A stretch of 64,000 nt of DNA from an uncultured Clostridia bacterium (GTDB taxonomy: Bacteria > Bacillota > Clostridia > Christensenellales > UBA1242), in NCBI GenBank assembly GCA_944381135.1, contig CALWJY010000015.1, positions 227,453 to 291,452 on the forward strand. The letters are read 5' to 3'. Of the stretch, positions 1 to 64,000 are shown piece after piece; positions within the stretch are counted from its first letter, which is position 1, and each line of letters begins with the position of its first letter. The notes beneath the pieces are model-generated. The model did not search any database and had not been told where the DNA came from. It saw nothing but the letters and a program-made list of their open reading frames with translations. The translations under genes and the position numbers were made by a program.

Positions 1-1
1 T

Positions 2-511
2 GATGAAAATTGGATCCTTCTTTATGACAAAGACAGCAACGATGAAAGTCTGAATTGGGGTTTTCCGGATGGAATAGACAGCAGTTATAGGCGCGACTTC
101 CCTGATATAGAAAACTATAAAAAATTGAAATTCAGATTTAATCATGGCACTTTATATGAACACAGTGATTTTGTTTTTGACATAAGTGACATTTCTCCCG
201 AGTCCCCAAACAACTATAAATTGGTGACAACCAGCAAAGTTGTGAGCACATCAAATATGGCATTTTACACAGGGTCATTTACAATTCATTTTGATGAAGG
301 TGTCGACCAGGGCAAACTTGACATTTTGTCAATATATAGGATTGTAATTAAACGGAACAGCTATCCCGAAATCATAAAAAATACAGGCGATTTCTTTTAC
401 AGTCAAATTTGGGGAGTTCTGAAAGACGGTGTTTCAACATCAGGAAACACCGAATCTTCGGACATCTCGGAAAGTTCGACAGAAAATTCCGAAAGCACAA
501 CTGAAAACTAA
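2..511 (+). CDS. hypothetical protein, C-terminal fragment (frame open to window start) with Ser/Thr/Glu-rich tail
   Basis: Frame 2 has no stop from nt 2 to the TAA at 509-511. The listed ORF 125..511 is only the part after an internal TTG. No family recognised. Confidence 0.5.
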   Translation, partial: DENWILLYDKDSNDESLNWGFPDGIDSSYRRDFPDIENYKKLKFRFNHGTLYEHSDFVFDISDISPESPNNYKLVTTSKVVSTSNMAFYTGSFTIHFDEGVDQGKLDILSIYRIVIKRNSYPEIIKNTGDFFYSQIWGVLKDGVSTSGNTESSDISESSTENSESTTEN

Positions 512-589
512 GAATATAACTTTGGTTGTTTTGTTTGTTGCCAATTGTTTGTTTTGATTTCTAAATCACAAAATTTCATTTTAACTATC

Positions 590-1531
590 TCACGAAAACA
601 AGGATGTGTGACTTTTCAAAAAATCGCACATCTTTTTTTCGTAAACTGCACCTGCCACAACATATGACATTGCGTGGTCAGCTTCTGGAACAACAAATTT
701 TCCTCGCAAGTTTTGTGGTGTTGAGGAATATAAATTGTTGAGATTTTCAACTGGAACAAAGCCATCTGCCTGCCCATGTATGAAAAAAATTGGAATTTTT
801 GTCTGTTTGACTTGTTTGATTGCGTCTGCCTGCATCACATCAAAACCATGCACACGTTTGGTGAAACTGTAGGCAATTTTTTTGAAAAATTTTGGCACAA
901 ATTTATATCTTTTCATCACAAAGGAAATTTGTCTGTCTGCATTGTCAAAAGCACAGTCAGAAACAATGCCAACAACATTTTGAAGCTCTTTTTCCCCTGA
1001 CGCCATGCAAACTGTTGCACCACCCATTGAAAGTCCAAAAAGTAAAATTTTGTCGTTTGGTCTTTTTTCATTGACGAACTTCACCCAAGAAACCACATCC
1101 TTTCTGTCAGTCCAGCCAAAACTTATGCAAGTTCCCTCGCTTTCGCCATGAGCGCGCGCATCCACAGCCAAAACTGAAAAATTTTTGTCATAGAAAAATT
1201 TGCAATATTGTTGCATTTCAATGTATGTCTGTCCAAACCCATGAAAAACAATCACTGTGCGGTTGGAATTTGCCTCAAACAAATGTCCTACAAGTTTCAG
1301 TCCATCAAAACTTTGTGTTGTCACCTTTGAGAATTTGACTTTGTCCCACCAGCACAAATCCACGTTATATTTTTTCATTTTCTCTTCTAAGTTTCGGTTC
1401 AAAACCCTTGCCGTTATGCTTCTTCTTGAAAAAATGATTTTGAAAAGAACTGCACCCAAAAGCAAATACAACAAAAGTGCAGCAATAATCAAAATCACAA
1501 TTCCAAGAACAATCCATGCAAAAATTTTCAT
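590..1531 (-). CDS. alpha/beta-fold hydrolase with N-terminal membrane anchor
   Basis: Hydrophobic N-terminus (IFAWIVLGIVILIIAALLLYLLLGAVLF). HGFG oxyanion-type motif and GLSMGG nucleophile elbow (G-x-S-x-G). C-terminal ...HGQADGFV...DH. Confidence 0.8.
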   Translation of the reverse strand: MKIFAWIVLGIVILIIAALLLYLLLGAVLFKIIFSRRSITARVLNRNLEEKMKKYNVDLCWWDKVKFSKVTTQSFDGLKLVGHLFEANSNRTVIVFHGFGQTYIEMQQYCKFFYDKNFSVLAVDARAHGESEGTCISFGWTDRKDVVSWVKFVNEKRPNDKILLFGLSMGGATVCMASGEKELQNVVGIVSDCAFDNADRQISFVMKRYKFVPKFFKKIAYSFTKRVHGFDVMQADAIKQVKQTKIPIFFIHGQADGFVPVENLNNLYSSTPQNLRGKFVVPEADHAMSYVVAGAVYEKKMCDFLKSHTSLFS

Positions 1532-1625
1532 TTTTTCTCGCTTTTATGCAAATTTTGCGACTTTTTGTCGCGTTTAGATTTAATCTGAAAAACAAAAACC
1601 ATGTTTTGAAAATTTAATCTCAAAA

Positions 1626-2657
1626 TCAGTCAATCACCGCTTTGACAGGTTCTCCCGTTGTTGCATCTTGATAGGTCAGCCAATAGCCAAAGCCTTTTTC
1701 TTGATCAAGCGGAAGCCAAATTGGAAAACCTGCAAGTTCTTTTGGTGGTTCTTCATCAAAAACTGCCGGCACGCCATAGCAAACATATTTTATGTTGTTT
1801 TCGTCATCATACAGAAGTCCAAAAACAAAGAAGTCTCCATCATCTTCATATTCCACTTTCACCCATTTTGAAGACGGAATCAAACTTTGCAAATTGTTTT
1901 CAATTGGATGCGTTGCAAACAATTTGTCAATTTGTGGTTTAAGACGGTCAAAGAAAATGGGTTCTTTTTCAACATTTTGCTTGTCATCAGTTTTTTCAAA
2001 GTTTTCTTCTTCTCTTTGCTTTTCGTCAGACTGCAAAACAAAACTTTCTCTCCCTTGCGTTTGCTGTGCCTTTGTAGATAAACTTTGCAAATTCTCATTG
2101 TGCTCACCAACTTCGTCATCTTGTTTTTTGTGATTTTCAAAGAAGAATTTTTTATAAACGCAATTTGCGCACTTTGAGCAATCATCTTCGCACAAAGATT
2201 TGTCAATTGTCTTTTCAATTTCTTGTTTTTCTTTTTCATCAAAATCCACGTCAAACTCATCCAAAACCTGTTTTGCATGGTCAGCGCTCTGATTTTCGGC
2301 AAGCTCGCTGATTATGTTTGCATAAATTTCATCACTTCCGCCCTCGCTTGAGCCATACAAAATTGGACTTGGCACAGCATTTTGGAAGTTGATGATTGCT
2401 GCAGAAAACTTTTTTGGAATGCTTTTCAAATTGATGAAAAACTCATAAAGCATATGTGATTTCAGTGTCAAGCCCGCCTTTGCAACCTTTCCATCCTGAT
2501 AGATGCCCAAAGAGCAAATTCCATCCAATTCACGCGGGAAATTGTAGAGCCTAAGCGTTCCACAAACGCCCAAATCATCTTCTTGAAGTGTCAAAACTGC
2601 TTTCTTTTGACTGTCATGCTTGACATCACTTAAAACAATGCTTTTTCGATTCAACAT
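1626..2657 (-). CDS. hypothetical protein (acidic central region, Cys cluster CEDDCSKCANC, conserved-looking C-terminal beta region)
   Basis: 343-aa ORF with ordinary coding composition. No family recognised by eye. Confidence 0.6.
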   Translation of the reverse strand: MLNRKSIVLSDVKHDSQKKAVLTLQEDDLGVCGTLRLYNFPRELDGICSLGIYQDGKVAKAGLTLKSHMLYEFFINLKSIPKKFSAAIINFQNAVPSPILYGSSEGGSDEIYANIISELAENQSADHAKQVLDEFDVDFDEKEKQEIEKTIDKSLCEDDCSKCANCVYKKFFFENHKKQDDEVGEHNENLQSLSTKAQQTQGRESFVLQSDEKQREEENFEKTDDKQNVEKEPIFFDRLKPQIDKLFATHPIENNLQSLIPSSKWVKVEYEDDGDFFVFGLLYDDENNIKYVCYGVPAVFDEEPPKELAGFPIWLPLDQEKGFGYWLTYQDATTGEPVKAVID

Positions 2658-2783
2658 AAAAACCTCTCATACAATATATATTTTAATTTTTGAGAATTTA
2701 TGTTGAAAGTTTTATGTTGAAGAAATTTGTCAAAATTTGGCTTTTTTAACCGAAAAATTGCAATGGAACTTCAAAAACAATCA

Positions 2784-4784
2784 TTATTCCTCAGTTTTTG
2801 GAGTTTGTTTTTGTGATTTAGAATTTTTGAGTTTGCTTTCAACAAATTTGACAAGATTTTTGACATTGAAGCCTGCGTGAGAATATATCTCGTCTCCACT
2901 TGCGCTGGATTGATATTCCTCCACACCAAAGAAAACCCCTTTTTCGCCCAAAATTTTGAGCCACTTGCAATCGTTTGATGCCTCAATTCCAACCACGAGG
3001 CTGGCATCGTTGCTGATTATTTTGTTTTTATATGCCGTGCTTTGTTTCTCAAATACCTCAATTGAAGGCATGGAAACAACATTCACTTGATGTTTTTTCC
3101 TCAGTTCTTTTGCCACTTTCTGCGCCAAAACCACTTCAAAACCACTTGCAACAAGCACAATTTGTGGCTTTGATGTTGTATTTTCAAGAAGGTAGCCTCC
3201 CATAAGCGCTCCGTCAAAATCTGTGCCATCCACGTGCGGAATGTCTTGCCTTGAAAGCGCAAAGATGATTGGCATAAAGTTTTTGACGCAATTATAATAT
3301 CCCGCAATAAGTTCTTTGAAGTCACAAGGACGATAAATTGTGCTCCCTATGATTGCACGCAGTTGCGAAATCTGTTCGATTGGTTGGTGTGAAGCGCCAT
3401 CCGCCCCCACCACAATGCTGTCATGCGTAAAGAAAGACATGACAGGCAGTTTCATCATGGCGCGAAGTCTGAGTGCCGGAATGGCATAGTTTGAAAACGC
3501 CAAAAATGTCGAGTCAAATGTGATGAAGTCTTCATAAAGTGCAATTCCGTTGACAATTGCCGACATGGCATGCTCTCTGACACCAAAACGGATGTTTTTG
3601 CCTCTGCGATATCCAGCCGAAAAATTGCCCGCATTGTCAACAAACGCCATGGTTGATGGTGCCACATCGGCAGTTCCGCCAATCAGTTGTGGGCATTGAT
3701 AGGCAAGTTCGCTGAGCGCATAGTGATTGATTTTTCTTGTGCTTTGACCATCATATTTGGAAACATTTTTCAAAATTCTTTCAAAATTGATTTTCTTTCT
3801 GTCAAAGAATGCAATTAAAGATTTATAAAGTTCAGGATGTGTGCTGGAATACATCGCCAAATTTTGATTCCATTTTTCGTGATTCAGTTTTCCCCTGCGC
3901 GTGCTTGCCATGCAGAGTTCTCGGACATCGCTTGGGATATAGAAACTTTCCTTGACGCCCAAATTTTCTTTAAATGTGGCAAGTTCTTCTTCAGAAAGCA
4001 CTGCCGAATGCACAGCAGATGTGCCCTCTTTCTGAGTGCCAATTCCAATTGTTGTGTTGAAAATTATGATTGTTGGTTTCTTGCTTTTCTTTGCCCGTGC
4101 AATTGCTTGCGAGCAGAACCAGCAATTGTTTCCACTTGAAACTTTGATGACATTCCAGCCCATTGCCAAGAATTTCCGTGCAACATTTTCGCGATTTGAA
4201 AGACTGAGCGCGCCGTCAATTGTCACCTCGTTGCTGTCATAAAGCAAAATGAGTTTGTTCAACTTCAAATTGCCTGCAAGGCTGGCAGCCTCCATTGCGA
4301 CACCTTCCATAAGGTCTCCGTCACCAACAAAACAATAGGTGTGGTGATTGAAAATTTCAAAGCCAACAGTGTTGAAGCGCTCTTCCATGACAGTTTCAGC
4401 AATTGCCATTCCAACCGCATTTGCAACCCCTTGACCAAGAGGCCCCGTGGTGACTTCAACACCTTCCGTCACGCGATATTCAGGATGACCTGGCGTCTTT
4501 GAACCAAATTTTCGAAACTCTTTCAAGTCTTGCAAAGAAACATTGAATCCAAACATGGAAAGAAGAGAATAATAAAGCGCACTTGCATGTCCTGCGGAAA
4601 GCACAAGTCTGTCGCGGTTCAAAAAGTCTGTGTCTGATGCATCAAAATTCAAATGGTCTTTGAAAAGGGCAAACAAAATGGAAGAAGCACCAAGGCAAAC
4701 ACCCAAATGTCCGGACTTTGCATTGGTGATGGTTTCTGCCGAAAGGGCTTTAAGATAGTTTATTGCTTTTGTTGTTAAATTCAT
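2784..4784 (-). CDS. tkt: transketolase
   Basis: 666 aa. N-terminal SGHLGVCLGAS, ThDP motif GDGDLMEGV, and full-length single-chain architecture. Confidence 0.95.
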   Translation of the reverse strand: MNLTTKAINYLKALSAETITNAKSGHLGVCLGASSILFALFKDHLNFDASDTDFLNRDRLVLSAGHASALYYSLLSMFGFNVSLQDLKEFRKFGSKTPGHPEYRVTEGVEVTTGPLGQGVANAVGMAIAETVMEERFNTVGFEIFNHHTYCFVGDGDLMEGVAMEAASLAGNLKLNKLILLYDSNEVTIDGALSLSNRENVARKFLAMGWNVIKVSSGNNCWFCSQAIARAKKSKKPTIIIFNTTIGIGTQKEGTSAVHSAVLSEEELATFKENLGVKESFYIPSDVRELCMASTRRGKLNHEKWNQNLAMYSSTHPELYKSLIAFFDRKKINFERILKNVSKYDGQSTRKINHYALSELAYQCPQLIGGTADVAPSTMAFVDNAGNFSAGYRRGKNIRFGVREHAMSAIVNGIALYEDFITFDSTFLAFSNYAIPALRLRAMMKLPVMSFFTHDSIVVGADGASHQPIEQISQLRAIIGSTIYRPCDFKELIAGYYNCVKNFMPIIFALSRQDIPHVDGTDFDGALMGGYLLENTTSKPQIVLVASGFEVVLAQKVAKELRKKHQVNVVSMPSIEVFEKQSTAYKNKIISNDASLVVGIEASNDCKWLKILGEKGVFFGVEEYQSSASGDEIYSHAGFNVKNLVKFVESKLKNSKSQKQTPKTEE

Positions 4785-5245
4785 AAAATTCCTCCAATTG
4801 CTTTGATGACTTTGTCACACACAAAGTTGCAGTCAAGTTTTTTGACCTTCAATGTCAATGTGGAAATTTTTTCAAGTTCTTCAGACCTATTGTCATAGGC
4901 AATTTTGTTGATTTTTTCCTTTATGGCATTTCTTGGAACTTTCAAAAAAACAATCAAACTTCCATCCTTTAACGTTTCAAAATTGTGCGTCAAAGCGTCG
5001 AAACTGATTGAAACAACCACATTGACAAACGAAGAAATGTGCTGAAAAACTTTCTTTTCTGCGTTCAAAAGATATTCTTCCGAACAAAATTTTTTGATGG
5101 CATCTTTGTCAATTAAGTCATATTCCATCAAATCTTGCGCATCGCAGAACATCATATCCAAATTCTCGGAAAGAGTTTTGCCAATTTTTCTCGAAAAGTC
5201 ATCTTCCAGAGAGACAATGACAATTTTGTTGAATCCTTTCTCCAT
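4781..5245 (-). CDS. shikimate-kinase-like protein lacking the Walker A P-loop
   Basis: Collinear with AroK (IVIVSLEDDFSRKIGKTLSENLDMMFCDAQDLME versus IVLIGFMGxGKTT.G..LA..L...FiD.D..IE). GxxGxGKT is replaced by SLEDDFSRKI. Its stop overlaps the tkt start (ATGA). Confidence 0.6.
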   Translation of the reverse strand: MEKGFNKIVIVSLEDDFSRKIGKTLSENLDMMFCDAQDLMEYDLIDKDAIKKFCSEEYLLNAEKKVFQHISSFVNVVVSISFDALTHNFETLKDGSLIVFLKVPRNAIKEKINKIAYDNRSEELEKISTLTLKVKKLDCNFVCDKVIKAIGGIL

Positions 5246-5305
5246 ATGTTTATTTTATCACAAACTTCACATATTACAAAATTTTTTTGATGTGTTAATT
5301 TTAAT

Positions 5306-6409
5306 TTAAAGTGTTTTATGTCTAATTGCTGGTTTAAATCTTATGCTTTCTTTTCCTTTTTGGTCAATAAATTTGATGATGACAAAACACAAAAGACAAA
5401 GCACCACCACAACTGTTGGCAAATCTATGATTGTTGGGTTGTCCAAAATCACAAAATTGCCATCACTGCTCACACCAACTCCAATTGTTCCATCTGCTTT
5501 TGTCACAAAGATATCTTGAACGCCACAATCTTCCAAGCGTCTAAGCACCTGTTGAGCCGGATGCGAAGCGTCTCCCGCGCTTATGAAAGCATATTGAGGC
5601 TTAATTTTTTGCAAAAACTCTTCGGTGGTTGAATAGCGCGAGCCATGGTGAGCCACGGAAAGAAAATCAACTTGCAAATTCATTTCACGCTCCTCAAGCA
5701 TGGAAAGAAATTCATTCTCTCTGCTTGATGTGACATCTCCTGTGAAAAGAAAAGTCTTTCCAAAACATGTCAGAGCAACAAACGGACTGTAGGCATTTGT
5801 TTCGGAATAGGACTCCTTTTGCGCGGGATAGATGTCAATTGTGAAATATTTTGAAAACAAATGCTCTTCTTCTGTGAATTCAATCTGACAATTTGGCTCT
5901 TGATTTACTGCCGTGATTGCCTCATCATAGGCATCGGTATAAACAACTTCAAAACCATATGTATTTGCCAACAGAAATTCGCTTCTTGCAAGAATTTTTG
6001 GCCGATAGACCACAAACACATTATATTTTTCAAGTATGGCAGCAGCCCCTCCAACATGGTCGGCATCTGAATGAGTCAAAATCAAATAGTCCACATCCGA
6101 CAAATTGTTTTTGTCCAAAATCCAATCCACACTTTCAAGAAGGTCATCCTCTGAATCTTCACTGCCCGTGTCAATCAAAAGCGTTTCACGATTGGGCAAC
6201 ACAACAAATGTGGAAGTTGCCTGCCCCACATCAAGAAAATAGACTTGAAGTTCGTTTTGTGCAAGTGAGGAAAACCCATTAACTGAAAAATTAATTGTTG
6301 TTTGATTAAACAAAATCAGCACAAAAACAATGACAAAAATTGCAACCAAAGTCAATTTGATTGCATCGTTTTCGTTAAAATATTTGATTCTTCTCCAAAT
6401 TTTCTTCAT
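5306..6409 (-). CDS. ComEC/Rec2-related metallo-beta-lactamase-fold hydrolase, membrane anchored
   Basis: N- and C-terminal TM segments. MBL motifs LLIDTG and LILTHSDADHVGG, plus LSVAHHGS. Confidence 0.8.
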   Translation of the reverse strand: MKKIWRRIKYFNENDAIKLTLVAIFVIVFVLILFNQTTINFSVNGFSSLAQNELQVYFLDVGQATSTFVVLPNRETLLIDTGSEDSEDDLLESVDWILDKNNLSDVDYLILTHSDADHVGGAAAILEKYNVFVVYRPKILARSEFLLANTYGFEVVYTDAYDEAITAVNQEPNCQIEFTEEEHLFSKYFTIDIYPAQKESYSETNAYSPFVALTCFGKTFLFTGDVTSSRENEFLSMLEEREMNLQVDFLSVAHHGSRYSTTEEFLQKIKPQYAFISAGDASHPAQQVLRRLEDCGVQDIFVTKADGTIGVGVSSDGNFVILDNPTIIDLPTVVVVLCLLCFVIIKFIDQKGKESIRFKPAIRHKTL

Positions 6410-7248
6410 TAAACAAATTCCAAATCATCCAAATCTTTTGTCTTCTTTTTTGGCGCTTTGCCAGAAAAAAGTTGCATAATTTCCGGCATTTTGTCAATTG
6501 CACTCTTATATCCACGCTCAACCATCTCGTCAAGTCCTTCAAGTTTGGTGGATTTAAATTTTTTATTGTCTGTGGCAATTGTCACATCCGCGGAAATATA
6601 GCCCTTGATTGAGTTGCTTTTCATAAGTGTGCGCATGGCACAACTTAAAACATCCAAAACTTTGGTGCTTTCGGTGCCATACACGCGCGTGCTGTTGCAA
6701 TCAACAGCAACAACATAGTCGCAATCGAAATATCTTGGAATGTTTGCCGGAATGTTGTTTTGAAGCCCGCCATCGCAAAGAAGCATATTTTGAAATTCTA
6801 CAGGTTGAAAAATGCCCGGAACGCAACAACTTCCTGCAACCGCTTTGGCAAGGTTTCCATGACTTATGCAAATTTCCTTGGTTGTTTTGATGTCAACCGC
6901 GACGGCAGAAAATGGCGTTTTTAAATCTTCAATGTTGATGTCGCCAAAGGTTTCAATCATAAGGTTTTCAAGCCCATCCGTCTTTGAAGGCATGAAAAAA
7001 ACTCTGTTTGTGCGAATGTCTTTCACACGCAATTTTTTTGCGATGTCATAGATTTCCTTTGACGACATGCCAGAAGCGTATGCAGCACCCATGATGCTTC
7101 CAACGCTTGTGCCAGCAACATAGTCAAATTTCAAGCCAAATTCTTCAAACGCTTTGATGACCCCAATATGTGACATACCTCTTGCACCACCGCCACCAAA
7201 AGCCACTCCAATTTTTGGTTTTCTGTTTAAAAAACTGAACATTTTCAT
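6409..7248 (-). CDS. patatin-like phospholipase
   Basis: GVAFGGGGARG (oxyanion G-G-x-R/K-G), GTSVGS (G-x-S-x-G) and DGG catalytic Asp motif. Confidence 0.9.
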   Translation of the reverse strand: MKMFSFLNRKPKIGVAFGGGGARGMSHIGVIKAFEEFGLKFDYVAGTSVGSIMGAAYASGMSSKEIYDIAKKLRVKDIRTNRVFFMPSKTDGLENLMIETFGDINIEDLKTPFSAVAVDIKTTKEICISHGNLAKAVAGSCCVPGIFQPVEFQNMLLCDGGLQNNIPANIPRYFDCDYVVAVDCNSTRVYGTESTKVLDVLSCAMRTLMKSNSIKGYISADVTIATDNKKFKSTKLEGLDEMVERGYKSAIDKMPEIMQLFSGKAPKKKTKDLDDLEFV

Positions 7249-7419
7249 GAGATGATTATATCAAATTTTTTTCTATTTTAAAAATAAATAAATTGAGAAA
7301 CTTGAAAAATCATCAAAAATAAGAAAAATCAACTTTCACTTAAGCAAAATTCGCAATTTGAAGTCTTTTGAAAACAGCAACTTGTCATATGTTCTTTCAC
7401 GAAAAAATATAATGATTTT

Positions 7420-8136
7420 ATGAAAAAACATCATTCTTTTTTGTCTTTTGCACTTTTTGTTGTAAGCGTGTGTGCATGCGTGTCGGTTGCCCAACTCATC
7501 TCAACCGCGCTGGTGTCCTTAAATTTGTTCACGAATGCTTCGCTTTCCACCGAACAACAAACTGTCTATGCAATTTCCATGGCAAGTGATGAAAATGAAA
7601 ACAATTTGCAAACTCAAAAAACTTCACTGCAAGCGCAAAATGGCGCTGGATATGTCTTTCAAGTTGATGCAAAATTTCATTTGATTGCAAGCATATATGA
7701 AAATAAAGCCGATGCCGAACTTGTCAAAAACAATCTTGCAACAAACCAAATTTCAAGCGAAATTTTGGAAATCAAACTTCCGTCAAATTCAGTGGAAGGA
7801 AACTTTTCAAATGAAGAAAAGGTCGTTTTGAATGATTGCCTGAAATCCGATTTTGAAATTTTCAAAAAACTCTATGATGTGGCAATCAGCCTCGACACCG
7901 GCGTGCAAGATTTGACAAAAGCAAAATTGGAGTGCAACAGCATATATTCCTCTTTCGTCTCAACAAGGGTAAATTTTGAAACAATGTTCAACCAATCATC
8001 ACTTGAGGACATTCAAACCAATCTATCAATGGCGGAAACTCAACTTTCAAATTTAATTAATGAAACATATGAAACATCAACTCAAACTTTTTCTTCCCTC
8101 ATCAAACTGACCTATTGCAAAGTCCTTTTAGACTAA
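7420..8136 (+). CDS. membrane-anchored hypothetical protein (possible SPOR-like segment)
   Basis: N-terminal TM (SFLSFALFVVSVCACVSVAQLI). NGAGYVFQVDAKFHLIASIYENKADAELVKNNL resembles a SPOR repeat. Weak assignment. Confidence 0.55.
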   Translation: MKKHHSFLSFALFVVSVCACVSVAQLISTALVSLNLFTNASLSTEQQTVYAISMASDENENNLQTQKTSLQAQNGAGYVFQVDAKFHLIASIYENKADAELVKNNLATNQISSEILEIKLPSNSVEGNFSNEEKVVLNDCLKSDFEIFKKLYDVAISLDTGVQDLTKAKLECNSIYSSFVSTRVNFETMFNQSSLEDIQTNLSMAETQLSNLINETYETSTQTFSSLIKLTYCKVLLD

Positions 8137-8342
8137 AAATTTTAATTATTTAAAATTGTTTCAAAAATTATAAAAAAAATAAATAGAATTAATTAAAAAT
8201 ATAAAAAAATAATTAAAAAATAAAAAATTAAAAAATAATAAAAATTAATAAAAAAAACACTAAAAAATCTGTTTTTTTCGCATTTTTAATATATTAATAA
8301 TAATTTTTTAACATTTTAAAATCTAAAAATCATAAATTTCAC

Positions 8343-8371
8343 TTGACAGAAATATCCGTTTTTCCTTAAAT
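8343..8371 (+). promoter_or_regulatory. sigma-A type promoter for the XRE gene
   Basis: TTGACA (8343-8348), 17-nt spacer, TTAAAT (8366-8371), about 57 nt upstream of the ATG at 8429. Confidence 0.5.
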
Positions 8372-8428
8372 AGTAAAAATGTGTATATAGGGTAAACTCT
8401 AAATATAAAACTATTGTAGGAAGTTCTT

Positions 8429-8686
8429 ATGAAATTAAACAAAGCGTTTGCATTGATAGTGAGAGAAATCTTAAAGGAGAAGAAAATGACACAATACAAA
8501 CTTGCACAAGAAACAGGTTTATATCACAGCACTTTGACTGACATTCTCAATTGCAAATATAAAACTGCAAATTTTATGAATATGGCACTTATTATAAGAG
8601 CGCTTGGTGTGACAATGTCAGAATTTTTTGACAGCAACTTGTTTGATTTTAAAAATTTAGAATATAGAAGAAAAATGATGATTTAA
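8429..8686 (+). CDS. XRE-family helix-turn-helix transcriptional regulator
   Basis: KKMTQYKLAQETGLYHSTLTDILNCKYK...MSEFF is a typical HTH_3 pattern. 85 aa. Confidence 0.85.
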   Translation: MKLNKAFALIVREILKEKKMTQYKLAQETGLYHSTLTDILNCKYKTANFMNMALIIRALGVTMSEFFDSNLFDFKNLEYRRKMMI

Positions 8687-8696
8687 AGCAATAAAA

Positions 8697-8730
8697 AAAC
8701 TTTATCGGTGTGGATAAAGTTTTTTATTTT
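8697..8730 (+). terminator. rho-independent terminator
   Basis: AAACTTTATC-GGTGTG-GATAAAGTTT stem-loop followed by a T-run, 11 nt after the stop. Confidence 0.7.
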
Positions 8731-8770
8731 ATAAAATCTATTTAAACATTTTTTAATTTATAAACAATTT

Positions 8771-9649
8771 TTATTTAAAATCAACAACTTTAATTTCATA
8801 GTTTTCATCTGCCAAAACTCTTTTGCCATAAACATGACTCTTTATGCATTTGGCTGTTTGCTTTGCAAATTTCTTTGCCATGTCAAGTTCTTCCTTTGTT
8901 GGGGTTCCGCCTCTTTGAATTCTTCCAACCACTTGTGTCTTGACAATGTTTTGTCCAAGATTTTTGTTCATCTCGTCTGCAAGTTTGTTGATGTCCACAA
9001 TGTTTTCACGCATGATGATGCAAGTTCCCTCATCTTTTTGATGATTTTCTGAAACAAGTTTTGTCAAATTTTCAACATTCAATTCTTTCTCATTCCCAAC
9101 ACAGGCATCTGCTTCCGCTCTCTTCGCAACCGCCCTTGCAATTGCATCGCATGACCTGCCCATAACTTCAAAAATGCAGGCAGTGTTCATGGTTTCAATG
9201 CTTGGCATGGAATTTTGGACAGTCAACACTCCAGCATTCACCGCAGAGGAAAATCCAATTGAATATGCACAATCTTCAACATCGTTGTCAATTGTGACAG
9301 GCACAAAAAGTGTGTTAACGCCATTTTCAAAAAGTCTTTTTGCACCTTTTTCAGAGCCATTGCCACCCAAAATGACAACAACATCAAAATTCTTCGCATT
9401 TTGAAGCCCAATGTTGAAAAATTTTGTTTGTTTAAATTCTGGACAACGCGACGATTTGATGACCGCACCCGCACAATTTCGAAGCGATTTCACCATGACA
9501 TTTTCGAGAGGATAGATTTTGTTGTTGACAAGCCCCTCAAACCCCGCATATGCAAAAAAGATTTGTCCTCGAAACCTCTTGTGAAGTTCATAAATAAATC
9601 TGTTGATTCCCGGTGCATCACCGCCACTTGTGACAAGCAAAATTTTCAT
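8771..9649 (-). CDS. pfkA: ATP-dependent 6-phosphofructokinase (divergent, short)
   Basis: TSGGDAPGIN, GGNGS, PVTIDNDV, EVMGR, GRIQRGG. Start moved to the ATG at 9649, preceded by AAGGAGGA. Confidence 0.85.
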   Translation of the reverse strand: MKILLVTSGGDAPGINRFIYELHKRFRGQIFFAYAGFEGLVNNKIYPLENVMVKSLRNCAGAVIKSSRCPEFKQTKFFNIGLQNAKNFDVVVILGGNGSEKGAKRLFENGVNTLFVPVTIDNDVEDCAYSIGFSSAVNAGVLTVQNSMPSIETMNTACIFEVMGRSCDAIARAVAKRAEADACVGNEKELNVENLTKLVSENHQKDEGTCIIMRENIVDINKLADEMNKNLGQNIVKTQVVGRIQRGGTPTKEELDMAKKFAKQTAKCIKSHVYGKRVLADENYEIKVVDFK

Positions 9650-9811
9650 AACATCCTCCTTAGCAAATTTTTGATTCAAATTCTAAAAAGCGTGTTTTGT
9701 TAAAACAATTTTAACATTTTTATATGAAAATCGCAATTTTTTACGAAAATTTAAGCAATTTTTAACATTTTTTTAATTTCCCAACATCAATATAAACTTA
9801 AATTTCGTTTT

Positions 9812-12800
9812 TTATGCCTCAACTTTTTGACTGCCTTGAACAACAATGTTTTCGTTTCCAATGATTCCCGAAAGTTCGTTGATGAGATAGTTGTTGATTT
9901 TGACAGATTGCTGATATACCATTGCTTTTCCGCTGGATGTGCATTTCATGACAACTTGAGTTTCGCCCGGATATGACGCAATGGTGTTTTTGACTTTGCT
10001 GTATGTGTCTGGATTTTTTGTGTCAAACCTCAGGCAAAGCCTTTCTTTTGGCTTTTCTTGCGCTTTGCGTTCTTCTTCATCTTTCCACAAAATCACAACT
10101 TCGCCCACTGCCGATGGTGGCATGCCGTCTCTTATGTTGATTTTGCCCTTGATTGTGACAAGGTTGTCCTCTTCCAAAAGATGACGATATCTTCCATATG
10201 CGTTGGAAAACATGGTGATTTCAAGCGTTCCTTTCAAATCTTCCAACTTGAGATAGCACATTTCCTTTCCATTTTTTGAGCGTTTTCGGTTGACCTCCGT
10301 GATGATTCCACCGCATGTGAATGGCTGTCCGTCTTGCAAACCGACATCATTCACCTCTTGCTCTTCATCATAAAACTCTTCTTCGCCGGTCTCTTCATTT
10401 TCTTGTGTGGTCAGCATATCAGAAGAAAGTGTGTAGGAGTCAAACTTTTTGACATAGTCTTGAAGAGGATGTCCAGACATATAGACACCGATGATGTCGC
10501 GCTCATATTTAAGCAAGGTCTTTTTGTTGAACTCCTTGATGTTTGGATATTCCACCATGTCTTCCAATTGGTTGTCACCAAAGAAGAAAGAAATTTGCCC
10601 TATGCTGTTGCTCTTCTTGTCCTTGTTTGCCCTGTCCACCAAGTTTTCATAGACTGCCATATATTGCGAGCGCGCTTTGCCAAACACATCAAAAGCACCA
10701 CTCAAAATCAAGCACTCAATGGCCTTTTTGTTGACACCAACTCTGACAGCACGATTGATGAAATCTTCAAAGCTCTTGAAATCTCCATTTTCTTTCCTTT
10801 CATTGATGATGTTGTCCGTCACCGATGTTCCAACATGTTTCAAACCACCAAGCCCAAAGCGAATGCCGTCTTTGTTGACACTGAAATAGGTTGAACTTTT
10901 GTTGATGTCAGGTGGCAAAACATTGATTCCTTCACTTTTTGCAAAAGAAACATATTTCTTCAAGTCGTCAGCATTGCTGATTCTGTTGTTTAAGATTGCG
11001 GTGATGAACTCTGGCTCGTAATAATATTTCAAATATGCTGTCTGATATGTGACATGCGCATAGGCTGCCGCGTGAGATTTGTTGAAAGCATATTTTGCAA
11101 ACTCTTTCATTTCGTTGAAAATCTTGTCCGCAACTTTGGCGTCATGCCCAAGTTTGATTGCCCCAGGAATGCTCCTCTTTCCGTCCGGGTCTTCCCAACC
11201 ATAGATGAACTTTTCTCTTTCCTTGTCAATTTTATCCACCTGCTTTTTGCCCATGATTCTTCGAATGTTATCCGCTTGTCCAAGGCTGTAGCCACCCATA
11301 ACTTGAACAATTTTCATAACTTGCTCTTGATAGACAATGCAACCATATGTGACATCCAAAATGTCCTCAAGGCATGGGTCATCATAGACAACCTCATCAG
11401 GATGTTGCTTGTTTCGGACAAATTTCGGAATGGAGTCCATTGGTCCCGGACGATAGAGCGAAACCCCCGCGATGATGTCTTCCAAACAGGATGGTTTAAG
11501 TTCTTTCATAAACTTCTTAAACCCTGCACTTTCAAGTTGGAACACCGCATCCGTCTTTCCTTCCGCAAGCATTTCAAAAACCTTAGGGTCGTTGTATTCC
11601 ATGCCATACATGTCAATTTTGATGCCATGGTTTTCATAGATATAGTCGCACGCCTTCTTGATGTCCGTCAAAGTGACAAGCCCCAAAAAGTCCATTTTCA
11701 GAAGCCCAAGGTGTTCAAGTTCAATCATGGAATATTGCGTCACACGCTCGTTGTCTGTCTTCGCCACAGGCACAAAGTTTGCCACAGGTTCTGGCGCAAT
11801 CAAAACACCGCACGCATGCTGAGAGGTGTTTCTTGGCACGCCCTCAAGTTTGATTGCCATGTCGGCAATTCTCTTGACGTTTGGGTCGTTGTCATAAAGT
11901 TCGCGAAGTTCTGGAATTATGTATTTTTCGTTTTCTGGCTTGCCGGTTGTGCCGAAATAATATTTCAAAACCGGCGGTTTTTTGATGCCGTCAGGCAGTT
12001 TGCTTGGAATGAGTTTTGTGATTTTCATGACGTCTGGGTTTGGCGTCCTCAAAACTCTTGCCACGTCTCGAATGGCATTTTTTGCTTGCATACATCCAAA
12101 AGTTCCAATGCCGGCAACGTGATCGACACCATATCTTCTTTTGACATATTCAATCACTTCCCCGCGTCTGTCTTTGCAAAAGTCAACGTCAAAGTCAGGC
12201 ATGGAAACACGCTCTTTGTTGATGAACCTTTCAAAGAACAAAGAATATCTGATTGGGTCAATCTTCGTGATTCCCGAGCAGTATGCCACCAAACTTCCTG
12301 CACCGCTTCCACGCCCCGGCCCAACAGGAATGCCTTGACTTTCAGCATAGTGGATATAGTCCCACACAATCAAGAAATATTCCACAAAGCCTTGTTCGTG
12401 GATGATGTTAAGTTCCATTTCAAGTCGGTCAATGAGGTCTTGCGTCACCTCTTTATATTTTTTGTGAAGTCCCTCATAGGAGATTCTTCTCAAAAACTCA
12501 TATGGTTCTTCGCCTGTTGGTGTCGTGTAGACAGGAATATAGTTTTTTGACGCAGGAAGTTTATATTTTGCGTCAACATCGTGAATTTCGCCAAGCGATT
12601 TCGTTTGAATGATGACTTCACACTTGTTTGCAATTTCAATTGCTGTGTCAAGCGCTTCCTCAAAACCTGCCATTGCCTCTTCCATTTCCTCGCGAGTTTT
12701 TAAATAAAATTCTTGCGTGGAAAACTTCAAGCGGTTTTCATCTTCAAGATATTTCCCCATTTGCACACACATCAAAACATCTTGCATTTCGGCATCGTCT

Positions 12801-13429
12801 TTGTTGAGGTAGTGCACGTCGTTTGTTGCAACCAATTTGATGTTGAACTTCTTGGACATTTCGGCAAGATATTGGTTGACAATCTTTTGCTCTCCAATGC
12901 CATGATTTTGAACTTCAAGATAGAAATCACCCTCGTCAAACATGTTTTTAAGTTTAAGAGCCAACGCGTCCGCTTCATCAAAACGCCTCTGCAAAATGAG
13001 TGACGGAATGTGCCCTGCAAGGCACGCAGAAAGGCAAATCACCCCTTTTGAGTGCTTTGCAAGTGCGTCATAGTCGATTCTTGGCTTATAATAAAACCCG
13101 TCACAAAAAGCAATTTCATTCAGTTTCATGAGGTTCGCATAGCCCTCATTGTTCTTTGCAAGCAAGATGATGTGCCCAATGTCATCTTTGCCCTGCTTAC
13201 GTGTGAGGTCGTTGCATATGTAAAATTCACAGCCCAAAATTGGTTTGATTTTGGCTTTGATGCATTCCTCAAAAAACTGAAGCGCGCCATACATATTCCC
13301 ATGGTCAGTGATGGCAACAGCGCTATATCCACGCTCTTTCGTCATTTCGACAAGTTTCGTGATTCTTGCAATTCCGTCCAAAAGCGAATATTCCGTATGC
13401 ACATGTAAATGAACAAAATCTTTCATCAT
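9812..13429 (-). CDS. dnaE: DNA polymerase III alpha subunit
   Basis: 1205 aa. N-terminal PHP domain (HLHVHTEYSLLDG), polymerase core and OB fold. Start overlaps the whiA stop. Confidence 0.97.
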   Translation of the reverse strand: MMKDFVHLHVHTEYSLLDGIARITKLVEMTKERGYSAVAITDHGNMYGALQFFEECIKAKIKPILGCEFYICNDLTRKQGKDDIGHIILLAKNNEGYANLMKLNEIAFCDGFYYKPRIDYDALAKHSKGVICLSACLAGHIPSLILQRRFDEADALALKLKNMFDEGDFYLEVQNHGIGEQKIVNQYLAEMSKKFNIKLVATNDVHYLNKDDAEMQDVLMCVQMGKYLEDENRLKFSTQEFYLKTREEMEEAMAGFEEALDTAIEIANKCEVIIQTKSLGEIHDVDAKYKLPASKNYIPVYTTPTGEEPYEFLRRISYEGLHKKYKEVTQDLIDRLEMELNIIHEQGFVEYFLIVWDYIHYAESQGIPVGPGRGSGAGSLVAYCSGITKIDPIRYSLFFERFINKERVSMPDFDVDFCKDRRGEVIEYVKRRYGVDHVAGIGTFGCMQAKNAIRDVARVLRTPNPDVMKITKLIPSKLPDGIKKPPVLKYYFGTTGKPENEKYIIPELRELYDNDPNVKRIADMAIKLEGVPRNTSQHACGVLIAPEPVANFVPVAKTDNERVTQYSMIELEHLGLLKMDFLGLVTLTDIKKACDYIYENHGIKIDMYGMEYNDPKVFEMLAEGKTDAVFQLESAGFKKFMKELKPSCLEDIIAGVSLYRPGPMDSIPKFVRNKQHPDEVVYDDPCLEDILDVTYGCIVYQEQVMKIVQVMGGYSLGQADNIRRIMGKKQVDKIDKEREKFIYGWEDPDGKRSIPGAIKLGHDAKVADKIFNEMKEFAKYAFNKSHAAAYAHVTYQTAYLKYYYEPEFITAILNNRISNADDLKKYVSFAKSEGINVLPPDINKSSTYFSVNKDGIRFGLGGLKHVGTSVTDNIINERKENGDFKSFEDFINRAVRVGVNKKAIECLILSGAFDVFGKARSQYMAVYENLVDRANKDKKSNSIGQISFFFGDNQLEDMVEYPNIKEFNKKTLLKYERDIIGVYMSGHPLQDYVKKFDSYTLSSDMLTTQENEETGEEEFYDEEQEVNDVGLQDGQPFTCGGIITEVNRKRSKNGKEMCYLKLEDLKGTLEITMFSNAYGRYRHLLEEDNLVTIKGKINIRDGMPPSAVGEVVILWKDEEERKAQEKPKERLCLRFDTKNPDTYSKVKNTIASYPGETQVVMKCTSSGKAMVYQQSVKINNYLINELSGIIGNENIVVQGSQKVEA

Positions 13430-14391
13430 TCCTCCAAAGTTCCGGCAATTTTAATCAGTTTCCTAAATCTGTGCGCCAGCCCCGAGCGCGTCAGTTTGAT
13501 TGTGGAAAGTTTCAAAAGTTCGTCCAAACTCTCCTCTGGGTTTGCCAGCCTCAAAACTGCAACCTCTTGCAAATCTTCCGGCAAACTCTCCAGCCCCACG
13601 GTGTTTTCAATGGTGTTTATGGCGTCAATTTGTTTCATGCTTGCTTCCACCGTCTTGTTGATGTTGGCATTGATGCAATTAACCTGCCTGTTCACTTTGT
13701 TTCTAAGTTCTCGCGTAACAATTTCGTTGCTCAGTTCCAACACGCTGTTGTTTGCGCCAACAAGTGCCAAAATGTCTTGAATTGTGCTTGCATCCTTAAT
13801 GTATAAAACATAGGAATTTCGGCGCTCAAAAATCTTTCCAATGATGGAATATTCTGCCAAAATGTGTGAAAATTCGTTCAAAAATTCATAACTTTGTGAA
13901 GAAAATTCCATGTGATAGCCCGAGCCACAACTCTGCGACGCCTCTTTTGAAAGTTTGATGCTTGAGGTGCTTGCGCCAATATAGACGCCTTTAATGAATG
14001 CGCGCTTTGCTTCATCTTCCAAAATCAAGTTTTTGTCAATGTTAAACTTAAAAACCATTCCATTTTCATCAAAATCAATCACACCTGTGTCAAGAAGCAA
14101 GTTTTTGAATTTTTCAACATCAAACGAAATTTCATAAATTGTGTTTTTGCTGATGTTGTAATTCTCTGAAATTTCGGGTGAAATGTCATTTCCATAAAGT
14201 TTTTTTATGATTTTTTTGACATAATCAAACAATTTTTCGACATCTGAAACAATTTTTATGCTGATTTTATTTCCAACTTTCTGAATTTCTCCACAGGAAT
14301 GAAAAAGTCCCGACAAAAAAGCAATGGCACATGTGTCATCCTCAATCTCGGTTTGCAAAATCTCTTCTTTCGACTCTCTGGAAAAACTCAT
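13426..14391 (-). CDS. whiA: DNA-binding protein WhiA
   Basis: MSFSRESKEEIL... with LAGLIDADG-like repeats (AFLSGLFHSCGEI, AFIKGVYIGAST) and a C-terminal HTH. Start set at the ATG at 14391, preceded by AGAAAGGA. Confidence 0.88.
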   Translation of the reverse strand: MSFSRESKEEILQTEIEDDTCAIAFLSGLFHSCGEIQKVGNKISIKIVSDVEKLFDYVKKIIKKLYGNDISPEISENYNISKNTIYEISFDVEKFKNLLLDTGVIDFDENGMVFKFNIDKNLILEDEAKRAFIKGVYIGASTSSIKLSKEASQSCGSGYHMEFSSQSYEFLNEFSHILAEYSIIGKIFERRNSYVLYIKDASTIQDILALVGANNSVLELSNEIVTRELRNKVNRQVNCINANINKTVEASMKQIDAINTIENTVGLESLPEDLQEVAVLRLANPEESLDELLKLSTIKLTRSGLAHRFRKLIKIAGTLEE

Positions 14392-14538
14392 TTTTTTTAA
14401 ATTTCCTTTCTTTTTATTGTTTTTATAAATTTTAAAACAAATGTTTTCGTGCAAATCAAATTAAAACATCTCATCTAAATTAATTTTAACAAAACTTTAA
14501 AACTTCATGTCTCTGCATTTTAATTCGAAACATAAATT

Positions 14539-15303
14539 TCAATTTCCACGCTTTTTATGAAATTTTGGAAGTTTGTCAATGTTGACAACCTGAGAAAGTG
14601 GAATGTTATATTTATAAATTAAGTTCATTCCATTGTTCACTTCACCAACACGCTCCGGTCTGTGAGCATCCGAGTTGACAATAAATTTCACGCCTTCCGC
14701 AGTCATAATTTCAATTTCCTCTTCTGTGAAACAAATCCTCTTGCCATTTAGTTCCACATAGACACCCTTTTGCTTTGCCATTTTTGCCACGGCAATTGTG
14801 TCGGTTGGAAAACCATAGTTAAGATGTGTGATGACATCGATTGGATATTTGTCCAACGCTTTCAAAAACGCTGTCGTGTTGCGGTTGAGGCGTTCTTTGC
14901 TTGGACGGAATGGATTCCCAAAGTTGTTTGCCCAACAAAGCAAAGCCTTATCTTTCATGGAACTTGTGTGCACACACTTATGATATCCCATCAAAAGGAT
15001 GTCCAAAAATTCATAGTCCTCTTCTTTCACATCCACTTCACCATCAAGTGAGATGATGTTTGCCTCCACACCCAAAAGGATGTCCACACCCGTGATTTCT
15101 TTAGCGTTCAAGATGTCCTCTTGAAGTTGAGGAATTTGCCTGCGCCTGATTCCAAAAAATTCATGATTAAACCCATGATCTGTGATGGCAATTTGCTTCA
15201 AACCCTTGTCTGCAGCAACAGATGCATTCTCCAAAACAGAACCTTTCCCGTGGTTATGGCGAGAATATGTGGTGTGAGTGTGATAGTCTCCATATAAAAG
15301 CAT
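14539..15303 (-). CDS. PHP-domain phosphoesterase
   Basis: YGDYHTHTTYSRHNHGKGS, ITDHG, and C-terminal SDAH motifs of the PHP/histidinol-phosphatase family. Confidence 0.85.
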   Translation of the reverse strand: MLLYGDYHTHTTYSRHNHGKGSVLENASVAADKGLKQIAITDHGFNHEFFGIRRRQIPQLQEDILNAKEITGVDILLGVEANIISLDGEVDVKEEDYEFLDILLMGYHKCVHTSSMKDKALLCWANNFGNPFRPSKERLNRNTTAFLKALDKYPIDVITHLNYGFPTDTIAVAKMAKQKGVYVELNGKRICFTEEEIEIMTAEGVKFIVNSDAHRPERVGEVNNGMNLIYKYNIPLSQVVNIDKLPKFHKKRGN

Positions 15304-15498
15304 CTAAAAACTCCTCCTTTTCACCGCAAAAGTTGTCCATTATGCAAAATTTACGGCTTAAATTCCAAAAATCCTTAATATTTTCCGAAATGCGCTTTTT
15401 TCATTGAGTGACAAATTATATTAACTGCATTAAGTCAAAAATTGTCACTAATTTTCTACACTCCTATTTTATCATTTTTATGTCTTTTTTACAAACAA

Positions 15499-15945
15499 TT
15501 AAACCTTTTCATTTAAAATTATGGTGAATGGTCCTGCATTTGTCTGAGAAATTTTCATGTCTGCTCCAAAAACGCCCAACTTGACAGAAATTTTATATTC
15601 CTCTCTCATCATATCCGCCAATTTGAGATACAGTCTTTCTGCACGCTCTGCCTTTTCCGCGCTCACAAAACTTGGTCTGTTTCCGTGTGAGCAATCGCCA
15701 GCCAATGTGAATTGTGACACAAGCAAAATTTCACCGCCAACATCTTTCACTGAAAGATTTGTCCTGCCATTTTCGTCAGGAAAAATTCGCAGAAGTGGAA
15801 TTTTTTTGCAAAACCAATCAAGTTTGTTTTCATCATCTCCTGCCTCAACGCAGAAAAACACCACCAGACCTTGTCCAATTTCTGAAACAAGTTCCCCCGA
15901 AACCATAAGTTTTGCATTGTCCACAACTTGAATGACCGCTTTCAT
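15499..15945 (-). CDS. dtd: D-aminoacyl-tRNA deacylase
   Basis: MKAVIQVV..., SQFTLAGD, GNRPSF, and NAGPFT near the C-terminus. 148 aa. Confidence 0.95.
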   Translation of the reverse strand: MKAVIQVVDNAKLMVSGELVSEIGQGLVVFFCVEAGDDENKLDWFCKKIPLLRIFPDENGRTNLSVKDVGGEILLVSQFTLAGDCSHGNRPSFVSAEKAERAERLYLKLADMMREEYKISVKLGVFGADMKISQTNAGPFTIILNEKV

Positions 15946-16069
15946 TTCTCCGCCCCTTTGAATTTTAAATTATTAAATCTGAAACATAATGTTCTTGTGT
16001 GCAAGTTTTTAAGTGTAGTCTTTGTGTGCAAGTTTTTAAGTGCATGTTTTTGAGTACACATAAAAAGTT

Positions 16070-17080
16070 TTAGCCCGAATTTTTAAGCACAATGATTTCT
16101 CTTTTTGCAAAAACACCAACACTTCTAAGTTCTTTTTCCAAAAATTCCACCAACTTCAACACATCTTCACTTGTTGCCTTGCCTTTGTTTATGATGAACC
16201 CAGCGTGTTTTTCCGAAATTTCTGCTCCATTCATTTTAACACCTTTAAGCCCCATATTGTCAATTATTTTTGCTGGATGAATTGGATTTTTTCTCTGCAC
16301 AACTTTAAACACACTTCCAAGCGAGGCATATTCGCAAGGTTGTGTTTTCCGTTTCAAATCAAAATATTTTTTCATTTTTTCTTCAATTTTTTCGGTTTTT
16401 TCTCGAAAAAGCGCAAGTTTGACGCTTAAAATTACACAATTTTCAAGATTTGAGTTGCGATATTCAAAACAAAGTTCGTCTTTTTTCAGCCGTCTGATTT
16501 TTTTCGCACAAAGCACCGCAATTTCATCCACAAATTCGCAAATCTCATGCCCAAAGCAACCACCATTCATCTTCACAAGTCCGCCAAGACTTGCTGGAAT
16601 GCCATAACTCCACTCAAGCCCAGAAAGTCCCAGCTTCGCAAGTTTTTGATTTAAAACAAAAAGATTCGCTCCAGCGCCCACCCAAACATAGCATTTTTCA
16701 ACTCCATTGTCATCTTTTGTTTCTATGTATTGTGTGATAAGGTCTTTTTGTCCACGAAGTTTCTCATTATTCTCTTTGTGGCACACTCTGATTTTGTCTA
16801 TGTGACGCAGTGAAATCAAAACGCCATCATATCCAGTGTCATCAAACAAAACATTGCTACCATTGCCCAAAATGAAAAATTTAAATCCATTTTCTTCACA
16901 AATTTGCAAAATTTTGGCAATTTCAAGATAATTTTTGGGGAAAACGACAATTTTTCCAACACCACCCGTTCTCATGGTGGAAAAATTTTTTAACTGGACA
17001 TTTGTCTGAATGTCATAATCCTTAAATAAATTCCAATAAAATTTTTCACTACAATTTTCACCACAATCAGTTTTTTCCAT
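16070..17080 (-). CDS. murB: UDP-N-acetylmuramate dehydrogenase
   Basis: FAD-binding TGGVGKIVVFP and GNGSNVLF. SGLEWSYGIPASLGG. C-terminal GSVFK. Confidence 0.9.
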   Translation of the reverse strand: MEKTDCGENCSEKFYWNLFKDYDIQTNVQLKNFSTMRTGGVGKIVVFPKNYLEIAKILQICEENGFKFFILGNGSNVLFDDTGYDGVLISLRHIDKIRVCHKENNEKLRGQKDLITQYIETKDDNGVEKCYVWVGAGANLFVLNQKLAKLGLSGLEWSYGIPASLGGLVKMNGGCFGHEICEFVDEIAVLCAKKIRRLKKDELCFEYRNSNLENCVILSVKLALFREKTEKIEEKMKKYFDLKRKTQPCEYASLGSVFKVVQRKNPIHPAKIIDNMGLKGVKMNGAEISEKHAGFIINKGKATSEDVLKLVEFLEKELRSVGVFAKREIIVLKNSG

Positions 17081-17236
17081 ATTCTAAATATATGAATTTG
17101 ACATATAAAACGACCAAATGCAATGTTGACTTTTGCTTTTTACAACAGGAAGAATCTGTTCGATTAAATATAAAATCACCCAATCATTTGACAAAAATTT
17201 CAAACTTATGATACACTTTAAAGAAAGGGAGGAAAA

Positions 17237-18130
17237 ATGAAAACAAAACTTTTGAGCGCAATTTTTGCTGTTGCTCTTTGTGCACCTGTGATGTTCCTGG
17301 CAACAGCTTGCGATGATGGGCAACCAACCATCTCCGACATTGTTGTGAACCAAAGTGCTGTGAGAACAGTCTTTATGGAGGGAGATGATTTCACAAACAA
17401 TTTTCAATCGCAAGAAATGGTTGTCAAGCAACTTCTTTCAAATGAAGAAGAACAATTGCTTGAATCAAATGAATACACCGTTGACATCAGCCAAGTTGAC
17501 GCAGAAAATGCTGGCGAATATGACATAACAATCACATTTGAAGATTTCGTAAAAACAATTAAAATTGAAATCAAAAATCCCGCCGATTTTGTGGCATGGA
17601 CTTTGGAAACTGCCCAAATAAAAGCAGAACAATTGGAAATTTCAAGTGTTTGTCTTTCTGGAGATGGGGTTGTTCAATACATAAACAACAACGAATCCTA
17701 TCTTTCCTATTCAACAAACAATTCAGTCACAAGCTACACAATGTTCACTGATGGAACATATTATTTTTTCACTCAAGGGAATGAACCAGATACTTTTAAA
17801 TATAAAACCATGTCATTTGAAGAATTTATGTCTTCCATGGGGATTGAAACTGAAGACATCTCCAACTTTTCCAAAACATTCTATGCATCACAAATTGAAA
17901 GCATTTTCTCAACAATGGGCGAAATCACTTCTGCAAACGTTGATGAAAACAACTCTCTCACATTCTTTTTCAATGATGGAAACAATGGCATTGTGATTGA
18001 CCTTGGCTCCATGAATATCACAAACATACTTTGGGACAGCACAGGCACAGTCAACACAACCATCACTTTCAATGAAGAATACACTCTCCCAGAAATTCCA
18101 ACCGATGTCGAGTGGGAACAGTTGCAATAA
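17237..18130 (+). CDS. lipoprotein, function unknown
   Basis: Signal peptide with lipobox LATAC|D. SD AAGGGAGG upstream. Ig-like repeat flavour (YTVDISQVDAENAGEYDITITFED). Confidence 0.75.
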   Translation: MKTKLLSAIFAVALCAPVMFLATACDDGQPTISDIVVNQSAVRTVFMEGDDFTNNFQSQEMVVKQLLSNEEEQLLESNEYTVDISQVDAENAGEYDITITFEDFVKTIKIEIKNPADFVAWTLETAQIKAEQLEISSVCLSGDGVVQYINNNESYLSYSTNNSVTSYTMFTDGTYYFFTQGNEPDTFKYKTMSFEEFMSSMGIETEDISNFSKTFYASQIESIFSTMGEITSANVDENNSLTFFFNDGNNGIVIDLGSMNITNILWDSTGTVNTTITFNEEYTLPEIPTDVEWEQLQ

Positions 18131-18249
18131 AATTAAATTATCCACACGTTAACTTTTAAAATCAAAATAGCGACACAAAATTAACAATTATTAAATGATA
18201 GACACTAAAAGCCAATAAACACAACAATAAAAATAGAAAAAATAAACAA

Positions 18250-18283
18250 TAAAAAAATTCCCAAATTTCGGGAATTTTTTTAA
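18250..18283. terminator. bidirectional rho-independent terminator between the lipoprotein gene and rplQ
   Basis: A-run, AATTCCC-AAATTTC-GGGAATT, then T-run. Confidence 0.7.
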
Positions 18284-18399
18284 TGAATTTATTTTCTTTT
18301 AAATTAAAGGCAATAACCTTTTGCTAAATTTAAGATGAATTGTCTTTTTTCAGCATTAAGGCATTAAAGGTCAATTCACATTAGACAAGGTTTCGCTCC

Positions 18400-18909
18400 T
18401 TACACCAATTCAACAATTGCCATGTCTGCAGCATCGCCACGACGCTTGCCAAGTTTGATTATGCGAGTGTAGCCACCACCCTGACCTGACTGTTTTGCGC
18501 GTTCTGCATATTTTGGTGCATAGACATTGAAAATCTTTTCAAGAAGTGGGTGTTTGATTCCCTCAATGCGTGCTTTGAAAGCCTCAATTGATTCTTTTGG
18601 CTTTCTCTGCTCTTGCAAATCATAAACATAACCCATGATTTTCTTTCTTGCAGCAAGTTTCTTTGTGCCATCGTTGAGAACTTCTTTCTTAACTTTCTTT
18701 CCATCAGCGCCTTTGATTTCTTTGACAACTTTCACGGTGTCTTCATATGTGTTGATGGCGAGAGTTATGATTTTCTCAGCAATTCTTGCTGTTGACTTTG
18801 CCTTTGCAAGAGTTGTTTCAAGTTTTCCATTCCACAGGAATGTTGAAACTTGACCGCGAAGCATTGCATTTCTTTCTTTTGAAGGTCTGCCTAATTTATC
18901 GTTAGCCAT
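18400..18909 (-). CDS. rplQ: 50S ribosomal protein L17 (long form with internal insertion)
   Basis: N-terminal KLGRPSKERNAMLR and C-terminal GGGYTRIIKLGKRRGDAADMAIVELV. Lies after rpoA. Confidence 0.9.
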   Translation of the reverse strand: MANDKLGRPSKERNAMLRGQVSTFLWNGKLETTLAKAKSTARIAEKIITLAINTYEDTVKVVKEIKGADGKKVKKEVLNDGTKKLAARKKIMGYVYDLQEQRKPKESIEAFKARIEGIKHPLLEKIFNVYAPKYAERAKQSGQGGGYTRIIKLGKRRGDAADMAIVELV

Positions 18910-18980
18910 AACTTTTCTCCTTTTGGGGTTGTTGACCCCTTTTTATTTTTTTCTTTAAAATTTCTCAAAGCCATTGGCTC

Positions 18981-19934
18981 TTATTCTTCGTCTTTGCGAA
19001 GTGAGAAACCATAACTTTCAAGTTTTTGAATCACCTCTTCAACCGACTTAGCACCAAGGTTGCGCACTTTAAACATGTCACTCTTAGATTTTTTAAGAAG
19101 GTCTTGAATGGTGTTGATGCCTGCTCTCTTCAAGCAGTTGTATGAACGAACTGAAAGATCCATTTCTTCAATAGGAAGTTCCATAAGTTTCACTTGTTTG
19201 TCTTCTTCTTTGGAAACAAGAATGTTCATGTCACTCATTTCAGAGCAAAGTTCAATGAACAAATTGACATGCTCGTTGATGATTTTTCCTGCAAGGCTGA
19301 CAATTTCTCTTGCGGAAGTTGTTCCGTTTGTTGTCACTTCCAAAGTCAATTTATCATAGTCGATGCTTTGTCCAACACGAGTTGCATCAACGCTGAAGTT
19401 GACTTTCTTGACAGGTGAGAAGATGCTGTCCATTGCAATGAAATCAATGTTGTCATATTTGTTTTTGTTTTCATCGCTTGAAACATATCCTCTTCCGTTG
19501 CCAATCATCAAGTCCATATCCAAAACTGCGCCATCATCCATTGTGCAGATGTGAAGGTCTGGATTCAAGATTTGAACTTGGTCGTTTGGTTCGAAATCTC
19601 TTGCTGTCACTTCACCAGCACCATTTTTTCTGAGTTTCAAATATGTGATGAAGTTTTTGTCTTGATTTGTGCATTTAACTGCAAGTCCTTTCAAGTTGAG
19701 CACGATGTCAACCACATCTTCTGTCACACCACGGATTGTTGAAAATTCGTGAGCAACGCCTGCAATTCTGAAAGCAATGACAGCTGAGCCAGGAAGTGAT
19801 GAAAGAAGAGTTCTTCTCATGCAATTTCCAAGTGTGACGCCATAGCCTTTTTCAAGTGGTTCAACCACAAATCTTGCAAAATTGCCACCATTTGTCTCTT
19901 CACAAGTGATTTTTGGTTTTTCCATTTCCATCAT
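18981..19934 (-). CDS. rpoA: DNA-directed RNA polymerase alpha subunit
   Basis: FVVEPLEKGYGVTLGNCMRR..., C-terminal domain LSVRSYNCLKRAGI. Operon position fits. Confidence 0.97.
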   Translation of the reverse strand: MMEMEKPKITCEETNGGNFARFVVEPLEKGYGVTLGNCMRRTLLSSLPGSAVIAFRIAGVAHEFSTIRGVTEDVVDIVLNLKGLAVKCTNQDKNFITYLKLRKNGAGEVTARDFEPNDQVQILNPDLHICTMDDGAVLDMDLMIGNGRGYVSSDENKNKYDNIDFIAMDSIFSPVKKVNFSVDATRVGQSIDYDKLTLEVTTNGTTSAREIVSLAGKIINEHVNLFIELCSEMSDMNILVSKEEDKQVKLMELPIEEMDLSVRSYNCLKRAGINTIQDLLKKSKSDMFKVRNLGAKSVEEVIQKLESYGFSLRKDEE

Positions 19935-19954
19935 AATTTCATATCCCCCTATTA

Positions 19955-20575
19955 TTATCTCGAATAGAATTCAACAATCAGTTGTTCGTTGATGTCGCTG
20001 TCAATGTCTTCTCTTTCAGGAAGAGCAAGAATTTTTCCTGTGAGTGTTTCGCTGTCAAATTCCAACCATTTTGGCATAACGATTTTCATGCCTTTCAATT
20101 GTTTGAACATCTCAAGGTCTTGCTTGTTGTCTTTCACTGTGATGACATCTCCAACCTTAACTCTGTATGAAGCAATTGAAACACGCTTTCCATTCACACA
20201 GATGTGTCCATGGTTGACAATCTGACGGCACTCTGCTCTTGAAGCACCAATTCCCATACGGTAGATGACATTGTCAAGTCTTCTTTCGATGAGTGAAAGC
20301 ATTGTTGGTCCTGTTGCGCCTTTTGCTTTTGCAGCCTCATCATAATATTTGCTGAATTGTTTTTCCAAGATGCCGTACATTCTTTTAACTTTTTGTTTTT
20401 CACGAAGTTGGAGTCCATATTCTGTGACTCTCTTTCGAGATGCACCGTGTTGTCCAGGGATGACAGGTCTTCTTTCCATTGCACACTTTTTGGTTGTGCA
20501 TCTTTCGCCTTTAAGGAAAAGTTTGCGCCCCTCTCTTCGACACTGACGGCAATCTGGTTCGATTGTTCTTGCCAT
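19955..20575 (-). CDS. rpsD: 30S ribosomal protein S4
   Basis: CRQCRREGRKLFLKGERC, S4 domain RLDNVIYRMG. Confidence 0.96.
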   Translation of the reverse strand: MARTIEPDCRQCRREGRKLFLKGERCTTKKCAMERRPVIPGQHGASRKRVTEYGLQLREKQKVKRMYGILEKQFSKYYDEAAKAKGATGPTMLSLIERRLDNVIYRMGIGASRAECRQIVNHGHICVNGKRVSIASYRVKVGDVITVKDNKQDLEMFKQLKGMKIVMPKWLEFDSETLTGKILALPEREDIDSDINEQLIVEFYSR

Positions 20576-20589
20576 ATTTTTCTCTCCTT

Positions 20590-20997
20590 TTAAACTCTTC
20601 TTCTCTTAGGAGGTCTGCAACCGTTGTGTGCGATTGGAGAAACATCCTTGATGAGTGTGACCGTGAAACCAAGTGTTGAAAGGCAACGGATTGCGCTTTC
20701 TCTGCCGTTTCCTGGCCCTTTAACATAAACTTCAACAGTTCTCATTCCGTTGTCAAGCGCCACCTTTCCTGCTTGTTCAACGCAAGTTTGAGCAGCAAAT
20801 GGTGTGCTTTTCTTTGAGCCTTTAAGCCCAAGTCTTCCAGATGAGCATGAAGAAATAACATTGCCCTGCATATCTGTGAAGACAATGATGTTGTTGTTGA
20901 AAGAGGTTGTGATGTGGACTTGTCCTTTTTCAACATTTCTTGAAACTCTTTTTCTTGTTTTTACAGTTTTCTTTTTTCCTGATTTTACGTTTGCCAT
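20590..20997 (-). CDS. rpsK: 30S ribosomal protein S11
   Basis: [18 protein letters not shown]...[11 protein letters not shown]...[12 protein letters not shown]. Confidence 0.97.
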
Positions 20998-21008
20998 ATT
21001 CCTACCTC

Positions 21009-21386
21009 TTACTTACCTTTCTTAGAGCTTCCGCTGACAATTCTCTTTGGACCTTTTCTTGTTCTTGCATTGTTCTTTGTGCTTTGTCCACGAACCGGAA
21101 GTCCTTTTCTGTGACGAATGCCACGATAGCACCCAATTTCATTGAGTTTTTTGATGTTCATGCTCACTTTTGATTTAAGTTCACCTTCCACAATCAAATT
21201 GTGTTCAATATAGTTTCTCAGTTTTGCAACCTGGTCTTCTGTGAGGTCTTTGACGCGGATGTCCATGGAAATTCCTGTCTCTTTGCAGATGTCACGAGAA
21301 GTTTTTGGTCCAATTCCGTAGATGTATGTCAAACCATATTCCAATCTTTTGTCTCTTGGAAGGTCAACACCAGCAATTCTTGCCAT
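21009..21386 (-). CDS. rpsM: 30S ribosomal protein S13
   Basis: [14 protein letters not shown]...YGIGPKTS...[14 protein letters not shown]. Confidence 0.97.
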
Positions 21387-21485
21387 ATTGTTTTTTCTCC
21401 TTTTTGGGTTTATGCCCGTTTTGTTTTGATTTTGTTTTTTGTTGCAAGCACGATGGATTTATGCTTTGCAAATTTCTTTTAAGTC

Positions 21486-21602
21486 TCAGCCTTGTGTTTG
21501 TTTATGTTTCTTGCTCTTTGAGCAGATGACCATAACCTTTCCATCTCTTTTGATGACTTTACATTTGTCACACATAGGTTTGACTGATGCTCTGACTTTC
21601 AT
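21486..21602 (-). CDS. rpmJ: 50S ribosomal protein L36
   Basis: Hand translation gives [38 protein letters not shown]. Below the ORF-track length cut-off. Lies between infA and rpsM. Confidence 0.93.
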
Positions 21603-21615
21603 AATCCTCTCCTTT

Positions 21616-21837
21616 TTAACCCTTCTCTCTCCAAGTTATTCTTCCTTTTGAGAGGTCATATGGGCTCATTTCAATTTTAACTTTGTCGCCTTCAATGATT
21701 CTGATGAAGTTTTGTCTGAGTTTTCCAGAGATGTATGCCGTGATGACATGACCATTTGAAAGTGTCACTTTGAATGTCATGCTTGGCAAAACTTCCGTCA
21801 CAACTCCTTCAAATTCAATTACATCTTGTTTTGACAT
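21616..21837 (-). CDS. infA: translation initiation factor IF-1
   Basis: [41 protein letters not shown]... S1-like fold, 73 aa. Confidence 0.97.
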
Positions 21838-22097
21838 AAAAGGCTCCTTTCTTTCAAAAATTTTCTTACAGCCGCATTGACGTTTTCTTGCCCAGATTTA
21901 AGTTTTTCTTCATCAAACTTTTCTTTTGAAGCCTTCTGGACATGTTTAAGGCTCTTTTTCTTCGGTTTTGTGATTTTCAGTCGATGTCCGTCAATCAAAT
22001 AGCAAAATTTTCCATCAACAGAGAGCACCACAAAAAATTGATTTTTTTCTTTTCCAGCAGTGGCAATCACCACATCACCTGTTTGCAAATTCATCAT
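21819..22097 (-). CDS. KOW-domain RNA-binding protein (map-infA spacer gene typical of Firmicutes)
   Basis: [23 protein letters not shown] motif. Overlaps the map 3' end and the infA 5' end. Confidence 0.75.
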
Positions 22098-22845
22098 CTT
22101 TCTCCAAAGTCAAAATTTCCAAACCTTGTCTTGTGAAAAGAACGGTGTTTTCATAGTGTGCGGATGGTTTTTCGTCTCGAGTGACAATTCCCCATCCATC
22201 TCTAAGCATGCCAATCTCTTTCTTTCCTGCATTAATCATAGGTTCAATTGCAAGCACAGCATTTTCAGTGATGATTGGTCCATCAGTTGGTTTGCCATAG
22301 TTCAGCACTGATGGGGGCTCATGCATTTTCTTGCCTATTCCATGTCCCGAAAGTTCACGGACAACCGAAAATCCGTTGCTTTCTGCGTGAGTCTGAATGG
22401 CATTTGAAAGTTTGCCCAAGCGGTCGCCAATTCTGAGGTTTTCAATTCCTTTGAAGAAGCACTCTTTGGTCACCCTCATAAGTTTTTCCTTTTCAGGACT
22501 CACCTTTCCGACAGGATAGGTTCTGGCAGCGTCTCCGTGATAGCCCTTATATGCCACCACAAGGTCAACGCTGACAATGTCGCCTTCTTTCAAAACGATG
22601 TCTTTTCTTGGAATTCCATGCACCACCATGTCATTCACAGAGATGCAAGTTGCAGCCGGAAATCCTTCATATCCAAGGCACGCAGGCGACCCACCACTTT
22701 CAATTATAAACTTTTCAATGGATTTGTCAAGATCATAAGTCGAAACTCCCGGCTTTATCAACGTTTTGGCATAAATCAAAGCGTCGCGCGTAAGCTGGCA
22801 AGCTTTTTTGATTAAGACAATTTCCGCAGGTGTTTTTGAAATCAC
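22075..22845 (-). CDS. map: type I methionine aminopeptidase
   Basis: VHGIP, DIVSVDL, GYHGDAARTY, SGHGIG, and EP/E metal ligands. Confidence 0.95.
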   Translation of the reverse strand: MISKTPAEIVLIKKACQLTRDALIYAKTLIKPGVSTYDLDKSIEKFIIESGGSPACLGYEGFPAATCISVNDMVVHGIPRKDIVLKEGDIVSVDLVVAYKGYHGDAARTYPVGKVSPEKEKLMRVTKECFFKGIENLRIGDRLGKLSNAIQTHAESNGFSVVRELSGHGIGKKMHEPPSVLNYGKPTDGPIITENAVLAIEPMINAGKKEIGMLRDGWGIVTRDEKPSAHYENTVLFTRQGLEILTLEKDDEFANR

Positions 22846-23465
22846 TTCATTTTTCCTTTTAAAAAGTCTTTCACAGGTTTGTATGTGTCTTCAGGGTCAT
22901 CTTGACTTGAAATCACAAACAACCTATCAGCGTAGAAGTCTATGAGTGGTGTCGTTTGTTTATCATACACTTCCAGACGAGTTTTGATTGCATCCAACTT
23001 ATCGTCATCACGTTGGACAAGTTTTCCTCCACATTTTTCACAAGTGTCACTTGAATAGGTGGTTGTGCTGTAGATTGCTCCGCACCCCTTGCACACACGC
23101 CTTGAAAGCATACGGTTGATGCATTCTTCATATGGCAAGTCAATTTTAATCACCCAATCAACATTTGTGATTTCTTTGAGGGCTTCAGCTTGCTCGATTG
23201 AACGTGGAAAGCCGTCAAACATAACTCCCCTCTTGCAGTCAGGCTGACTGAGGCGTGCCTTCAAGATTTTGAGTGTGAGTTCAAGTGGAACAAGCAGACC
23301 TTTGTCCATATATTCCTTTGCCTCAAGCCCCAATTTTTCTTTTTTGGCAATTAACTCTCGAAACAAATCTCCTGTTGAAATTGGCACGAGTCCAAAATCG
23401 CGATTGATTTTTTTTGCAAGAGTCCCTTTTCCACTTCCTTGTGGTCCAATGAGAAGTATGTTCAT
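22842..23465 (-). CDS. adk: adenylate kinase (zinc-lid type)
   Basis: MNILLIGPQGSGKGT with AAGGAGGG SD. Lid has CKGCG...CEKCGG. The ORF-track N-terminal extension was trimmed. Confidence 0.95.
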   Translation of the reverse strand: MNILLIGPQGSGKGTLAKKINRDFGLVPISTGDLFRELIAKKEKLGLEAKEYMDKGLLVPLELTLKILKARLSQPDCKRGVMFDGFPRSIEQAEALKEITNVDWVIKIDLPYEECINRMLSRRVCKGCGAIYSTTTYSSDTCEKCGGKLVQRDDDKLDAIKTRLEVYDKQTTPLIDFYADRLFVISSQDDPEDTYKPVKDFLKGKMK

Positions 23466-23686
23466 TTTCCCTCCTTGTGTGGTGTGATGAATTGTTTTCA
23501 AACCCTCATCAAAAGGTTCAGCGTTGTTGCACATTCTTTTTTTTGTTTAACGACCAAAAAGAAGGTCTCGAACATCACAAATTTGTGTCGTTCACATAAT
23601 TTTAACATAAATTTCAAGAAAATTCAATAGACTTTCCGAAATTTATGATTACTTGTCCGAGTGAGACAAGCCATAAGCCCTCTCAC

Positions 23687-24982
23687 TCAGTTAAGAAATC
23701 CTTTATAGTTTCGCATCAGCATCTGTGCTTCCAAACTCTTGTCAAATTCCAAAGCAACCGAAACAATGATCATAAGCCCTGTTGTTGAGAATGCATTGAT
23801 CAGCGATGCAAGCGTCAAATCGTCAATTGCCTTAAATGCCAAAGATGGAATGAGTGCAATGAATGCAAGGAACACTGCACCAAACAGCGTGATTCTTCGA
23901 GAAATCTTTTTCAGATAGTCCGAAGTCGATTTCCCCGGTCTTATTCCCGGAATGAAACCACCCTGCTGTTGAAGCCTTCTTGAGATGTCGTCTGTGTCGA
24001 ATGTAATTTGTGCATAGAAAAATGCAAATGCAAAAATCAAAATTGCAAGCAGAACGATGTAAACCCAAGAACTTGTGCCCATATAGGTTTGATACCACTG
24101 CATAGCGCTTGAATCTGGCCAGAAAATGCTCATGACGAGTTGTGGAAGTGTCAAAAGTGAAGTTGCAAAGATGATTGGCATAACGCCAGAAGCATTCAAT
24201 TTGATTGGAATGAATGTGTCTTGACCACCATACATCTTTCTTCCCTTGATTTGTTTGGCATATTTCACACCAACGCGTCTTTCAGAACTGTCGATGAAGA
24301 CAATAAGACCAAAAATCAACACAAGTGCAACGATGTAGATGATGATCATCCAAAGATTTTCAATATTTTTGCCTACTTGAGAAATTGCATCTGAAATTCC
24401 TTGTGCAGAAGATGAGATGATTCCCACAAAGATGAGGAGGCTCATTCCGTTTCCAATTCCAACTTGTGTGATTTTTTCACCAAGCCAAACAGTGAACATT
24501 CCACCAGCAGTCAAAATCAGCACAATTCCTGTGGCAATAAGCCATGTTGGAAGTGACAAGATGTCTGTGTTGATGTATTCTTGGAAAGAGACCACAATTC
24601 CAATTGCCTGTGCAAGTGCCAAAACAAGTGCACAAATTCGAGTGTAGAACTGAATTTTTCTTCTTCCATCTTCACCTTGCTTTGAAAGTCTTTCAAGAGA
24701 TGGAATTGCAACTGTCAAAAGTTGAATGACAATTGAGGCAGTGATGTATGGCGAGACGCCAAGTGCCAAAATTGAACCATTTGACAACGCATCACCAGAC
24801 AACATATTCATAAGTGAGAAAAATGTTGTGCCTTCAGTTTCAGACTGCATTGCCTCAGACAAGTCAAAGCCCGGGCAAACAAGCGCGCATCCAACTCTGA
24901 ACAAAATCAAAAGACCAAGAGTGATGAGGATTTTCTTTCTCAAGTCTTTAACTTTAAAAGCGTTTACGAGAGTTTTAAACAT
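23687..24982 (-). CDS. secY: preprotein translocase subunit SecY
   Basis: 431 aa, 10-TM pattern, LGVSPYITASIVIQLL, FIPGIRPG. Confidence 0.97.
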   Translation of the reverse strand: MFKTLVNAFKVKDLRKKILITLGLLILFRVGCALVCPGFDLSEAMQSETEGTTFFSLMNMLSGDALSNGSILALGVSPYITASIVIQLLTVAIPSLERLSKQGEDGRRKIQFYTRICALVLALAQAIGIVVSFQEYINTDILSLPTWLIATGIVLILTAGGMFTVWLGEKITQVGIGNGMSLLIFVGIISSSAQGISDAISQVGKNIENLWMIIIYIVALVLIFGLIVFIDSSERRVGVKYAKQIKGRKMYGGQDTFIPIKLNASGVMPIIFATSLLTLPQLVMSIFWPDSSAMQWYQTYMGTSSWVYIVLLAILIFAFAFFYAQITFDTDDISRRLQQQGGFIPGIRPGKSTSDYLKKISRRITLFGAVFLAFIALIPSLAFKAIDDLTLASLINAFSTTGLMIIVSVALEFDKSLEAQMLMRNYKGFLN

Positions 24983-24985
24983 GAT

Positions 24986-25435
24986 TTACTCCTCTGGGAT
25001 AAATTTTCCACCTGCTTTTTCAATTTTCTCAATCGCAGATTTTGTGGCTTTTGCGCCATGAATGGTGAGAGGTTTTGTGAGATTTCCATTCCCCAAAACT
25101 TTCAAGCCATATGGTTGTCTTTTGCCAATCACTCTTGTTTCATACAAAAGTTCTTCTGTGATTTCTGTGTTAGGTTCAAAAATTTCAAGGTCTCCAACAT
25201 TGACTGTTGAATAAACTTTGCGATAGTTAAAGTTGTTAAATCCGCGAATTGGGATTTTTCTGATCATTGGGATGTTTCCACCCTCAAAACCTGCTTTAAC
25301 TCCGCCACCGCTTCTTGCGTTTTGTCCTTTGTGACCTTTTCCAGAAGTTTTGCCAATTCCAGAGCCGATTCCACGACCAACTCTCACTTTCTTTGTGGTT
25401 GAACCTTGCGCTGGTTTAAGATTTTCCAATTTCAT
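24986..25435 (-). CDS. rplO: 50S ribosomal protein L15
   Basis: MKLENLKPAQGS...RVGRGIGSGIGKTSGKGHKGQ. Confidence 0.96.
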   Translation of the reverse strand: MKLENLKPAQGSTTKKVRVGRGIGSGIGKTSGKGHKGQNARSGGGVKAGFEGGNIPMIRKIPIRGFNNFNYRKVYSTVNVGDLEIFEPNTEITEELLYETRVIGKRQPYGLKVLGNGNLTKPLTIHGAKATKSAIEKIEKAGGKFIPEE

Positions 25436-25443
25436 ATGTCACC

Positions 25444-25632
25444 TCACTCTTCAACCACTTCAACGAGGTGTGCCACATGGTGCAAACTTCCGCGAACACT
25501 CTCGTTGTCTGGCAGGATTCTTGTTTGATTAAGTTTCTTAAAGCCAAGAGCCTCAAGGATTTTCATTTGGTTTTTGTTATATCCAATTGCACTCCTAACC
25601 CAAGTCACTTTCAATTGTTTTTCTTTTTTCAT
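25444..25632 (-). CDS. rpmD: 50S ribosomal protein L30
   Basis: LKVTWVRSAIGYNKNQMKILEALGF. 62 aa. Confidence 0.93.
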   Translation of the reverse strand: MKKEKQLKVTWVRSAIGYNKNQMKILEALGFKKLNQTRILPDNESVRGSLHHVAHLVEVVEE

Positions 25633-25644
25633 ATTGCCCTCCGA

Positions 25645-26184
25645 TTAAATTTCCTCAGGCTTTTTGCCACGACGAGCAGCAATTTCCTCTCTTGTTTTGA
25701 GAGAAAGAAGCCCATTCAAAGTTGCTCTGACAACGTTGATTCTGTTGGTTGAGCCATGAATTTTTGTCACGATGTTTTTCACACCAGCAACTTCCAAAAC
25801 CGCTCTGGCAGCACCACCGGCAATCACACCATGACCAACAGGCGCTGGCATCATGAGAATGCTTGTTGTGCTGTATTTTCCAACAGTTTCGTGAGGAATT
25901 GTTCCGTCAACAATGGAAACCGCTTTCATGTTTTTCTTTGCAACAACAGTTGCTTTGTCGATTGCGTTTGGAACTTCGTTGGCTTTTCCCATTCCCATTC
26001 CAACATTTCCTTTGCCGTCACCAATGACAACAAGTGCAGAAAAACGCATTGTTCGTCCACCTTTGACAACCTTGTTGACTCTGCGGACATGAACAAGTCT
26101 TTTGTCAAGACCGTCATCAATCTTGACAGGTCTTTCACGACGAGCGCCTTGACCTTCTCTTTTCTTCTTAATTTCTTCAGCCAT
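25645..26184 (-). CDS. rpsE: 30S ribosomal protein S5
   Basis: VRRVNKVVKGGRTMRFSALVVIGDGKGNVGMGMGKA. Confidence 0.97.
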   Translation of the reverse strand: MAEEIKKKREGQGARRERPVKIDDGLDKRLVHVRRVNKVVKGGRTMRFSALVVIGDGKGNVGMGMGKANEVPNAIDKATVVAKKNMKAVSIVDGTIPHETVGKYSTTSILMMPAPVGHGVIAGGAARAVLEVAGVKNIVTKIHGSTNRINVVRATLNGLLSLKTREEIAARRGKKPEEI

Positions 26185-26193
26185 TGCTTCCTC

Positions 26194-26562
26194 CTAAAAC
26201 TTCAGCCCTGATGCTCTTGCACCATCGGCAACTGCTTGAACTCGACCTGTATAGAGGTAGCCTCCTCTGTCGAAAACAACTTCAGTGATTTTCTTCTGCA
26301 CAGCGCGCTTTCCAACTGTTTCACCAACAATTCTTGCAGCTTCTGTTTTGGTTTTTCCTTTGATGGCATCTGCAACTTCTTTGTCAAGTGTGGAAGCAGA
26401 AACAAGTGTGATTCCCTTAGAATCGTCAATAATTTGTGCATAGATGTTTGACAAACTGCGATACACAGAAAGTCTTGGTCTTTCAGATGTTCCGTTCAAG
26501 TTTTTTCTGACTCTTTTATGACGCACAACTCTGTCTTTGTTTTTATCTCTAACAGTGATCAT
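26194..26562 (-). CDS. rplR: 50S ribosomal protein L18
   Basis: [20 protein letters not shown]...[26 protein letters not shown]. Confidence 0.96.
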
Positions 26563-26573
26563 TTAACTTCCTC

Positions 26574-27113
26574 CTACTTCTTACCTTTTGCAGTCTTACC
26601 AACTTTTCTAACCAAACGTTCACCGTCCACATGGATGCCATATCCGTGATATGGTTCATATGGTCTCTTTGATCTGATGATTGCGCAGAACTGTCCGACT
26701 TTTTGTTTGTCAATTCCAGAAACAACAATTTCTGTTGCTGATGGACATGACACTTTGAGGTCTGATGGAATTTCAACTTCGATTGGATGAGAATATCCCA
26801 AGCCCATCACAAGTTTGTTTCCATTCACTTGAGCTTTATAACCAACACCGGCAACAACAAGTTTCTTTTCCCAGCCTTTTGTGACTCCGACAACCATGTT
26901 GTTTGCAAGTGCTCTTGCAAGCCCTTGTTTTGCATTGTATGCTTCGTTTGAATATGTGAAGTGAAGTTCGCCATCTTTAACTTCGGTTTTGACGTTTTTG
27001 TCAACAACTTCACTTAGTGTCCCTTTTGGACCAGTTATTGTGACAACATCGCCGTTTCTTTCGAATGTGACGCCCGCTTCAAGTTTGATTGGTTTGTTTC
27101 CTATTCTTGACAT
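26574..27113 (-). CDS. rplF: 50S ribosomal protein L6
   Basis: MSRIGNKPIKL preceded by GAGGAGG. The ORF-track extension was trimmed. Confidence 0.95.
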   Translation of the reverse strand: MSRIGNKPIKLEAGVTFERNGDVVTITGPKGTLSEVVDKNVKTEVKDGELHFTYSNEAYNAKQGLARALANNMVVGVTKGWEKKLVVAGVGYKAQVNGNKLVMGLGYSHPIEVEIPSDLKVSCPSATEIVVSGIDKQKVGQFCAIIRSKRPYEPYHGYGIHVDGERLVRKVGKTAKGKK

Positions 27114-27123
27114 ATCAGCCTCC

Positions 27124-27522
27124 TCACCACACATAAGCGAGAACTTCGCCACCAACATTCAAGCTTCTTGCAACTTTGTCTGTCACAATACCTTTGTTTG
27201 TTGAGATGATGGCAATTCCAAGCCCGCTGATGACTTTTGGAAGTTTGTCTTTTTCAGAATAGATTCTAAGACCTGGCTTTGAAATTCTTCTGAGCCCTTG
27301 GATGACACTTTGTCCATCTTCATCATATTTGATTGTGATTTCGATGTTTTTGAATTTTCCAGCGTCCACAAGTTTATATTCTGAAATGTATCCCTCTTCC
27401 AAAAGGATTTTTGTGATTTCTAATTTTTCTTTTGATGCAGGAATTTCAACAGTCTTGTGCTTAGCCGCAATGGCATTGCGAAGACGAGTCAACATATCTG
27501 CGATTGGATCTGTTACGAACAT
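27124..27522 (-). CDS. rpsH: 30S ribosomal protein S8
   Basis: [17 protein letters not shown] preceded by TAAGGAGGGG. ...[10 protein letters not shown]-terminus. Confidence 0.96.
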
Positions 27523-27533
27523 ATTTCCCCTCC

Positions 27534-27719
27534 TTACCAACTTGACTTTTTCACGCCAGGGATTTCCCCGCGGTTAGCCATTTCTCTGAAACAAATTCTG
27601 CAAATGCCATACTTCTTAAGCACTGCGTGAGGTCTGCCACAGATTGAGCAACGAGTATATGCCCTTGATTTATATTTTGGTGTTCTTTTTTGTTTTGCAA
27701 TTAATGATTTCTTTGCCAT
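27534..27719 (-). CDS. rpsZ: 30S ribosomal protein S14 type Z (zinc-binding)
   Basis: 61 aa. [23 protein letters not shown]. Confidence 0.95.
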
Positions 27720-27731
27720 AAATCGTTCCTC

Positions 27732-28280
27732 CTATCTGGCGAAAGGCAAGCCAAGTGCCTTCAAAAGTGCTTTCGCCTCTGCATCAGTTTTTGCAGTGGT
27801 GATGAAAGACACATCAAGTCCTCTGATTTTTTCCACTTTGTCATATGAAATTTCTGGGAAAATGAGTTGTTCCTTGATGCCCATGGAATAGTTTCCTCTG
27901 CCATCAAAAGATTTGTCTGAAATTCCTCTGAAGTCTCTCACTCTTGGCAATGCAATTGCTGTGAGTCTGTCAAAGAATTCATACATTCTTGTTCCACGAA
28001 GTGTCACCTTTGCACCAATTTTCATACCTGCTCTAACTTTGAAGTTTGAGATGGCTTTCTTTGCTTTTGTTGTGACCGGTTTTTGTCCTGCAATCAATCC
28101 AAGTTCTTCAACTGCTGTGTTGAAACTCTTTGAATTGTCTTTGACATCTCCAAGGCCCATGTTAAGCACAATTTTGACAAGTTTTGGAACTTCGTTGATG
28201 TTTTTATATCCAAATTCTTTGATAAGTGCTGGAACAATTTCTTCTCTATATCTCTTTAAAGTTTGGTTTTGTTCTTTCAT
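27732..28280 (-). CDS. rplE: 50S ribosomal protein L5
   Basis: [17 protein letters not shown]...[14 protein letters not shown]. Confidence 0.96.
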
Positions 28281-28291
28281 TTTCCACCACC

Positions 28292-28873
28292 TTACGCTTT
28301 CTTAGAAACTTGCTTTGTCGACTTTTGTGTTTTTTCTGCTTTCTCTGTGCTTTCTTTCTTCACAGCGGAAGCCTTTGTTGTTGCAGATTTCTTTTCTGCT
28401 GTTTTTGTTTCAACCTTTTTTTCTGCTGGTGCAGTTTTGGTTGTCTTTGGAGCAGTTTTCTTCTCTGCTTTTGCAGCCTCTTTTGTTTCCTTAACTGCTT
28501 TCACAGGAGTTTCTGCCTTTGTTGATTTTTTGTTTTCTTTCTTTGTTGCTTTGACATATTCTTTGTCCAAAGATACGCCACATTTGCAAACGCGAACTTT
28601 TTTGCCATCAATCACTTTGTGATGAATTCTTGTTGCTTTTCCGCAAGATGGACAAACAACCATAACATTTGAGGCATCAATTGGAGCGTTCTTCTTGATG
28701 ATTCCGCTCTTTTCCTGTTGATTTCTTGCTTTTTTGTGTTTTGTGACGATGTTGATTCCTTCCACCAAAACTCTGTTATCCTCAGGGAAAACTTCTTGCA
28801 CTTTGCCAGTTTTTCCTTTGTCTTTTCCAGCGATAACCACAACATTGTCGCCTTTTTTAACTGTCATTTTCAT
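28292..28873 (-). CDS. rplX: 50S ribosomal protein L24 with CxxC...CxC motif and ~85-aa Lys/Ala/Thr-rich C-terminal extension
   Basis: KOW core [21 protein letters not shown]. Then [26 protein letters not shown]. Then a KATKKENKK...[10 protein letters not shown] tail. 193 aa versus the usual ~100. Confidence 0.9.
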
Positions 28874-28887
28874 CGAACGTTCTCCTT

Positions 28888-29256
28888 TTAAATAACTTCT
28901 GGTGCGAGAGAAATGATTTTCATGTATCCTTTGTCACGAAGTTCTCTTGCAATTGGTCCAAACACACGAGTGCCTTTAGGCTGTTTTTGATTGTCGATGA
29001 TGACTGCTGCATTATCGTCAAAACGAATGTGTGAACCATCAGGTCTGTTCAAACCCTTTGTTGTTCTCACAATGACTGCTTTCACAACATCACCTTTCTT
29101 CACACTGCCACCAGGAATGGCTTTCTTGACAGAAGCCACAATGATGTCGCCAATGTTGCCGCTTCTTCTGAAAGAACCGCCAAGCACGCGAATGCACATA
29201 ATTTCCTTAGCACCTGTGTTGTCAGCAACTTTAAGTCTTGTTTGAGGTTGTACCAT
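28888..29256 (-). CDS. rplN: 50S ribosomal protein L14
   Basis: [27 protein letters not shown]. Confidence 0.97.
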
Positions 29257-29270
29257 AATTCACACCTTCC

Positions 29271-29531
29271 TTATTCAGCCTTTTCAACGATTTTAACAAC
29301 TCTGAAGCGTTTTTCTTTTGAAAGTGGACGAGTTTCCATCAATTGAACAACATCGCCAACTCCGCATTCATTGTTTTCGTCGTGTGCCTTGAATTTTCTT
29401 GATTTTTGTACGACTTTTTTATAAAGTGGGTCCTTAACTCTGTAAGTGACCTTAACAACGATGGTTTTGTTCATCGTGCCGGCTTTTTCAACAACACCTT
29501 GGATGGTGTTTCTCATATTTCTACTTTCCAT
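29271..29531 (-). CDS. rpsQ: 30S ribosomal protein S17
   Basis: Start set at the ATG at 29531, preceded by GGAGGAAAC. KTIVVKVTYRVKDPLYKK...VGDVVQLMETRPLSK. Confidence 0.93.
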   Translation of the reverse strand: MESRNMRNTIQGVVEKAGTMNKTIVVKVTYRVKDPLYKKVVQKSRKFKAHDENNECGVGDVVQLMETRPLSKEKRFRVVKIVEKAE

Positions 29532-29730
29532 CGTTGTTTCCTCCATTAGATTTTTCTCTTATTGCAGTTTGCACGCGGGCAATTTCTCTTCTGACATTTC
29601 TGATTTCAAGAGGGTTTGCCAAGTTTCTTGTTGCGTGTGAAAAACGAAGATTAAAGAGTTCGTTTTTCAATTCTTTAAGTCTCGCGTCAAGTTGTGCAAG
29701 TGACAAAGTTTTGATTTCTTCATTCTTCAT
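29521..29730 (-). CDS. rpmC: 50S ribosomal protein L29
   Basis: [30 protein letters not shown]. Start overlaps the rplP 3' end. Confidence 0.92.
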
Positions 29731-30163
29731 TCTTCTCACCACCTTCTTCTGTTGCAGTTTCCTTCTTCACGAATTTGGTCTTGCAAGGAAGTTTGTGTCC
29801 AGCAAGTCTAAGTGCCTCTCTTGCAACTTCTTCCGAAACGCCTTCAATTTCAAAAAGCACTCTGCCTGGTTTGACAACTGCAACCCAAAATTCTGGGTTT
29901 CCCTTTCCTGAACCCATACGAGTTTCAGCAGGTTTTTTGGTGACAGGTTTGTCAGGGAAAATCTTGATCCAAACCTTTCCACCTCTTTTGATGTATCGAG
30001 TCAGTGCAATACGAGCAGCCTCGATTTGATTAGATTTAATCCAGCAAGGTTCGCATGCAATGATGCCAAATGTGCCGTATGCAAGAGTGTTGCCTCTTGT
30101 TGCCTTTCCGGTCATTCTGCCACGCATAACCTTTCTTCTTTTAACTCTTTTAGGCATTAACAT
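29720..30163 (-). CDS. rplP: 50S ribosomal protein L16
   Basis: [21 protein letters not shown]...[19 protein letters not shown]. Confidence 0.97.
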
Positions 30164-30831
30164 TATTCTTGTCCTCCTTTGTTTGCAGGATTTTTAGACA
30201 GAATTTCGCCCTTATAGATCCAGCACTTGATGCCAAGTTTGCCATAGTTTGTGTATGCAGCAGTTTCTGCATAGTCGATGTCAGCACGCAGAGTGTGAAG
30301 TGGAAGAGAACCTTCCATATATTTTTCAGTTCTGCCCATAGTGTTTGCACCATCAATAACACCGCTCACTTGCACTTTGCAACCTTTTGCGCCAGCTTTC
30401 ATAACTCTTTGAAGTGCTTGTTTCAAAGCTCTTCTCCAAGCAATACGCTTTTCAAGTTGTTGAGCAATTGACTCTGCAACAAGGTGCGCGTCAAGGTCTG
30501 GTTTCTTGACTTCTTTGACATTAAGCACAAGGTTTTTGACAGGTCTGACAATTTTGCCAAGTTCTTTCTTAATTTGTTCAATTCCAGCACCTTTTGTGCC
30601 GATGATCATTCCAGGTTTTCCTGTGAAAATGTCAATTTCAAGTTTGTTTTCTGTCCTCTTGATTTCCACTTTGGAAATTCCAGCATTTGCATGTTTTTTT
30701 GCAAAGAATTCTCTGATGTCATGGTCTTCTTTAAGGTTTGCGGCAAAATCTTTCTTGCCAGCATACCATGTTGACTGCCAATCTTTATTTATTCCGATTC
30801 TAAGTCCATATGGATTAACTTTCTGCCCCAT
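30163..30831 (-). CDS. rpsC: 30S ribosomal protein S3
   Basis: [20 protein letters not shown]; KH domain. Confidence 0.97.
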
Positions 30832-31229
30832 TATTTTGCCTCCTTCAACTCATCCAATATCACTGTGATATGACAAGTTCTTTTTAAAACTCTGTTGTCA
30901 ACTCTGCCTCTGCCACGGAATTTCACGCGTCTCATCATTGGACCAGGAGTTGAATAACATTCTGCAACATAGAGGTTGTCTGCTGAAAGACCTTTGTTGT
31001 TCTCAGCGTTTGCAATTGCACTTTTGAGAACTTTAAGGCTTTCTGCTGCGCCAGCTTGTGGCATATATTGAAGCGTTGCCACAGCCTCGTCAACTTTCTT
31101 TCCTCTGATGTTGTCAAGCACAATTCTAACCTTTGAAGAACTCATGCGAATTCCAGTAGCCTTTGCATAAGGACGTTTATCTTTGTTTGCGGCTCTTTTT
31201 TCCGCTTTTTGTCTGATTCTTGTTGCCAT
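30831..31229 (-). CDS. rplV: 50S ribosomal protein L22
   Basis: RMSSSKVRIVLDNIRGKKVDEAVATLQYMP. Confidence 0.95.
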   Translation of the reverse strand: MATRIRQKAEKRAANKDKRPYAKATGIRMSSSKVRIVLDNIRGKKVDEAVATLQYMPQAGAAESLKVLKSAIANAENNKGLSADNLYVAECYSTPGPMMRRVKFRGRGRVDNRVLKRTCHITVILDELKEAK

Positions 31230-31237
31230 ATTTCACC

Positions 31238-31516
31238 TCATTTCCTTTTTGCGGCTTGTTTTTGTCCCGCATGACCTTTGAAGGTTCTTGTCAAAGAGAA
31301 TTCGCCAAGTTTATGACCAACCATGTCTGCAGTCACATAGACAGGAATGTGTTTCTTTCCATTGTGAACAGCAAATGTGAAGCCAATGAATTCTGGATAG
31401 ATGGTTGACCTTCTTGACCAAGTCTTGATTGGTTTCTTAACGCCACTTTCAGCCATTTCGTTGACTTTTTTCATAAGTTTTGGGCTGACATAAGGCTTTT
31501 TCATTTCTTTTCTCAT
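31238..31516 (-). CDS. rpsS: 30S ribosomal protein S19
   Basis: [42 protein letters not shown]. Confidence 0.96.
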
Positions 31517-31528
31517 TTATAGAGCCTC

Positions 31529-32356
31529 CTAATTCACTCTCTTAACCATCAAACGGTTAGATTTGTTTTTCTTCTTTCTGGTCTTAAGTCCAAGTGCAGG
31601 TTTACCCCAAGGAGTTTGAGGTGAAGCCATACCAACAGGACTCTTTCCTTCACCACCGCCGTGTGGGTGGTCATTAGGGTTCATAACAACACCACGAACG
31701 GTTGGACGAACACCCATATGTCTCTTTCTTCCAGCCTTGCCAAGAGAAACAAGTTCGTGGTCAAGGTTTCCAACAGTGCCAAGTGTTGCACGGCAAGCAA
31801 GCAAAACTTTTCTCATTTCACCTGAAGGAAGTTTGAGTGTTGCATACTTTCCTTCTTTTGCCATAAGTTGAATTTCAGCACCAGCAGCACGGCCAAGTTG
31901 TCCGCCTTTCTTTGGTTCAAGTTCGATGTTGTGAATAAGTGAACCAACTGGAATGTCTAAAAGTGGAAGGTTGTTTCCCACTTTGATTTCAACGCCACTT
32001 CCGCTCATCAAGATGTCGCCAACTTTAAGTCCAACAGGAGCGATGATGTATCTCTTTTCGCCATCTTTATATGACAAAAGAGCGATGTATGCTGTGCGGT
32101 TTGGGTCATATTCAATTGCAACAACTTTTGCTGGAACGCCGTCCTTGTTGCGTTTGAAATCGATGATACGATATTTCTTGCGGTTTCCACCGCCTTTGTG
32201 ACGAACTGTCACTTTTCCTGAGTTGTTTCTTCCGGCATGTTTGTTTTTGACAGCCAAAAGAGATTTTTCAGGTTCTTTCTTTGTCAACTCTTCGGTGGAA
32301 AGTTTGGAATAGAATCTTCTTCCTGCCGAAGTTGGATTACTCTTCAAAATAGCCAT
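31529..32356 (-). CDS. rplB: 50S ribosomal protein L2
   Basis: [22 protein letters not shown]...[13 protein letters not shown]. Confidence 0.98.
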
Positions 32357-32373
32357 TTTCTTCTTCCTCCACC

Positions 32374-32676
32374 TTATGACAGACTTTCAAAGAACGCGAT
32401 TGGCTTTGATTTTTCAGTCAATGTGACAACTGCTTTTTTATAGTCACTTGTTCTGCCAACCGTTCTTCCCTGTTTTGTGTTTTGAGATTTTTTGTGCCCT
32501 TTCATGATGAGGGTGTTAACTTTTGCCACTTCAACATTAAACATTTTTTCAACTGCTTGTGCAATTTGAACTTTGTTTGCATTTTTGTTGACAACAAAAC
32601 TGTAGATTTTGTTTTGAATGCCACCATAACTTTTTTCGGTGAGAAGTGGTTTGATGATGATTTCATTTGCTTCCAT
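32374..32676 (-). CDS. rplW: 50S ribosomal protein L23
   Basis: [11 protein letters not shown]...[24 protein letters not shown]. Confidence 0.94.
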
Positions 32677-33299
32677 TATTCCGCTGCCTCCTGTAAGTAT
32701 TTGATTGCATCTTGTGTCAAAACAATGTTCTTGTTTGCAACAACATCATAAGTGTTCAAAAGTTCGATGTTGACTGTGCTCAAGTTTGGAATGTTTCTGC
32801 TTGCTTTGATTTCAGCATCGGCGTTGTTTGAACCAACAACCAAAACACTGCCATCAAATTTGAATGCTTCAACAAATTTCTGAGCATCTTTTGTTTTTGC
32901 AGATGGAATGTCAAATTTGTCAAGCACTGTGATTTGTTTGTCTGCAAGTTTTTTGCTGAGTGCAGAAAGAAGCGCTGTTCTCTTTGCAACTTTGTTGACT
33001 TTCTTTGAGAAGTCTCTTGGTTTTGGAGCAAAAACAACTCCGCCACCTGTGAATTGTGGGCCTTTTGTGCTGCCCTGTCTTGCCCTACCTGTTCCTTTTT
33101 GTCTGTAAGGCTTTGCTGCATGACCTCGCACTTCACTTCTTGTCAATGTGCTTTTGTTGCCTTGTCTTTGATTGGCGTTATATGCAACCACAACTTCGTG
33201 AATGAGAGGTTCGTTATATTCAACACCGAAGATGTCATCATCAAGAGTGCAAGTGCCAACTTCTTCGGCTTTCATGTTGTAAACTTTAACCTTTGCCAT
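32676..33299 (-). CDS. rplD: 50S ribosomal protein L4
   Basis: RQGNKSTLTRSEVRGHAAKPYRQKGTGRARQGS. Confidence 0.96.
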   Translation of the reverse strand: MAKVKVYNMKAEEVGTCTLDDDIFGVEYNEPLIHEVVVAYNANQRQGNKSTLTRSEVRGHAAKPYRQKGTGRARQGSTKGPQFTGGGVVFAPKPRDFSKKVNKVAKRTALLSALSKKLADKQITVLDKFDIPSAKTKDAQKFVEAFKFDGSVLVVGSNNADAEIKASRNIPNLSTVNIELLNTYDVVANKNIVLTQDAIKYLQEAAE

Positions 33300-33310
33300 T
33301 TCTTTTCTCC

Positions 33311-33934
33311 TTATTTAGCCTTAACCGACTGTCTGATGGTCAGGATTGAACCTTTGCTTCCAGGAACATTGCCTTTAATCAAAAGCAAGTTTCTTTCTGG
33401 ATCGACTTTAACAATCTCCAAATTTTGAATGGTCACTCTTTCATTTCCATATTGTCCTGGCATGTGTTTGTTTTTGAACACGCGCGATGGAGAAGAGTTT
33501 GCACTCATTGAACCAACTTCTCTGTGCACAGGTCCGGTGCCGTGTGACATTTTAAGACGATGTTGATTCCATCTTTTGATGACGCCAGAGAAACCATGTC
33601 CTTTTGTGATTCCAATCACGTCAACTTTGTCTTTTTCTGAGAAGATGTCTGCCCTAACAACGGCGCCAACTTCCAAATCTCCGTCCAAAGCAAGTTCTCT
33701 GAGCACTTTGAAAGGTTCAACCTTTGCTTTGTCGAAAATTCCTTTTTGTGGTTTTGTGACATTCTTTTTCTTCTGGTCGAATGCACAAACAAGTGTGTCA
33801 TATCCGTCCACTTCTTTTGTTTTCTTTTGAACAACTGTCATTGGACCAGCTTCAACAACAGTCACTGGAATAACCAAGCCGTCATCGGTGAAGACTTGTG
33901 TCATGCCAAGTTTTTTACCTAAAATCGCTTTCAC
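33311..33934 (-). CDS. rplC: 50S ribosomal protein L3
   Basis: [12 protein letters not shown]...[16 protein letters not shown]...PGSKG. Confidence 0.97.
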
Positions 33935-33945
33935 TTCAAACCTCC

Positions 33946-34254
33946 TTACAGCTTGATGTTAATCTCAACACCGGCTGGAAGTTCAAGTTTCATAAGTGCG
34001 TCAACAGCCTTGCTTGTTGGATTATAGATGTCAATAAGTCTTTTGTGGGTTTTGCTTTCAAATTGTTCTCTCGAATCTTTATCTTTGTGTGGAGAACGAA
34101 TCACTGTCACAACTTCTCTGTCAGTTGGAAGTGGAATTGGCCCTGAAACCTTTGCACCGTTCTTGGTGGCAGTGTCAATAATTCTCTTGCACGCTTCATC
34201 AATGAGGGTGTGTTCATAGGCTCTAAGTTTGATTCTCATTTTTTGTGTTGCCAT
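33946..34254 (-). CDS. rpsJ: 30S ribosomal protein S10
   Basis: [14 protein letters not shown]...SGPIPLPT...[16 protein letters not shown]. Confidence 0.97.
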
Positions 34255-34520
34255 TTTTTCTTAATATACCTCCTGCAATAAACTCTCCAAAATGTTGCAT
34301 TTTCTTAAGCGGTGAAATATGTCCTCAAAAACAAGTTGTCCCCACAAACAGTTTTGTTTTCCCGAACACTACCCCGCGTGTGTCATGCTGTGTGACTTAA
34401 AAAAATGTCATTTTGGACGCCTCAGCTCGTTGACTGAGACTTGGTCCACACAAATTTTTTGCTCACTGCTTGATAAGTGGCAATAACCTTGTGTTTCGTC
34501 CCATTAATAACAGCACATTC

Positions 34521-34549
34521 ATTATAGCATCCAAAACGACACTTGTCAA
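34521..34549 (-). promoter_or_regulatory. consensus sigma-A promoter of the S10 operon
   Basis: Minus strand reads TTGACA (34549-34544), exactly 17 nt, then TATAAT (34526-34521). Lies about 265 nt upstream of the rpsJ ATG. Confidence 0.7.
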
Positions 34550-35010
34550 CAATTTTTCAAAAGTTTTTTCAAGAATATGAAAAGATTTTTCTGAAAATTT
34601 AAAAGATTGCTCACTTCAACGCCATCCAACCAAAAAACCTCAACACCATCCCAACAAAAACCACATATAATATGTAATCATAAATAAATTAAATTTAAAA
34701 TAATATAAAAGGACAATTAATTGATAATGCAATCAAGGGTTCTCAACCCTTTCTAAAAATAAACAACACATTCTTAGAATCTCATTCTTCAATAGGAGAG
34801 CCGCGACCGCGTCATGACCTGCACTTAAACTCGGCTTGCTTTTCGCAAGCGCTCGGAAGATGTTTGGTCATTCCTTTTCCCAAAAATTTAACAATTTTCG
34901 GGAACTCATTTTAATTTCGCGTTTTTAGAATGTGGCAATGCCACCGAAAACAAGCGAAAGGGCGATACTTTTGCCACAAGTGGCAAAATGAGCAAACAGC
35001 ACAGTTTTCG

Positions 35011-36996
35011 CTATCTTCCGTGCATTCCCCCGCCTCCTCCGCCTCCACCGGAAGAGCCATGGAAACCTCCACCACCAAAACTTCTTCCGCCAGAAATGCC
35101 AGAGCCTCTTGCCATGTTGACCACACTCACTCTCATCATTGAATGACTTAAAGCAATTCCAAAAGCAGTGGCAGACTTGCCTCCATAGAATTCTGGATTT
35201 GAGACTTTCAAACTTGCAAATTTTGCTTCCATTTTCTTGGTGATTCCAAAAACATAGCAAAACGGTAAGATGTCAAAATAATAATTTGGATTTTCTTCAA
35301 TCAGCGCTTCCAAGCGGTCAAGTTCAGCCGCCACCAAAAAGTTTTTAAAGCCCAAAATCTTTCCGCGGACTTTCATCTCTTGCTCGGAAAACGCTTTAAG
35401 CAAAAGCACCGCAAAATTTCCAAGCACAAAAATTGCCAAACAAACATACAAAAGTCCAAATGTGTCATAGACACTCATCATTGACATTGCCAGCGCAACA
35501 AGTGGCAAACCTCCAAACAGCCCACACCAAACAATCTTGAATCCAATCGGCATTGGAATATAAACCGCCACCAAAATTGCCACAACTGGAAAGAGCAGAA
35601 TGAAAAACATCACTGCACTTGAAAAGCCCAAAACAATGTTCCAAATTATGAAAAGAAAGAGCGGGAGAATTGACAGCACATGAATGGCAATTCTCAGCGG
35701 TTTAAGTGTTTTCAACTTCGCTTTCTCGACATCATAGAGAGCCTTGACAGCCTTGTTCACTTTCGAACTTGCAATTTTGGTTTGAGACAAATCAACTGTT
35801 TCACCTTTTTCAAACAACGCGTCAAAATATGCTTTCTCAAGTTTTTTCGATTTTGCCAACTCGCTTTGCAATTCAACCTCAGGCAAATCTTTAAGTTTTG
35901 TGATTGAGATGTCGTCATCCACATTCTTGATGGAAACATAGCCTTGCCCTGCCCAATATATGACAAGCGAAGCAAAATCTTTCGCCTTGATTCTGCCCCG
36001 ATATGCCCGCGCCACATCAAGTGGAGAATGGTCCTTTGGCGGATAGAACTCCACCGTGGTGACAACTACTTTTCCTTTTCGGTTTATGACAATCAAAACA
36101 ACCATCGCCACCACAGCAATCACACAGAGCGCAAGCACAACAAAATAGAGCGGATTTGGCGTGTAGGAAGTGTTGAAATATCCGTCTGGCAAAATAAGTT
36201 GCATGGTCAGCCCTGTTTGACTTCCAAGATTTTCAAGACTGCAAGAGATGGTGTTTCCGCTTATGGAAAAATTGACATCTTCAAAACTCATCCCTTCCAT
36301 TTCATTTGTTCTGAAAGACAAAATTTCAGAAATGTCTTGCCCGCCAGATAAAAACTTTTTTGGAAGTGTTATGGTTGCCGAAAAACTTTCCACATCACTT
36401 GCATAGCCATAGTCCATGACATCAAAGGTGAAGTCATCAAACGCGCCAATAAAGTCCTCGCCCATGTCATAGCGATATAAAATTTCATAGACATGCGTGC
36501 CAACCTTATAATCTCCGTCAGCACCCGTATTGATATAATAATATTCCGAGTCCTCTTCCACAAAATTGAACTCTTCTTCTCCGTCCATTGTCACGCCAAG
36601 AAGTTCAAAATCGCTGATTGTGGTTGTGACATATTCCTTTCCATCAACAATTCGCGTGATTCGATTGACTTTTGAGATGTTTTTCAAAAGCCCCACATTT
36701 ATTCCCGGATTTTCAAAAGTGACAGTGATGCGTTCGGTGATTTCGCAAACTTTTTCATCCAAGACAACAATCTGTTTCTCCACCGAATTGTATGTGACAT
36801 TTGTGTCTCTGATGTCTGCATATGCCTTTTCATTTGAAAATGCAAACGGCAAGAAAAACAATGCAAAAACTGCAAACAAAGCAAGCACAAAGCATAAAAG
36901 ACTTTTTGTTTTTGACCGTCTTTCAGTCGGCGTCAAAAACGCATTTTGAAACAATTTCCCATTCATCAATTTCATTATATCAGAAAAAACAACCAT
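35011..36996 (-). CDS. DUF2207-family membrane protein with Gly-rich C-terminal tail
   Basis: N-terminal TM plus extracellular domain, several TM helices in the C-terminal half, and a tail GGRSFGGGGFHGSSGGGGGGGGMHGR typical of this family (recollection). Confidence 0.7.
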   Translation of the reverse strand: MVVFSDIMKLMNGKLFQNAFLTPTERRSKTKSLLCFVLALFAVFALFFLPFAFSNEKAYADIRDTNVTYNSVEKQIVVLDEKVCEITERITVTFENPGINVGLLKNISKVNRITRIVDGKEYVTTTISDFELLGVTMDGEEEFNFVEEDSEYYYINTGADGDYKVGTHVYEILYRYDMGEDFIGAFDDFTFDVMDYGYASDVESFSATITLPKKFLSGGQDISEILSFRTNEMEGMSFEDVNFSISGNTISCSLENLGSQTGLTMQLILPDGYFNTSYTPNPLYFVVLALCVIAVVAMVVLIVINRKGKVVVTTVEFYPPKDHSPLDVARAYRGRIKAKDFASLVIYWAGQGYVSIKNVDDDISITKLKDLPEVELQSELAKSKKLEKAYFDALFEKGETVDLSQTKIASSKVNKAVKALYDVEKAKLKTLKPLRIAIHVLSILPLFLFIIWNIVLGFSSAVMFFILLFPVVAILVAVYIPMPIGFKIVWCGLFGGLPLVALAMSMMSVYDTFGLLYVCLAIFVLGNFAVLLLKAFSEQEMKVRGKILGFKNFLVAAELDRLEALIEENPNYYFDILPFCYVFGITKKMEAKFASLKVSNPEFYGGKSATAFGIALSHSMMRVSVVNMARGSGISGGRSFGGGGFHGSSGGGGGGGGMHGR

Positions 36997-37163
36997 TTTA
37001 AAACTTTTATTATGTGTTTTCTGAAAAATTTGAAGAATAATAAAGAAAAATAAAAGAAAAAAATAAAGAATAAAGAAAAATTAAAACAAAGAAAAACTAA
37101 AAATAAATTTTTTAATAATTGCAAAAACGATTAAACACATAAAAAGAGTCATTGCCTCTATTA

Positions 37164-37194
37164 AACAAAAAAACAACCACATTTTTGGTGGTTG
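37164..37194 (-). terminator. rho-independent terminator after the lipoprotein gene
   Basis: Minus strand CAACCAC-CAAAAAT-GTGGTTG followed by a U8 run. Confidence 0.7.
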
Positions 37195-37239
37195 CTTTCT
37201 TTTGATTTAAATTTTGCATGAAAGTGCTTAATTCAAACC

Positions 37240-38709
37240 TTATTCTTCTGTTGTGTGTCTTGATTCAATGTTTGTCAAACCAAGAAGTTGATAGTTTCCG
37301 TCAAGTGTTGATGCATTTGCGCGATAGAGATAATAATTTTCATCTGTCTCTTCATCGGTTTCCTCTTCACTGCTGTCTTTATCTTCTTCAACAGTTTCAA
37401 GTTGAGCATAGAAATAGATATATTTTCCGTCATATGCATAAAGCCCGCTGTTTTGAATTGCCGTCATTGTCACAACAGTTGCGCAGTCAATTGTCACATT
37501 TCCGCCATTGCCGTTGAAAGCTTGCGAAAGGTCAACACGATAGATTCCTGTGCTGGTGGAAACAAACATTGTTTGACCACTCACGAGAAGAACTGCATAT
37601 GAAGTGATTTCGCTGCCCTCACTTTGCAAAGTGATTGCGCCACTCTTTGTGCCGTCCAAAGTGGAATATCTAAGCGCCTCATTTGCCGTGTAGACATAGC
37701 CCAAATCTCTGAAGCCTAATTCGTTTTCGCTTGACCTTGAAACAGTGTTGAGGTTTGTGATTGAACTTGCTGAAACAAAGCGAGTTTTGGTTGAAAATGG
37801 GTTCAAAGTGCTGGAAGTGTCAGAAACATCTGCAGTGTAGATTTCTGCTGTGCCACTTCGTGTTTCAGAATAAAACACAACATCTCTTTTGCGATCAACA
37901 AGTGTGATGTCTGTGTTTGCGCCATAAACTCTTTCAGCCTCGCCACCAGAAAGCGCCACACGATAGACCACATTTCCCGTAAGTCCCGAACTTGTCTCTT
38001 CGCGCGCTGTGGTGTAGTAAATATATCCGTTGAAATTGAGACTGCTTCCAAGTTTATCTTTTTGATAAGTCTCTGGCATTGCCACACTTGAAACACCTGT
38101 TACAATTTCTTCAGCGTTGTTGTTTGACAAGTCAATTTTTACAAGGGTGTCGCCTGCAAAAATGACAAGATAATATGTGTCACCCGCTTTGAGCACTTCC
38201 ATCTCAGAAACTTCGCCATTTGTGGTGTAGATTCTTGTTTTGCCGTTGCCATTAAGCCCACTGCGATAGATGGTTGTGTAGTTGAAATATTGCGCTGTTG
38301 CACCGTCTGCATCTGTTGCCTTTTGTGTGTTTGGTGTGGCATAGTAGATGTATTGCCCAAGCACAAACATGAAGTCGTTTCCATGCCCTGCAACCTCGTT
38401 TGCAACCTTGTCAACTTCAGTTGGAGAATAGTCCCCGCTTGTTGCCTCATAGGCATTTGTGTCAAGGCGTGCAAGATAGGAAACGCGTGCGCTGGTGCGA
38501 TAGTCACTCACTGTGGAGAAAGAGGAATAGTCTGCATATGCATTGCCATAATAAAGATAGCCATCCACCCTGACAGCCGAATTTCCATTATAAATCAATT
38601 CTTCACTGCTGTTGTGAATGTTGCTGACCGTTGCACAACCTGCAAGACAAGTTGTCAGTGCAAAGCCCATCATAAGCACACAGCACAAAAGTTTAGCCCA
38701 TTTTTTCAT
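37240..38709 (-). CDS. lipoprotein with repeated beta-propeller-like Y-I-Y-Y motifs (DUF5050-like)
   Basis: MKKWAKLLCCVLMMGFALTTCLAGC lipobox. Recurrent GYLYYGN / QYIYYAT / GYIYYTT / KYIYFYA blades. Acidic C-terminal tail. Start set at the ATG at 38709 after GGAG. Confidence 0.7.
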   Translation of the reverse strand: MKKWAKLLCCVLMMGFALTTCLAGCATVSNIHNSSEELIYNGNSAVRVDGYLYYGNAYADYSSFSTVSDYRTSARVSYLARLDTNAYEATSGDYSPTEVDKVANEVAGHGNDFMFVLGQYIYYATPNTQKATDADGATAQYFNYTTIYRSGLNGNGKTRIYTTNGEVSEMEVLKAGDTYYLVIFAGDTLVKIDLSNNNAEEIVTGVSSVAMPETYQKDKLGSSLNFNGYIYYTTAREETSSGLTGNVVYRVALSGGEAERVYGANTDITLVDRKRDVVFYSETRSGTAEIYTADVSDTSSTLNPFSTKTRFVSASSITNLNTVSRSSENELGFRDLGYVYTANEALRYSTLDGTKSGAITLQSEGSEITSYAVLLVSGQTMFVSTSTGIYRVDLSQAFNGNGGNVTIDCATVVTMTAIQNSGLYAYDGKYIYFYAQLETVEEDKDSSEEETDEETDENYYLYRANASTLDGNYQLLGLTNIESRHTTEE

Positions 38710-38924
38710 AAAAACTCCAAAAGATACATTCATATTACAATATTATTAACCCAAAAGTCAATTATTTTTCAGTGACAGCGTCACTTTTTTTAATTTATAG
38801 CACCGCCTTTTTGTTTTTTATTTTATATCTTTAATATTGACTTGAATAACTCTAAGATTTCAAAATTTATTTTTTCAAATTTATTTGCAAATCTATTTTT
38901 CAATTTTTGACTTTCAAAATTTAA

Positions 38925-38958
38925 AACATAAAGAAAGGCGAGCCTTTGCCCGCCTTTT
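38925..38958 (-). terminator. rho-independent terminator after rplA
   Basis: Minus strand GGCGGGC-AAAG-GCTCGCC followed by UUUCUUUAUGUUUU. Confidence 0.65.
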
Positions 38959-38962
38959 GTTT

Positions 38963-39646
38963 TTACATTGTGTATGCAACTTTCACACCAGGTCCCATGC
39001 TTGAAGCAAGAGAAACATTTTTGATGTATTGTCCTTTTGCAGCGGCTGGTTTTGCTTTGACAATTGCGTCCATAACTGCATTGAAGTTTTCAACCAATTT
39101 GTCTTTTCCAAAACTCTTCTTTCCGATGATGACGTGAATGTTGTTTGCTTTGTCCAAACGATATTCCACCTTTCCGGCTTTAACATCTTTGATTGCTTTT
39201 GCAACATCCATTGTCACAGTTCCGCTTTTTGGGTTTGGCATCAAGCCTTTAGGCCCCAAAATTCTTGCAATTCTTCCGACAACACCCATCATGTCTGGTG
39301 TTGTGATGCAGACATCAAAATCAAGCCATCCGCCATTGATTTTTGCAACAATTTCTTCAGCACCAACAATGTCAGCACCTGCCTTTGTTGCCTCGTCTGC
39401 CTTATCCCCACGAGCAATCACAAGCACGCGAACAGTTTTTCCTGTTCCGTTTGGAAGAACAACCACACCACGAACTTGTTGGTCTGCATTTCTTCCATCA
39501 ACGCCAAGGCGAACGTGAAGTTCAATTGATTCGTCAAATTTTGCTGTGGCAGTGTTGATGACATTTTCCATTGCGGAATTGATGTCATATGAAGTTTGTT
39601 TATCAAAACTTTCGAGGGTTTTCAAATATCTCTTACCTTTTTTCAT
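38963..39646 (-). CDS. rplA: 50S ribosomal protein L1
   Basis: MKKGKRYLK... preceded by [24 protein letters not shown]; GKTVRVLV. Confidence 0.96.
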
Positions 39647-39659
39647 CTCATTCCCTCCA

Positions 39660-40085
39660 TCAGTCCACAACTTCAACGCCCATGCTTCTTGCTGCACCAG
39701 CAATCATGGACATTGCGCTTTCAATTGAGTCAGCATTCAAATCTGGCATTTTTGTTTCTGCGATTTTTCTGATCTGCTCTTTTGTGATTTTTCCGACTTT
39801 TTGTTTGTTTGGTTTTGCAGAGCCCTTTTCAATTCCAATTGCTTTTTTGATGAGCACTGCTGCAGGTGGTGTCTTCAATTCGAATGTGAAAGACCTATCT
39901 TCAAAGATGGTGATCACAACAGGAATGATGAACCCTGCTTGAGAAGCGGTTTTATCATTGAATTCTTTAACAAAACCAGCAATGTTGATTCCGTGAGGTC
40001 CAAGTGAAGAACCCACAGGTGGTCCCGGAGTGGCTTTGCCCGCTTCAAGTTGCAATTTGACAACTGCTTTAACTTTCTTTGCCAT
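39660..40085 (-). CDS. rplK: 50S ribosomal protein L11
   Basis: [26 protein letters not shown]... Confidence 0.97.
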
Positions 40086-40340
40086 TTTTCCCTCCTATGT
40101 TGTGGTGTTGATTTGAGTCTTGGCATTGACTCTCCCACGATTTTTTCTGAGGATTTTCCAAAATTTTGAGTTAAAAAACAAGGTTTTCTTCGCCAAGATT
40201 TCGATTTGTTCCCCAATTTTCTCCCTTTAATTTTTGTCTTTATGTCGGAAGAATTTCATAAAGCCAAAGCAGTTTAATGTCATACTTAGGACAAATTTTA
40301 AGAAACACCAAAAGTTTTAAATTATTTTATGAAATCTTAA

Positions 40341-40685
40341 TTATAAACTTCGGTCTTCTTTTGTTCCACGTTTTTTAGGTTTAAATCTATGTTTATGTTG
40401 CCCATTTCCGTTCAAATGGCTCTCAAATCCTATGGACATAGATTTCATAATTCCACTTTGCTTCCGTTTTGGTTCATTAAAAGCCAATGTTTCAATAACT
40501 CTTGGTTCGTTTGAACTTTTGTTATTTGCAGAAACTGTTTCATCATTCAATTTGTCAAAGTCAAAATCTTCCAAATCTTTTTCGCTCACTTTAAACCTCA
40601 TGTTTATGATTTCTGCCTTATGCCTGCACTTTGTGGATTTGTTCGAATGGAAGTTCGACATTGTTTTCTCTTCCAAACATTTCAA
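40341..40685 (-). CDS. small hypothetical protein inserted between nusG and rplK (start uncertain: 40661 or 40601 more likely than 40685)
   Basis: Open frame of 114 codons whose 5' part overlaps the nusG 3' end. The ATG at 40661 has GGAAGAG 8 nt upstream. Product is charged with a basic C-terminus. No family recognised. Confidence 0.35.
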   Translation of the reverse strand: MKCLEEKTMSNFHSNKSTKCRHKAEIINMRFKVSEKDLEDFDFDKLNDETVSANNKSSNEPRVIETLAFNEPKRKQSGIMKSMSIGFESHLNGNGQHKHRFKPKKRGTKEDRSL

Positions 40686-41148
40686 CTGTCACTGTCACAA
40701 GTCCTGCTTCTGCATTCACTGCAACAACGGTTCCAATCATCTTGTCAAGAGGCCCTTCAACAATTTCAACCTTGTCGCCAACTTCAATGTCTGTTTCGAC
40801 CTTAATTTTTTCAAGGCGCATTTTCATCACTTCTTCATCAGTCAGTGCAAGTGGACGCCCTTTTGGTCCAACAAAACCTGTGATGCCACGCGTTCTTGTG
40901 ATGTTATGCCAAAGGTCGTCGCCATAAATCATTTTCACAAGCAAATAGCAAGGCATGCTTTTTCTTGTCACAAGTTTCTTTTTTCCATTCTTTTCTTCAA
41001 TCACATCTTCTTCTGGGATGACAATGTCAAAGATGCGGTCTTGAAGTCCAAATTTTTCAACAACTGTTTCAAGGTTCTCTTTTGCCACATTTTCATATCC
41101 TGAAAAGGTGTGAAGCACATACCATTTTGGTTCTGTTGAATGTTCCAT
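40618..41148 (-). CDS. nusG: transcription termination/antitermination factor NusG
   Basis: KWYVLHTFSGYENVAKENLE NGN domain. C-terminal KOW (VGDKVEIVEGPLDKMIGTV). Confidence 0.96.
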   Translation of the reverse strand: MEHSTEPKWYVLHTFSGYENVAKENLETVVEKFGLQDRIFDIVIPEEDVIEEKNGKKKLVTRKSMPCYLLVKMIYGDDLWHNITRTRGITGFVGPKGRPLALTDEEVMKMRLEKIKVETDIEVGDKVEIVEGPLDKMIGTVVAVNAEAGLVTVTVEMFGRENNVELPFEQIHKVQA

Positions 41149-41185
41149 GTTTTTTCTCCTTAAAATTTTTCAAGCACAAGAGTTT

Positions 41186-41611
41186 TCACATCCAAGTGCC
41201 GTTGATGAGGAGGTTCACAAGTCCTCCAAGCAGATAGTTTAACCCAAATAAGAAAAGTCCAAAAATGACAACAAACGCAATGACAACACCGGTTTTCTTG
41301 ACAACCTCGCCAAAACTTGGCCAAGTCACCTTTTTAAGTTCGGACACGGTTTCTTTTGTCTTTTTGACAATTCCACCTTTCTTTTCTTTTTTCTTGTCCT
41401 TTTTGCTGTCTTTCTTATTGTCTTTTTTGTTTTTGTCTTTAGATGTCTTAGAACTGTCTTTCAAGTCCTGATTTTTTGCAACATTTTTGTTGCTTTTTGC
41501 GTCACTTGTGGCGATTGTGCCTTGCGAGATTTCGTCTTGTTTTGCTTCTTCTTGCAAAGTCATCTGTGCATCAAGATTTTTACGCTTTTTCTTAGACATA
41601 ACATCCTCCAA
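41186..41611 (-). CDS. secE: preprotein translocase subunit SecE with ~80-aa Lys-rich N-terminal extension
   Basis: C-terminal ELKKVTWPSFGEVVKKTGVVIAFVVIFGLFLFGLNYLL is the SecE core. Preceded by KDKNKKDNKKDSKKDKKKEKK low complexity. Confidence 0.85.
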   Translation of the reverse strand: MEDVMSKKKRKNLDAQMTLQEEAKQDEISQGTIATSDAKSNKNVAKNQDLKDSSKTSKDKNKKDNKKDSKKDKKKEKKGGIVKKTKETVSELKKVTWPSFGEVVKKTGVVIAFVVIFGLFLFGLNYLLGGLVNLLINGTWM

Positions 41612-41655
41612 ATTTCAATTTGCTTCCAAAAAGCACAAAAATGACACAATGTGTC

Positions 41656-41817
41656 TTATTTTGTTTCTTTGTGAACAGTGCGTTTTTTGCATCTTGGGCA
41701 ATATTTTTTGATTTCAATTCTTTCCGCATTTGAAGCAGTGTTTTTCTCTGAAGAATAGTTTCTTTCATGACATTCTGTGCATTCAAATGTAATGATTTTG
41801 CGTTTTGGTGCTGCCAT
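41656..41817 (-). CDS. rpmG: 50S ribosomal protein L33 (Cys4 form)
   Basis: Hand translation gives [53 protein letters not shown], with a GGAGAA SD. Below the ORF-track cut-off. Confidence 0.92.
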
Positions 41818-41871
41818 TTTAATTTCTCCTATACAAAAAAACTAACACCCGAAACTTCAAGTGTCAGACAT

Positions 41872-41900
41872 AATATATCACACAAAAACATTTAAGTCAA
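41872..41900 (-). promoter_or_regulatory. sigma-A type promoter of rpmG-secE-nusG
   Basis: Minus strand TTGACT (41900-41895), 17 nt, TATATT (41877-41872). Confidence 0.55.
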
Positions 41901-41924
41901 GTGTTTTGCGAAATTAAATTGGAA

Positions 41925-42062
41925 ATTTTCAAAGAGTTTTCATAAATCTCCAAAATTTTCATAGATATTTAAATTTTTATAGATTTTAAAATTTTCATAG
42001 GTTTCAAAATTCTCCATAAATTTTTAAAAATATCATAAACTTTCAAAGACATTTTCATTCCG
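41925..42062. repeat. seven degenerate tandem 18-19-bp repeats (AAAATTTTCATARAT-like)
   Basis: The CATA/TATA cores at 41941, 41960, 41978, 41996, 42015, 42034 and 42056 are spaced 19, 18, 18, 19, 19 and 22 bp apart. Confidence 0.6.
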
Positions 42063-42244
42063 TCATTGCTCAAACATTTATCATCAAAAAAATCACTGAC
42101 AATAATAACATGCCAATGATTTTTGTTGTTTTCATTTCATAATTATAATTTTATCTATTTTTTAATTTTTCGTTTCTTGTTTTTTTTGCTTGTTTTTTCT
42201 TTATTCTTTTTCTTTTAATTTAAGTTTTTCTTCAAGAAACCGTC

Positions 42245-42940
42245 TCAGTTTTTTCCCTCACCACCTGCAAATCTTTCCAATTTCAAAAGTGTCGAATTTG
42301 CCTCTTTTCTCTGCTCAATGGTTGGGAAGGAATACATAATCGCCCTGTATCCTTCATAAAGGTGATTTTTTCCGTCTTCTTTTGGATTTAATTCACTTTC
42401 TGGCAAGTTTGCCATGCAAAGAGGTTCTTTTTCTGTTCTCACAATCTCAATTGCGTCAATGTGCTGGATTTTTTTAAGTGCATTGAATAAAATGTTTTCT
42501 CTCACATCCTTAACACAACCAATTGTATGTGCAATTGCCTCTTTGGAAAAATCTCTTGCAATTGCTTTGATTGTTTCTTCATATGTGAACACTCTCGTGT
42601 CATAGACATGTTCTTGACTTGCAACCACTTCCATATAGAATGGCAATGATTCCATGTTGACACTTTCAGGAAAAACTTTTCTTCTGTTCATAACAAACTC
42701 TTCCGTCATATATCTTCCAATCACCATTTGACAAGGTTTTTCATCTCCGCCATTAAGCACAAGGTCTTTGTCCGAAATTGAAAGTGGAGCAAAAAGGTGC
42801 AATCTCTGCGCCCTCATATTCGCAATTTCCTGCCTTCCACAAAGGTGATAGGCACTGAAACCGTCATTTATGGCTGGTGTTGCCAAAAAAGTTTTGCGCA
42901 ATTTTTTGTAAACTTCATTATAAATTTGTTGATTTGTCAT
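42245..42940 (-). CDS. hypothetical protein (231 aa)
   Basis: The ATG at 42940 is preceded by AAGGAGAAAAG and has its own promoter. No family recognised. Confidence 0.65.
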   Translation of the reverse strand: MTNQQIYNEVYKKLRKTFLATPAINDGFSAYHLCGRQEIANMRAQRLHLFAPLSISDKDLVLNGGDEKPCQMVIGRYMTEEFVMNRRKVFPESVNMESLPFYMEVVASQEHVYDTRVFTYEETIKAIARDFSKEAIAHTIGCVKDVRENILFNALKKIQHIDAIEIVRTEKEPLCMANLPESELNPKEDGKNHLYEGYRAIMYSFPTIEQRKEANSTLLKLERFAGGEGKN

Positions 42941-42960
42941 TTTCTTTTCTCCTTGCACAC

Positions 42961-42989
42961 ATTTTAAACCAAATTTCCCCACTTGTCAA
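42961..42989 (-). promoter_or_regulatory. sigma-A type promoter
   Basis: Minus strand TTGACA (42989-42984), 17 nt, TAAAAT (42966-42961), then a 20-nt leader containing the SD. Confidence 0.6.
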
Positions 42990-43017
42990 TACCCTTTTTC
43001 AAATGTAAGTAATGGAA

Positions 43018-43275
43018 GAAGTCATTCTGAGGCGTCCACGATGCTTTTTATTTTCTTTTCATTTTTCCATTCTCTTATGTTTTTAACAAATAACACCAAC
43101 CCCTCGTCATTCTGAGCCGACATTTGAGATTTGCACGAAAGAATGAAAACAACATTCAAAAGTCGTGTCGAAGAATCTTATACTCTCTGTCATTCTGAGC
43201 CAGCCGTCAGGCTGTGTCGAAGAATCTCAGAGACCCAACGGACTTCGCTTAGGGTGACGGCGTCTGTGACGCTTC
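43018..43275. repeat. cluster of GC-rich short palindromic repeats (GTCATTCTGAG / GTGTCGAAGAATCT type)
   Basis: GTCATTCTGAG at 43021, 43106 and 43189. GTGTCGAAGAATCT at 43165 and 43214. Nested hairpins CAGCC-GTCA-GGCTG and GCGTC-TGT-GACGC. Confidence 0.7.
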
Positions 43276-43310
43276 TTAAGTGAATTACAAACAAAAAACT
43301 AAATTTGAGT

Positions 43311-43335
43311 AAGAAAAAAAGTGCCATCGGCACTT
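43311..43335 (-). terminator. rho-independent terminator after the HicB-like gene
   Basis: Minus strand AAGTGCC-GAT-GGCACTT followed by U7. Confidence 0.75.
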
Positions 43336-43358
43336 CATGTTTTATTTAATTTTCAATC

Positions 43359-43640
43359 TTATCGCTCAACCTCAACCACAGTGTCAATCAACATGATGAT
43401 TTCGTTTTTCTTACATCTTGAAACCATCTCTTGAATTTTGCTTGGCGCATTGAAATCGGTTTCATATTTCACCGCATAGGAAAAAAAGACACTCAAAAGG
43501 TCTTTTGCATTCATAAAGGCTTTTGTCACATTTTCGCCGTGTGTATATATGTTGAGGTCTGGAAAAATGACTTGATATGAAGAATCTTCCTCATCTCTGA
43601 CGAAGACCGCCGGATAGATAAACTGCAATTTCTTTTTCAT
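43359..43640 (-). CDS. HicB-like antitoxin-fold protein (orphan)
   Basis: YPAVFVRDEEDSSYQVIFPDLNIYTHGENVTKAFMNAKDLL matches the HicB/UPF0150 N-terminal fold pattern. Start at the ATG at 43640 after TGGAG. Confidence 0.6.
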   Translation of the reverse strand: MKKKLQFIYPAVFVRDEEDSSYQVIFPDLNIYTHGENVTKAFMNAKDLLSVFFSYAVKYETDFNAPSKIQEMVSRCKKNEIIMLIDTVVEVER

Positions 43641-43699
43641 ACAAACTCCAAACAAGTTGATTATATGAATAGTTTATCACAAATTTTTGTAAAAACAAA

Positions 43700-43733
43700 A
43701 TAAAATTAAAAAAAATATCACTTTTTGTGATAT
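43700..43733 (-). terminator. rho-independent terminator after the 69-aa ORF
   Basis: Minus strand ATATCAC-AAAAA-GTGATAT followed by a U-run. Confidence 0.7.
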
Positions 43734-43801
43734 TTTTATGTTTATTAAATTTTTCGACAAATGTTTGCCAAATTTTAGGTTTATAAATTCTCTTGTGCAA
43801 A

Positions 43802-44011
43802 TTAAAATTCTCGAGATTTTCTGTCATCTATTTCTTTCATCATTGCAGAATTGTCAGACACTTGGTTTCCTTTTTCAAAATGGGCCACAGCAGATTTCAC
43901 AGCCTTTGGCTCCATGGCATGTCCAAACATTCCATCTTCTCCAAAGCAAGTCAACTTGGCGCCTGAACCGAAAACATTGTTAAGAAGTTCTTTAACATTT
44001 ACTTTATTCAT
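43802..44011 (-). CDS. small hypothetical protein (69 aa)
   Basis: The ATG at 44011 is preceded by GGAGGTG. It has its own terminator. No family recognised. Confidence 0.5.
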   Translation of the reverse strand: MNKVNVKELLNNVFGSGAKLTCFGEDGMFGHAMEPKAVKSAVAHFEKGNQVSDNSAMMKEIDDRKSREF

Positions 44012-44193
44012 AATACACCTCCGTGTGTTTGTTCCTTTCTTGATGTCCATATCTTAGCACATTTTTTTTGATTTGTAAATACTTTTTTCGAAAATTTTTT
44101 AAAATATTTTTCGCCCCTATTTTTACACATTTTCAGCATATCATTTATTTGTTTTTTCTATATATTTAGTTATTCATACTTAAACATTAGAAC

Positions 44194-44298
44194 GCATCAC
44201 TGATGCCGCAGAATGACGATGAGAAGAGGTTAAATGATAAATCATAAAGAGCGTCATGGACGCCATCACTGATGCCACTGCCACCGTCGTAGACGCCC
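44194..44298. repeat. string of short GC-rich palindromes directly 3' of argS
   Basis: GCATCAC-TGATGC (44194-44206), CAGAATGACG (44209-44218), GCGTC-ATG-GACGC (44251-44263), CATCA-C-TGATG (44264-44274), CGTC-GTA-GACG (44285-44295). Confidence 0.65.
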
Positions 44299-46080
44299 TT
44301 ACATCTTTTCAACGGAATCTATGCCAAGTGTCCAAAGTGCTTTTTCAAGACATTTCTTCACAAGCACGCAAAGAGCAAGCAAACTTCTCTTTTTATGCTC
44401 GTCTTGTTCCGCCAAAATTTTATGATTGTTGTAAAGGGTTGAAAATGCGCTTGCAAGGTCAAACGCCGAAAGACAAAGAGAGTTCATGGAATAGGCGTCA
44501 TACGAAAGTTTGTAGGAAGAATTAAGTTTCAAAATTGCAAGCACAATGTCTCGCTCCTCCTGCGTCTGAACATCCACATTTCCACCCTTGAAATTTGCTT
44601 TTGCAAGGATGGAATTTATGCGCGCAATGGTGTATTGAATGTATGGTCCAGTCTTGCCGTCAAACGAGAGAAATTTGTCTATGTCGAAAACATAATCCTT
44701 TGCCACCGTGTTGGAAAGGTCACCAAATTTCATCGCCCCCACGCCAATTCTGCGGGCAAGTTCGCTGTCTCCAACAATGCCGTTGGACGCAAGTTTCTCT
44801 TCCGCTTTGTCAACAAGAAGATTGACAACCTCTTTCAGCCTCACAACTCCGCCCTCACGCGTTTTGAAAGGCTTGCCGTCACGCCCATTCATTGTGCCAA
44901 AAGCAACATGAGTGAGTTTTTGTTTTTCAGGCGAAATTCCCGCCTTTTTGCAACATCTGAAAACCTGAACAAAGTGCTGAGATTGTCTGTTGTCCGTCAC
45001 ATACACAATTTCGTCTGGCAAAAACTCGCGGTTTCTCATCAAAATGGTTGCAATGTCAGTTGTGGCATAGAGGTCGCCTCCATTATATTTTTTGATGATT
45101 GCAGGTGGCATTGGGTTTTTATATCTCTGAGGTTCGTCCTCGCTCTTCTTTGGAATTGGAATATGCTCGCCCTCTTCGGCCACATCCACAACAAGTGCGC
45201 CCTCACTTTCGCGCGCCAGCCCTTTGTCAACAAAAATTTGAATGGTTTCGTCAATGAAAGGCTCGGCGTCACTTTCACCATAATAGAAATCAAAGGTGGC
45301 GTTGAGAAGTTGATAGTTCTTTTCAATCTCCGCAACTGAAAGAGCGCGAATTTTTTTATAGATTGTATAATATGGTTCAACTCGCTTTTGGATGAAAAGT
45401 GTAAATTCGTCCGCCTGCGCCTTGAAAGTCTCGTCCGTGTCTTTGCGTTTGCTTGCCTTTGGATATTCATCATTCAAAATGTCAAGCGTGATGTGAAATG
45501 TGGAAATGTTTTCAAAGTCCGTCCTTTTTCCGTCAAAAAATTCGTCAAGAAAACCATCCAACTTCAACTGCAAAATTGTCAACCCCATTTGCAAACCATA
45601 GTCTCCCAAGTGGACATCCGCAAGCACTTTGTCTCCCATTGCCATATGCACACGCTTGAGCGCCTCTCCAACAATTGGTGAACGCAAATGCCCAACATGA
45701 AGTTCTTTTGCCACATTTGCCCCGCCATAGTCAAAAAAGATGAAGCGAGGTTTTTCCACCTGTTCCACCCCAAGATGTTTGTCGTGTGCAACCTCATTGC
45801 AAAATTCTGACAATTTTTTGTCAGTCACTTTCACATTGATAAATCCCGGCATAACAGCAGAAAATTCAAAAAAAGCAGTTTTTTTGATGTTTTTTATGAT
45901 TTTTTCAGCCAAATCAATGGGTTTTTCGCCAATTTTCTTTGCTTGCATCATAGCAAAACTTGTTTGATAGTCGCAAAGTTCTGGACGATTTGAAAAGGCA
46001 ATCACAAGCCCACTTTCGTCCAAACCTAATGTTTTGACAGCGTCAGAAATCAGTGCTGTGATTTCATCTTTAATGTTCAT
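44299..46080 (-). CDS. argS: arginine--tRNA ligase
   Basis: HIGH motif ELHVGHLRS, class I architecture, C-terminal anticodon-binding domain. Start at the ATG at 46080 after GGAGAAAAAC. Confidence 0.93.
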   Translation of the reverse strand: MNIKDEITALISDAVKTLGLDESGLVIAFSNRPELCDYQTSFAMMQAKKIGEKPIDLAEKIIKNIKKTAFFEFSAVMPGFINVKVTDKKLSEFCNEVAHDKHLGVEQVEKPRFIFFDYGGANVAKELHVGHLRSPIVGEALKRVHMAMGDKVLADVHLGDYGLQMGLTILQLKLDGFLDEFFDGKRTDFENISTFHITLDILNDEYPKASKRKDTDETFKAQADEFTLFIQKRVEPYYTIYKKIRALSVAEIEKNYQLLNATFDFYYGESDAEPFIDETIQIFVDKGLARESEGALVVDVAEEGEHIPIPKKSEDEPQRYKNPMPPAIIKKYNGGDLYATTDIATILMRNREFLPDEIVYVTDNRQSQHFVQVFRCCKKAGISPEKQKLTHVAFGTMNGRDGKPFKTREGGVVRLKEVVNLLVDKAEEKLASNGIVGDSELARRIGVGAMKFGDLSNTVAKDYVFDIDKFLSFDGKTGPYIQYTIARINSILAKANFKGGNVDVQTQEERDIVLAILKLNSSYKLSYDAYSMNSLCLSAFDLASAFSTLYNNHKILAEQDEHKKRSLLALCVLVKKCLEKALWTLGIDSVEKM

Positions 46081-46156
46081 GTTTTTCTCCAAATTTAAGT
46101 TTTTTCATAAATTTACAAGCATTATATCACAAACATACAGAAAAAACAAATAAAAT

Positions 46157-46196
46157 GCATCACTGATGCCAATGCCACCCGTCCGTGACGCCCGCC
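46157..46196. repeat. copy of the GC-rich palindromic 3' module directly after the recR stop
   Basis: GCATCACTGATGCCAATGCCACCCGTCCGTGACGCCCGCC aligns with 44263-44298 (CCATCACTGATGCCACTGCCACCGTCGTAGACGCCC). Confidence 0.65.
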
Positions 46197-46790
46197 TTAA
46201 ATTTCTTGACGGCTTTTCAACGCCTTTTCAAGTGTCACTTCATCGGCAAATTCAATGTCGCTTCCAATTGAAATGCCTTGTGCAAGACGCGTCACTTTCA
46301 CGCCCATAGGTTTGAGAAGTTTTGCAACATACATCGCCGTTGCCTCGCCTTCAACATCCGGGTTGGTTGCCATAATCACCTCTTGAACGCCGTTTTTCTG
46401 CACACGTGCAAGCAGTTCCTTGATTCGAATGTCATTTGGTCCTTTGTTTTCAAGCGGATTTATGCACCCAAACAGCACATGATAGACCCCATCAAAACTC
46501 TTAACTTTTTCCATGGAAATGATGTCCTTTGGCTCTTGCACCACACAAATCAGTTTTTGATTTCTTCGCTGACAAATTGGACAAATTTCGCTGGCGGAAT
46601 AGTTCCCGCACTCCTTGCAAAGTCTCACTTTTTCTTTCACATCCACAATTGCTTTGGCAAAATTTTCCGCTTTTTCTTTGCTGTTTTCAATGATGTGAAA
46701 AGCATAACGTTGGGCAGTTTTCTTGCCAACACCCGGAAGCGAACGGAAATATTCAATCAGTCTTTCAATTGGTTCTTCAAATTCACTCAT
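46197..46790 (-). CDS. recR: recombination protein RecR
   Basis: LIEYFRSLPGVGKKTAQRYAFHI HhH, CxxC...CxxC zinc finger, Toprim domain. Confidence 0.96.
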   Translation of the reverse strand: MSEFEEPIERLIEYFRSLPGVGKKTAQRYAFHIIENSKEKAENFAKAIVDVKEKVRLCKECGNYSASEICPICQRRNQKLICVVQEPKDIISMEKVKSFDGVYHVLFGCINPLENKGPNDIRIKELLARVQKNGVQEVIMATNPDVEGEATAMYVAKLLKPMGVKVTRLAQGISIGSDIEFADEVTLEKALKSRQEI

Positions 46791-46823
46791 CTTTGTCAGT
46801 TAAATCCTTTTAAAATCAATTCG

Positions 46824-47225
46824 TCAACAAGTTTTTTTGCTTTCCAAATCTTCAACAGGGATTGCATATCTTGAAGAAATGTCTTTCAATCTTTCTTCAA
46901 AAGAAACAAAATTTCCTTTGCTGTCAATGTGTTTAGCCCAATTCAAGATGTCAAGAAACTTGCTTTGATATGGACTTTTTGCGACACCATGAAAAGAAAC
47001 TTCTTTCCAATGAACATAGCCTTGTTTTTTCAGAAATTCTTCTCCCACTTTGTTGTGAAGAGAATAATTTTCCTTTTCAAGAAATGCATATCCAATGTCG
47101 TGCAAAAGTCCCAAAAGATAAAGATCATCGGCTTCTTGCTGAGAAAAACCTTTCTCCAAAGCGAACTTTCTCATAAGTTCTGCCACAGCCCAAATATGCT
47201 TCTTTCTGTTGTCGTCAATCGTCAA
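46824..47225 (-). CDS. small HD-domain protein (TTG start)
   Basis: H...LLGLLHDIGY HD motif. 133 aa. Lies between ybaB and recR. Confidence 0.75.
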   Translation of the reverse strand: MTIDDNRKKHIWAVAELMRKFALEKGFSQQEADDLYLLGLLHDIGYAFLEKENYSLHNKVGEEFLKKQGYVHWKEVSFHGVAKSPYQSKFLDILNWAKHIDSKGNFVSFEERLKDISSRYAIPVEDLESKKTC

Positions 47226-47241
47226 ATTCTCTCACATTTCC

Positions 47242-47553
47242 TTACATTATGTTTGGAAGTTTTGACCGCTCGTCAGCGGTGATTTTTGAAATGCAGTCAT
47301 TGACAGCAGACACCACCAAATCTTCCAACATTTCAACATCGTCTGGGTCCACAACCTCTTTCTTAATTCTGACCGCTTTCACAGTTTTGTTTCCAAGCAT
47401 TGTCACTTCAACCATGCCTCCACCCACAGAAGAGGTGTATTCCGTGCTGTCAATTTCTTCACGAATTCTCTTCATGTCCTCTTGCATTTTTTGTGCTTGG
47501 CGCATAAGTTGTTGCATGTTGCCACCGCCAAAACCACCAAATCCGTATGCCAT
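47242..47553 (-). CDS. ybaB: nucleoid-associated protein YbaB/EbfC
   Basis: NMQQLMRQAQKMQEDMKRIREEI...GGGMVEVTMLG. Confidence 0.95.
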   Translation of the reverse strand: MAYGFGGFGGGNMQQLMRQAQKMQEDMKRIREEIDSTEYTSSVGGGMVEVTMLGNKTVKAVRIKKEVVDPDDVEMLEDLVVSAVNDCISKITADERSKLPNIM

Positions 47554-47714
47554 AATTTCTCCCTCACTTTTTTTAATTTTTATTTAAATTTAATCAAGCC
47601 TCAACAAAACAACAAAAATTTTGCATTTTTAATACTTTTTTCTTAGAATTTTTCCGATTTTTTATTATTTTTTTGATTTTTTAACATTTTTTTGCACTCT
47701 AAAGTTTAAACAAA

Positions 47715-48092
47715 TCAATCTTCAATTTCAAGATTGTTTCCAAAGAATGCTCTCAGTTTTTTGATGTCTTTTTCAATTTTTTGTTCTTTGCTTTCAAACT
47801 TCACAACTTCAAATTTGAGGTCAAGTCCTTGCCACCGAATTGCCGTTTCAATGTCCTTTCGTCCGTTTTCCAGAACATCAATCAAAAAGTCATCGCTTGA
47901 GCGGATGATGAGTTTTCCATCCGCAATCACTGCGTTTGTGATGTCTCCACAAGCAACATGAAGTGCCACTTTCTTATGTTCTCGAAGATAGAGCACCACT
48001 TTTCCCCAAACATTGCTTGCCGAAACTTTTGTAAGGTCTCGCTCAATTTTCAGTTTTTTTTTACTTCCATGCCCAAAATTGCAGTCAGACAT
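47715..48092 (-). CDS. dnaX: DnaX (tau) C-terminal domain encoded in the -1 frame relative to dnaX; probably reached by a shift at the A9 run, not by independent initiation
   Basis: NVWGKVVLYLREHKKVALHVACGDITNAVIADGKLIIRSSDDFLIDVLE... fits the tau C-terminal pattern of Firmicutes. No SD before its ATG. Overlaps the dnaX 0-frame by 43 nt. Confidence 0.6.
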   Translation of the reverse strand: MSDCNFGHGSKKKLKIERDLTKVSASNVWGKVVLYLREHKKVALHVACGDITNAVIADGKLIIRSSDDFLIDVLENGRKDIETAIRWQGLDLKFEVVKFESKEQKIEKDIKKLRAFFGNNLEIED

Positions 48093-49153
48093 GTGGTTTC
48101 AAGCAAAAGTCTGACTGAAAGTGTGTATCTCAGTTCGCTTTCCGCACTTGAAAAGACTTGCATATATCTGATGAGGTCCTTTTCTTCAAACTCCTCAGCC
48201 TGTTTTGAATATCTCTCAAAAACATCGTCTGGCAAATTGAGAATTTCCTTTGCGTTGTTGCAAGACTTGCAAACAAGCAAATTTCGCGCATGTTTTGACA
48301 AATCTTTTGCAAAAACAGCCAAATTTTTGCCCTCTTTTTCAATTTTGTCAATCATGGACAAAACCGCACCAACCTCTTTTTCGTGAAATTTCTCGAAAAA
48401 GTCCAAAATCAAATCGTGGTCGGTTGTGCCAAGCACCTGCAAGGTTTTTTCTTTTGTCACATCGCCTTGAGAGAATGCCGCAATGCTGTCCGCAATTGAA
48501 AGAGTGTCACGCACACTGCCCTCGCCTGCACTTGCAATGATTTTCAAACTCTCCTCGTCATATTTGATGCTTTCTTTGTCAAAAACTTTGGCAAGATGGC
48601 GCGAAAGTTCTTCCACCGAAACAAGTCTAAAATCAAAACGCACACAGCGTGAAAGAATGGTTTGTGGCAGTTTGTGCACTTCCGTTGTTGCCAAAATGAA
48701 GATGACATATGGTGGTGGCTCTTCCAAAGTTTTCAAAAGAGCATTGAACGCACTGTCAGAAAGCATATGCACTTCGTCCACGATGTAGACCTTATATTTC
48801 GCCCCAACAGGCATAAACCTCACCTTTTCGCGAATTTGCCTGATGTCATCCACTTTGTTGTTTGAGGCCGCGTCAATTTCAATGATGTTGATGTCGTTTT
48901 CTTGCTCCAACCTCTTGCAGTTTTCGCACTCTCCGCACGCCGAACCATGAATTGGATGCAGACAGTTGACAGCCTTAGCAAAAATTTTTGCCACACTTGT
49001 CTTACCCGTCCCACGAGTGCCTGTGAAAAGATAGGCGTGTCCAATTTGGTCATGCTCAATCTGGTTTTGAAGTGTTCTTGTGATGTGTTCTTGCCCAATC
49101 ACATCTTCAAAACGCTTTGGTCGATATTTACGATATAATGCAACATGGTTCAT
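48050..49153 (-). CDS. dnaX: DNA polymerase III gamma/tau subunit, 0-frame product (domains I-III, gamma-like)
   Basis: YRKYRPKRFEDVIGQEH, GTRGTGKTS Walker A, Zn module CGECENC, DEVHML, SRC motif. Confidence 0.95.
   Translation of the reverse strand: MNHVALYRKYRPKRFEDVIGQEHITRTLQNQIEHDQIGHAYLFTGTRGTGKTSVAKIFAKAVNCLHPIHGSACGECENCKRLEQENDINIIEIDAASNNKVDDIRQIREKVRFMPVGAKYKVYIVDEVHMLSDSAFNALLKTLEEPPPYVIFILATTEVHKLPQTILSRCVRFDFRLVSVEELSRHLAKVFDKESIKYDEESLKIIASAGEGSVRDTLSIADSIAAFSQGDVTKEKTLQVLGTTDHDLILDFFEKFHEKEVGAVLSMIDKIEKEGKNLAVFAKDLSKHARNLLVCKSCNNAKEILNLPDDVFERYSKQAEEFEEKDLIRYMQVFSSAESELRYTLSVRLLLETTCLTAILGMEVKKN
48054..48062 (-). promoter_or_regulatory. A9 slippery run (A AAA AAA heptamer in the dnaX 0 frame)
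   Basis: Minus strand reads ATG GAA GTA AAA AAA AAC TGA, with nine consecutive A. Confidence 0.6.
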
Positions 49154-49216
49154 CTAAAATTTCTTCTCCAATTCTTCTGTCGAAAATACAAATTTCTTTC
49201 ATTTTTTATTTCAATT

Positions 49217-49966
49217 TTAATAGTTTTCTCTGCAAATCACTGCAAAGTTGTCAACATCCAAGCAAGCGCCACCAATCAAAGCCCCATCCAAAGCAGGATT
49301 GGAAATGATTTTTGCATAGTTGTTGATGTTTATGCTTCCACCATAAAGCACTTTGATGGAATTTCCCGCCTTTTCGGAATATTGCAACGCAATTTCTTTT
49401 CTGATTATTTCCACCATTTTGGCGATGTCGCTTTTTGTGGCAACTTTCCCTGTTCCAATTGCCCAAATTGGCTCGTAGGCAACAATCACGCTTTCAAGTT
49501 CGTTTTCATATATGCCTTTCAAATCGTCATCAATTTGTTTTCGCACAAATGCGCATGTTTGTTTGTTTTGTCTTGTCTGCAAACTTTCACCCACACACAA
49601 AATCACCTTAAGTCCACTTGCAAGTGCCGTCTTGATTTTTTTGTTGATGAGTTTGTCAGTTTCTTTAAACTTGGAGCGTCTTTCAGAATGCCCAATGATG
49701 ACATAGTTTGCGCCCGCGTCCTTAATCATTTTTGCGCTGATTTCACCAGTGAATGCGCCACTTTCCTCTTCAGAAATGTTTTGAGCGCCAACTTCAACCC
49801 TGCTTCCACCAAGAAACTCTCGCGCAACCGCAAGATGAGTGAATGGCGGACAAACAACAATGTCATTTTTGGAATTTTGAGTTTTGGTTGCAAGTGACAT
49901 TGCATATGCTTTAAATTCGCTTGGAACAGTGTTCATTTTAAAATTTCCAACAATCAGTTTTTTCAT
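49217..49966 (-). CDS. tpiA: triosephosphate isomerase
   Basis: GNFKMN, IIGHSERR, AYEPIWAIGTG. Confidence 0.97.
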   Translation of the reverse strand: MKKLIVGNFKMNTVPSEFKAYAMSLATKTQNSKNDIVVCPPFTHLAVAREFLGGSRVEVGAQNISEEESGAFTGEISAKMIKDAGANYVIIGHSERRSKFKETDKLINKKIKTALASGLKVILCVGESLQTRQNKQTCAFVRKQIDDDLKGIYENELESVIVAYEPIWAIGTGKVATKSDIAKMVEIIRKEIALQYSEKAGNSIKVLYGGSININNYAKIISNPALDGALIGGACLDVDNFAVICRENY

Positions 49967-50064
49967 TTTATGCTCCTTTCCAATTGTGTTGTTTTAAGAC
50001 TTTTCTCGCAACCTTTGTTGTGTTTCTCTTTACTTTTTCCTTTGCTAAAAAAATTTTTGTCACT

Positions 50065-51234
50065 TCAAATGCAATCAATCACTTCCACCGCTGGCAAAGG
50101 CTTTCCTTCCATAAGTTTCAAACTTGCACCGCCTCCGGTTGAAAGGTGGTTGATTTTGTCTGCAACTCCACACGCTTTGACTGCGCTGACGCTGTCTCCT
50201 CCCCCAACAATGGAATATGCTCCGCTTTTTGCAACTGCTTTTGCAATTTTCAGCGTTCCATTGCGGAATGCGTGGTCTTCATATTTCCCCATAGGTCCAT
50301 TCCACATGATTTGTTTTGCTTTCATGATTTCAGCAGCGAAAAGTTTGATTGTCTTTTTGCCTATGTCAAGAGCCATCATGTCACTCTTAAGTTCTGTCGT
50401 CTTGATTGGTCTGCCCTTTTCGCCAACCACGGCAACATGGTCGACAGGAAGCAAAATTTTGATTCCTCTCTCATCTGCTGTCCTTAAAATTGCTCTTGCA
50501 TTTCCAACTTGGTCCTCAGCCACAATTGAAACGCCGATGTTGATGTCTTTTGCCTGCAAGAAAGTGTATGCCATTGCTCCGCCAATGATGATGACATCGG
50601 CAACATTCATGACATTGTTTATGAGAGGCAATTTGTCCTCGACTTTTGCTCCGCCAAAAATTGCCACAAATGGATGAGATGGGTCTTTGAATGCTTTGTC
50701 AAAAACATTGAGTTCTTTTTGAATCAAGAAGCCAATTGCGCTTGGCATTTTAAGTGCAACGCCATAGTTTGACGCATGCTTTCTGTGAGCCACACCAAAA
50801 GCATCGTCAACATAGACATCTGCCAATTTGCAAAGTTGGTCAACAAATTTAGGGTCATTTTCTTCCTCGCCTTTGTTGAAGCGCAAGTTTTCCAGCACCA
50901 AAATTTCGCCGTCTTTCATTTTTGAAACGGCGTCATCCACTTCAAGTCCGACAACCTTACTGCAAAATTTGACTTTGTTTGGAAATTGCTTCATCAAAGA
51001 AACAGCCACCGGGAAAAGCGACAAAAACTTGTCATAACCTTTAGGCCTGCCAAGATGAGAACATATGATAAGTTTGCACCCAGCATTGTTGAGATAGGAA
51101 ATTGTTGGAATTGCTTGCACAATGCGGTTGTCGTCCAAAATGTCGCCCCAATTGTCAAGTGGAACATTGAAATCGCAACGCAAAAGCACTCTTTTTCCTT
51201 TCAAATCTTTCAAATCGCTTATTGTTCTTTTCAT
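50065..51234 (-). CDS. pgk: phosphoglycerate kinase
   Basis: RCDFNVPL, SHLGRPKG, GGGDS. Start set at the ATG at 51234 after AAGGATG. Confidence 0.96.
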   Translation of the reverse strand: MKRTISDLKDLKGKRVLLRCDFNVPLDNWGDILDDNRIVQAIPTISYLNNAGCKLIICSHLGRPKGYDKFLSLFPVAVSLMKQFPNKVKFCSKVVGLEVDDAVSKMKDGEILVLENLRFNKGEEENDPKFVDQLCKLADVYVDDAFGVAHRKHASNYGVALKMPSAIGFLIQKELNVFDKAFKDPSHPFVAIFGGAKVEDKLPLINNVMNVADVIIIGGAMAYTFLQAKDINIGVSIVAEDQVGNARAILRTADERGIKILLPVDHVAVVGEKGRPIKTTELKSDMMALDIGKKTIKLFAAEIMKAKQIMWNGPMGKYEDHAFRNGTLKIAKAVAKSGAYSIVGGGDSVSAVKACGVADKINHLSTGGGASLKLMEGKPLPAVEVIDCI

Positions 51235-51346
51235 ATCCACATCCTTTTTTACATTTTACAACATTTCAGAAGCAAAAGCAAAACAAAAAGTCAAACATTT
51301 TCAAATTTTAATTTCAACGTTGTTTTTTCGAAGGGTAATTTCAAGT

Positions 51347-52288
51347 TTAAACCTCTTTCAAGAATGCCTCTTTCAAGATGTCAAGAGCCTCATCCACATC
51401 GTTGCAAGTGGCAAGTGTCAGCCGTAGATTTGATGCCAAAGGCAAATCTTTTGCATACCACAACAGATGTTTTCTTATGTAGAGTTTAAGCCAACTGTCC
51501 TCGAAATGTTGTCTCAAAATTGATATATGCTCTTCAATTGTGCCAAATTTGTCAATTTTTTCAATCTTTTTGGATGAATTTGAATTAAGTTCAGCAAAAA
51601 TCCATGGTCTGCCAAGCGCACCTCGCCCAATCATGACCCCGTCAACGCCGGTTTTGCGCATTTCAAGCAGACTTTTCGCGTCCACAACATCTCCACTTCC
51701 AACAACCGGAATTTTCACTTTTGCCTTGACTTCCGCCAGCGCCTCCCAATCGGAATGCCCAGCATAGCCCTCTGCCACAGTTCTGGCATGAAAAGTGATG
51801 AAATCCACCCCACAATCTTCACACATGCGCGCAAATTCGAGATAGTTTTTCAAGCGATTTCCCTTTCTGAATTTCACTGAAACCGGTCTGTCTGTGGCAT
51901 TCTTGACACTGCAAATGATGTCTTTTGCAAGCGAAAGGTTGTCCAAAAGCGCTGCCCCTTCGCCATTTCTGACAATTTTTGGTGCAGGACATCCCATGTT
52001 GATGTCAAACCCGTCAAATTTCTCTAAAATTGGGCTTTTCACAGCGCGCTGCATATATTCTGGCTCATGTCCAAAAATTTGCGCAATTTTCACCTTTTCG
52101 GCATCGGTTGTTATGGTCATAAACTCGGTTTTTCGTGGATTGTGCGCCATTGCGCGTGCAGAAAGCATTTCGGTGACAGTTGCGTCCGCACCAAATTTCG
52201 AACATACCGCTCTGAAACCCACATCCGTCACACCAGCCATTGGTGCAAGCATGATTGGATTTTCAATTTCTTTATTGCCAATTTTCAT
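51347..52288 (-). CDS. dusB: tRNA-dihydrouridine synthase
   Basis: LAPMAGVTD, NMGCPAPK, TIM-barrel FMN pattern. Start at the ATG at 52288. Confidence 0.9.
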   Translation of the reverse strand: MKIGNKEIENPIMLAPMAGVTDVGFRAVCSKFGADATVTEMLSARAMAHNPRKTEFMTITTDAEKVKIAQIFGHEPEYMQRAVKSPILEKFDGFDINMGCPAPKIVRNGEGAALLDNLSLAKDIICSVKNATDRPVSVKFRKGNRLKNYLEFARMCEDCGVDFITFHARTVAEGYAGHSDWEALAEVKAKVKIPVVGSGDVVDAKSLLEMRKTGVDGVMIGRGALGRPWIFAELNSNSSKKIEKIDKFGTIEEHISILRQHFEDSWLKLYIRKHLLWYAKDLPLASNLRLTLATCNDVDEALDILKEAFLKEV

Positions 52289-52395
52289 GTAAACATAATA
52301 GCACAAAAAAAGAAAAACTGTCAACGACAGCCTTTAATATTTTGTTTAATTTGGAAATCTATTTCTGTTTGTTTAATTTTCAAATCTCTTCTTTT

Positions 52396-52722
52396 AATTA
52401 AATAAGAGGCAACAATGTTGCCCATCTGTGATGGATTCTAATGTCATATTCAGTTTATGAGTTTAATATACTTTTGTTTATATTTTAGTTAAAATAAAAA
52501 GCGACACTATCGCCCCGTCAGTGACGCGGTCAATGACCGATTCTTTTGATTTGTTTTTTATATGGCTTAATTTTATCTGACCTCATATCACCTAAAAATA
52601 AAAAGCGACGATGTCGCCCCGTCAGTGACGCGGTCAATGACCGATTCTTTTGATTTGTTTTTTATATGGCTTAATTTTATCTGACCTCATATCACCCTAA
52701 AAATAAAAAGCGACAATGTCGC
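52396..52722. repeat. tandem 104-105-bp repeat (2 near-identical copies, a partial copy fused to the hup stop, and a decayed 4th), each carrying a terminator hairpin
   Basis: The GCGAC hairpin starts at 52501, 52605 and 52710. 52515-52604 is almost identical to 52619-52708. A decayed copy has GGCAACAATGTTGCC at 52404-52418. Confidence 0.85.
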
Positions 52723-52995
52723 CTATTTTATGTTGTAAACAAAGTTTTTGAAACCCTTAAACGCAATCATCTTTTTTGGCGCGCAGATGTAATATCTTTT
52801 TGTCTGCGGATTTAAAAATTTACGCGCTTTGCGCTCTTGCAAAGAAAATTTTCCAAAGTTTCGTAATGAAATTTCCTCACCTTTGCAACACACCTCCAAA
52901 ATTGCTTCCTTAAATTCGTCCAAAAACAAATCACACTTAGATTTTGAAAGATTTGTCCTCTTTGCCAAAAGTGACACAAATTCTGCTTTGTTCAT
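52723..52995 (-). CDS. hup: HU-family DNA-binding protein
   Basis: MNKAEFVSLLAKRTNLSKSK...FGKFSLQERKARKFLNPQT. 90 aa. Confidence 0.93.
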   Translation of the reverse strand: MNKAEFVSLLAKRTNLSKSKCDLFLDEFKEAILEVCCKGEEISLRNFGKFSLQERKARKFLNPQTKRYYICAPKKMIAFKGFKNFVYNIK

Positions 52996-53083
52996 TTCAA
53001 TCTCCTCCCAAGTTGATGTTTGCCAATAATCTTGTTTTTAAACACAACAGACAAAAATTTTCGAGGCTTCGAGACCTTTTCAG

Positions 53084-54634
53084 TTATGTTCCGCGCGCAA
53101 CCTTGATGGCTTTCCTTGGACGAGAAATTTTGATTCTCAGAAGAAATGGCACAGTCAAAACAAGATATGCAAAAACGCCTAAAATCACTGCCAAAATGAT
53201 GTTGAAAATTGTGGAGAAATAGTTGCAATTTATGAAAGTGTAAACCATGAAAAACATGGAAACTGTGCCCAAAATCAACAAGAAAAAGTCATAAAACGGA
53301 ATGGCAAACGAGACAATTCTTTTAAGTTTCCATATGGCAAGAAGACAGACAATTGCAGAAAGGGCAATGTTGCCAAGCACAAGCGCAAAAATGTTGACAC
53401 TTCCACTTGCCGACAAAAAGAATGAAAGACTTGCTTTCACAATTCCGCCCAAAATCATGGAAAGCAAAATGAAACGAAACTGCCCGTTTGCCTGCAAAAG
53501 CATGATGAGATATTGCATCAGCGCCGTGAAAACAATCGAAAACCCTCCATACAACATCAAATTGAAAGCCACATCAAGCATGGAGGATGTCATGGCTGGA
53601 TAGACAAGCGCCAACATTTGTCTTGAAATTGCAACAATTCCAAAAGTTGTTGGCAAGATGAGATAGAGCAAAATTTTCAGCCCCTGCTCAATGATGTGCC
53701 TTCCACCTGTTCCGCGCGAGATGAGATAGGATATGTTTGGCAAAAGAGTGGTTGTGACAGCCATGGAAATGATGAGTGGAAAGTTTAAAATTGCCCCAAC
53801 AACACCCGCTTGAAGTCCATAGAGTTGTGTTGCAACACTGTTTGAAATTCCGCCAAGAACAAGGCGCGGGATGATGATAAGTCCGTCAAAAGCGTTGACA
53901 AGTGGCAAAATTGCCGAAGAAAGTGTGAGCGGAAGATTGGCGCTGTCAAACTCTTTCCTTGCAATTTTGATTGTTTGTAAGTCGCTCGGCTTTTCGCGCT
54001 TTTTATGTTTAGCAAAAAAATGGATGAAAAGAAACATCAGCGCCACAATCTCGCTTAGAACAATGCCCAAAAACGCACCAAAAACGCCAGCGGAAATTCC
54101 AATTTTGGAAAAAATGGACGCAAACAGAAGCCCAAAAACAAACTTAAAAACTTGCTCTGTGATTTGGCTTATGGCAGTTGGAATCATGTTTTCAAAGCCT
54201 TGAAAGAACCCGCGAAGCGAAGCAAGCCCCGCACCAAGTGGAAGCAAAAGAAGAAAAAGCATATATGAATTTGCCGCATCAATTCCTTGAAATGCGCTGA
54301 TATAGCGTCCCAAAAGCAGAAACAAAAGCCCCAGCAAAAACCCCACACCAAGCGACACAAAAAGCGCGCGTCCGAGGAAAATGCCAATTTTTACCTGCTC
54401 TCCTCTTGCCCGCGAGGCAGAAATCAGTTTTGAAAGCGAGTTTGTCACCCCTCCACAAGTCAGCACAAGCGCAAAGGAATAGAGCGACATGACAAGTTGA
54501 AAAATTCCAATGCCCTCAATTCCCAAAAGATTTGTCAGTGGAAGCCTGAAAAGTGCCCCAAGAGCCTTGCAGATAAGCCCACTTAAAAGCAAAACAAAGG
54601 CGCTGACGCCCAATTTTGAACGAATTTTCTTCAT
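53084..54634 (-). CDS. MOP-superfamily polysaccharide/lipid II flippase (SpoVB/MurJ-like)
   Basis: 516 aa with ~14 TM segments. N-terminal LLSGLICKALGALFRLPLTNLLG is typical of Polysacc_synt-family proteins. Confidence 0.8.
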   Translation of the reverse strand: MKKIRSKLGVSAFVLLLSGLICKALGALFRLPLTNLLGIEGIGIFQLVMSLYSFALVLTCGGVTNSLSKLISASRARGEQVKIGIFLGRALFVSLGVGFLLGLLFLLLGRYISAFQGIDAANSYMLFLLLLPLGAGLASLRGFFQGFENMIPTAISQITEQVFKFVFGLLFASIFSKIGISAGVFGAFLGIVLSEIVALMFLFIHFFAKHKKREKPSDLQTIKIARKEFDSANLPLTLSSAILPLVNAFDGLIIIPRLVLGGISNSVATQLYGLQAGVVGAILNFPLIISMAVTTTLLPNISYLISRGTGGRHIIEQGLKILLYLILPTTFGIVAISRQMLALVYPAMTSSMLDVAFNLMLYGGFSIVFTALMQYLIMLLQANGQFRFILLSMILGGIVKASLSFFLSASGSVNIFALVLGNIALSAIVCLLAIWKLKRIVSFAIPFYDFFLLILGTVSMFFMVYTFINCNYFSTIFNIILAVILGVFAYLVLTVPFLLRIKISRPRKAIKVARGT

Positions 54635-54746
54635 AATTCACCCTCTCAAAAGCACTTGACAACAAAAAATGCCAAAAATTGCCCAAACCTTAGACTTATC
54701 ATGAAAAAACTATCAAGAAATATTCAAAAATTTTTGCAAAAGGGTA

Positions 54747-54775
54747 TTTACAAATCAAATTTTTTGTGATATAAT
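54747..54775 (+). promoter_or_regulatory. sigma-A promoter with extended -10
   Basis: TTTACA, 17 nt, (TGa)TATAAT, followed by the SD GTGAGGTGAG and the ATG at 54808. Confidence 0.6.
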
Positions 54776-54807
54776 CTTTCCAAGAAAAATTTAAGTGAGG
54801 TGAGACT

Positions 54808-55239
54808 ATGGATTTCGGAAAACTTGAAAAAGTTGACATCGAAAAAATGAGCGAAAGAGAAAAAATTGCTTTTCAAGACAAATTCAGTGTGTTGGTGTTG
54901 AGACCACAAGATGGAAGCACGCCTTCAACTGCTTATAATCACATAAGCAGACTTATCCAATTTATGAATCCGGAACTTAACAAAGTCATTGCAAAATATA
55001 ATAAATCTGGATATGCTGAAAAACACACAGAATTCAAAAACCAATTGCCATTTTTGATGCGTGCTGCACAGTTAGGTTATCCAATTGTGATTCCTGACTA
55101 CACTAAATATGGTTTTGGTCAAGAAGAAAAATATAGAACCGCTGAAGATATGTCATATTATCTAAACCAAAGAATTCTTGATAGATATCAAGTTAAGTTG
55201 CCAGAAAATATCGCTCAAAAACTTGATAAGAACAAATAA
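54808..55239 (+). CDS. hypothetical protein (143 aa)
   Basis: Good promoter, SD and terminator. No family recognised. Confidence 0.65.
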   Translation: MDFGKLEKVDIEKMSEREKIAFQDKFSVLVLRPQDGSTPSTAYNHISRLIQFMNPELNKVIAKYNKSGYAEKHTEFKNQLPFLMRAAQLGYPIVIPDYTKYGFGQEEKYRTAEDMSYYLNQRILDRYQVKLPENIAQKLDKNK

Positions 55240-55265
55240 TAAGAAAAAATAACAATCAAATAATG

Positions 55266-55297
55266 CAAAAAAATCCACAGAAATTGTGGATTTTTTA
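55266..55297. terminator. bidirectional rho-independent terminator
   Basis: A-run, TCCACA-GAAAT-TGTGGA, then T6. Confidence 0.75.
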
Positions 55298-55378
55298 TCA
55301 TGTTTAATGAATTAATTATTGATTAAATTTGGCAAACCAATCATTAAAGATTTTGTCTTTCTTTATTTCTGCTCTTAC

Positions 55379-56776
55379 CTATCTATCCAAAGTTGGCCCA
55401 CCCAAATCTTTAGGCATAACCGAATTTTCAACATCTTTGCTAAATTCTTCAGAACTTGTGCTGTTCAAAACTTCATTGATGTTTTCCATTTCTGAATCGT
55501 TTTCCGCTGATTTCAATTCGTTGACTTGGCTCATAACATCCAAAATTGCGCTGTCAGGTGTTGAAATTGGTGGCAGATCTGGAACTGATTGTGGCTCTGG
55601 CTGTGGCGCAGGCTGAAGTTCCGGTTGCGGTGCTGGTTGTGGCACCGGTGCAACAGTTGGCTGCGGACCCATTGAAAGTTCTGGTGGCGCAAACTCAATG
55701 GCGTCATCGGGCCCCTCAAACTTGTCAGATTTGTATGAATATGAAAAAGGTTTTGGAGCCTTGGCTGGAGAACTCTTCTTCTTGACTGTCGGCTTTGTCT
55801 CAACTTTTTTCTGCTCTTGTTTTGGAATTTCAAATTTGGCTTCTTTCATGACAGATGGATATCTTTTGTTTTGGATGTTGTCAAGCGGTGTGCTGAATCC
55901 GTCAACAATTTTCTTTCCTTCTTCTGTGCTTAAAATCTCAGCAAAGAGGTTTTCTTTATTGATGAGATTGTTTAAAAGTTCCATTTGAAAAGTGAAGTTT
56001 TGTGAAAGGCTTGGGTCGGCTTTCAAAAATTTCTCCATACTGAGTTTAAAATCTGCCTTGACTTTTGCTCCGTTTTCTCCAAGTTTGTCCAAAAGGCTGA
56101 GCATGCGCAAAAAATAGAGTTGACTTAAAATTTCTGTAAGTTCGCGATAGAACAAAAATTCCTCGTTTTGCAAACGCAAATAGCGATTCACCGGGTCTTC
56201 TTTTTCCAATGGTGCGTCCACATAGACAACATTCCACTTTTGGCAAAGTTCATCACGGAATTCAAACTTATAAGGTTCAACAATTTCGGCAAGTTGAGTG
56301 ACATGCTTGATGTCCTCATCAATTCCCTGTTCAATTTCAATGATGAAAAGTTTTCCTGTGCAATAGGACTCCGAGATGTCCATTTCAATTTTGAAATTCA
56401 AAACAAAAGTGTCAAAAACTGTGGCGCAATAAAGCGTGTTGTCTTCAATGCGGTCAAACTTTTTTGGAAGCGCAATAAGTTTTTCTTTCATGTCGTCTGA
56501 AATTTCATATTTTTCGCCGTTGAAAGAACCAAGCAAGTTGTTTTTTTGTTTTCTCTGAACGCGCACCACCGCTTCAAATTTTTGCATAACTTGCTTTGCA
56601 TCCAAATTTGTCGCCTTGCTTGCAGAAATGCTTTGAGAATTGTCTGCAACGGCAAAATTCTTTTCTTTTCTTTCCTTTCTTCTTCTGCTCATGTGTTTAT
56701 TATACATCAATTCATCGACATTTGCAAGACTTCTTGCAAAAATAATTTTCCAGAAAAATCGGAAACTTTCGTTCAT
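55379..56776 (-). CDS. hypothetical protein with Pro/Gln-rich repeat (start may be 56692, MSRRRK...)
   Basis: 465-codon ORF. PQPTVAPVPQPAPQPELQPAPQPEPQ repeat near the C-terminus. No family recognised. Confidence 0.6.
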   Translation of the reverse strand: MNESFRFFWKIIFARSLANVDELMYNKHMSRRRKERKEKNFAVADNSQSISASKATNLDAKQVMQKFEAVVRVQRKQKNNLLGSFNGEKYEISDDMKEKLIALPKKFDRIEDNTLYCATVFDTFVLNFKIEMDISESYCTGKLFIIEIEQGIDEDIKHVTQLAEIVEPYKFEFRDELCQKWNVVYVDAPLEKEDPVNRYLRLQNEEFLFYRELTEILSQLYFLRMLSLLDKLGENGAKVKADFKLSMEKFLKADPSLSQNFTFQMELLNNLINKENLFAEILSTEEGKKIVDGFSTPLDNIQNKRYPSVMKEAKFEIPKQEQKKVETKPTVKKKSSPAKAPKPFSYSYKSDKFEGPDDAIEFAPPELSMGPQPTVAPVPQPAPQPELQPAPQPEPQSVPDLPPISTPDSAILDVMSQVNELKSAENDSEMENINEVLNSTSSEEFSKDVENSVMPKDLGGPTLDR

Positions 56777-56842
56777 TTATGTTTGATGTATTTCTCAATT
56801 TCGACATATGGCATCAAAGAATGCAAACTTTAAATACAGACT

Positions 56843-57154
56843 TCATTTTCTTAAAAAAGTGACGCAAAGAGGCTTTTCATTTATGTCGTTGAGCGTGATT
56901 CCGTTTGCCACACACTTGCCATCACAATTGAAAAGACAATGAGCATTGCAACCAATTCCAATTGTGGCAGAATCGCGCTGAGGAGCATATTTTGGCGGAT
57001 TGTCAGTGAACATCCACTTTGTTTTGTCCTCTGCAGGTTTGTTTGCCTTTTCAAATTTTGCGCACTCCAAATTTTTCTTAATCAAAATTTCTTTTGCCTT
57101 GCAAGTATATCTGTCGTTATATGCACAACTTGTTTTTCTGCAACGAATGTCCAT
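56843..57154 (-). CDS. DUF1540-like Cys-rich protein (two repeats)
   Basis: MDIRCRKTSCAYNDRYTCKAKEILI and IGCNAHCLFNCDGKCVANGITL match the C-x2-C-x-[YF]N-x4-C-x-A pattern. Start at the ATG at 57154 after GGAGAAGGAAA. Confidence 0.65.
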   Translation of the reverse strand: MDIRCRKTSCAYNDRYTCKAKEILIKKNLECAKFEKANKPAEDKTKWMFTDNPPKYAPQRDSATIGIGCNAHCLFNCDGKCVANGITLNDINEKPLCVTFLRK

Positions 57155-57417
57155 TTTCCTTCTCCTTTTTTTTATAGATTGTTCAAAACAAATCAAAAAA
57201 TCAAAATATTTGGCGTAAATTTGCAAAAAACACAGAAAATTTGCAAATTTTTGTTGTTTTATTGGAAAAAATTGACCAATTTTCAATTTCAGACTGTTCA
57301 CCTAAAACAACTCTCTCCAAAAACTTGATTTAATGTTGCCCTTTTTCTCAACAAATCAAACCACTTTTCTTGACAAAATGAGACGATTTGATGTAAACTC
57401 ATCTTAAGAGGTGAAAA

Positions 57418-57867
57418 ATGAAAGTCGTGCTTTTAAAAGATGTCAAAGGAACAGGGAAGAAAGGTGAAATCAAAAATGTTGCGGACGGATATGCCAACAA
57501 CTTTTTGATTAAAAATGGTTTTGCACGCGTGGCAGACAATTCTGCACTCAGCGAAAACAAAATGCAGAAAGATGCAAATGCATTCCACAAACAACAAGAA
57601 ATTTTGGCGGCAAAGGCACTGGCAAAAGAAATTGAAGGAAAAACTGTCACCCTTGCAATTAAGTGTGGGGAAAATGGAAAAACATTTGGCTCGGTCACTT
57701 CAAAAGAAATTGCTGAAGCACTTGAGAAAATTTCCATCAAACTTGACAAAAAGAAAATTGACCTTAAAGAGCCAATCAAAATGACAGGCTCATACATCGT
57801 TGTGGCAAAGGTCTATCCAGAAATTTCTGCCAAATTCACAGTTAATGTTGTTGCAGATAAATCTTAA
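57418..57867 (+). CDS. rplI: 50S ribosomal protein L9
   Basis: [36 protein letters not shown]. Confidence 0.95.
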
Positions 57868-57970
57868 AATTTGGCAAAAATGTAAAAAATAAAAACGTAT
57901 AAAAATATAATATATAAGCAAAACAATAAAACATAAAAATTTCGGATTTTTAAAATGAAAATCATAAAAA

Positions 57971-57993
57971 ATTGCTGTTTTTTTGACAGCAAT
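57971..57993. terminator. bidirectional terminator between rplI and the HAD gene
   Basis: ATTGCTGT-TTTTTTG-ACAGCAAT flanked by A- and T-runs. Confidence 0.7.
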
Positions 57994-58012
57994 TTTATTT
58001 TTTATTTGAAAT

Positions 58013-58615
58013 TTAATTTAAAACTTGTTTGCTTTTCATAAACTTTATTTTGTCATAAACGTCAAACCAAGAAAAACACCTTATGATGTTTTCGCCCTCG
58101 CACTTTGCGTTATATCTTGCGTCAAAACAAATCACAGGAATATGTTTTGAAATGTCAAGAATGTTTCTTGGACAATCATCAATCATCACATCAATTTTGT
58201 TTTCAAGGCAGGCAGAAACCTTGTCTTTTCCCGTCCAAACAATTTTGTTATATGGAATTTTCCATTTTTTCAGCCAATTTTCAACAATCTTTTTCATCTT
58301 TTCAGGCGAAATGTCGCAATATGACAAATCACTTGTGCGTGCTGTGACAATGTAAATTTCATGACCAAGATTTTTAAGTTTAAAAAGAACCTCTCCGGCA
58401 AAATCACGCGCAGGATATTTCACAAATTCATAAATCGCCTTGCCCCAAAATTCATTATCTTCTTTCTTATCACCACAGAACATCTCAACACTATCATAAC
58501 CCTGAGGGTTGTCCAAATGTCTGTTTGTGTTTTCAATATAAAATTTACTTCCATAATCAATTTCAAATTGTCCGACATTGTTCAAAACGCCATCCACATC
58601 AACACCAATTCTCAT
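58013..58615 (-). CDS. HAD-superfamily 5'(3')-deoxyribonucleotidase-like phosphatase
   Basis: MRIGVDVDGVLNN (DxDGV motif I), IVTAR, MIDDCP motif. Confidence 0.7.
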   Translation of the reverse strand: MRIGVDVDGVLNNVGQFEIDYGSKFYIENTNRHLDNPQGYDSVEMFCGDKKEDNEFWGKAIYEFVKYPARDFAGEVLFKLKNLGHEIYIVTARTSDLSYCDISPEKMKKIVENWLKKWKIPYNKIVWTGKDKVSACLENKIDVMIDDCPRNILDISKHIPVICFDARYNAKCEGENIIRCFSWFDVYDKIKFMKSKQVLN

Positions 58616-58753
58616 TTAAAACCTCCTTTAAAAAAATTATTCACCACTGCCTCTTGTCCGAGTCCAAAATTTGAAAAACAGCAATTTTGTGGCAATTTTT
58701 GTGAAAAATGCTTAATTTGGGCTGATTTTTTTGAAAAAAACATAAAAATTAAG

Positions 58754-58960
58754 TCATTTTCGAAATCTATCATGTCTTTTTTGAAAATTATATCTTGAAT
58801 TAATCAGAGTTGTCAGCGAACAAGAAATTTGGTTGACAAGCGCACGTAAATCTTCAAGTTCGTCCAAATCCAAATCTTTGGCAAGTTCCATGGCAATTGA
58901 TGTGGCAAAAAGCACCATCTTTTCTTCTCTTTGTGACATGGTTTTATATATGCCCATCAC
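58754..58960 (-). CDS. small hypothetical protein
   Basis: 68-codon ORF with a helical, acidic product (ELAKDLDLDELEDLRALVNQI). No family recognised with confidence. Confidence 0.4.
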   Translation of the reverse strand: MMGIYKTMSQREEKMVLFATSIAMELAKDLDLDELEDLRALVNQISCSLTTLINSRYNFQKRHDRFRK

Positions 58961-59049
58961 TCAAGTTTTTGTGTGAAATGCAACATTATGCAAAATAAAA
59001 ATTTTTGAATTTTAATTCCATTTTACATTCATCTAAAGCCACTCTGTTT

Positions 59050-59766
59050 TTACTTAAAGTTCAAAACCTCCATGCAGTCTGGAATGTGCAATTCTTCTTT
59101 CAAATTTTCAACCGAAAAATCTGGAACATGAATGGAATGAAACTCTTTGCCAAAAAACTTCTTTTGAAGAGACAAAACTTCATCAACATTCATGTGAGAT
59201 TTGTGCTTGTTATGCACCGCCGTTGTGTCAATGAAAATGACATCACTTCGTTCAATCAAATCAAGCACACCTTGGCACAAAATGCTGTCTCCTGTGAAAC
59301 CAATTGTCTTCTCATCACCTTTTCGCTTGATTGCATATGCCAAACTGTGCGGAACATTATGCTCTGTCTTGAAAGTTTCAATTTCATATTCATCAAGTTC
59401 AATTTTTGCGCCAGGTTTCAACTCAACAAACTCAAAAATCTTCAAAATTTTCTTTTTGTCTCTCTTCAAATCAAGCGCCTTGCAAAGCATGACAAGATGT
59501 TTTAAAGCGGTTTTTGGTGCAACAACCTTGACTCTGTATGGCAAGTCTAATCTTTTGAAAATGTCATAGAAAAGATGAAGGTCGGCAAAATGGTCGGAAT
59601 GAAAATGTGTTATGAAGATGTGTTTAATTTTCGAAAAATCAACCTTGCCAAACATAAATTTTGTGCAAGATTGTGGCACATCCAAAAGCGTCTCATCATC
59701 AATCAAAAAACTTGTGTTTGGACGCGTAAGCCATGAAAAACCATTTCCAATCACTTTAACCTTCAT
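59050..59766 (-). CDS. metallo-beta-lactamase-fold hydrolase (RNase Z-like)
   Basis: ITHFHSDHFADL (HxHxDH). Start at the ATG at 59766 after AAGGGGAG. An alternative ATG lies at 59784. Confidence 0.8.
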   Translation of the reverse strand: MKVKVIGNGFSWLTRPNTSFLIDDETLLDVPQSCTKFMFGKVDFSKIKHIFITHFHSDHFADLHLFYDIFKRLDLPYRVKVVAPKTALKHLVMLCKALDLKRDKKKILKIFEFVELKPGAKIELDEYEIETFKTEHNVPHSLAYAIKRKGDEKTIGFTGDSILCQGVLDLIERSDVIFIDTTAVHNKHKSHMNVDEVLSLQKKFFGKEFHSIHVPDFSVENLKEELHIPDCMEVLNFK

Positions 59767-59873
59767 TTTGCTCCCCTTTGGCATCCAGATTCTTTCTCTG
59801 CGTTTTTAAGATTTTCAACAAATTCGTCAAGTTCTTCCTCGGTGGTGCGGAAATTTGTCATCAACCTGACTGT
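59763..59873 (-). pseudogene. relic of the C-terminus of a class V aminotransferase / cysteine desulfurase (sufS-like)
   Basis: The frame reads TVRLMTNFRTTEEELDEFVENLKNAEKE. Compare the SufS/NifS C-terminal pattern (T)VR.S....NT.EEID.LVEAL.K. Only AT-rich low complexity lies upstream. Confidence 0.45.
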
Positions 59874-59967
59874 TTTCTTTGTTTTTTGAATTTTTATTTT
59901 GTTTTTTGAATTTTTTAATTTTTAATTTTTAATTTTCCCTCAAACAATTTGTTGTTTTTTGAAGGAT

Positions 59968-60894
59968 CTATTTCAAGAAACCTTTTATAATTTCCGCCTG
60001 CGCTTCCTCTTCAGAAAGCCCCAAGGTTTGAAGTTTGACAATTTGGTCTCCTGCAATCTTTCCAATTGCCGCTTCATGCACAAGTGTGGCATTTATGTTT
60101 TCTGCCACAATTTTTGGCGTCGATTCAATCACCCCGTTGTCCAAAATGATTCCATCGCATTCCACATGCCCAAAACATTCATTCTGTCCCTTGATGTTGG
60201 AGATGAATTTTTGCTTAGATTTGCCTTTTGCAACGCTTCGGCTTATCACCTCAACGCTGGAATTTTTGCCTTTAAGTGTGACATTGAAAAGTGTTTTTGC
60301 TGTTTGTTTTTCGTCTGTCAACACCTTTTCCTTTATGACAAGTTTTGCATCATCCATCAAAACAGCCGTGGTCTTTCGATCGGAATACGAAACGCCACCA
60401 AGTTGAATTGTCTCCATTTCAAAATTGCTTCCATTTTCCATTTCAATCACAGTGGTTGGATTTAAAATTTTTTCACCCTTTCCGCTTCCGATGCCAAGAT
60501 GCTTTTCGATATATCTCACCTTGCACCCATCTGCCAAGTGAAAAGTGTGAATGCCGTCATGTTGACTTTTTGCGTCGCCTGCGTTGTGGATGCCACAGCC
60601 TGCAACAATCAAAACATCCGCATTTTTGCCAATGTAGAAATCATTATACACAAGGTCAGAAAGCCCCGAAACTGTGATGATGACAGGAATATGCACACTC
60701 CTGTTTTTGACGCCTTCTGCCACAATGATGTCAATTCCGCTTTTGTCTTTTTTGGAGACAATTTGAATTTCTTTTGTGGAATTGCGCTCCACGCTTTCGC
60801 CATTTTTTCTTATGTTGAAACTGCCTTGCGGAACTGAGTGCAAATCGGCAACTTGTCCAAGAAGTTCTTTGTCAATTTTCGCGATTTCGCTCAT
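59968..60894 (-). CDS. SufB/SufD-family Fe-S cluster assembly protein
   Basis: Beta-helix-type repeats, C-terminal HEAAIGKI...EEAQAEIIKGFL. ATGA overlap with the sufC stop. Confidence 0.85.
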   Translation of the reverse strand: MSEIAKIDKELLGQVADLHSVPQGSFNIRKNGESVERNSTKEIQIVSKKDKSGIDIIVAEGVKNRSVHIPVIITVSGLSDLVYNDFYIGKNADVLIVAGCGIHNAGDAKSQHDGIHTFHLADGCKVRYIEKHLGIGSGKGEKILNPTTVIEMENGSNFEMETIQLGGVSYSDRKTTAVLMDDAKLVIKEKVLTDEKQTAKTLFNVTLKGKNSSVEVISRSVAKGKSKQKFISNIKGQNECFGHVECDGIILDNGVIESTPKIVAENINATLVHEAAIGKIAGDQIVKLQTLGLSEEEAQAEIIKGFLK

Positions 60895-61610
60895 ATGATT
60901 TGCCCTCCCAATTTTCGACATTTTGGACTGTCCAAAAGTGGCAAAATGTCCTTTCGTCTGCCAAGAATTGCATCTTTTTTCGTGTCCAAAAGCAGAATAT
61001 AGTCCGCACTTTCCAAAAGTTTGCGCTGGTGGCTGACAATGATGACCGTCTTGTTTTTGAGTTCTTTGAAAAGCCCAACAAGCGCATCAAAACTCCAAAG
61101 GTCGATGCCTGCTTCCGGCTCGTCAAAAAGCATGACATCTCCGCCTTTGGCAAGCGCAATTGCAAGTTCGATGCGTTTCAACTCTCCGCCCGACAGACTG
61201 TCGTCAAGTTCGCGGTCAACATAGTCCTTTGCACAAAGTCCGACCTTTGCCAAAAATTCACACGCATCCACCACCGAATTTTTGCTTTTGCTTGCAAGGT
61301 TCAATAGGTCTCGCACTGTCAACCCCTTAAACCTCACAGGATTTTGAAAAGCAACCGTTATGCCCATTTTTGCACGCTGGTCAATTGACATTTCATTCAG
61401 ATTTTTGCCGTCAAGCAAAATTTCGCCTGATGTCGCCCTCAAAACACCCATCAAAAGTTTGATCATCGTGGACTTTCCGCTTCCGTTGTGACCCGTGATG
61501 ACTGTCACTTTATTTTTTGGAAAAACAACATTGATGTTTTTCAAAATTTCTTTATTTTTTCCCGTGTCCTTATCAAAAACACTGTAGGAAACATTTTTCA
61601 GTTCAATCAT
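60891..61610 (-). CDS. sufC: SufC-type ABC ATPase
   Basis: GHNGSGKST Walker A, LSGGELKR signature, LFDEPEAGIDL Walker B. Confidence 0.9.
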   Translation of the reverse strand: MIELKNVSYSVFDKDTGKNKEILKNINVVFPKNKVTVITGHNGSGKSTMIKLLMGVLRATSGEILLDGKNLNEMSIDQRAKMGITVAFQNPVRFKGLTVRDLLNLASKSKNSVVDACEFLAKVGLCAKDYVDRELDDSLSGGELKRIELAIALAKGGDVMLFDEPEAGIDLWSFDALVGLFKELKNKTVIIVSHQRKLLESADYILLLDTKKDAILGRRKDILPLLDSPKCRKLGGQII

Positions 61611-61845
61611 TTTTTCTCCTTGTTTTTTCTCGTCATAAAATTTTTTAAGTTTTAATGAATTTGTCGCTCAGATTTTCAATTTTTTTCTTGATTTAAAATG
61701 CCCAATTTAAAGCGAATTGATGAAAAAATTTTCAACCTAAACACAAACATAAAACCAAAAATCAACATTTTCAAAGATAAGTTTAGCATTTTTGCTTGTT
61801 TAAGTCAAAAACATTTGGATTGTTTCCGTTTTTTGTTTAGAAAAT

Positions 61846-61874
61846 TTGACCAAAAATTTTCGCTGTGATATACT
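61846..61874 (+). promoter_or_regulatory. sigma-A promoter with extended -10, only 6 nt from the ATG (leaderless candidate)
   Basis: TTGACC (61846-61851), 17 nt, TGaTATACT (-10 at 61869-61874), then TTTTGC and the ATG at 61881. No SD. Confidence 0.55.
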
Positions 61875-61880
61875 TTTTGC

Positions 61881-62819
61881 ATGAAATACTTTAAAAATAA
61901 CCTTGAAATTGCAAAATTTTTGCTTCAAATTGAGAAAAAAGCGTATAGCACTGTCAAAAAACTTAAAATTGATGTCGAGGACAAAAAATCTGACACCAAA
62001 AAGTTTGACCTTGTGACAAACTATGACAAAACCATTGAAAAATTGGCAATTGCAGAACTTGGCAAGGCTTTTGACAATCCGAAAATTGTCAGCGAGGAAT
62101 TTAACGACAAGGTGGAAGCCAAAGGGACATATTTTGTCATTGACCCAATTGACGGCACATTGAACTTTGCCAATGGCATAGACTTGTGGGGCATCCAAAT
62201 GGCATATGTTGTGAATGATGAAATTGTGGCAAGTGCAATTTTCAACCCAAAATATGGCGAATATTATGCCGGCAAAGGCATGGGGGCTTTTCGAAATGGA
62301 AAAAGATTTTTCACCGAAAAGAAACCACTTCATCACCTCTTGTTCAACCTTGGTGTGAAACCGACACCTTTCATGAAAATTTTGCCAGCACTTAAAGACA
62401 TTTGCTTGGAAGTGAGAGCATTTGGCGTGGCATCAACGGGTTTGGTTTTTGTGGCTGAAGGCAAACTTGGTGTTTATGTGATGGAAACCAATGCTCATCC
62501 TTGGGACTCTTTTCCTGGTTTTTTGCTTGGAACAGAAGCAGGTTGCGTTCTTGGAACTGCTGCAGGATTCAATGTTATGGCAAACAACGAAGAGGCTTTG
62601 AAAACCATTTGTGCTTCCATTGAAAACACAATTGAAAAACAAGACACATCTTCACAAACTAAGAAAACCAAAAATGCAAAAACTGCAAAAGTTGAAAAAG
62701 AAAAACCAATGGCAAAAACAAACACAGAAAAGAAAATCATCAAAACAACAACAAAAACATCATCCACAAAAAAAGAAAAAAATCAGAAGAAAACCGAAAC
62801 CAAAAACAGCAAAAATTGA
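61881..62819 (+). CDS. inositol monophosphatase-family protein with ~65-aa Lys/Thr-rich C-terminal extension
   Basis: DLVTNYDK, IDPIDGT, WDSFPG motifs. Tail is KQDTSSQTKKTKNAKTAKVEKEK...KKTETKNSKN. Confidence 0.85.
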   Translation: MKYFKNNLEIAKFLLQIEKKAYSTVKKLKIDVEDKKSDTKKFDLVTNYDKTIEKLAIAELGKAFDNPKIVSEEFNDKVEAKGTYFVIDPIDGTLNFANGIDLWGIQMAYVVNDEIVASAIFNPKYGEYYAGKGMGAFRNGKRFFTEKKPLHHLLFNLGVKPTPFMKILPALKDICLEVRAFGVASTGLVFVAEGKLGVYVMETNAHPWDSFPGFLLGTEAGCVLGTAAGFNVMANNEEALKTICASIENTIEKQDTSSQTKKTKNAKTAKVEKEKPMAKTNTEKKIIKTTTKTSSTKKEKNQKKTETKNSKN

Positions 62820-62848
62820 AAAAACATGTGAAATCACATGTTTTTTCT
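62819..62848. terminator. bidirectional rho-independent terminator
   Basis: A-run, ACATGTG-AAAT-CACATGT, then T6. Confidence 0.75.
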
Positions 62849-62907
62849 TAAATTAAACGCGATTTTTGTTTTGTATAAAACTCTGTATCAGAAAATCAAA
62901 GGAAACA

Positions 62908-64000
62908 TTAAAAGGTGTTGCCATATCTTTTAATCACTTTTTCAAATGGAAGTCTTTTGAAATCTCTCATAAAAAACCACCTTTCCGGATTTTTCTTTGT
63001 CGAGCGCTTAATCATCGGATTTTTTCGAATTGCCTTTTTGAAATCCACCTCGCAAAAACTGATTTTGTCTTTGATTTTGTCAAAAAGTTCCTCTCCTTTC
63101 TTTGAATGCACCAGCACCAAAGAAATTCCTTTGCCGTCATTCATTTGAGGGACAACGCCCTTTGCTCCCCAAAAGTCCGCCAAAGTTATGTCACATGGGC
63201 GCGCTTCATCTTTAAACGCACACTTATGGCAAGAAGGTCTCAAGCACTTGTTGAAGAAAAACAATTTCATCATTGGGTCTTTGTGATTTGGGGTTTTGAG
63301 GTATTCAACACCATTTGAGAATGTCATTGAAAAAGAAGCTTTCTTCGTTCCGTCCAATTTCTTCCTGAAAGAGACGCTGGTTGTTTTTGCGTTTGCAATT
63401 TTCTCTCGATATGCAACATATTCTTTCCAAACTTTTGGTGATGGCACGCCGTGACAAATCAAATCTTGCGTGACGAGATTTTCCAAATTCCTCCCCCCGC
63501 AGAATTTGAGAAGTCCAGCAATCTGACAAGGTGTGCCTGTGAAAAGCACTTTTCTGCCCTCATTCAAAAATTTCCTCGCCTGCTTGAATGTGTCACCAAT
63601 TCGGCTTTGGACATATTTTGAAACGCGAAGTTTGTCCAAATCTTCTTTCTTCTCAACTGTCATGTGCACAACTTCAAAATTTTCGTTGAAACCAGCACCA
63701 AAAACAACTCCACCTTGCTCCAAAATTTCTTCTGCAAGCAAAGTGAAAATTCCTCCAGACGAACTTTTCATGCGCGCATCCAAATTGTTGTTTGTTGCAC
63801 CATATGCTTTTGGAATTTTTGCTTCAACTTTTTTCTTATTCAAAATTGGACAAATTTTCTCGCAAAGTCCACAGTTTATGCACCTTTCTTTGTCCACTTT
63901 GGGATACAGAAACCCCTCATCATCACTCACCATTTCAATGCAATTTTTGGGGCATATGTTTGCACACGCATGGCAACCACTGCACCTGCGCTTGTCTTTG
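62908..64000 (-). CDS. 2x[4Fe-4S] ferredoxin domain fused to a coenzyme F420 hydrogenase/dehydrogenase beta-subunit-like C-terminal domain (5' end outside window)
   Basis: The frame stays open upstream of the listed M to the window end. It reads KDKRRCSGCHACANICPKNCIEMVSDDEGFLYPKVDKERCINCGLCEKICP. Confidence 0.75.
   Translation of the reverse strand, partial: KDKRRCSGCHACANICPKNCIEMVSDDEGFLYPKVDKERCINCGLCEKICPILNKKKVEAKIPKAYGATNNNLDARMKSSSGGIFTLLAEEILEQGGVVFGAGFNENFEVVHMTVEKKEDLDKLRVSKYVQSRIGDTFKQARKFLNEGRKVLFTGTPCQIAGLLKFCGGRNLENLVTQDLICHGVPSPKVWKEYVAYREKIANAKTTSVSFRKKLDGTKKASFSMTFSNGVEYLKTPNHKDPMMKLFFFNKCLRPSCHKCAFKDEARPCDITLADFWGAKGVVPQMNDGKGISLVLVHSKKGEELFDKIKDKISFCEVDFKKAIRKNPMIKRSTKKNPERWFFMRDFKRLPFEKVIKRYGNTF

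What the first reader, a model, noticed from the sequence alone, without database searches (positions are those of the whole stretch)
47715..49153. dnaX is split at an A9 run: standard decoding gives a gamma-like protein and a -1 shift is needed for full-length tau
**What the sequence shows**
- The dnaX 0 frame (clamp-loader domains I-III) reads ...ATG GAA GTA AAA AAA AAC TGA and stops at 48050.
- ORF 47715..48092 is in the -1 frame, since (49153-48092) mod 3 = 2. It overlaps dnaX by 43 nt and has no Shine-Dalgarno sequence before its ATG.
- Its product (NVWGKVVLYLREHKKVALHVACGDITNAVIADGKLIIRSSDDFLIDVLENGRKDIETAI...) has the W-x2-V...L...A...L-I...F pattern I associate with the C-terminal domain of Firmicute tau.
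- The natural junction between the two frames within their overlap is the run of nine A (48054-48062). In the 0 frame this is the X XXY YYZ heptamer A AAA AAA.
- A -1 slip, or one extra A in the mRNA, gives ...GMEVKK-KLKIERDLTKV... and a tau of about 477 aa.

**Why it is unusual**
- E. coli dnaX uses A AAA AAG to make the SHORT gamma by frameshifting.
- Thermus uses an A9 run with slippage, also to truncate.
- Here the topology is inverted: the default product is short and recoding would make the long one.

A homopolymer assembly error is the trivial alternative.
Basis: partly seen in the sequence, partly recalled or inferred. Interest (0 to 1): 0.8.

Follow-up and report, generated by a model that had tools for sequence, protein, structure and literature searches.

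The report
Conserved A9 slip site splits dnaX
In this uncultured gut Clostridia bacterium and at least 79 related species, the clamp-loader gene dnaX is split by a run of nine A's, so normal reading makes a short gamma-like protein and a one-base slip is needed for full-length tau; this layout is real and was known in other phyla, but I found no report of it in Bacillota.

Summary
On the minus strand, dnaX reads GTA AAA AAA AAC TGA and stops at 48050, giving 367 aa (domains I-III). The -1 frame continues from the A9 run (48062-48054) for 115 more codons.

It is not an assembly error. The same A9 occurs in seven loci read from independent samples. It also occurs in 79 of 80 species-representative genomes of related uncultured Clostridia (Ca. 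Caccovivens, GTDB family UBA1242), whose DnaX identity falls to 64%. One species has A10 and an in-frame gene.

The downstream frame usually has no start codon and opens one codon before the run. It is under purifying selection (dN/dS 0.12). It is fused in frame to DnaX in outgroup relatives. Its model gives weak fold matches to the KH-type II group that includes DnaA domain I, DciA and tau domain V.

All nine A's are invariant, which is more than a single slippery heptamer needs, and no flanking RNA structure is conserved. I therefore favour transcriptional slippage over -1 ribosomal frameshifting.

This reversed layout, with tau made by recoding, was described in 2013 for Chlorobi, Bacteroidetes and Verrucomicrobia. 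This case is a new member of a known kind, in a new phylum and currently unannotated.

The parts
48050..49153 (-). dnaX 0-frame ORF. It encodes a 367-aa gamma-like product (clamp-loader domains I-III) ending ...GMEVKKN*.
   Evidence: Searches give the sequence and ORF. Pfam hits are DNA_pol3_delta2, DNAX_ATPase_lid and DNA_pol3_gamma3. NCBIfam NF004046 scores 509.9 bits against a cut-off of 400, and TIGR02397 dnaX_nterm scores 455 bits.
48054..48062 (-). A9 homopolymer, the slip site. It is in phase with the -1 frame (AAA AAA AAA = KKK). In the 0 frame it reads (GT)A AAA AAA AA(C).
   Evidence: All nine positions are A in 80 of 80 aligned sequences (79 related species plus the window). It is the only A/T run of 9 nt or more in the window.
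48050..48067 (-). Extended conserved motif GAN G[TC]A AAA AAA AAC T[GA]A. It includes the 0-frame stop TGA at 48052..48050, directly after the run.
   Evidence: Per-column counts: C at +9 and T at +10 in 80/80; +11 is G in 68 and A in 10, so the stop is adjacent in 78/80; the wobble A of the preceding Val/Ala codon is present in 80/80.
47715..48062 (-). Tau-specific coding region in the -1 frame: 115 codons (KKKLKIERDL...NNLEIED) plus the stop at 47717..47715. It is reachable only by a -1 shift or by an mRNA carrying one extra A.
   Evidence: Median dN/dS is 0.12 over 1392 species pairs, while the other two frames contain stops in all pairs. This frame opens only one codon before the run in 44 of 81 loci, and 42 of 81 have no ATG.
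47733..48020 (-). Predicted globular C-terminal domain (residues 15-110 of the -1-frame segment) with alpha-alpha-beta-beta-alpha-alpha-beta-alpha order. Its weak fold matches point to a KH type II-like domain as in tau domain V.
   Evidence: AlphaFold2 model with mean pLDDT 77.7. Foldseek hits are DnaA domain I (4tps, 2e0g, 2jmp), DciA (8a3v, 7ykm) and the E. coli tau C-terminus (5fkv_E, 2aya). PMC8216460 groups these three as one KH type II fold.
47715..49153 (-). The complete recoded dnaX gene. It yields tau of 479 aa (54.6 kDa) from an A10 transcript or a -1 shift, and gamma-like products of 367-370 aa from A9, A8, A11 or A12 transcripts.
   Evidence: In-silico products for A6 to A13.

Best explanation
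This is programmed recoding of dnaX at a conserved A9 tract placed exactly at the end of clamp-loader domain III. Faithful transcription and translation end at the adjacent TGA and give a 367-aa gamma-like DnaX, which can assemble the clamp loader but lacks the C-terminal module.

On a fraction of transcripts, RNA polymerase realigns on the nine-A tract and adds one A (or removes two, or adds four). Ordinary translation of those mRNAs then continues into the -1 frame and gives a 479-aa tau. Tau carries a roughly 95-residue domain with weak fold matches to the KH type II group that includes tau domain V, the module that binds the replicative polymerase in E. coli. A contribution from -1 ribosomal slippage on A_AAA_AAA or A_AAA_AAC cannot be excluded.

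**Shown:** the sequence layout, its conservation, purifying selection on the second frame, the usual absence of an independent start, and in-frame fusion in outgroups.

**Inferred:** that both proteins are made, that slippage happens mainly at the RNA polymerase, the tau:gamma ratio, and what the C-terminal domain binds.
For: 1. **Not an artefact.** A9 is identical in seven loci read from independent ENA/Logan samples (14 contigs carry the identical downstream ORF). It is also present in 79 of 80 GTDB species representatives, with DnaX N-terminal identity down to 64% and C-terminal identity down to 47%.
2. **Selection at the nucleotide level.** All nine A's, the following C and the following T are 100% conserved.
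   - The wobble base of the preceding Val/Ala/Ser/Thr codon is always A.
   - The Lys codons are never AAG.
   - An AAC-to-AAT change would be silent in both frames, yet it never occurs.
3. **The second frame is translated but cannot start on its own.** Its dN/dS is 0.12, against 0.11 for domain III. It opens one codon before the run in 44 of 81 loci, 42 of 81 have no ATG, and protein conservation begins at KKKL.
4. **All homologues appear as split ORFs.** The 120 listed (best of 365) homologues of the C-terminal segment are all stand-alone ORFs of 83-125 aa. So are nearly all of 121 cluster representatives at 50% identity; 19 of the 57 with enough upstream sequence begin ...KKKL/I....
5. **A more distant group shares the site.** It has a roughly 190-aa second ORF and different upstream gene neighbours, yet two loci carry the same GTA AAA AAA AAC TAA and a third has GAA AAA AAA AAC TAA, an A10 run that is still out of frame.
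6. **The domain belongs to DnaX.** It sits in frame at the C-terminus of DnaX in P0155, P0228, P0240, P0281 and P0282.
7. **Slippage at RNA polymerase is favoured over the ribosome.**
   - The full 9-nt run is conserved, although either heptamer alone needs only 7.
   - RNAalifold finds no conserved pairs up- or downstream, and no conserved SD-like element is evident in the conservation profile.
   - The in-frame relative L092 has A10 with stops in both alternative frames, which is the Thermus-type slippage layout.
8. **Precedent.** Antonov 2013 proposed transcriptional realignment for reversed dnaX genes with A7-A10. Runs of 9 A's or T's give mRNAs with extra bases in bacteria (Atkins 2016). 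C. rodentium tssM1 is a proven case of the same logic.
Against: - There is no RNA or protein evidence. Neither transcript heterogeneity nor the two products can be observed with these tools.
- A9 followed by C also forms two overlapping, correctly phased -1 slippery heptamers (A_AAA_AAA and A_AAA_AAC) with a 0-frame stop adjacent in 78 of 80. A ribosomal mechanism is therefore not excluded.
- Slippage by a Clostridial RNA polymerase on A9 has not been measured.
- The C-terminal segment has no HMM-level similarity to curated tau models. The Foldseek matches are weak: E = 0.009 for DnaA domain I and 0.3-0.5 for E. coli tau.
- One species (L063) shows A10 and is in frame.
Confidence: 0.65

Rival explanations
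1. Purely translational -1 programmed ribosomal frameshifting. Ribosomes slip on A_AAA_AAA or A_AAA_AAC, possibly helped by slow decoding of the adjacent stop codon, and all transcripts carry A9.
For: - The heptamers are in the correct phase in all 80 aligned sequences, and a 0-frame stop follows directly in 78 of 80.
- A_AAA_AAC and A_AAA_AAA are proven bacterial shift sites in IS elements, one of them without a known stimulator (PMC4066793).
- Atkins 2016 describes reversed dnaX cases as frameshift-derived tau with the gamma stop directly after the shift site.
Against: - No conserved downstream stem-loop or pseudoknot was found, and no conserved upstream SD-like element is evident. E. coli dnaX needs such stimulators for about 50% efficiency.
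- AAG, the most shift-prone A-site codon in E. coli, is never used.
- All nine A's are invariant, although one heptamer would suffice.
- The in-frame A10 relative has stops in both other frames, which suits bidirectional transcript slippage.
Confidence: 0.22
2. A genuinely split gene. Gamma-like DnaX and a separate C-terminal protein of about 110 aa are made as two polypeptides, the second by termination-reinitiation at a non-canonical codon (ATT or CTG) just after the dnaX stop, and they associate in trans.
For: - The stop and the beginning of the conserved second-frame sequence overlap tightly.
- ATT (or ATG in a few species) lies 15 nt after the start of the run in most species.
- Gene callers annotate two ORFs everywhere.
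Against: - No conserved start codon exists. The first NTG lies anywhere from -33 to +177 nt relative to the run, and 42 of 81 loci have no ATG.
- No SD-like sequence is evident.
- Protein conservation starts at KKKL, upstream of the ATT.
- The model does not explain why nine A's and their wobble positions are invariant.
- Two of the three distant-group loci read CTA ATA AAT after the run, with no plausible start.
- The domain is covalently fused to DnaX in outgroups.
Confidence: 0.05
3. An artefact or DNA-level variation. The true genome would carry A10 (a homopolymer assembly error), or the tract would phase-vary between A9 and A10 in the population.
For: - Homopolymers are error-prone in sequencing.
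- One species representative (L063, Ca. Caccovivens faecavium) has A10 and a single ORF.
- One database protein (P0121) looks like a variant with other indels.
Against: - The same A9 was recovered by many assemblers and projects, in seven loci of this species and in 79 of 80 other species.
- The fused A10, A7 and A8 versions of this exact protein are absent from a collection of about 15 billion proteins.
- A systematic error would not leave flanking synonymous sites free to vary while the run stays fixed.
Confidence: 0.03
4. A decaying gene. A frameshift mutation has truncated dnaX and the downstream frame is a remnant on its way to loss.
For: Small-genome, host-associated bacteria do accumulate poly(A) frameshifts, as in the Buchnera and Blochmannia cases cited in Atkins 2016.
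Against: - The second frame is intact in all 81 loci.
- Its dN/dS is 0.12, the same as the upstream dnaX region (0.11).
- The site is conserved across lineages that share only 47% C-terminal identity.
Confidence: 0.01

Closest known systems
Reversed-type dnaX (recoding required for tau) of Chlorobi, Bacteroidetes and Verrucomicrobia; Antonov et al. 2013, NAR 41:6514 (PMC3711429)
   Same: - dnaX spans two adjacent ORFs with a -1 frameshift at the DNA level.
- A poly-A tract lies at the junction: A10 in nine genes, and A9, A8 and A7 in three others.
- The gamma stop lies in the 0 frame just after the site, and tau needs recoding.
- Transcriptional realignment was proposed as the mechanism.
- None of those genes was annotated in RefSeq.
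   Different: - The phylum differs: Bacillota/Clostridia, GTDB Christensenellales family UBA1242.
- The tract here is strictly A9 followed by C, not mostly A10 followed by G.
- The tau-specific part is very short (115 aa, one domain).
- Conservation is documented here over 79 species plus a more distant group.
- Whether the origin is independent was not tested phylogenetically.
Thermus thermophilus dnaX (A9 transcriptional slippage), as described in Antonov 2013 and Atkins 2016
   Same: - A run of nine A's in dnaX near the boundary between the gamma part and the tau-specific part.
- Slippage by RNA polymerase gives a mixed mRNA population and two proteins.
   Different: - In Thermus, tau is the single-ORF default product and the slipped transcripts give gamma. 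Here the roles are exchanged.
- The in-frame relatives L092 (A10, stops in both alternative frames) and L063 (A10) are in frame; L092 clearly shows the Thermus-type layout.
Escherichia coli dnaX -1 programmed ribosomal frameshift
   Same: The same gene produces two products that share domains I-III. The shift is in the -1 direction on an A-rich heptamer.
   Different: - E. coli uses A_AAA_AAG with an upstream SD-like element and a downstream stem-loop, and the shift gives the short gamma.
- Here the codons are AAA AAA AAC, no conserved stimulators were found, and the shift gives the long tau.
Citrobacter rodentium tssM1 (A11) transcriptional frameshifting; Gueguen et al. 2014 (PMC4256274)
   Same: The gene is prematurely interrupted just after a poly-A run. 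Slippage adds A's and restores the C-terminal domain. Experiments showed that both length variants and their ratio are needed.
   Different: It is a different gene (type VI secretion), has a longer tract (A11), occurs in Proteobacteria and has been experimentally verified.
Poly(A) frameshift rescue in the endosymbionts Buchnera and Blochmannia (cited in Atkins 2016)
   Same: Frameshifted genes at poly(A) tracts are partly rescued by polymerase infidelity.
   Different: From my own knowledge, not checked here, those cases are sporadic and lineage-specific lesions. Here the tract, its length and its frame are conserved across at least 79 species under purifying selection, which indicates a programmed feature.

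Membership tests
DnaX clamp-loader ATPase (gamma/tau; TIGR02397 dnaX_nterm, NF004046) | An N-terminal AAA+ module, a lid and domain III scoring above the curated cut-offs | tested here: met
   NF004046 scores 509.9 bits (cut-off 400) and TIGR02397 scores 455 bits (cut-off 250) for the 367-aa ORF. Pfam finds DNA_pol3_delta2, DNAX_ATPase_lid and DNA_pol3_gamma3.
Reversed-type recoded dnaX (Antonov et al. 2013) | The domains I-III ORF ends at or just after a poly-A tract, and the continuation lies in the -1 frame | tested here: met
   The sequence reads GTA AAA AAA AAC TGA and the second frame is +2 (= -1).
Reversed-type recoded dnaX (Antonov et al. 2013) | The position and direction of the frame change are conserved among orthologues | tested here: met
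   79 of 80 species have A9 at the same codon with the same -1 relation. A distant group has the same site.
Reversed-type recoded dnaX (Antonov et al. 2013) | The second ORF encodes the tau-specific C-terminal part rather than an independent gene | tested here: met
   Most species have no start codon and dN/dS is 0.12. The domain is fused in frame to DnaX in P0155, P0228, P0240, P0281 and P0282.
Reversed-type recoded dnaX (Antonov et al. 2013) | Both products, or heterogeneous mRNA, are actually produced | not testable with these tools
   This needs RNA or protein data from an uncultured organism or from a reporter construct.
E. coli-type dnaX -1 PRF cassette | The A_AAA_AAG slippery heptamer | tested here: not met
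   The site is A_AAA_AAA / A_AAA_AAC, and AAG never occurs in the 80 aligned sequences.
E. coli-type dnaX -1 PRF cassette | An upstream SD-like stimulator and a downstream stem-loop | tested here: not met
   RNAalifold on 41 sequences predicts no pairs in the 70 nt downstream or in the 70 nt upstream. No conserved SD-like motif is evident in the conservation profile.
Thermus-type dnaX transcriptional slippage | A homopolymeric run of about 9 A's in the dnaX coding sequence | tested here: met
   The A9 run at 48062..48054.
Thermus-type dnaX transcriptional slippage | Tau is encoded in one ORF and slipped transcripts give gamma | tested here: not met
   Here the unslipped product is the short one. 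The Thermus arrangement is seen only in relatives: clearly in L092 (A10, stops in both alternative frames), and L063 is also A10 and in frame.
Tau domain V (polymerase-binding C-terminal domain; Pfam DNA_pol3_tau_5, PDB 2AYA) | Sequence match to the curated family or to solved tau C-terminal domains | tested here: not met
   There is no Pfam or NCBIfam hit at E <= 1. A PDB profile search returns only chance-level hits. Adding the C-terminal part raises the NF011523 score by only 1.3 bits.
Tau domain V (polymerase-binding C-terminal domain; Pfam DNA_pol3_tau_5, PDB 2AYA) | The KH type II fold shared with DnaA domain I and the DciA N-terminal domain | tested here: inconclusive
   The model has pLDDT 77.7. 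The top Foldseek hit is DnaA domain I (4tps: E 0.009, target-normalised TM 0.70-0.73, rmsd 2.4 A). DciA (8a3v, 7ykm) and E. coli tau (5fkv_E, 2aya; E 0.3-0.5) also appear. This trio is the set that PMC8216460 calls one fold, but the scores for tau itself are weak.
Tau domain V (polymerase-binding C-terminal domain; Pfam DNA_pol3_tau_5, PDB 2AYA) | Binding to the replicative polymerase (Pol III alpha or PolC) | not testable with these tools
   This needs a biochemical interaction assay.

The most novel reading that the evidence does not exclude
A family-to-order-level clade of uncultured gut Clostridia, plus a more distant group with a longer linker, would have independently evolved a dnaX in which gamma is the genetic default and tau exists only through RNA-level slippage on an invariant A9 tract.

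That would make it the first Bacillota lineage shown to need both DnaX forms. The tau:gamma stoichiometry of the replisome would then be set by RNA polymerase slippage frequency, and could respond to transcription conditions.
Probability: 0.5. Interest if true: 0.6.

Novelty: new member of a known kind. Interest (0 to 1): 0.45.

Why it matters
- **Annotation.** In every related genome examined, pipelines call a truncated DnaX plus a 'hypothetical protein'. The essential polymerase-tethering form of the clamp loader is therefore missing from annotations of a whole clade of gut Clostridia.
- **Biology.** From my own knowledge, not checked here, Gram-positive bacteria are generally thought to make only tau. 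An arrangement that makes gamma the default and is conserved over 79 species argues that both forms are selected there as well. That bears on the long-running question of whether gamma has a function of its own.
- **Evolution.** dnaX recoding would now be known in another phylum. The A9 (reversed) and A10 (Thermus-like) layouts occur in related lineages, which illustrates how one base can swap which product needs recoding.
- **Mechanism.** An invariant A9 tract without any conserved stimulator is a clean natural substrate for testing slippage by a Clostridial RNA polymerase.

Tried and rejected
- **Pfam and NCBIfam scans of the C-terminal segment** gave no meaningful hit. Comparing scores with and without the segment showed that it adds only 1.3 bits to any tau model.
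- **A PDB sequence-profile search** gave only chance hits, such as proteasome subunits.
- **A bridging search** with the C-terminal domains of three in-frame relatives was meant to reach named tau proteins of cultured Firmicutes. It returned only three unnamed fragments. Two of them are further in-frame DnaX fragments, but no link to cultured organisms was obtained.
- **An Rfam scan of the whole window** gave no matches.
- **RNAalifold** on the 70 nt upstream and downstream of the run found no structure.
- **An exact look-up of the A10, A7 and A8 fusion products** in the 15-billion-protein collection found none. There are therefore no assembled DNA or RNA variants to examine.
- **A cluster look-up to name the organism** returned no names.
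- **Rejected explanations:** alternative genetic code (TGA read as Trp), because the 0 frame hits further stops soon after; independent initiation of the second ORF; and pseudogene decay.
- **Checked for similar sites:** no other A8/T8 run in the window sits at a junction of two same-strand ORFs.
Full report
**1. The observation**

On the minus strand, an ORF runs from 49153 to 48050. It encodes 367 aa ending ...LGMEVKKN*, read as ATG GAA GTA AAA AAA AAC TGA.
- The homopolymer is exactly nine A's (48062-48054) and starts at the wobble position of GTA.
- A second ORF, called 48092-47715, lies in the +2 (= -1) frame and overlaps the first by 43 nt.
- One extra A fuses the two frames into a 479-aa, 54.6-kDa protein reading ...GMEVKKKLKIERDL.... 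Transcripts with A9, A8, A11 or A12 all end within four codons and give products of 41.7-42.1 kDa.
- The first ORF is an unambiguous DnaX with domains I-III. NF004046 scores 509.9 bits against a cut-off of 400, TIGR02397 scores 455 bits, and Pfam finds DNA_pol3_delta2, the lid domain and gamma3.
- The window has 38.6% G+C, and this is its only A/T run of 9 nt or more.

**2. Not an assembly error**

The identical 125-aa second ORF occurs on 14 contigs. The seven loci read, from independent ENA and Logan samples, all have A9.

A scan of one genome per GTDB species returned 80 loci from uncultured gut Clostridia MAGs, several of them labelled Candidatus Caccovivens. GTDB places that genus in Christensenellales, family UBA1242 (PMC8035907).
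- In 79 of the 80, the dnaX 0 frame ends at an A9 tract and the C-terminal homology continues in the -1 frame. DnaX identity to the window falls to 64%, and C-terminal identity falls to 47%.
- The exception is L063 (Ca. Caccovivens faecavium), which has A10 and a single ORF.
- In an ungapped alignment anchored on the run, all nine A's, the following C and the following T are invariant in 80 of 80 sequences. Codon positions nearby vary freely: position -3 reads C30/T24/A21/G5.
- The wobble base of the preceding Val/Ala/Ser/Thr codon is always A, and AAG is never used for Lys.
- An AAC-to-AAT change would be silent in both frames, yet it never occurs.
- The 0-frame stop (TGA in 68, TAA in 10) follows directly in 78 of 80.
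- In 411 kb of flanking DNA from these species there are only nine other runs of 9 nt or more, none of them a sense-strand A-run.

**3. The second frame is a translated part of DnaX, not a separate gene**
- In 44 of 81 loci the -1 frame is closed by a stop one codon before the run.
- The first ATG, GTG or TTG lies anywhere from -33 to +177 nt relative to the run, and 42 loci have no ATG at all. Even so, amino-acid conservation begins at KKKL(K/T/N)I.
- Nei-Gojobori dN/dS for 90 codons after the run has a median of 0.12 over 1392 pairs. The 90 dnaX codons before the run give 0.11. The other two frames contain stops in every pair.
- The 120 listed (best of 365) homologues of the C-terminal segment are all stand-alone ORFs of 83-125 aa. 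In the ORFs called long, the residues before KKK are unconserved, as expected for an out-of-frame reading of dnaX.
- An exhaustive HMMER profile search of 1.84 billion cluster representatives found 121 hits, nearly all short ORFs. Of the 57 with enough upstream sequence, 19 start ...KKKL/I....
- A more distant group has a second ORF of about 190 aa: a low-complexity linker followed by the same domain. Its upstream neighbours differ (rnc-spoU-sigma-dnaX-ybaB). Two of its loci still read GTA AAA AAA AAC TAA, and a third reads GAA AAA AAA AAC TAA, an A10 run that is still out of frame.
- The domain is fused in frame at the C-terminus of DnaX in several relatives:
  - P0155 / L092 reads GTC AAA AAA AAA ATA, an A10 run with stops in both alternative frames.
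  - P0228 / L093 has no A-run.
  - P0240, P0281 and P0282 are also fused, with no KKK at the junction.

**4. What the C-terminal segment is**

No Pfam, NCBIfam or PDB sequence match exists. The Firmicute DnaX equivalog matches only residues 3-359, and the segment adds 1.3 bits to the one tau model whose alignment spans it.

An AlphaFold2 model (pLDDT 77.7) has the order helix, helix, two strands, a kinked helix pair, a strand, then a helix. Foldseek against the PDB returns:
- DnaA domain I first (4tps: E 0.009, target-normalised TM 0.70-0.73, rmsd 2.4 A), along with 2e0g and 2jmp;
- DciA (8a3v, 7ykm);
- the E. coli tau C-terminal domain (5fkv_E, 2aya, 5fku_E; E 0.3-0.5).

Marsin et al. 2021 report that exactly these three (the DnaA N-terminal domain, the DciA N-terminal domain and DnaX domain V) share a KH type II fold (PMC8216460). 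Together with the in-frame relatives, this makes the segment a minimal tau-specific module. The similarity to tau domain V itself is weak, and its binding partner is an inference.

**5. Mechanism**

Two mechanisms fit the layout: RNA polymerase slippage that adds an A, and -1 ribosomal slippage on A_AAA_AAA or A_AAA_AAC. I favour slippage at RNA polymerase for four reasons.
- All nine A's are invariant, although either heptamer needs only seven. For example, an AAG at positions 6-8 would be silent in the tau frame, yet it never occurs.
- RNAalifold on 41 diverse sequences predicts no conserved pairs in the 70 nt on either side, and no conserved SD-like element is evident. E. coli dnaX depends on both kinds of stimulator.
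- The in-frame A10 relative L092 has stops in both alternative frames, the signature of the Thermus slippage arrangement (Atkins 2016).
- Runs of 9 A's or T's are known to give transcripts with extra bases in bacteria. The same default-short, slipped-long logic has been proven for C. rodentium tssM1.

A ribosomal contribution cannot be excluded. The heptamers are always in phase, a stop is adjacent, and A_AAA_AAC works in an IS element without a known stimulator. The efficiency, and therefore the tau:gamma ratio, is unknown.

**6. Comparison with what is known, and novelty**

The reversed layout is already published. Antonov et al. [quoted passage not shown]
- They found 17 genes from 12 genera.
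- Twelve had poly-A tracts: nine with A10, and one each with A9, A8 and A7.
- The taxa named in the text and Figure S3 are Chlorobi (Chlorobium, Prosthecochloris, Pelodictyon, Chloroherpeton), Bacteroidetes (Flavobacterium, Cytophaga, Capnocytophaga) and Coraliomargarita.
- They proposed transcriptional realignment. Atkins et al. 2016 reviewed these cases.

Full-text searches found no report in Clostridia or Bacillota. The present case is therefore a new member of a known kind.

What this case adds is a new phylum, a strict A9-C signal, a very short tau, the breadth of conservation, and coexistence with A10 in-frame and run-free in-frame relatives. None of these loci is annotated as recoded.

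**7. Verdict**

The finding is real and correctly interpreted. It is a robust, unannotated case of programmed recoding in an essential replication gene, but the principle is not new. No RNA or protein evidence is available, and the organisms are uncultured.
- Interest: 0.45.
- Confidence that both gamma and tau are made by recoding at this site, by either mechanism: about 0.87.
- Confidence that RNA polymerase slippage is the main route: about 0.65.

Noticed in passing
L063:2515-2524 (DVLK01000080.1, Candidatus Caccovivens faecavium): This is the only one of 80 species representatives with A10 instead of A9, which gives an in-frame dnaX. Its closest relatives (L054, L057, L058, L060) have A9. 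It is either a real one-base reversal of the layout or a homopolymer error in that MAG.
   Followed up: partly
L092:625-634 (JGI 3300014204, Ga0172381_10094173): A more distant in-frame DnaX reads GTC AAA AAA AAA ATA ACT GAA, an A10 run. A9 would give an immediate TAA, and A11 would give a stop two codons later. This is a Thermus-like arrangement (tau by default, gamma by slippage) in the same protein family.
   Followed up: partly
L088:2965-2973, L090:2965-2973, L089:3018-3027: A divergent group has a second ORF of about 190 aa (a low-complexity linker plus the same C-terminal domain) and different upstream neighbours (RNase III, SpoU methylase, sigma factor). L088 and L090 read GTA AAA AAA AAC TAA; L089 reads GAA AAA AAA AAC TAA, an A10 run that is still out of frame. 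The recoding site therefore seems older and wider than the Caccovivens-like clade.
   Followed up: partly
window 1-64000: An Rfam scan at gathering thresholds found no RNA family at all in 64 kb: no tRNA, riboswitch, leader or sRNA.
   Followed up: no
window 46197-51240 (minus strand): The gene order pgk - tpiA - dnaX(split) - ybaB - HD-domain protein - recR (- argS in relatives) is conserved in the seven same-species loci. A small HD-domain gene sits between ybaB and recR, within what I recall as the usual dnaX-ybaB-recR cluster.
   Followed up: no
P0121 (149 aa): This database protein begins MSYRNFGVWSKKTENWSWQ... and rejoins the family at KVALHVACGD. It looks like an A8 version of the site followed by a second indel, probably a low-quality contig. 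No DNA was available to check.
   Followed up: no
L014:4614, L015:4151, L016:5123, L032:4097, L035:3924, L044:1896, L054:4045, L061:3894, L077:519: These are the only other homopolymers of 9 nt or more in 411 kb of flanking DNA from the 80 species. All are T-runs on the dnaX-sense strand. I did not check whether they are intergenic or terminator tracts.
   Followed up: no
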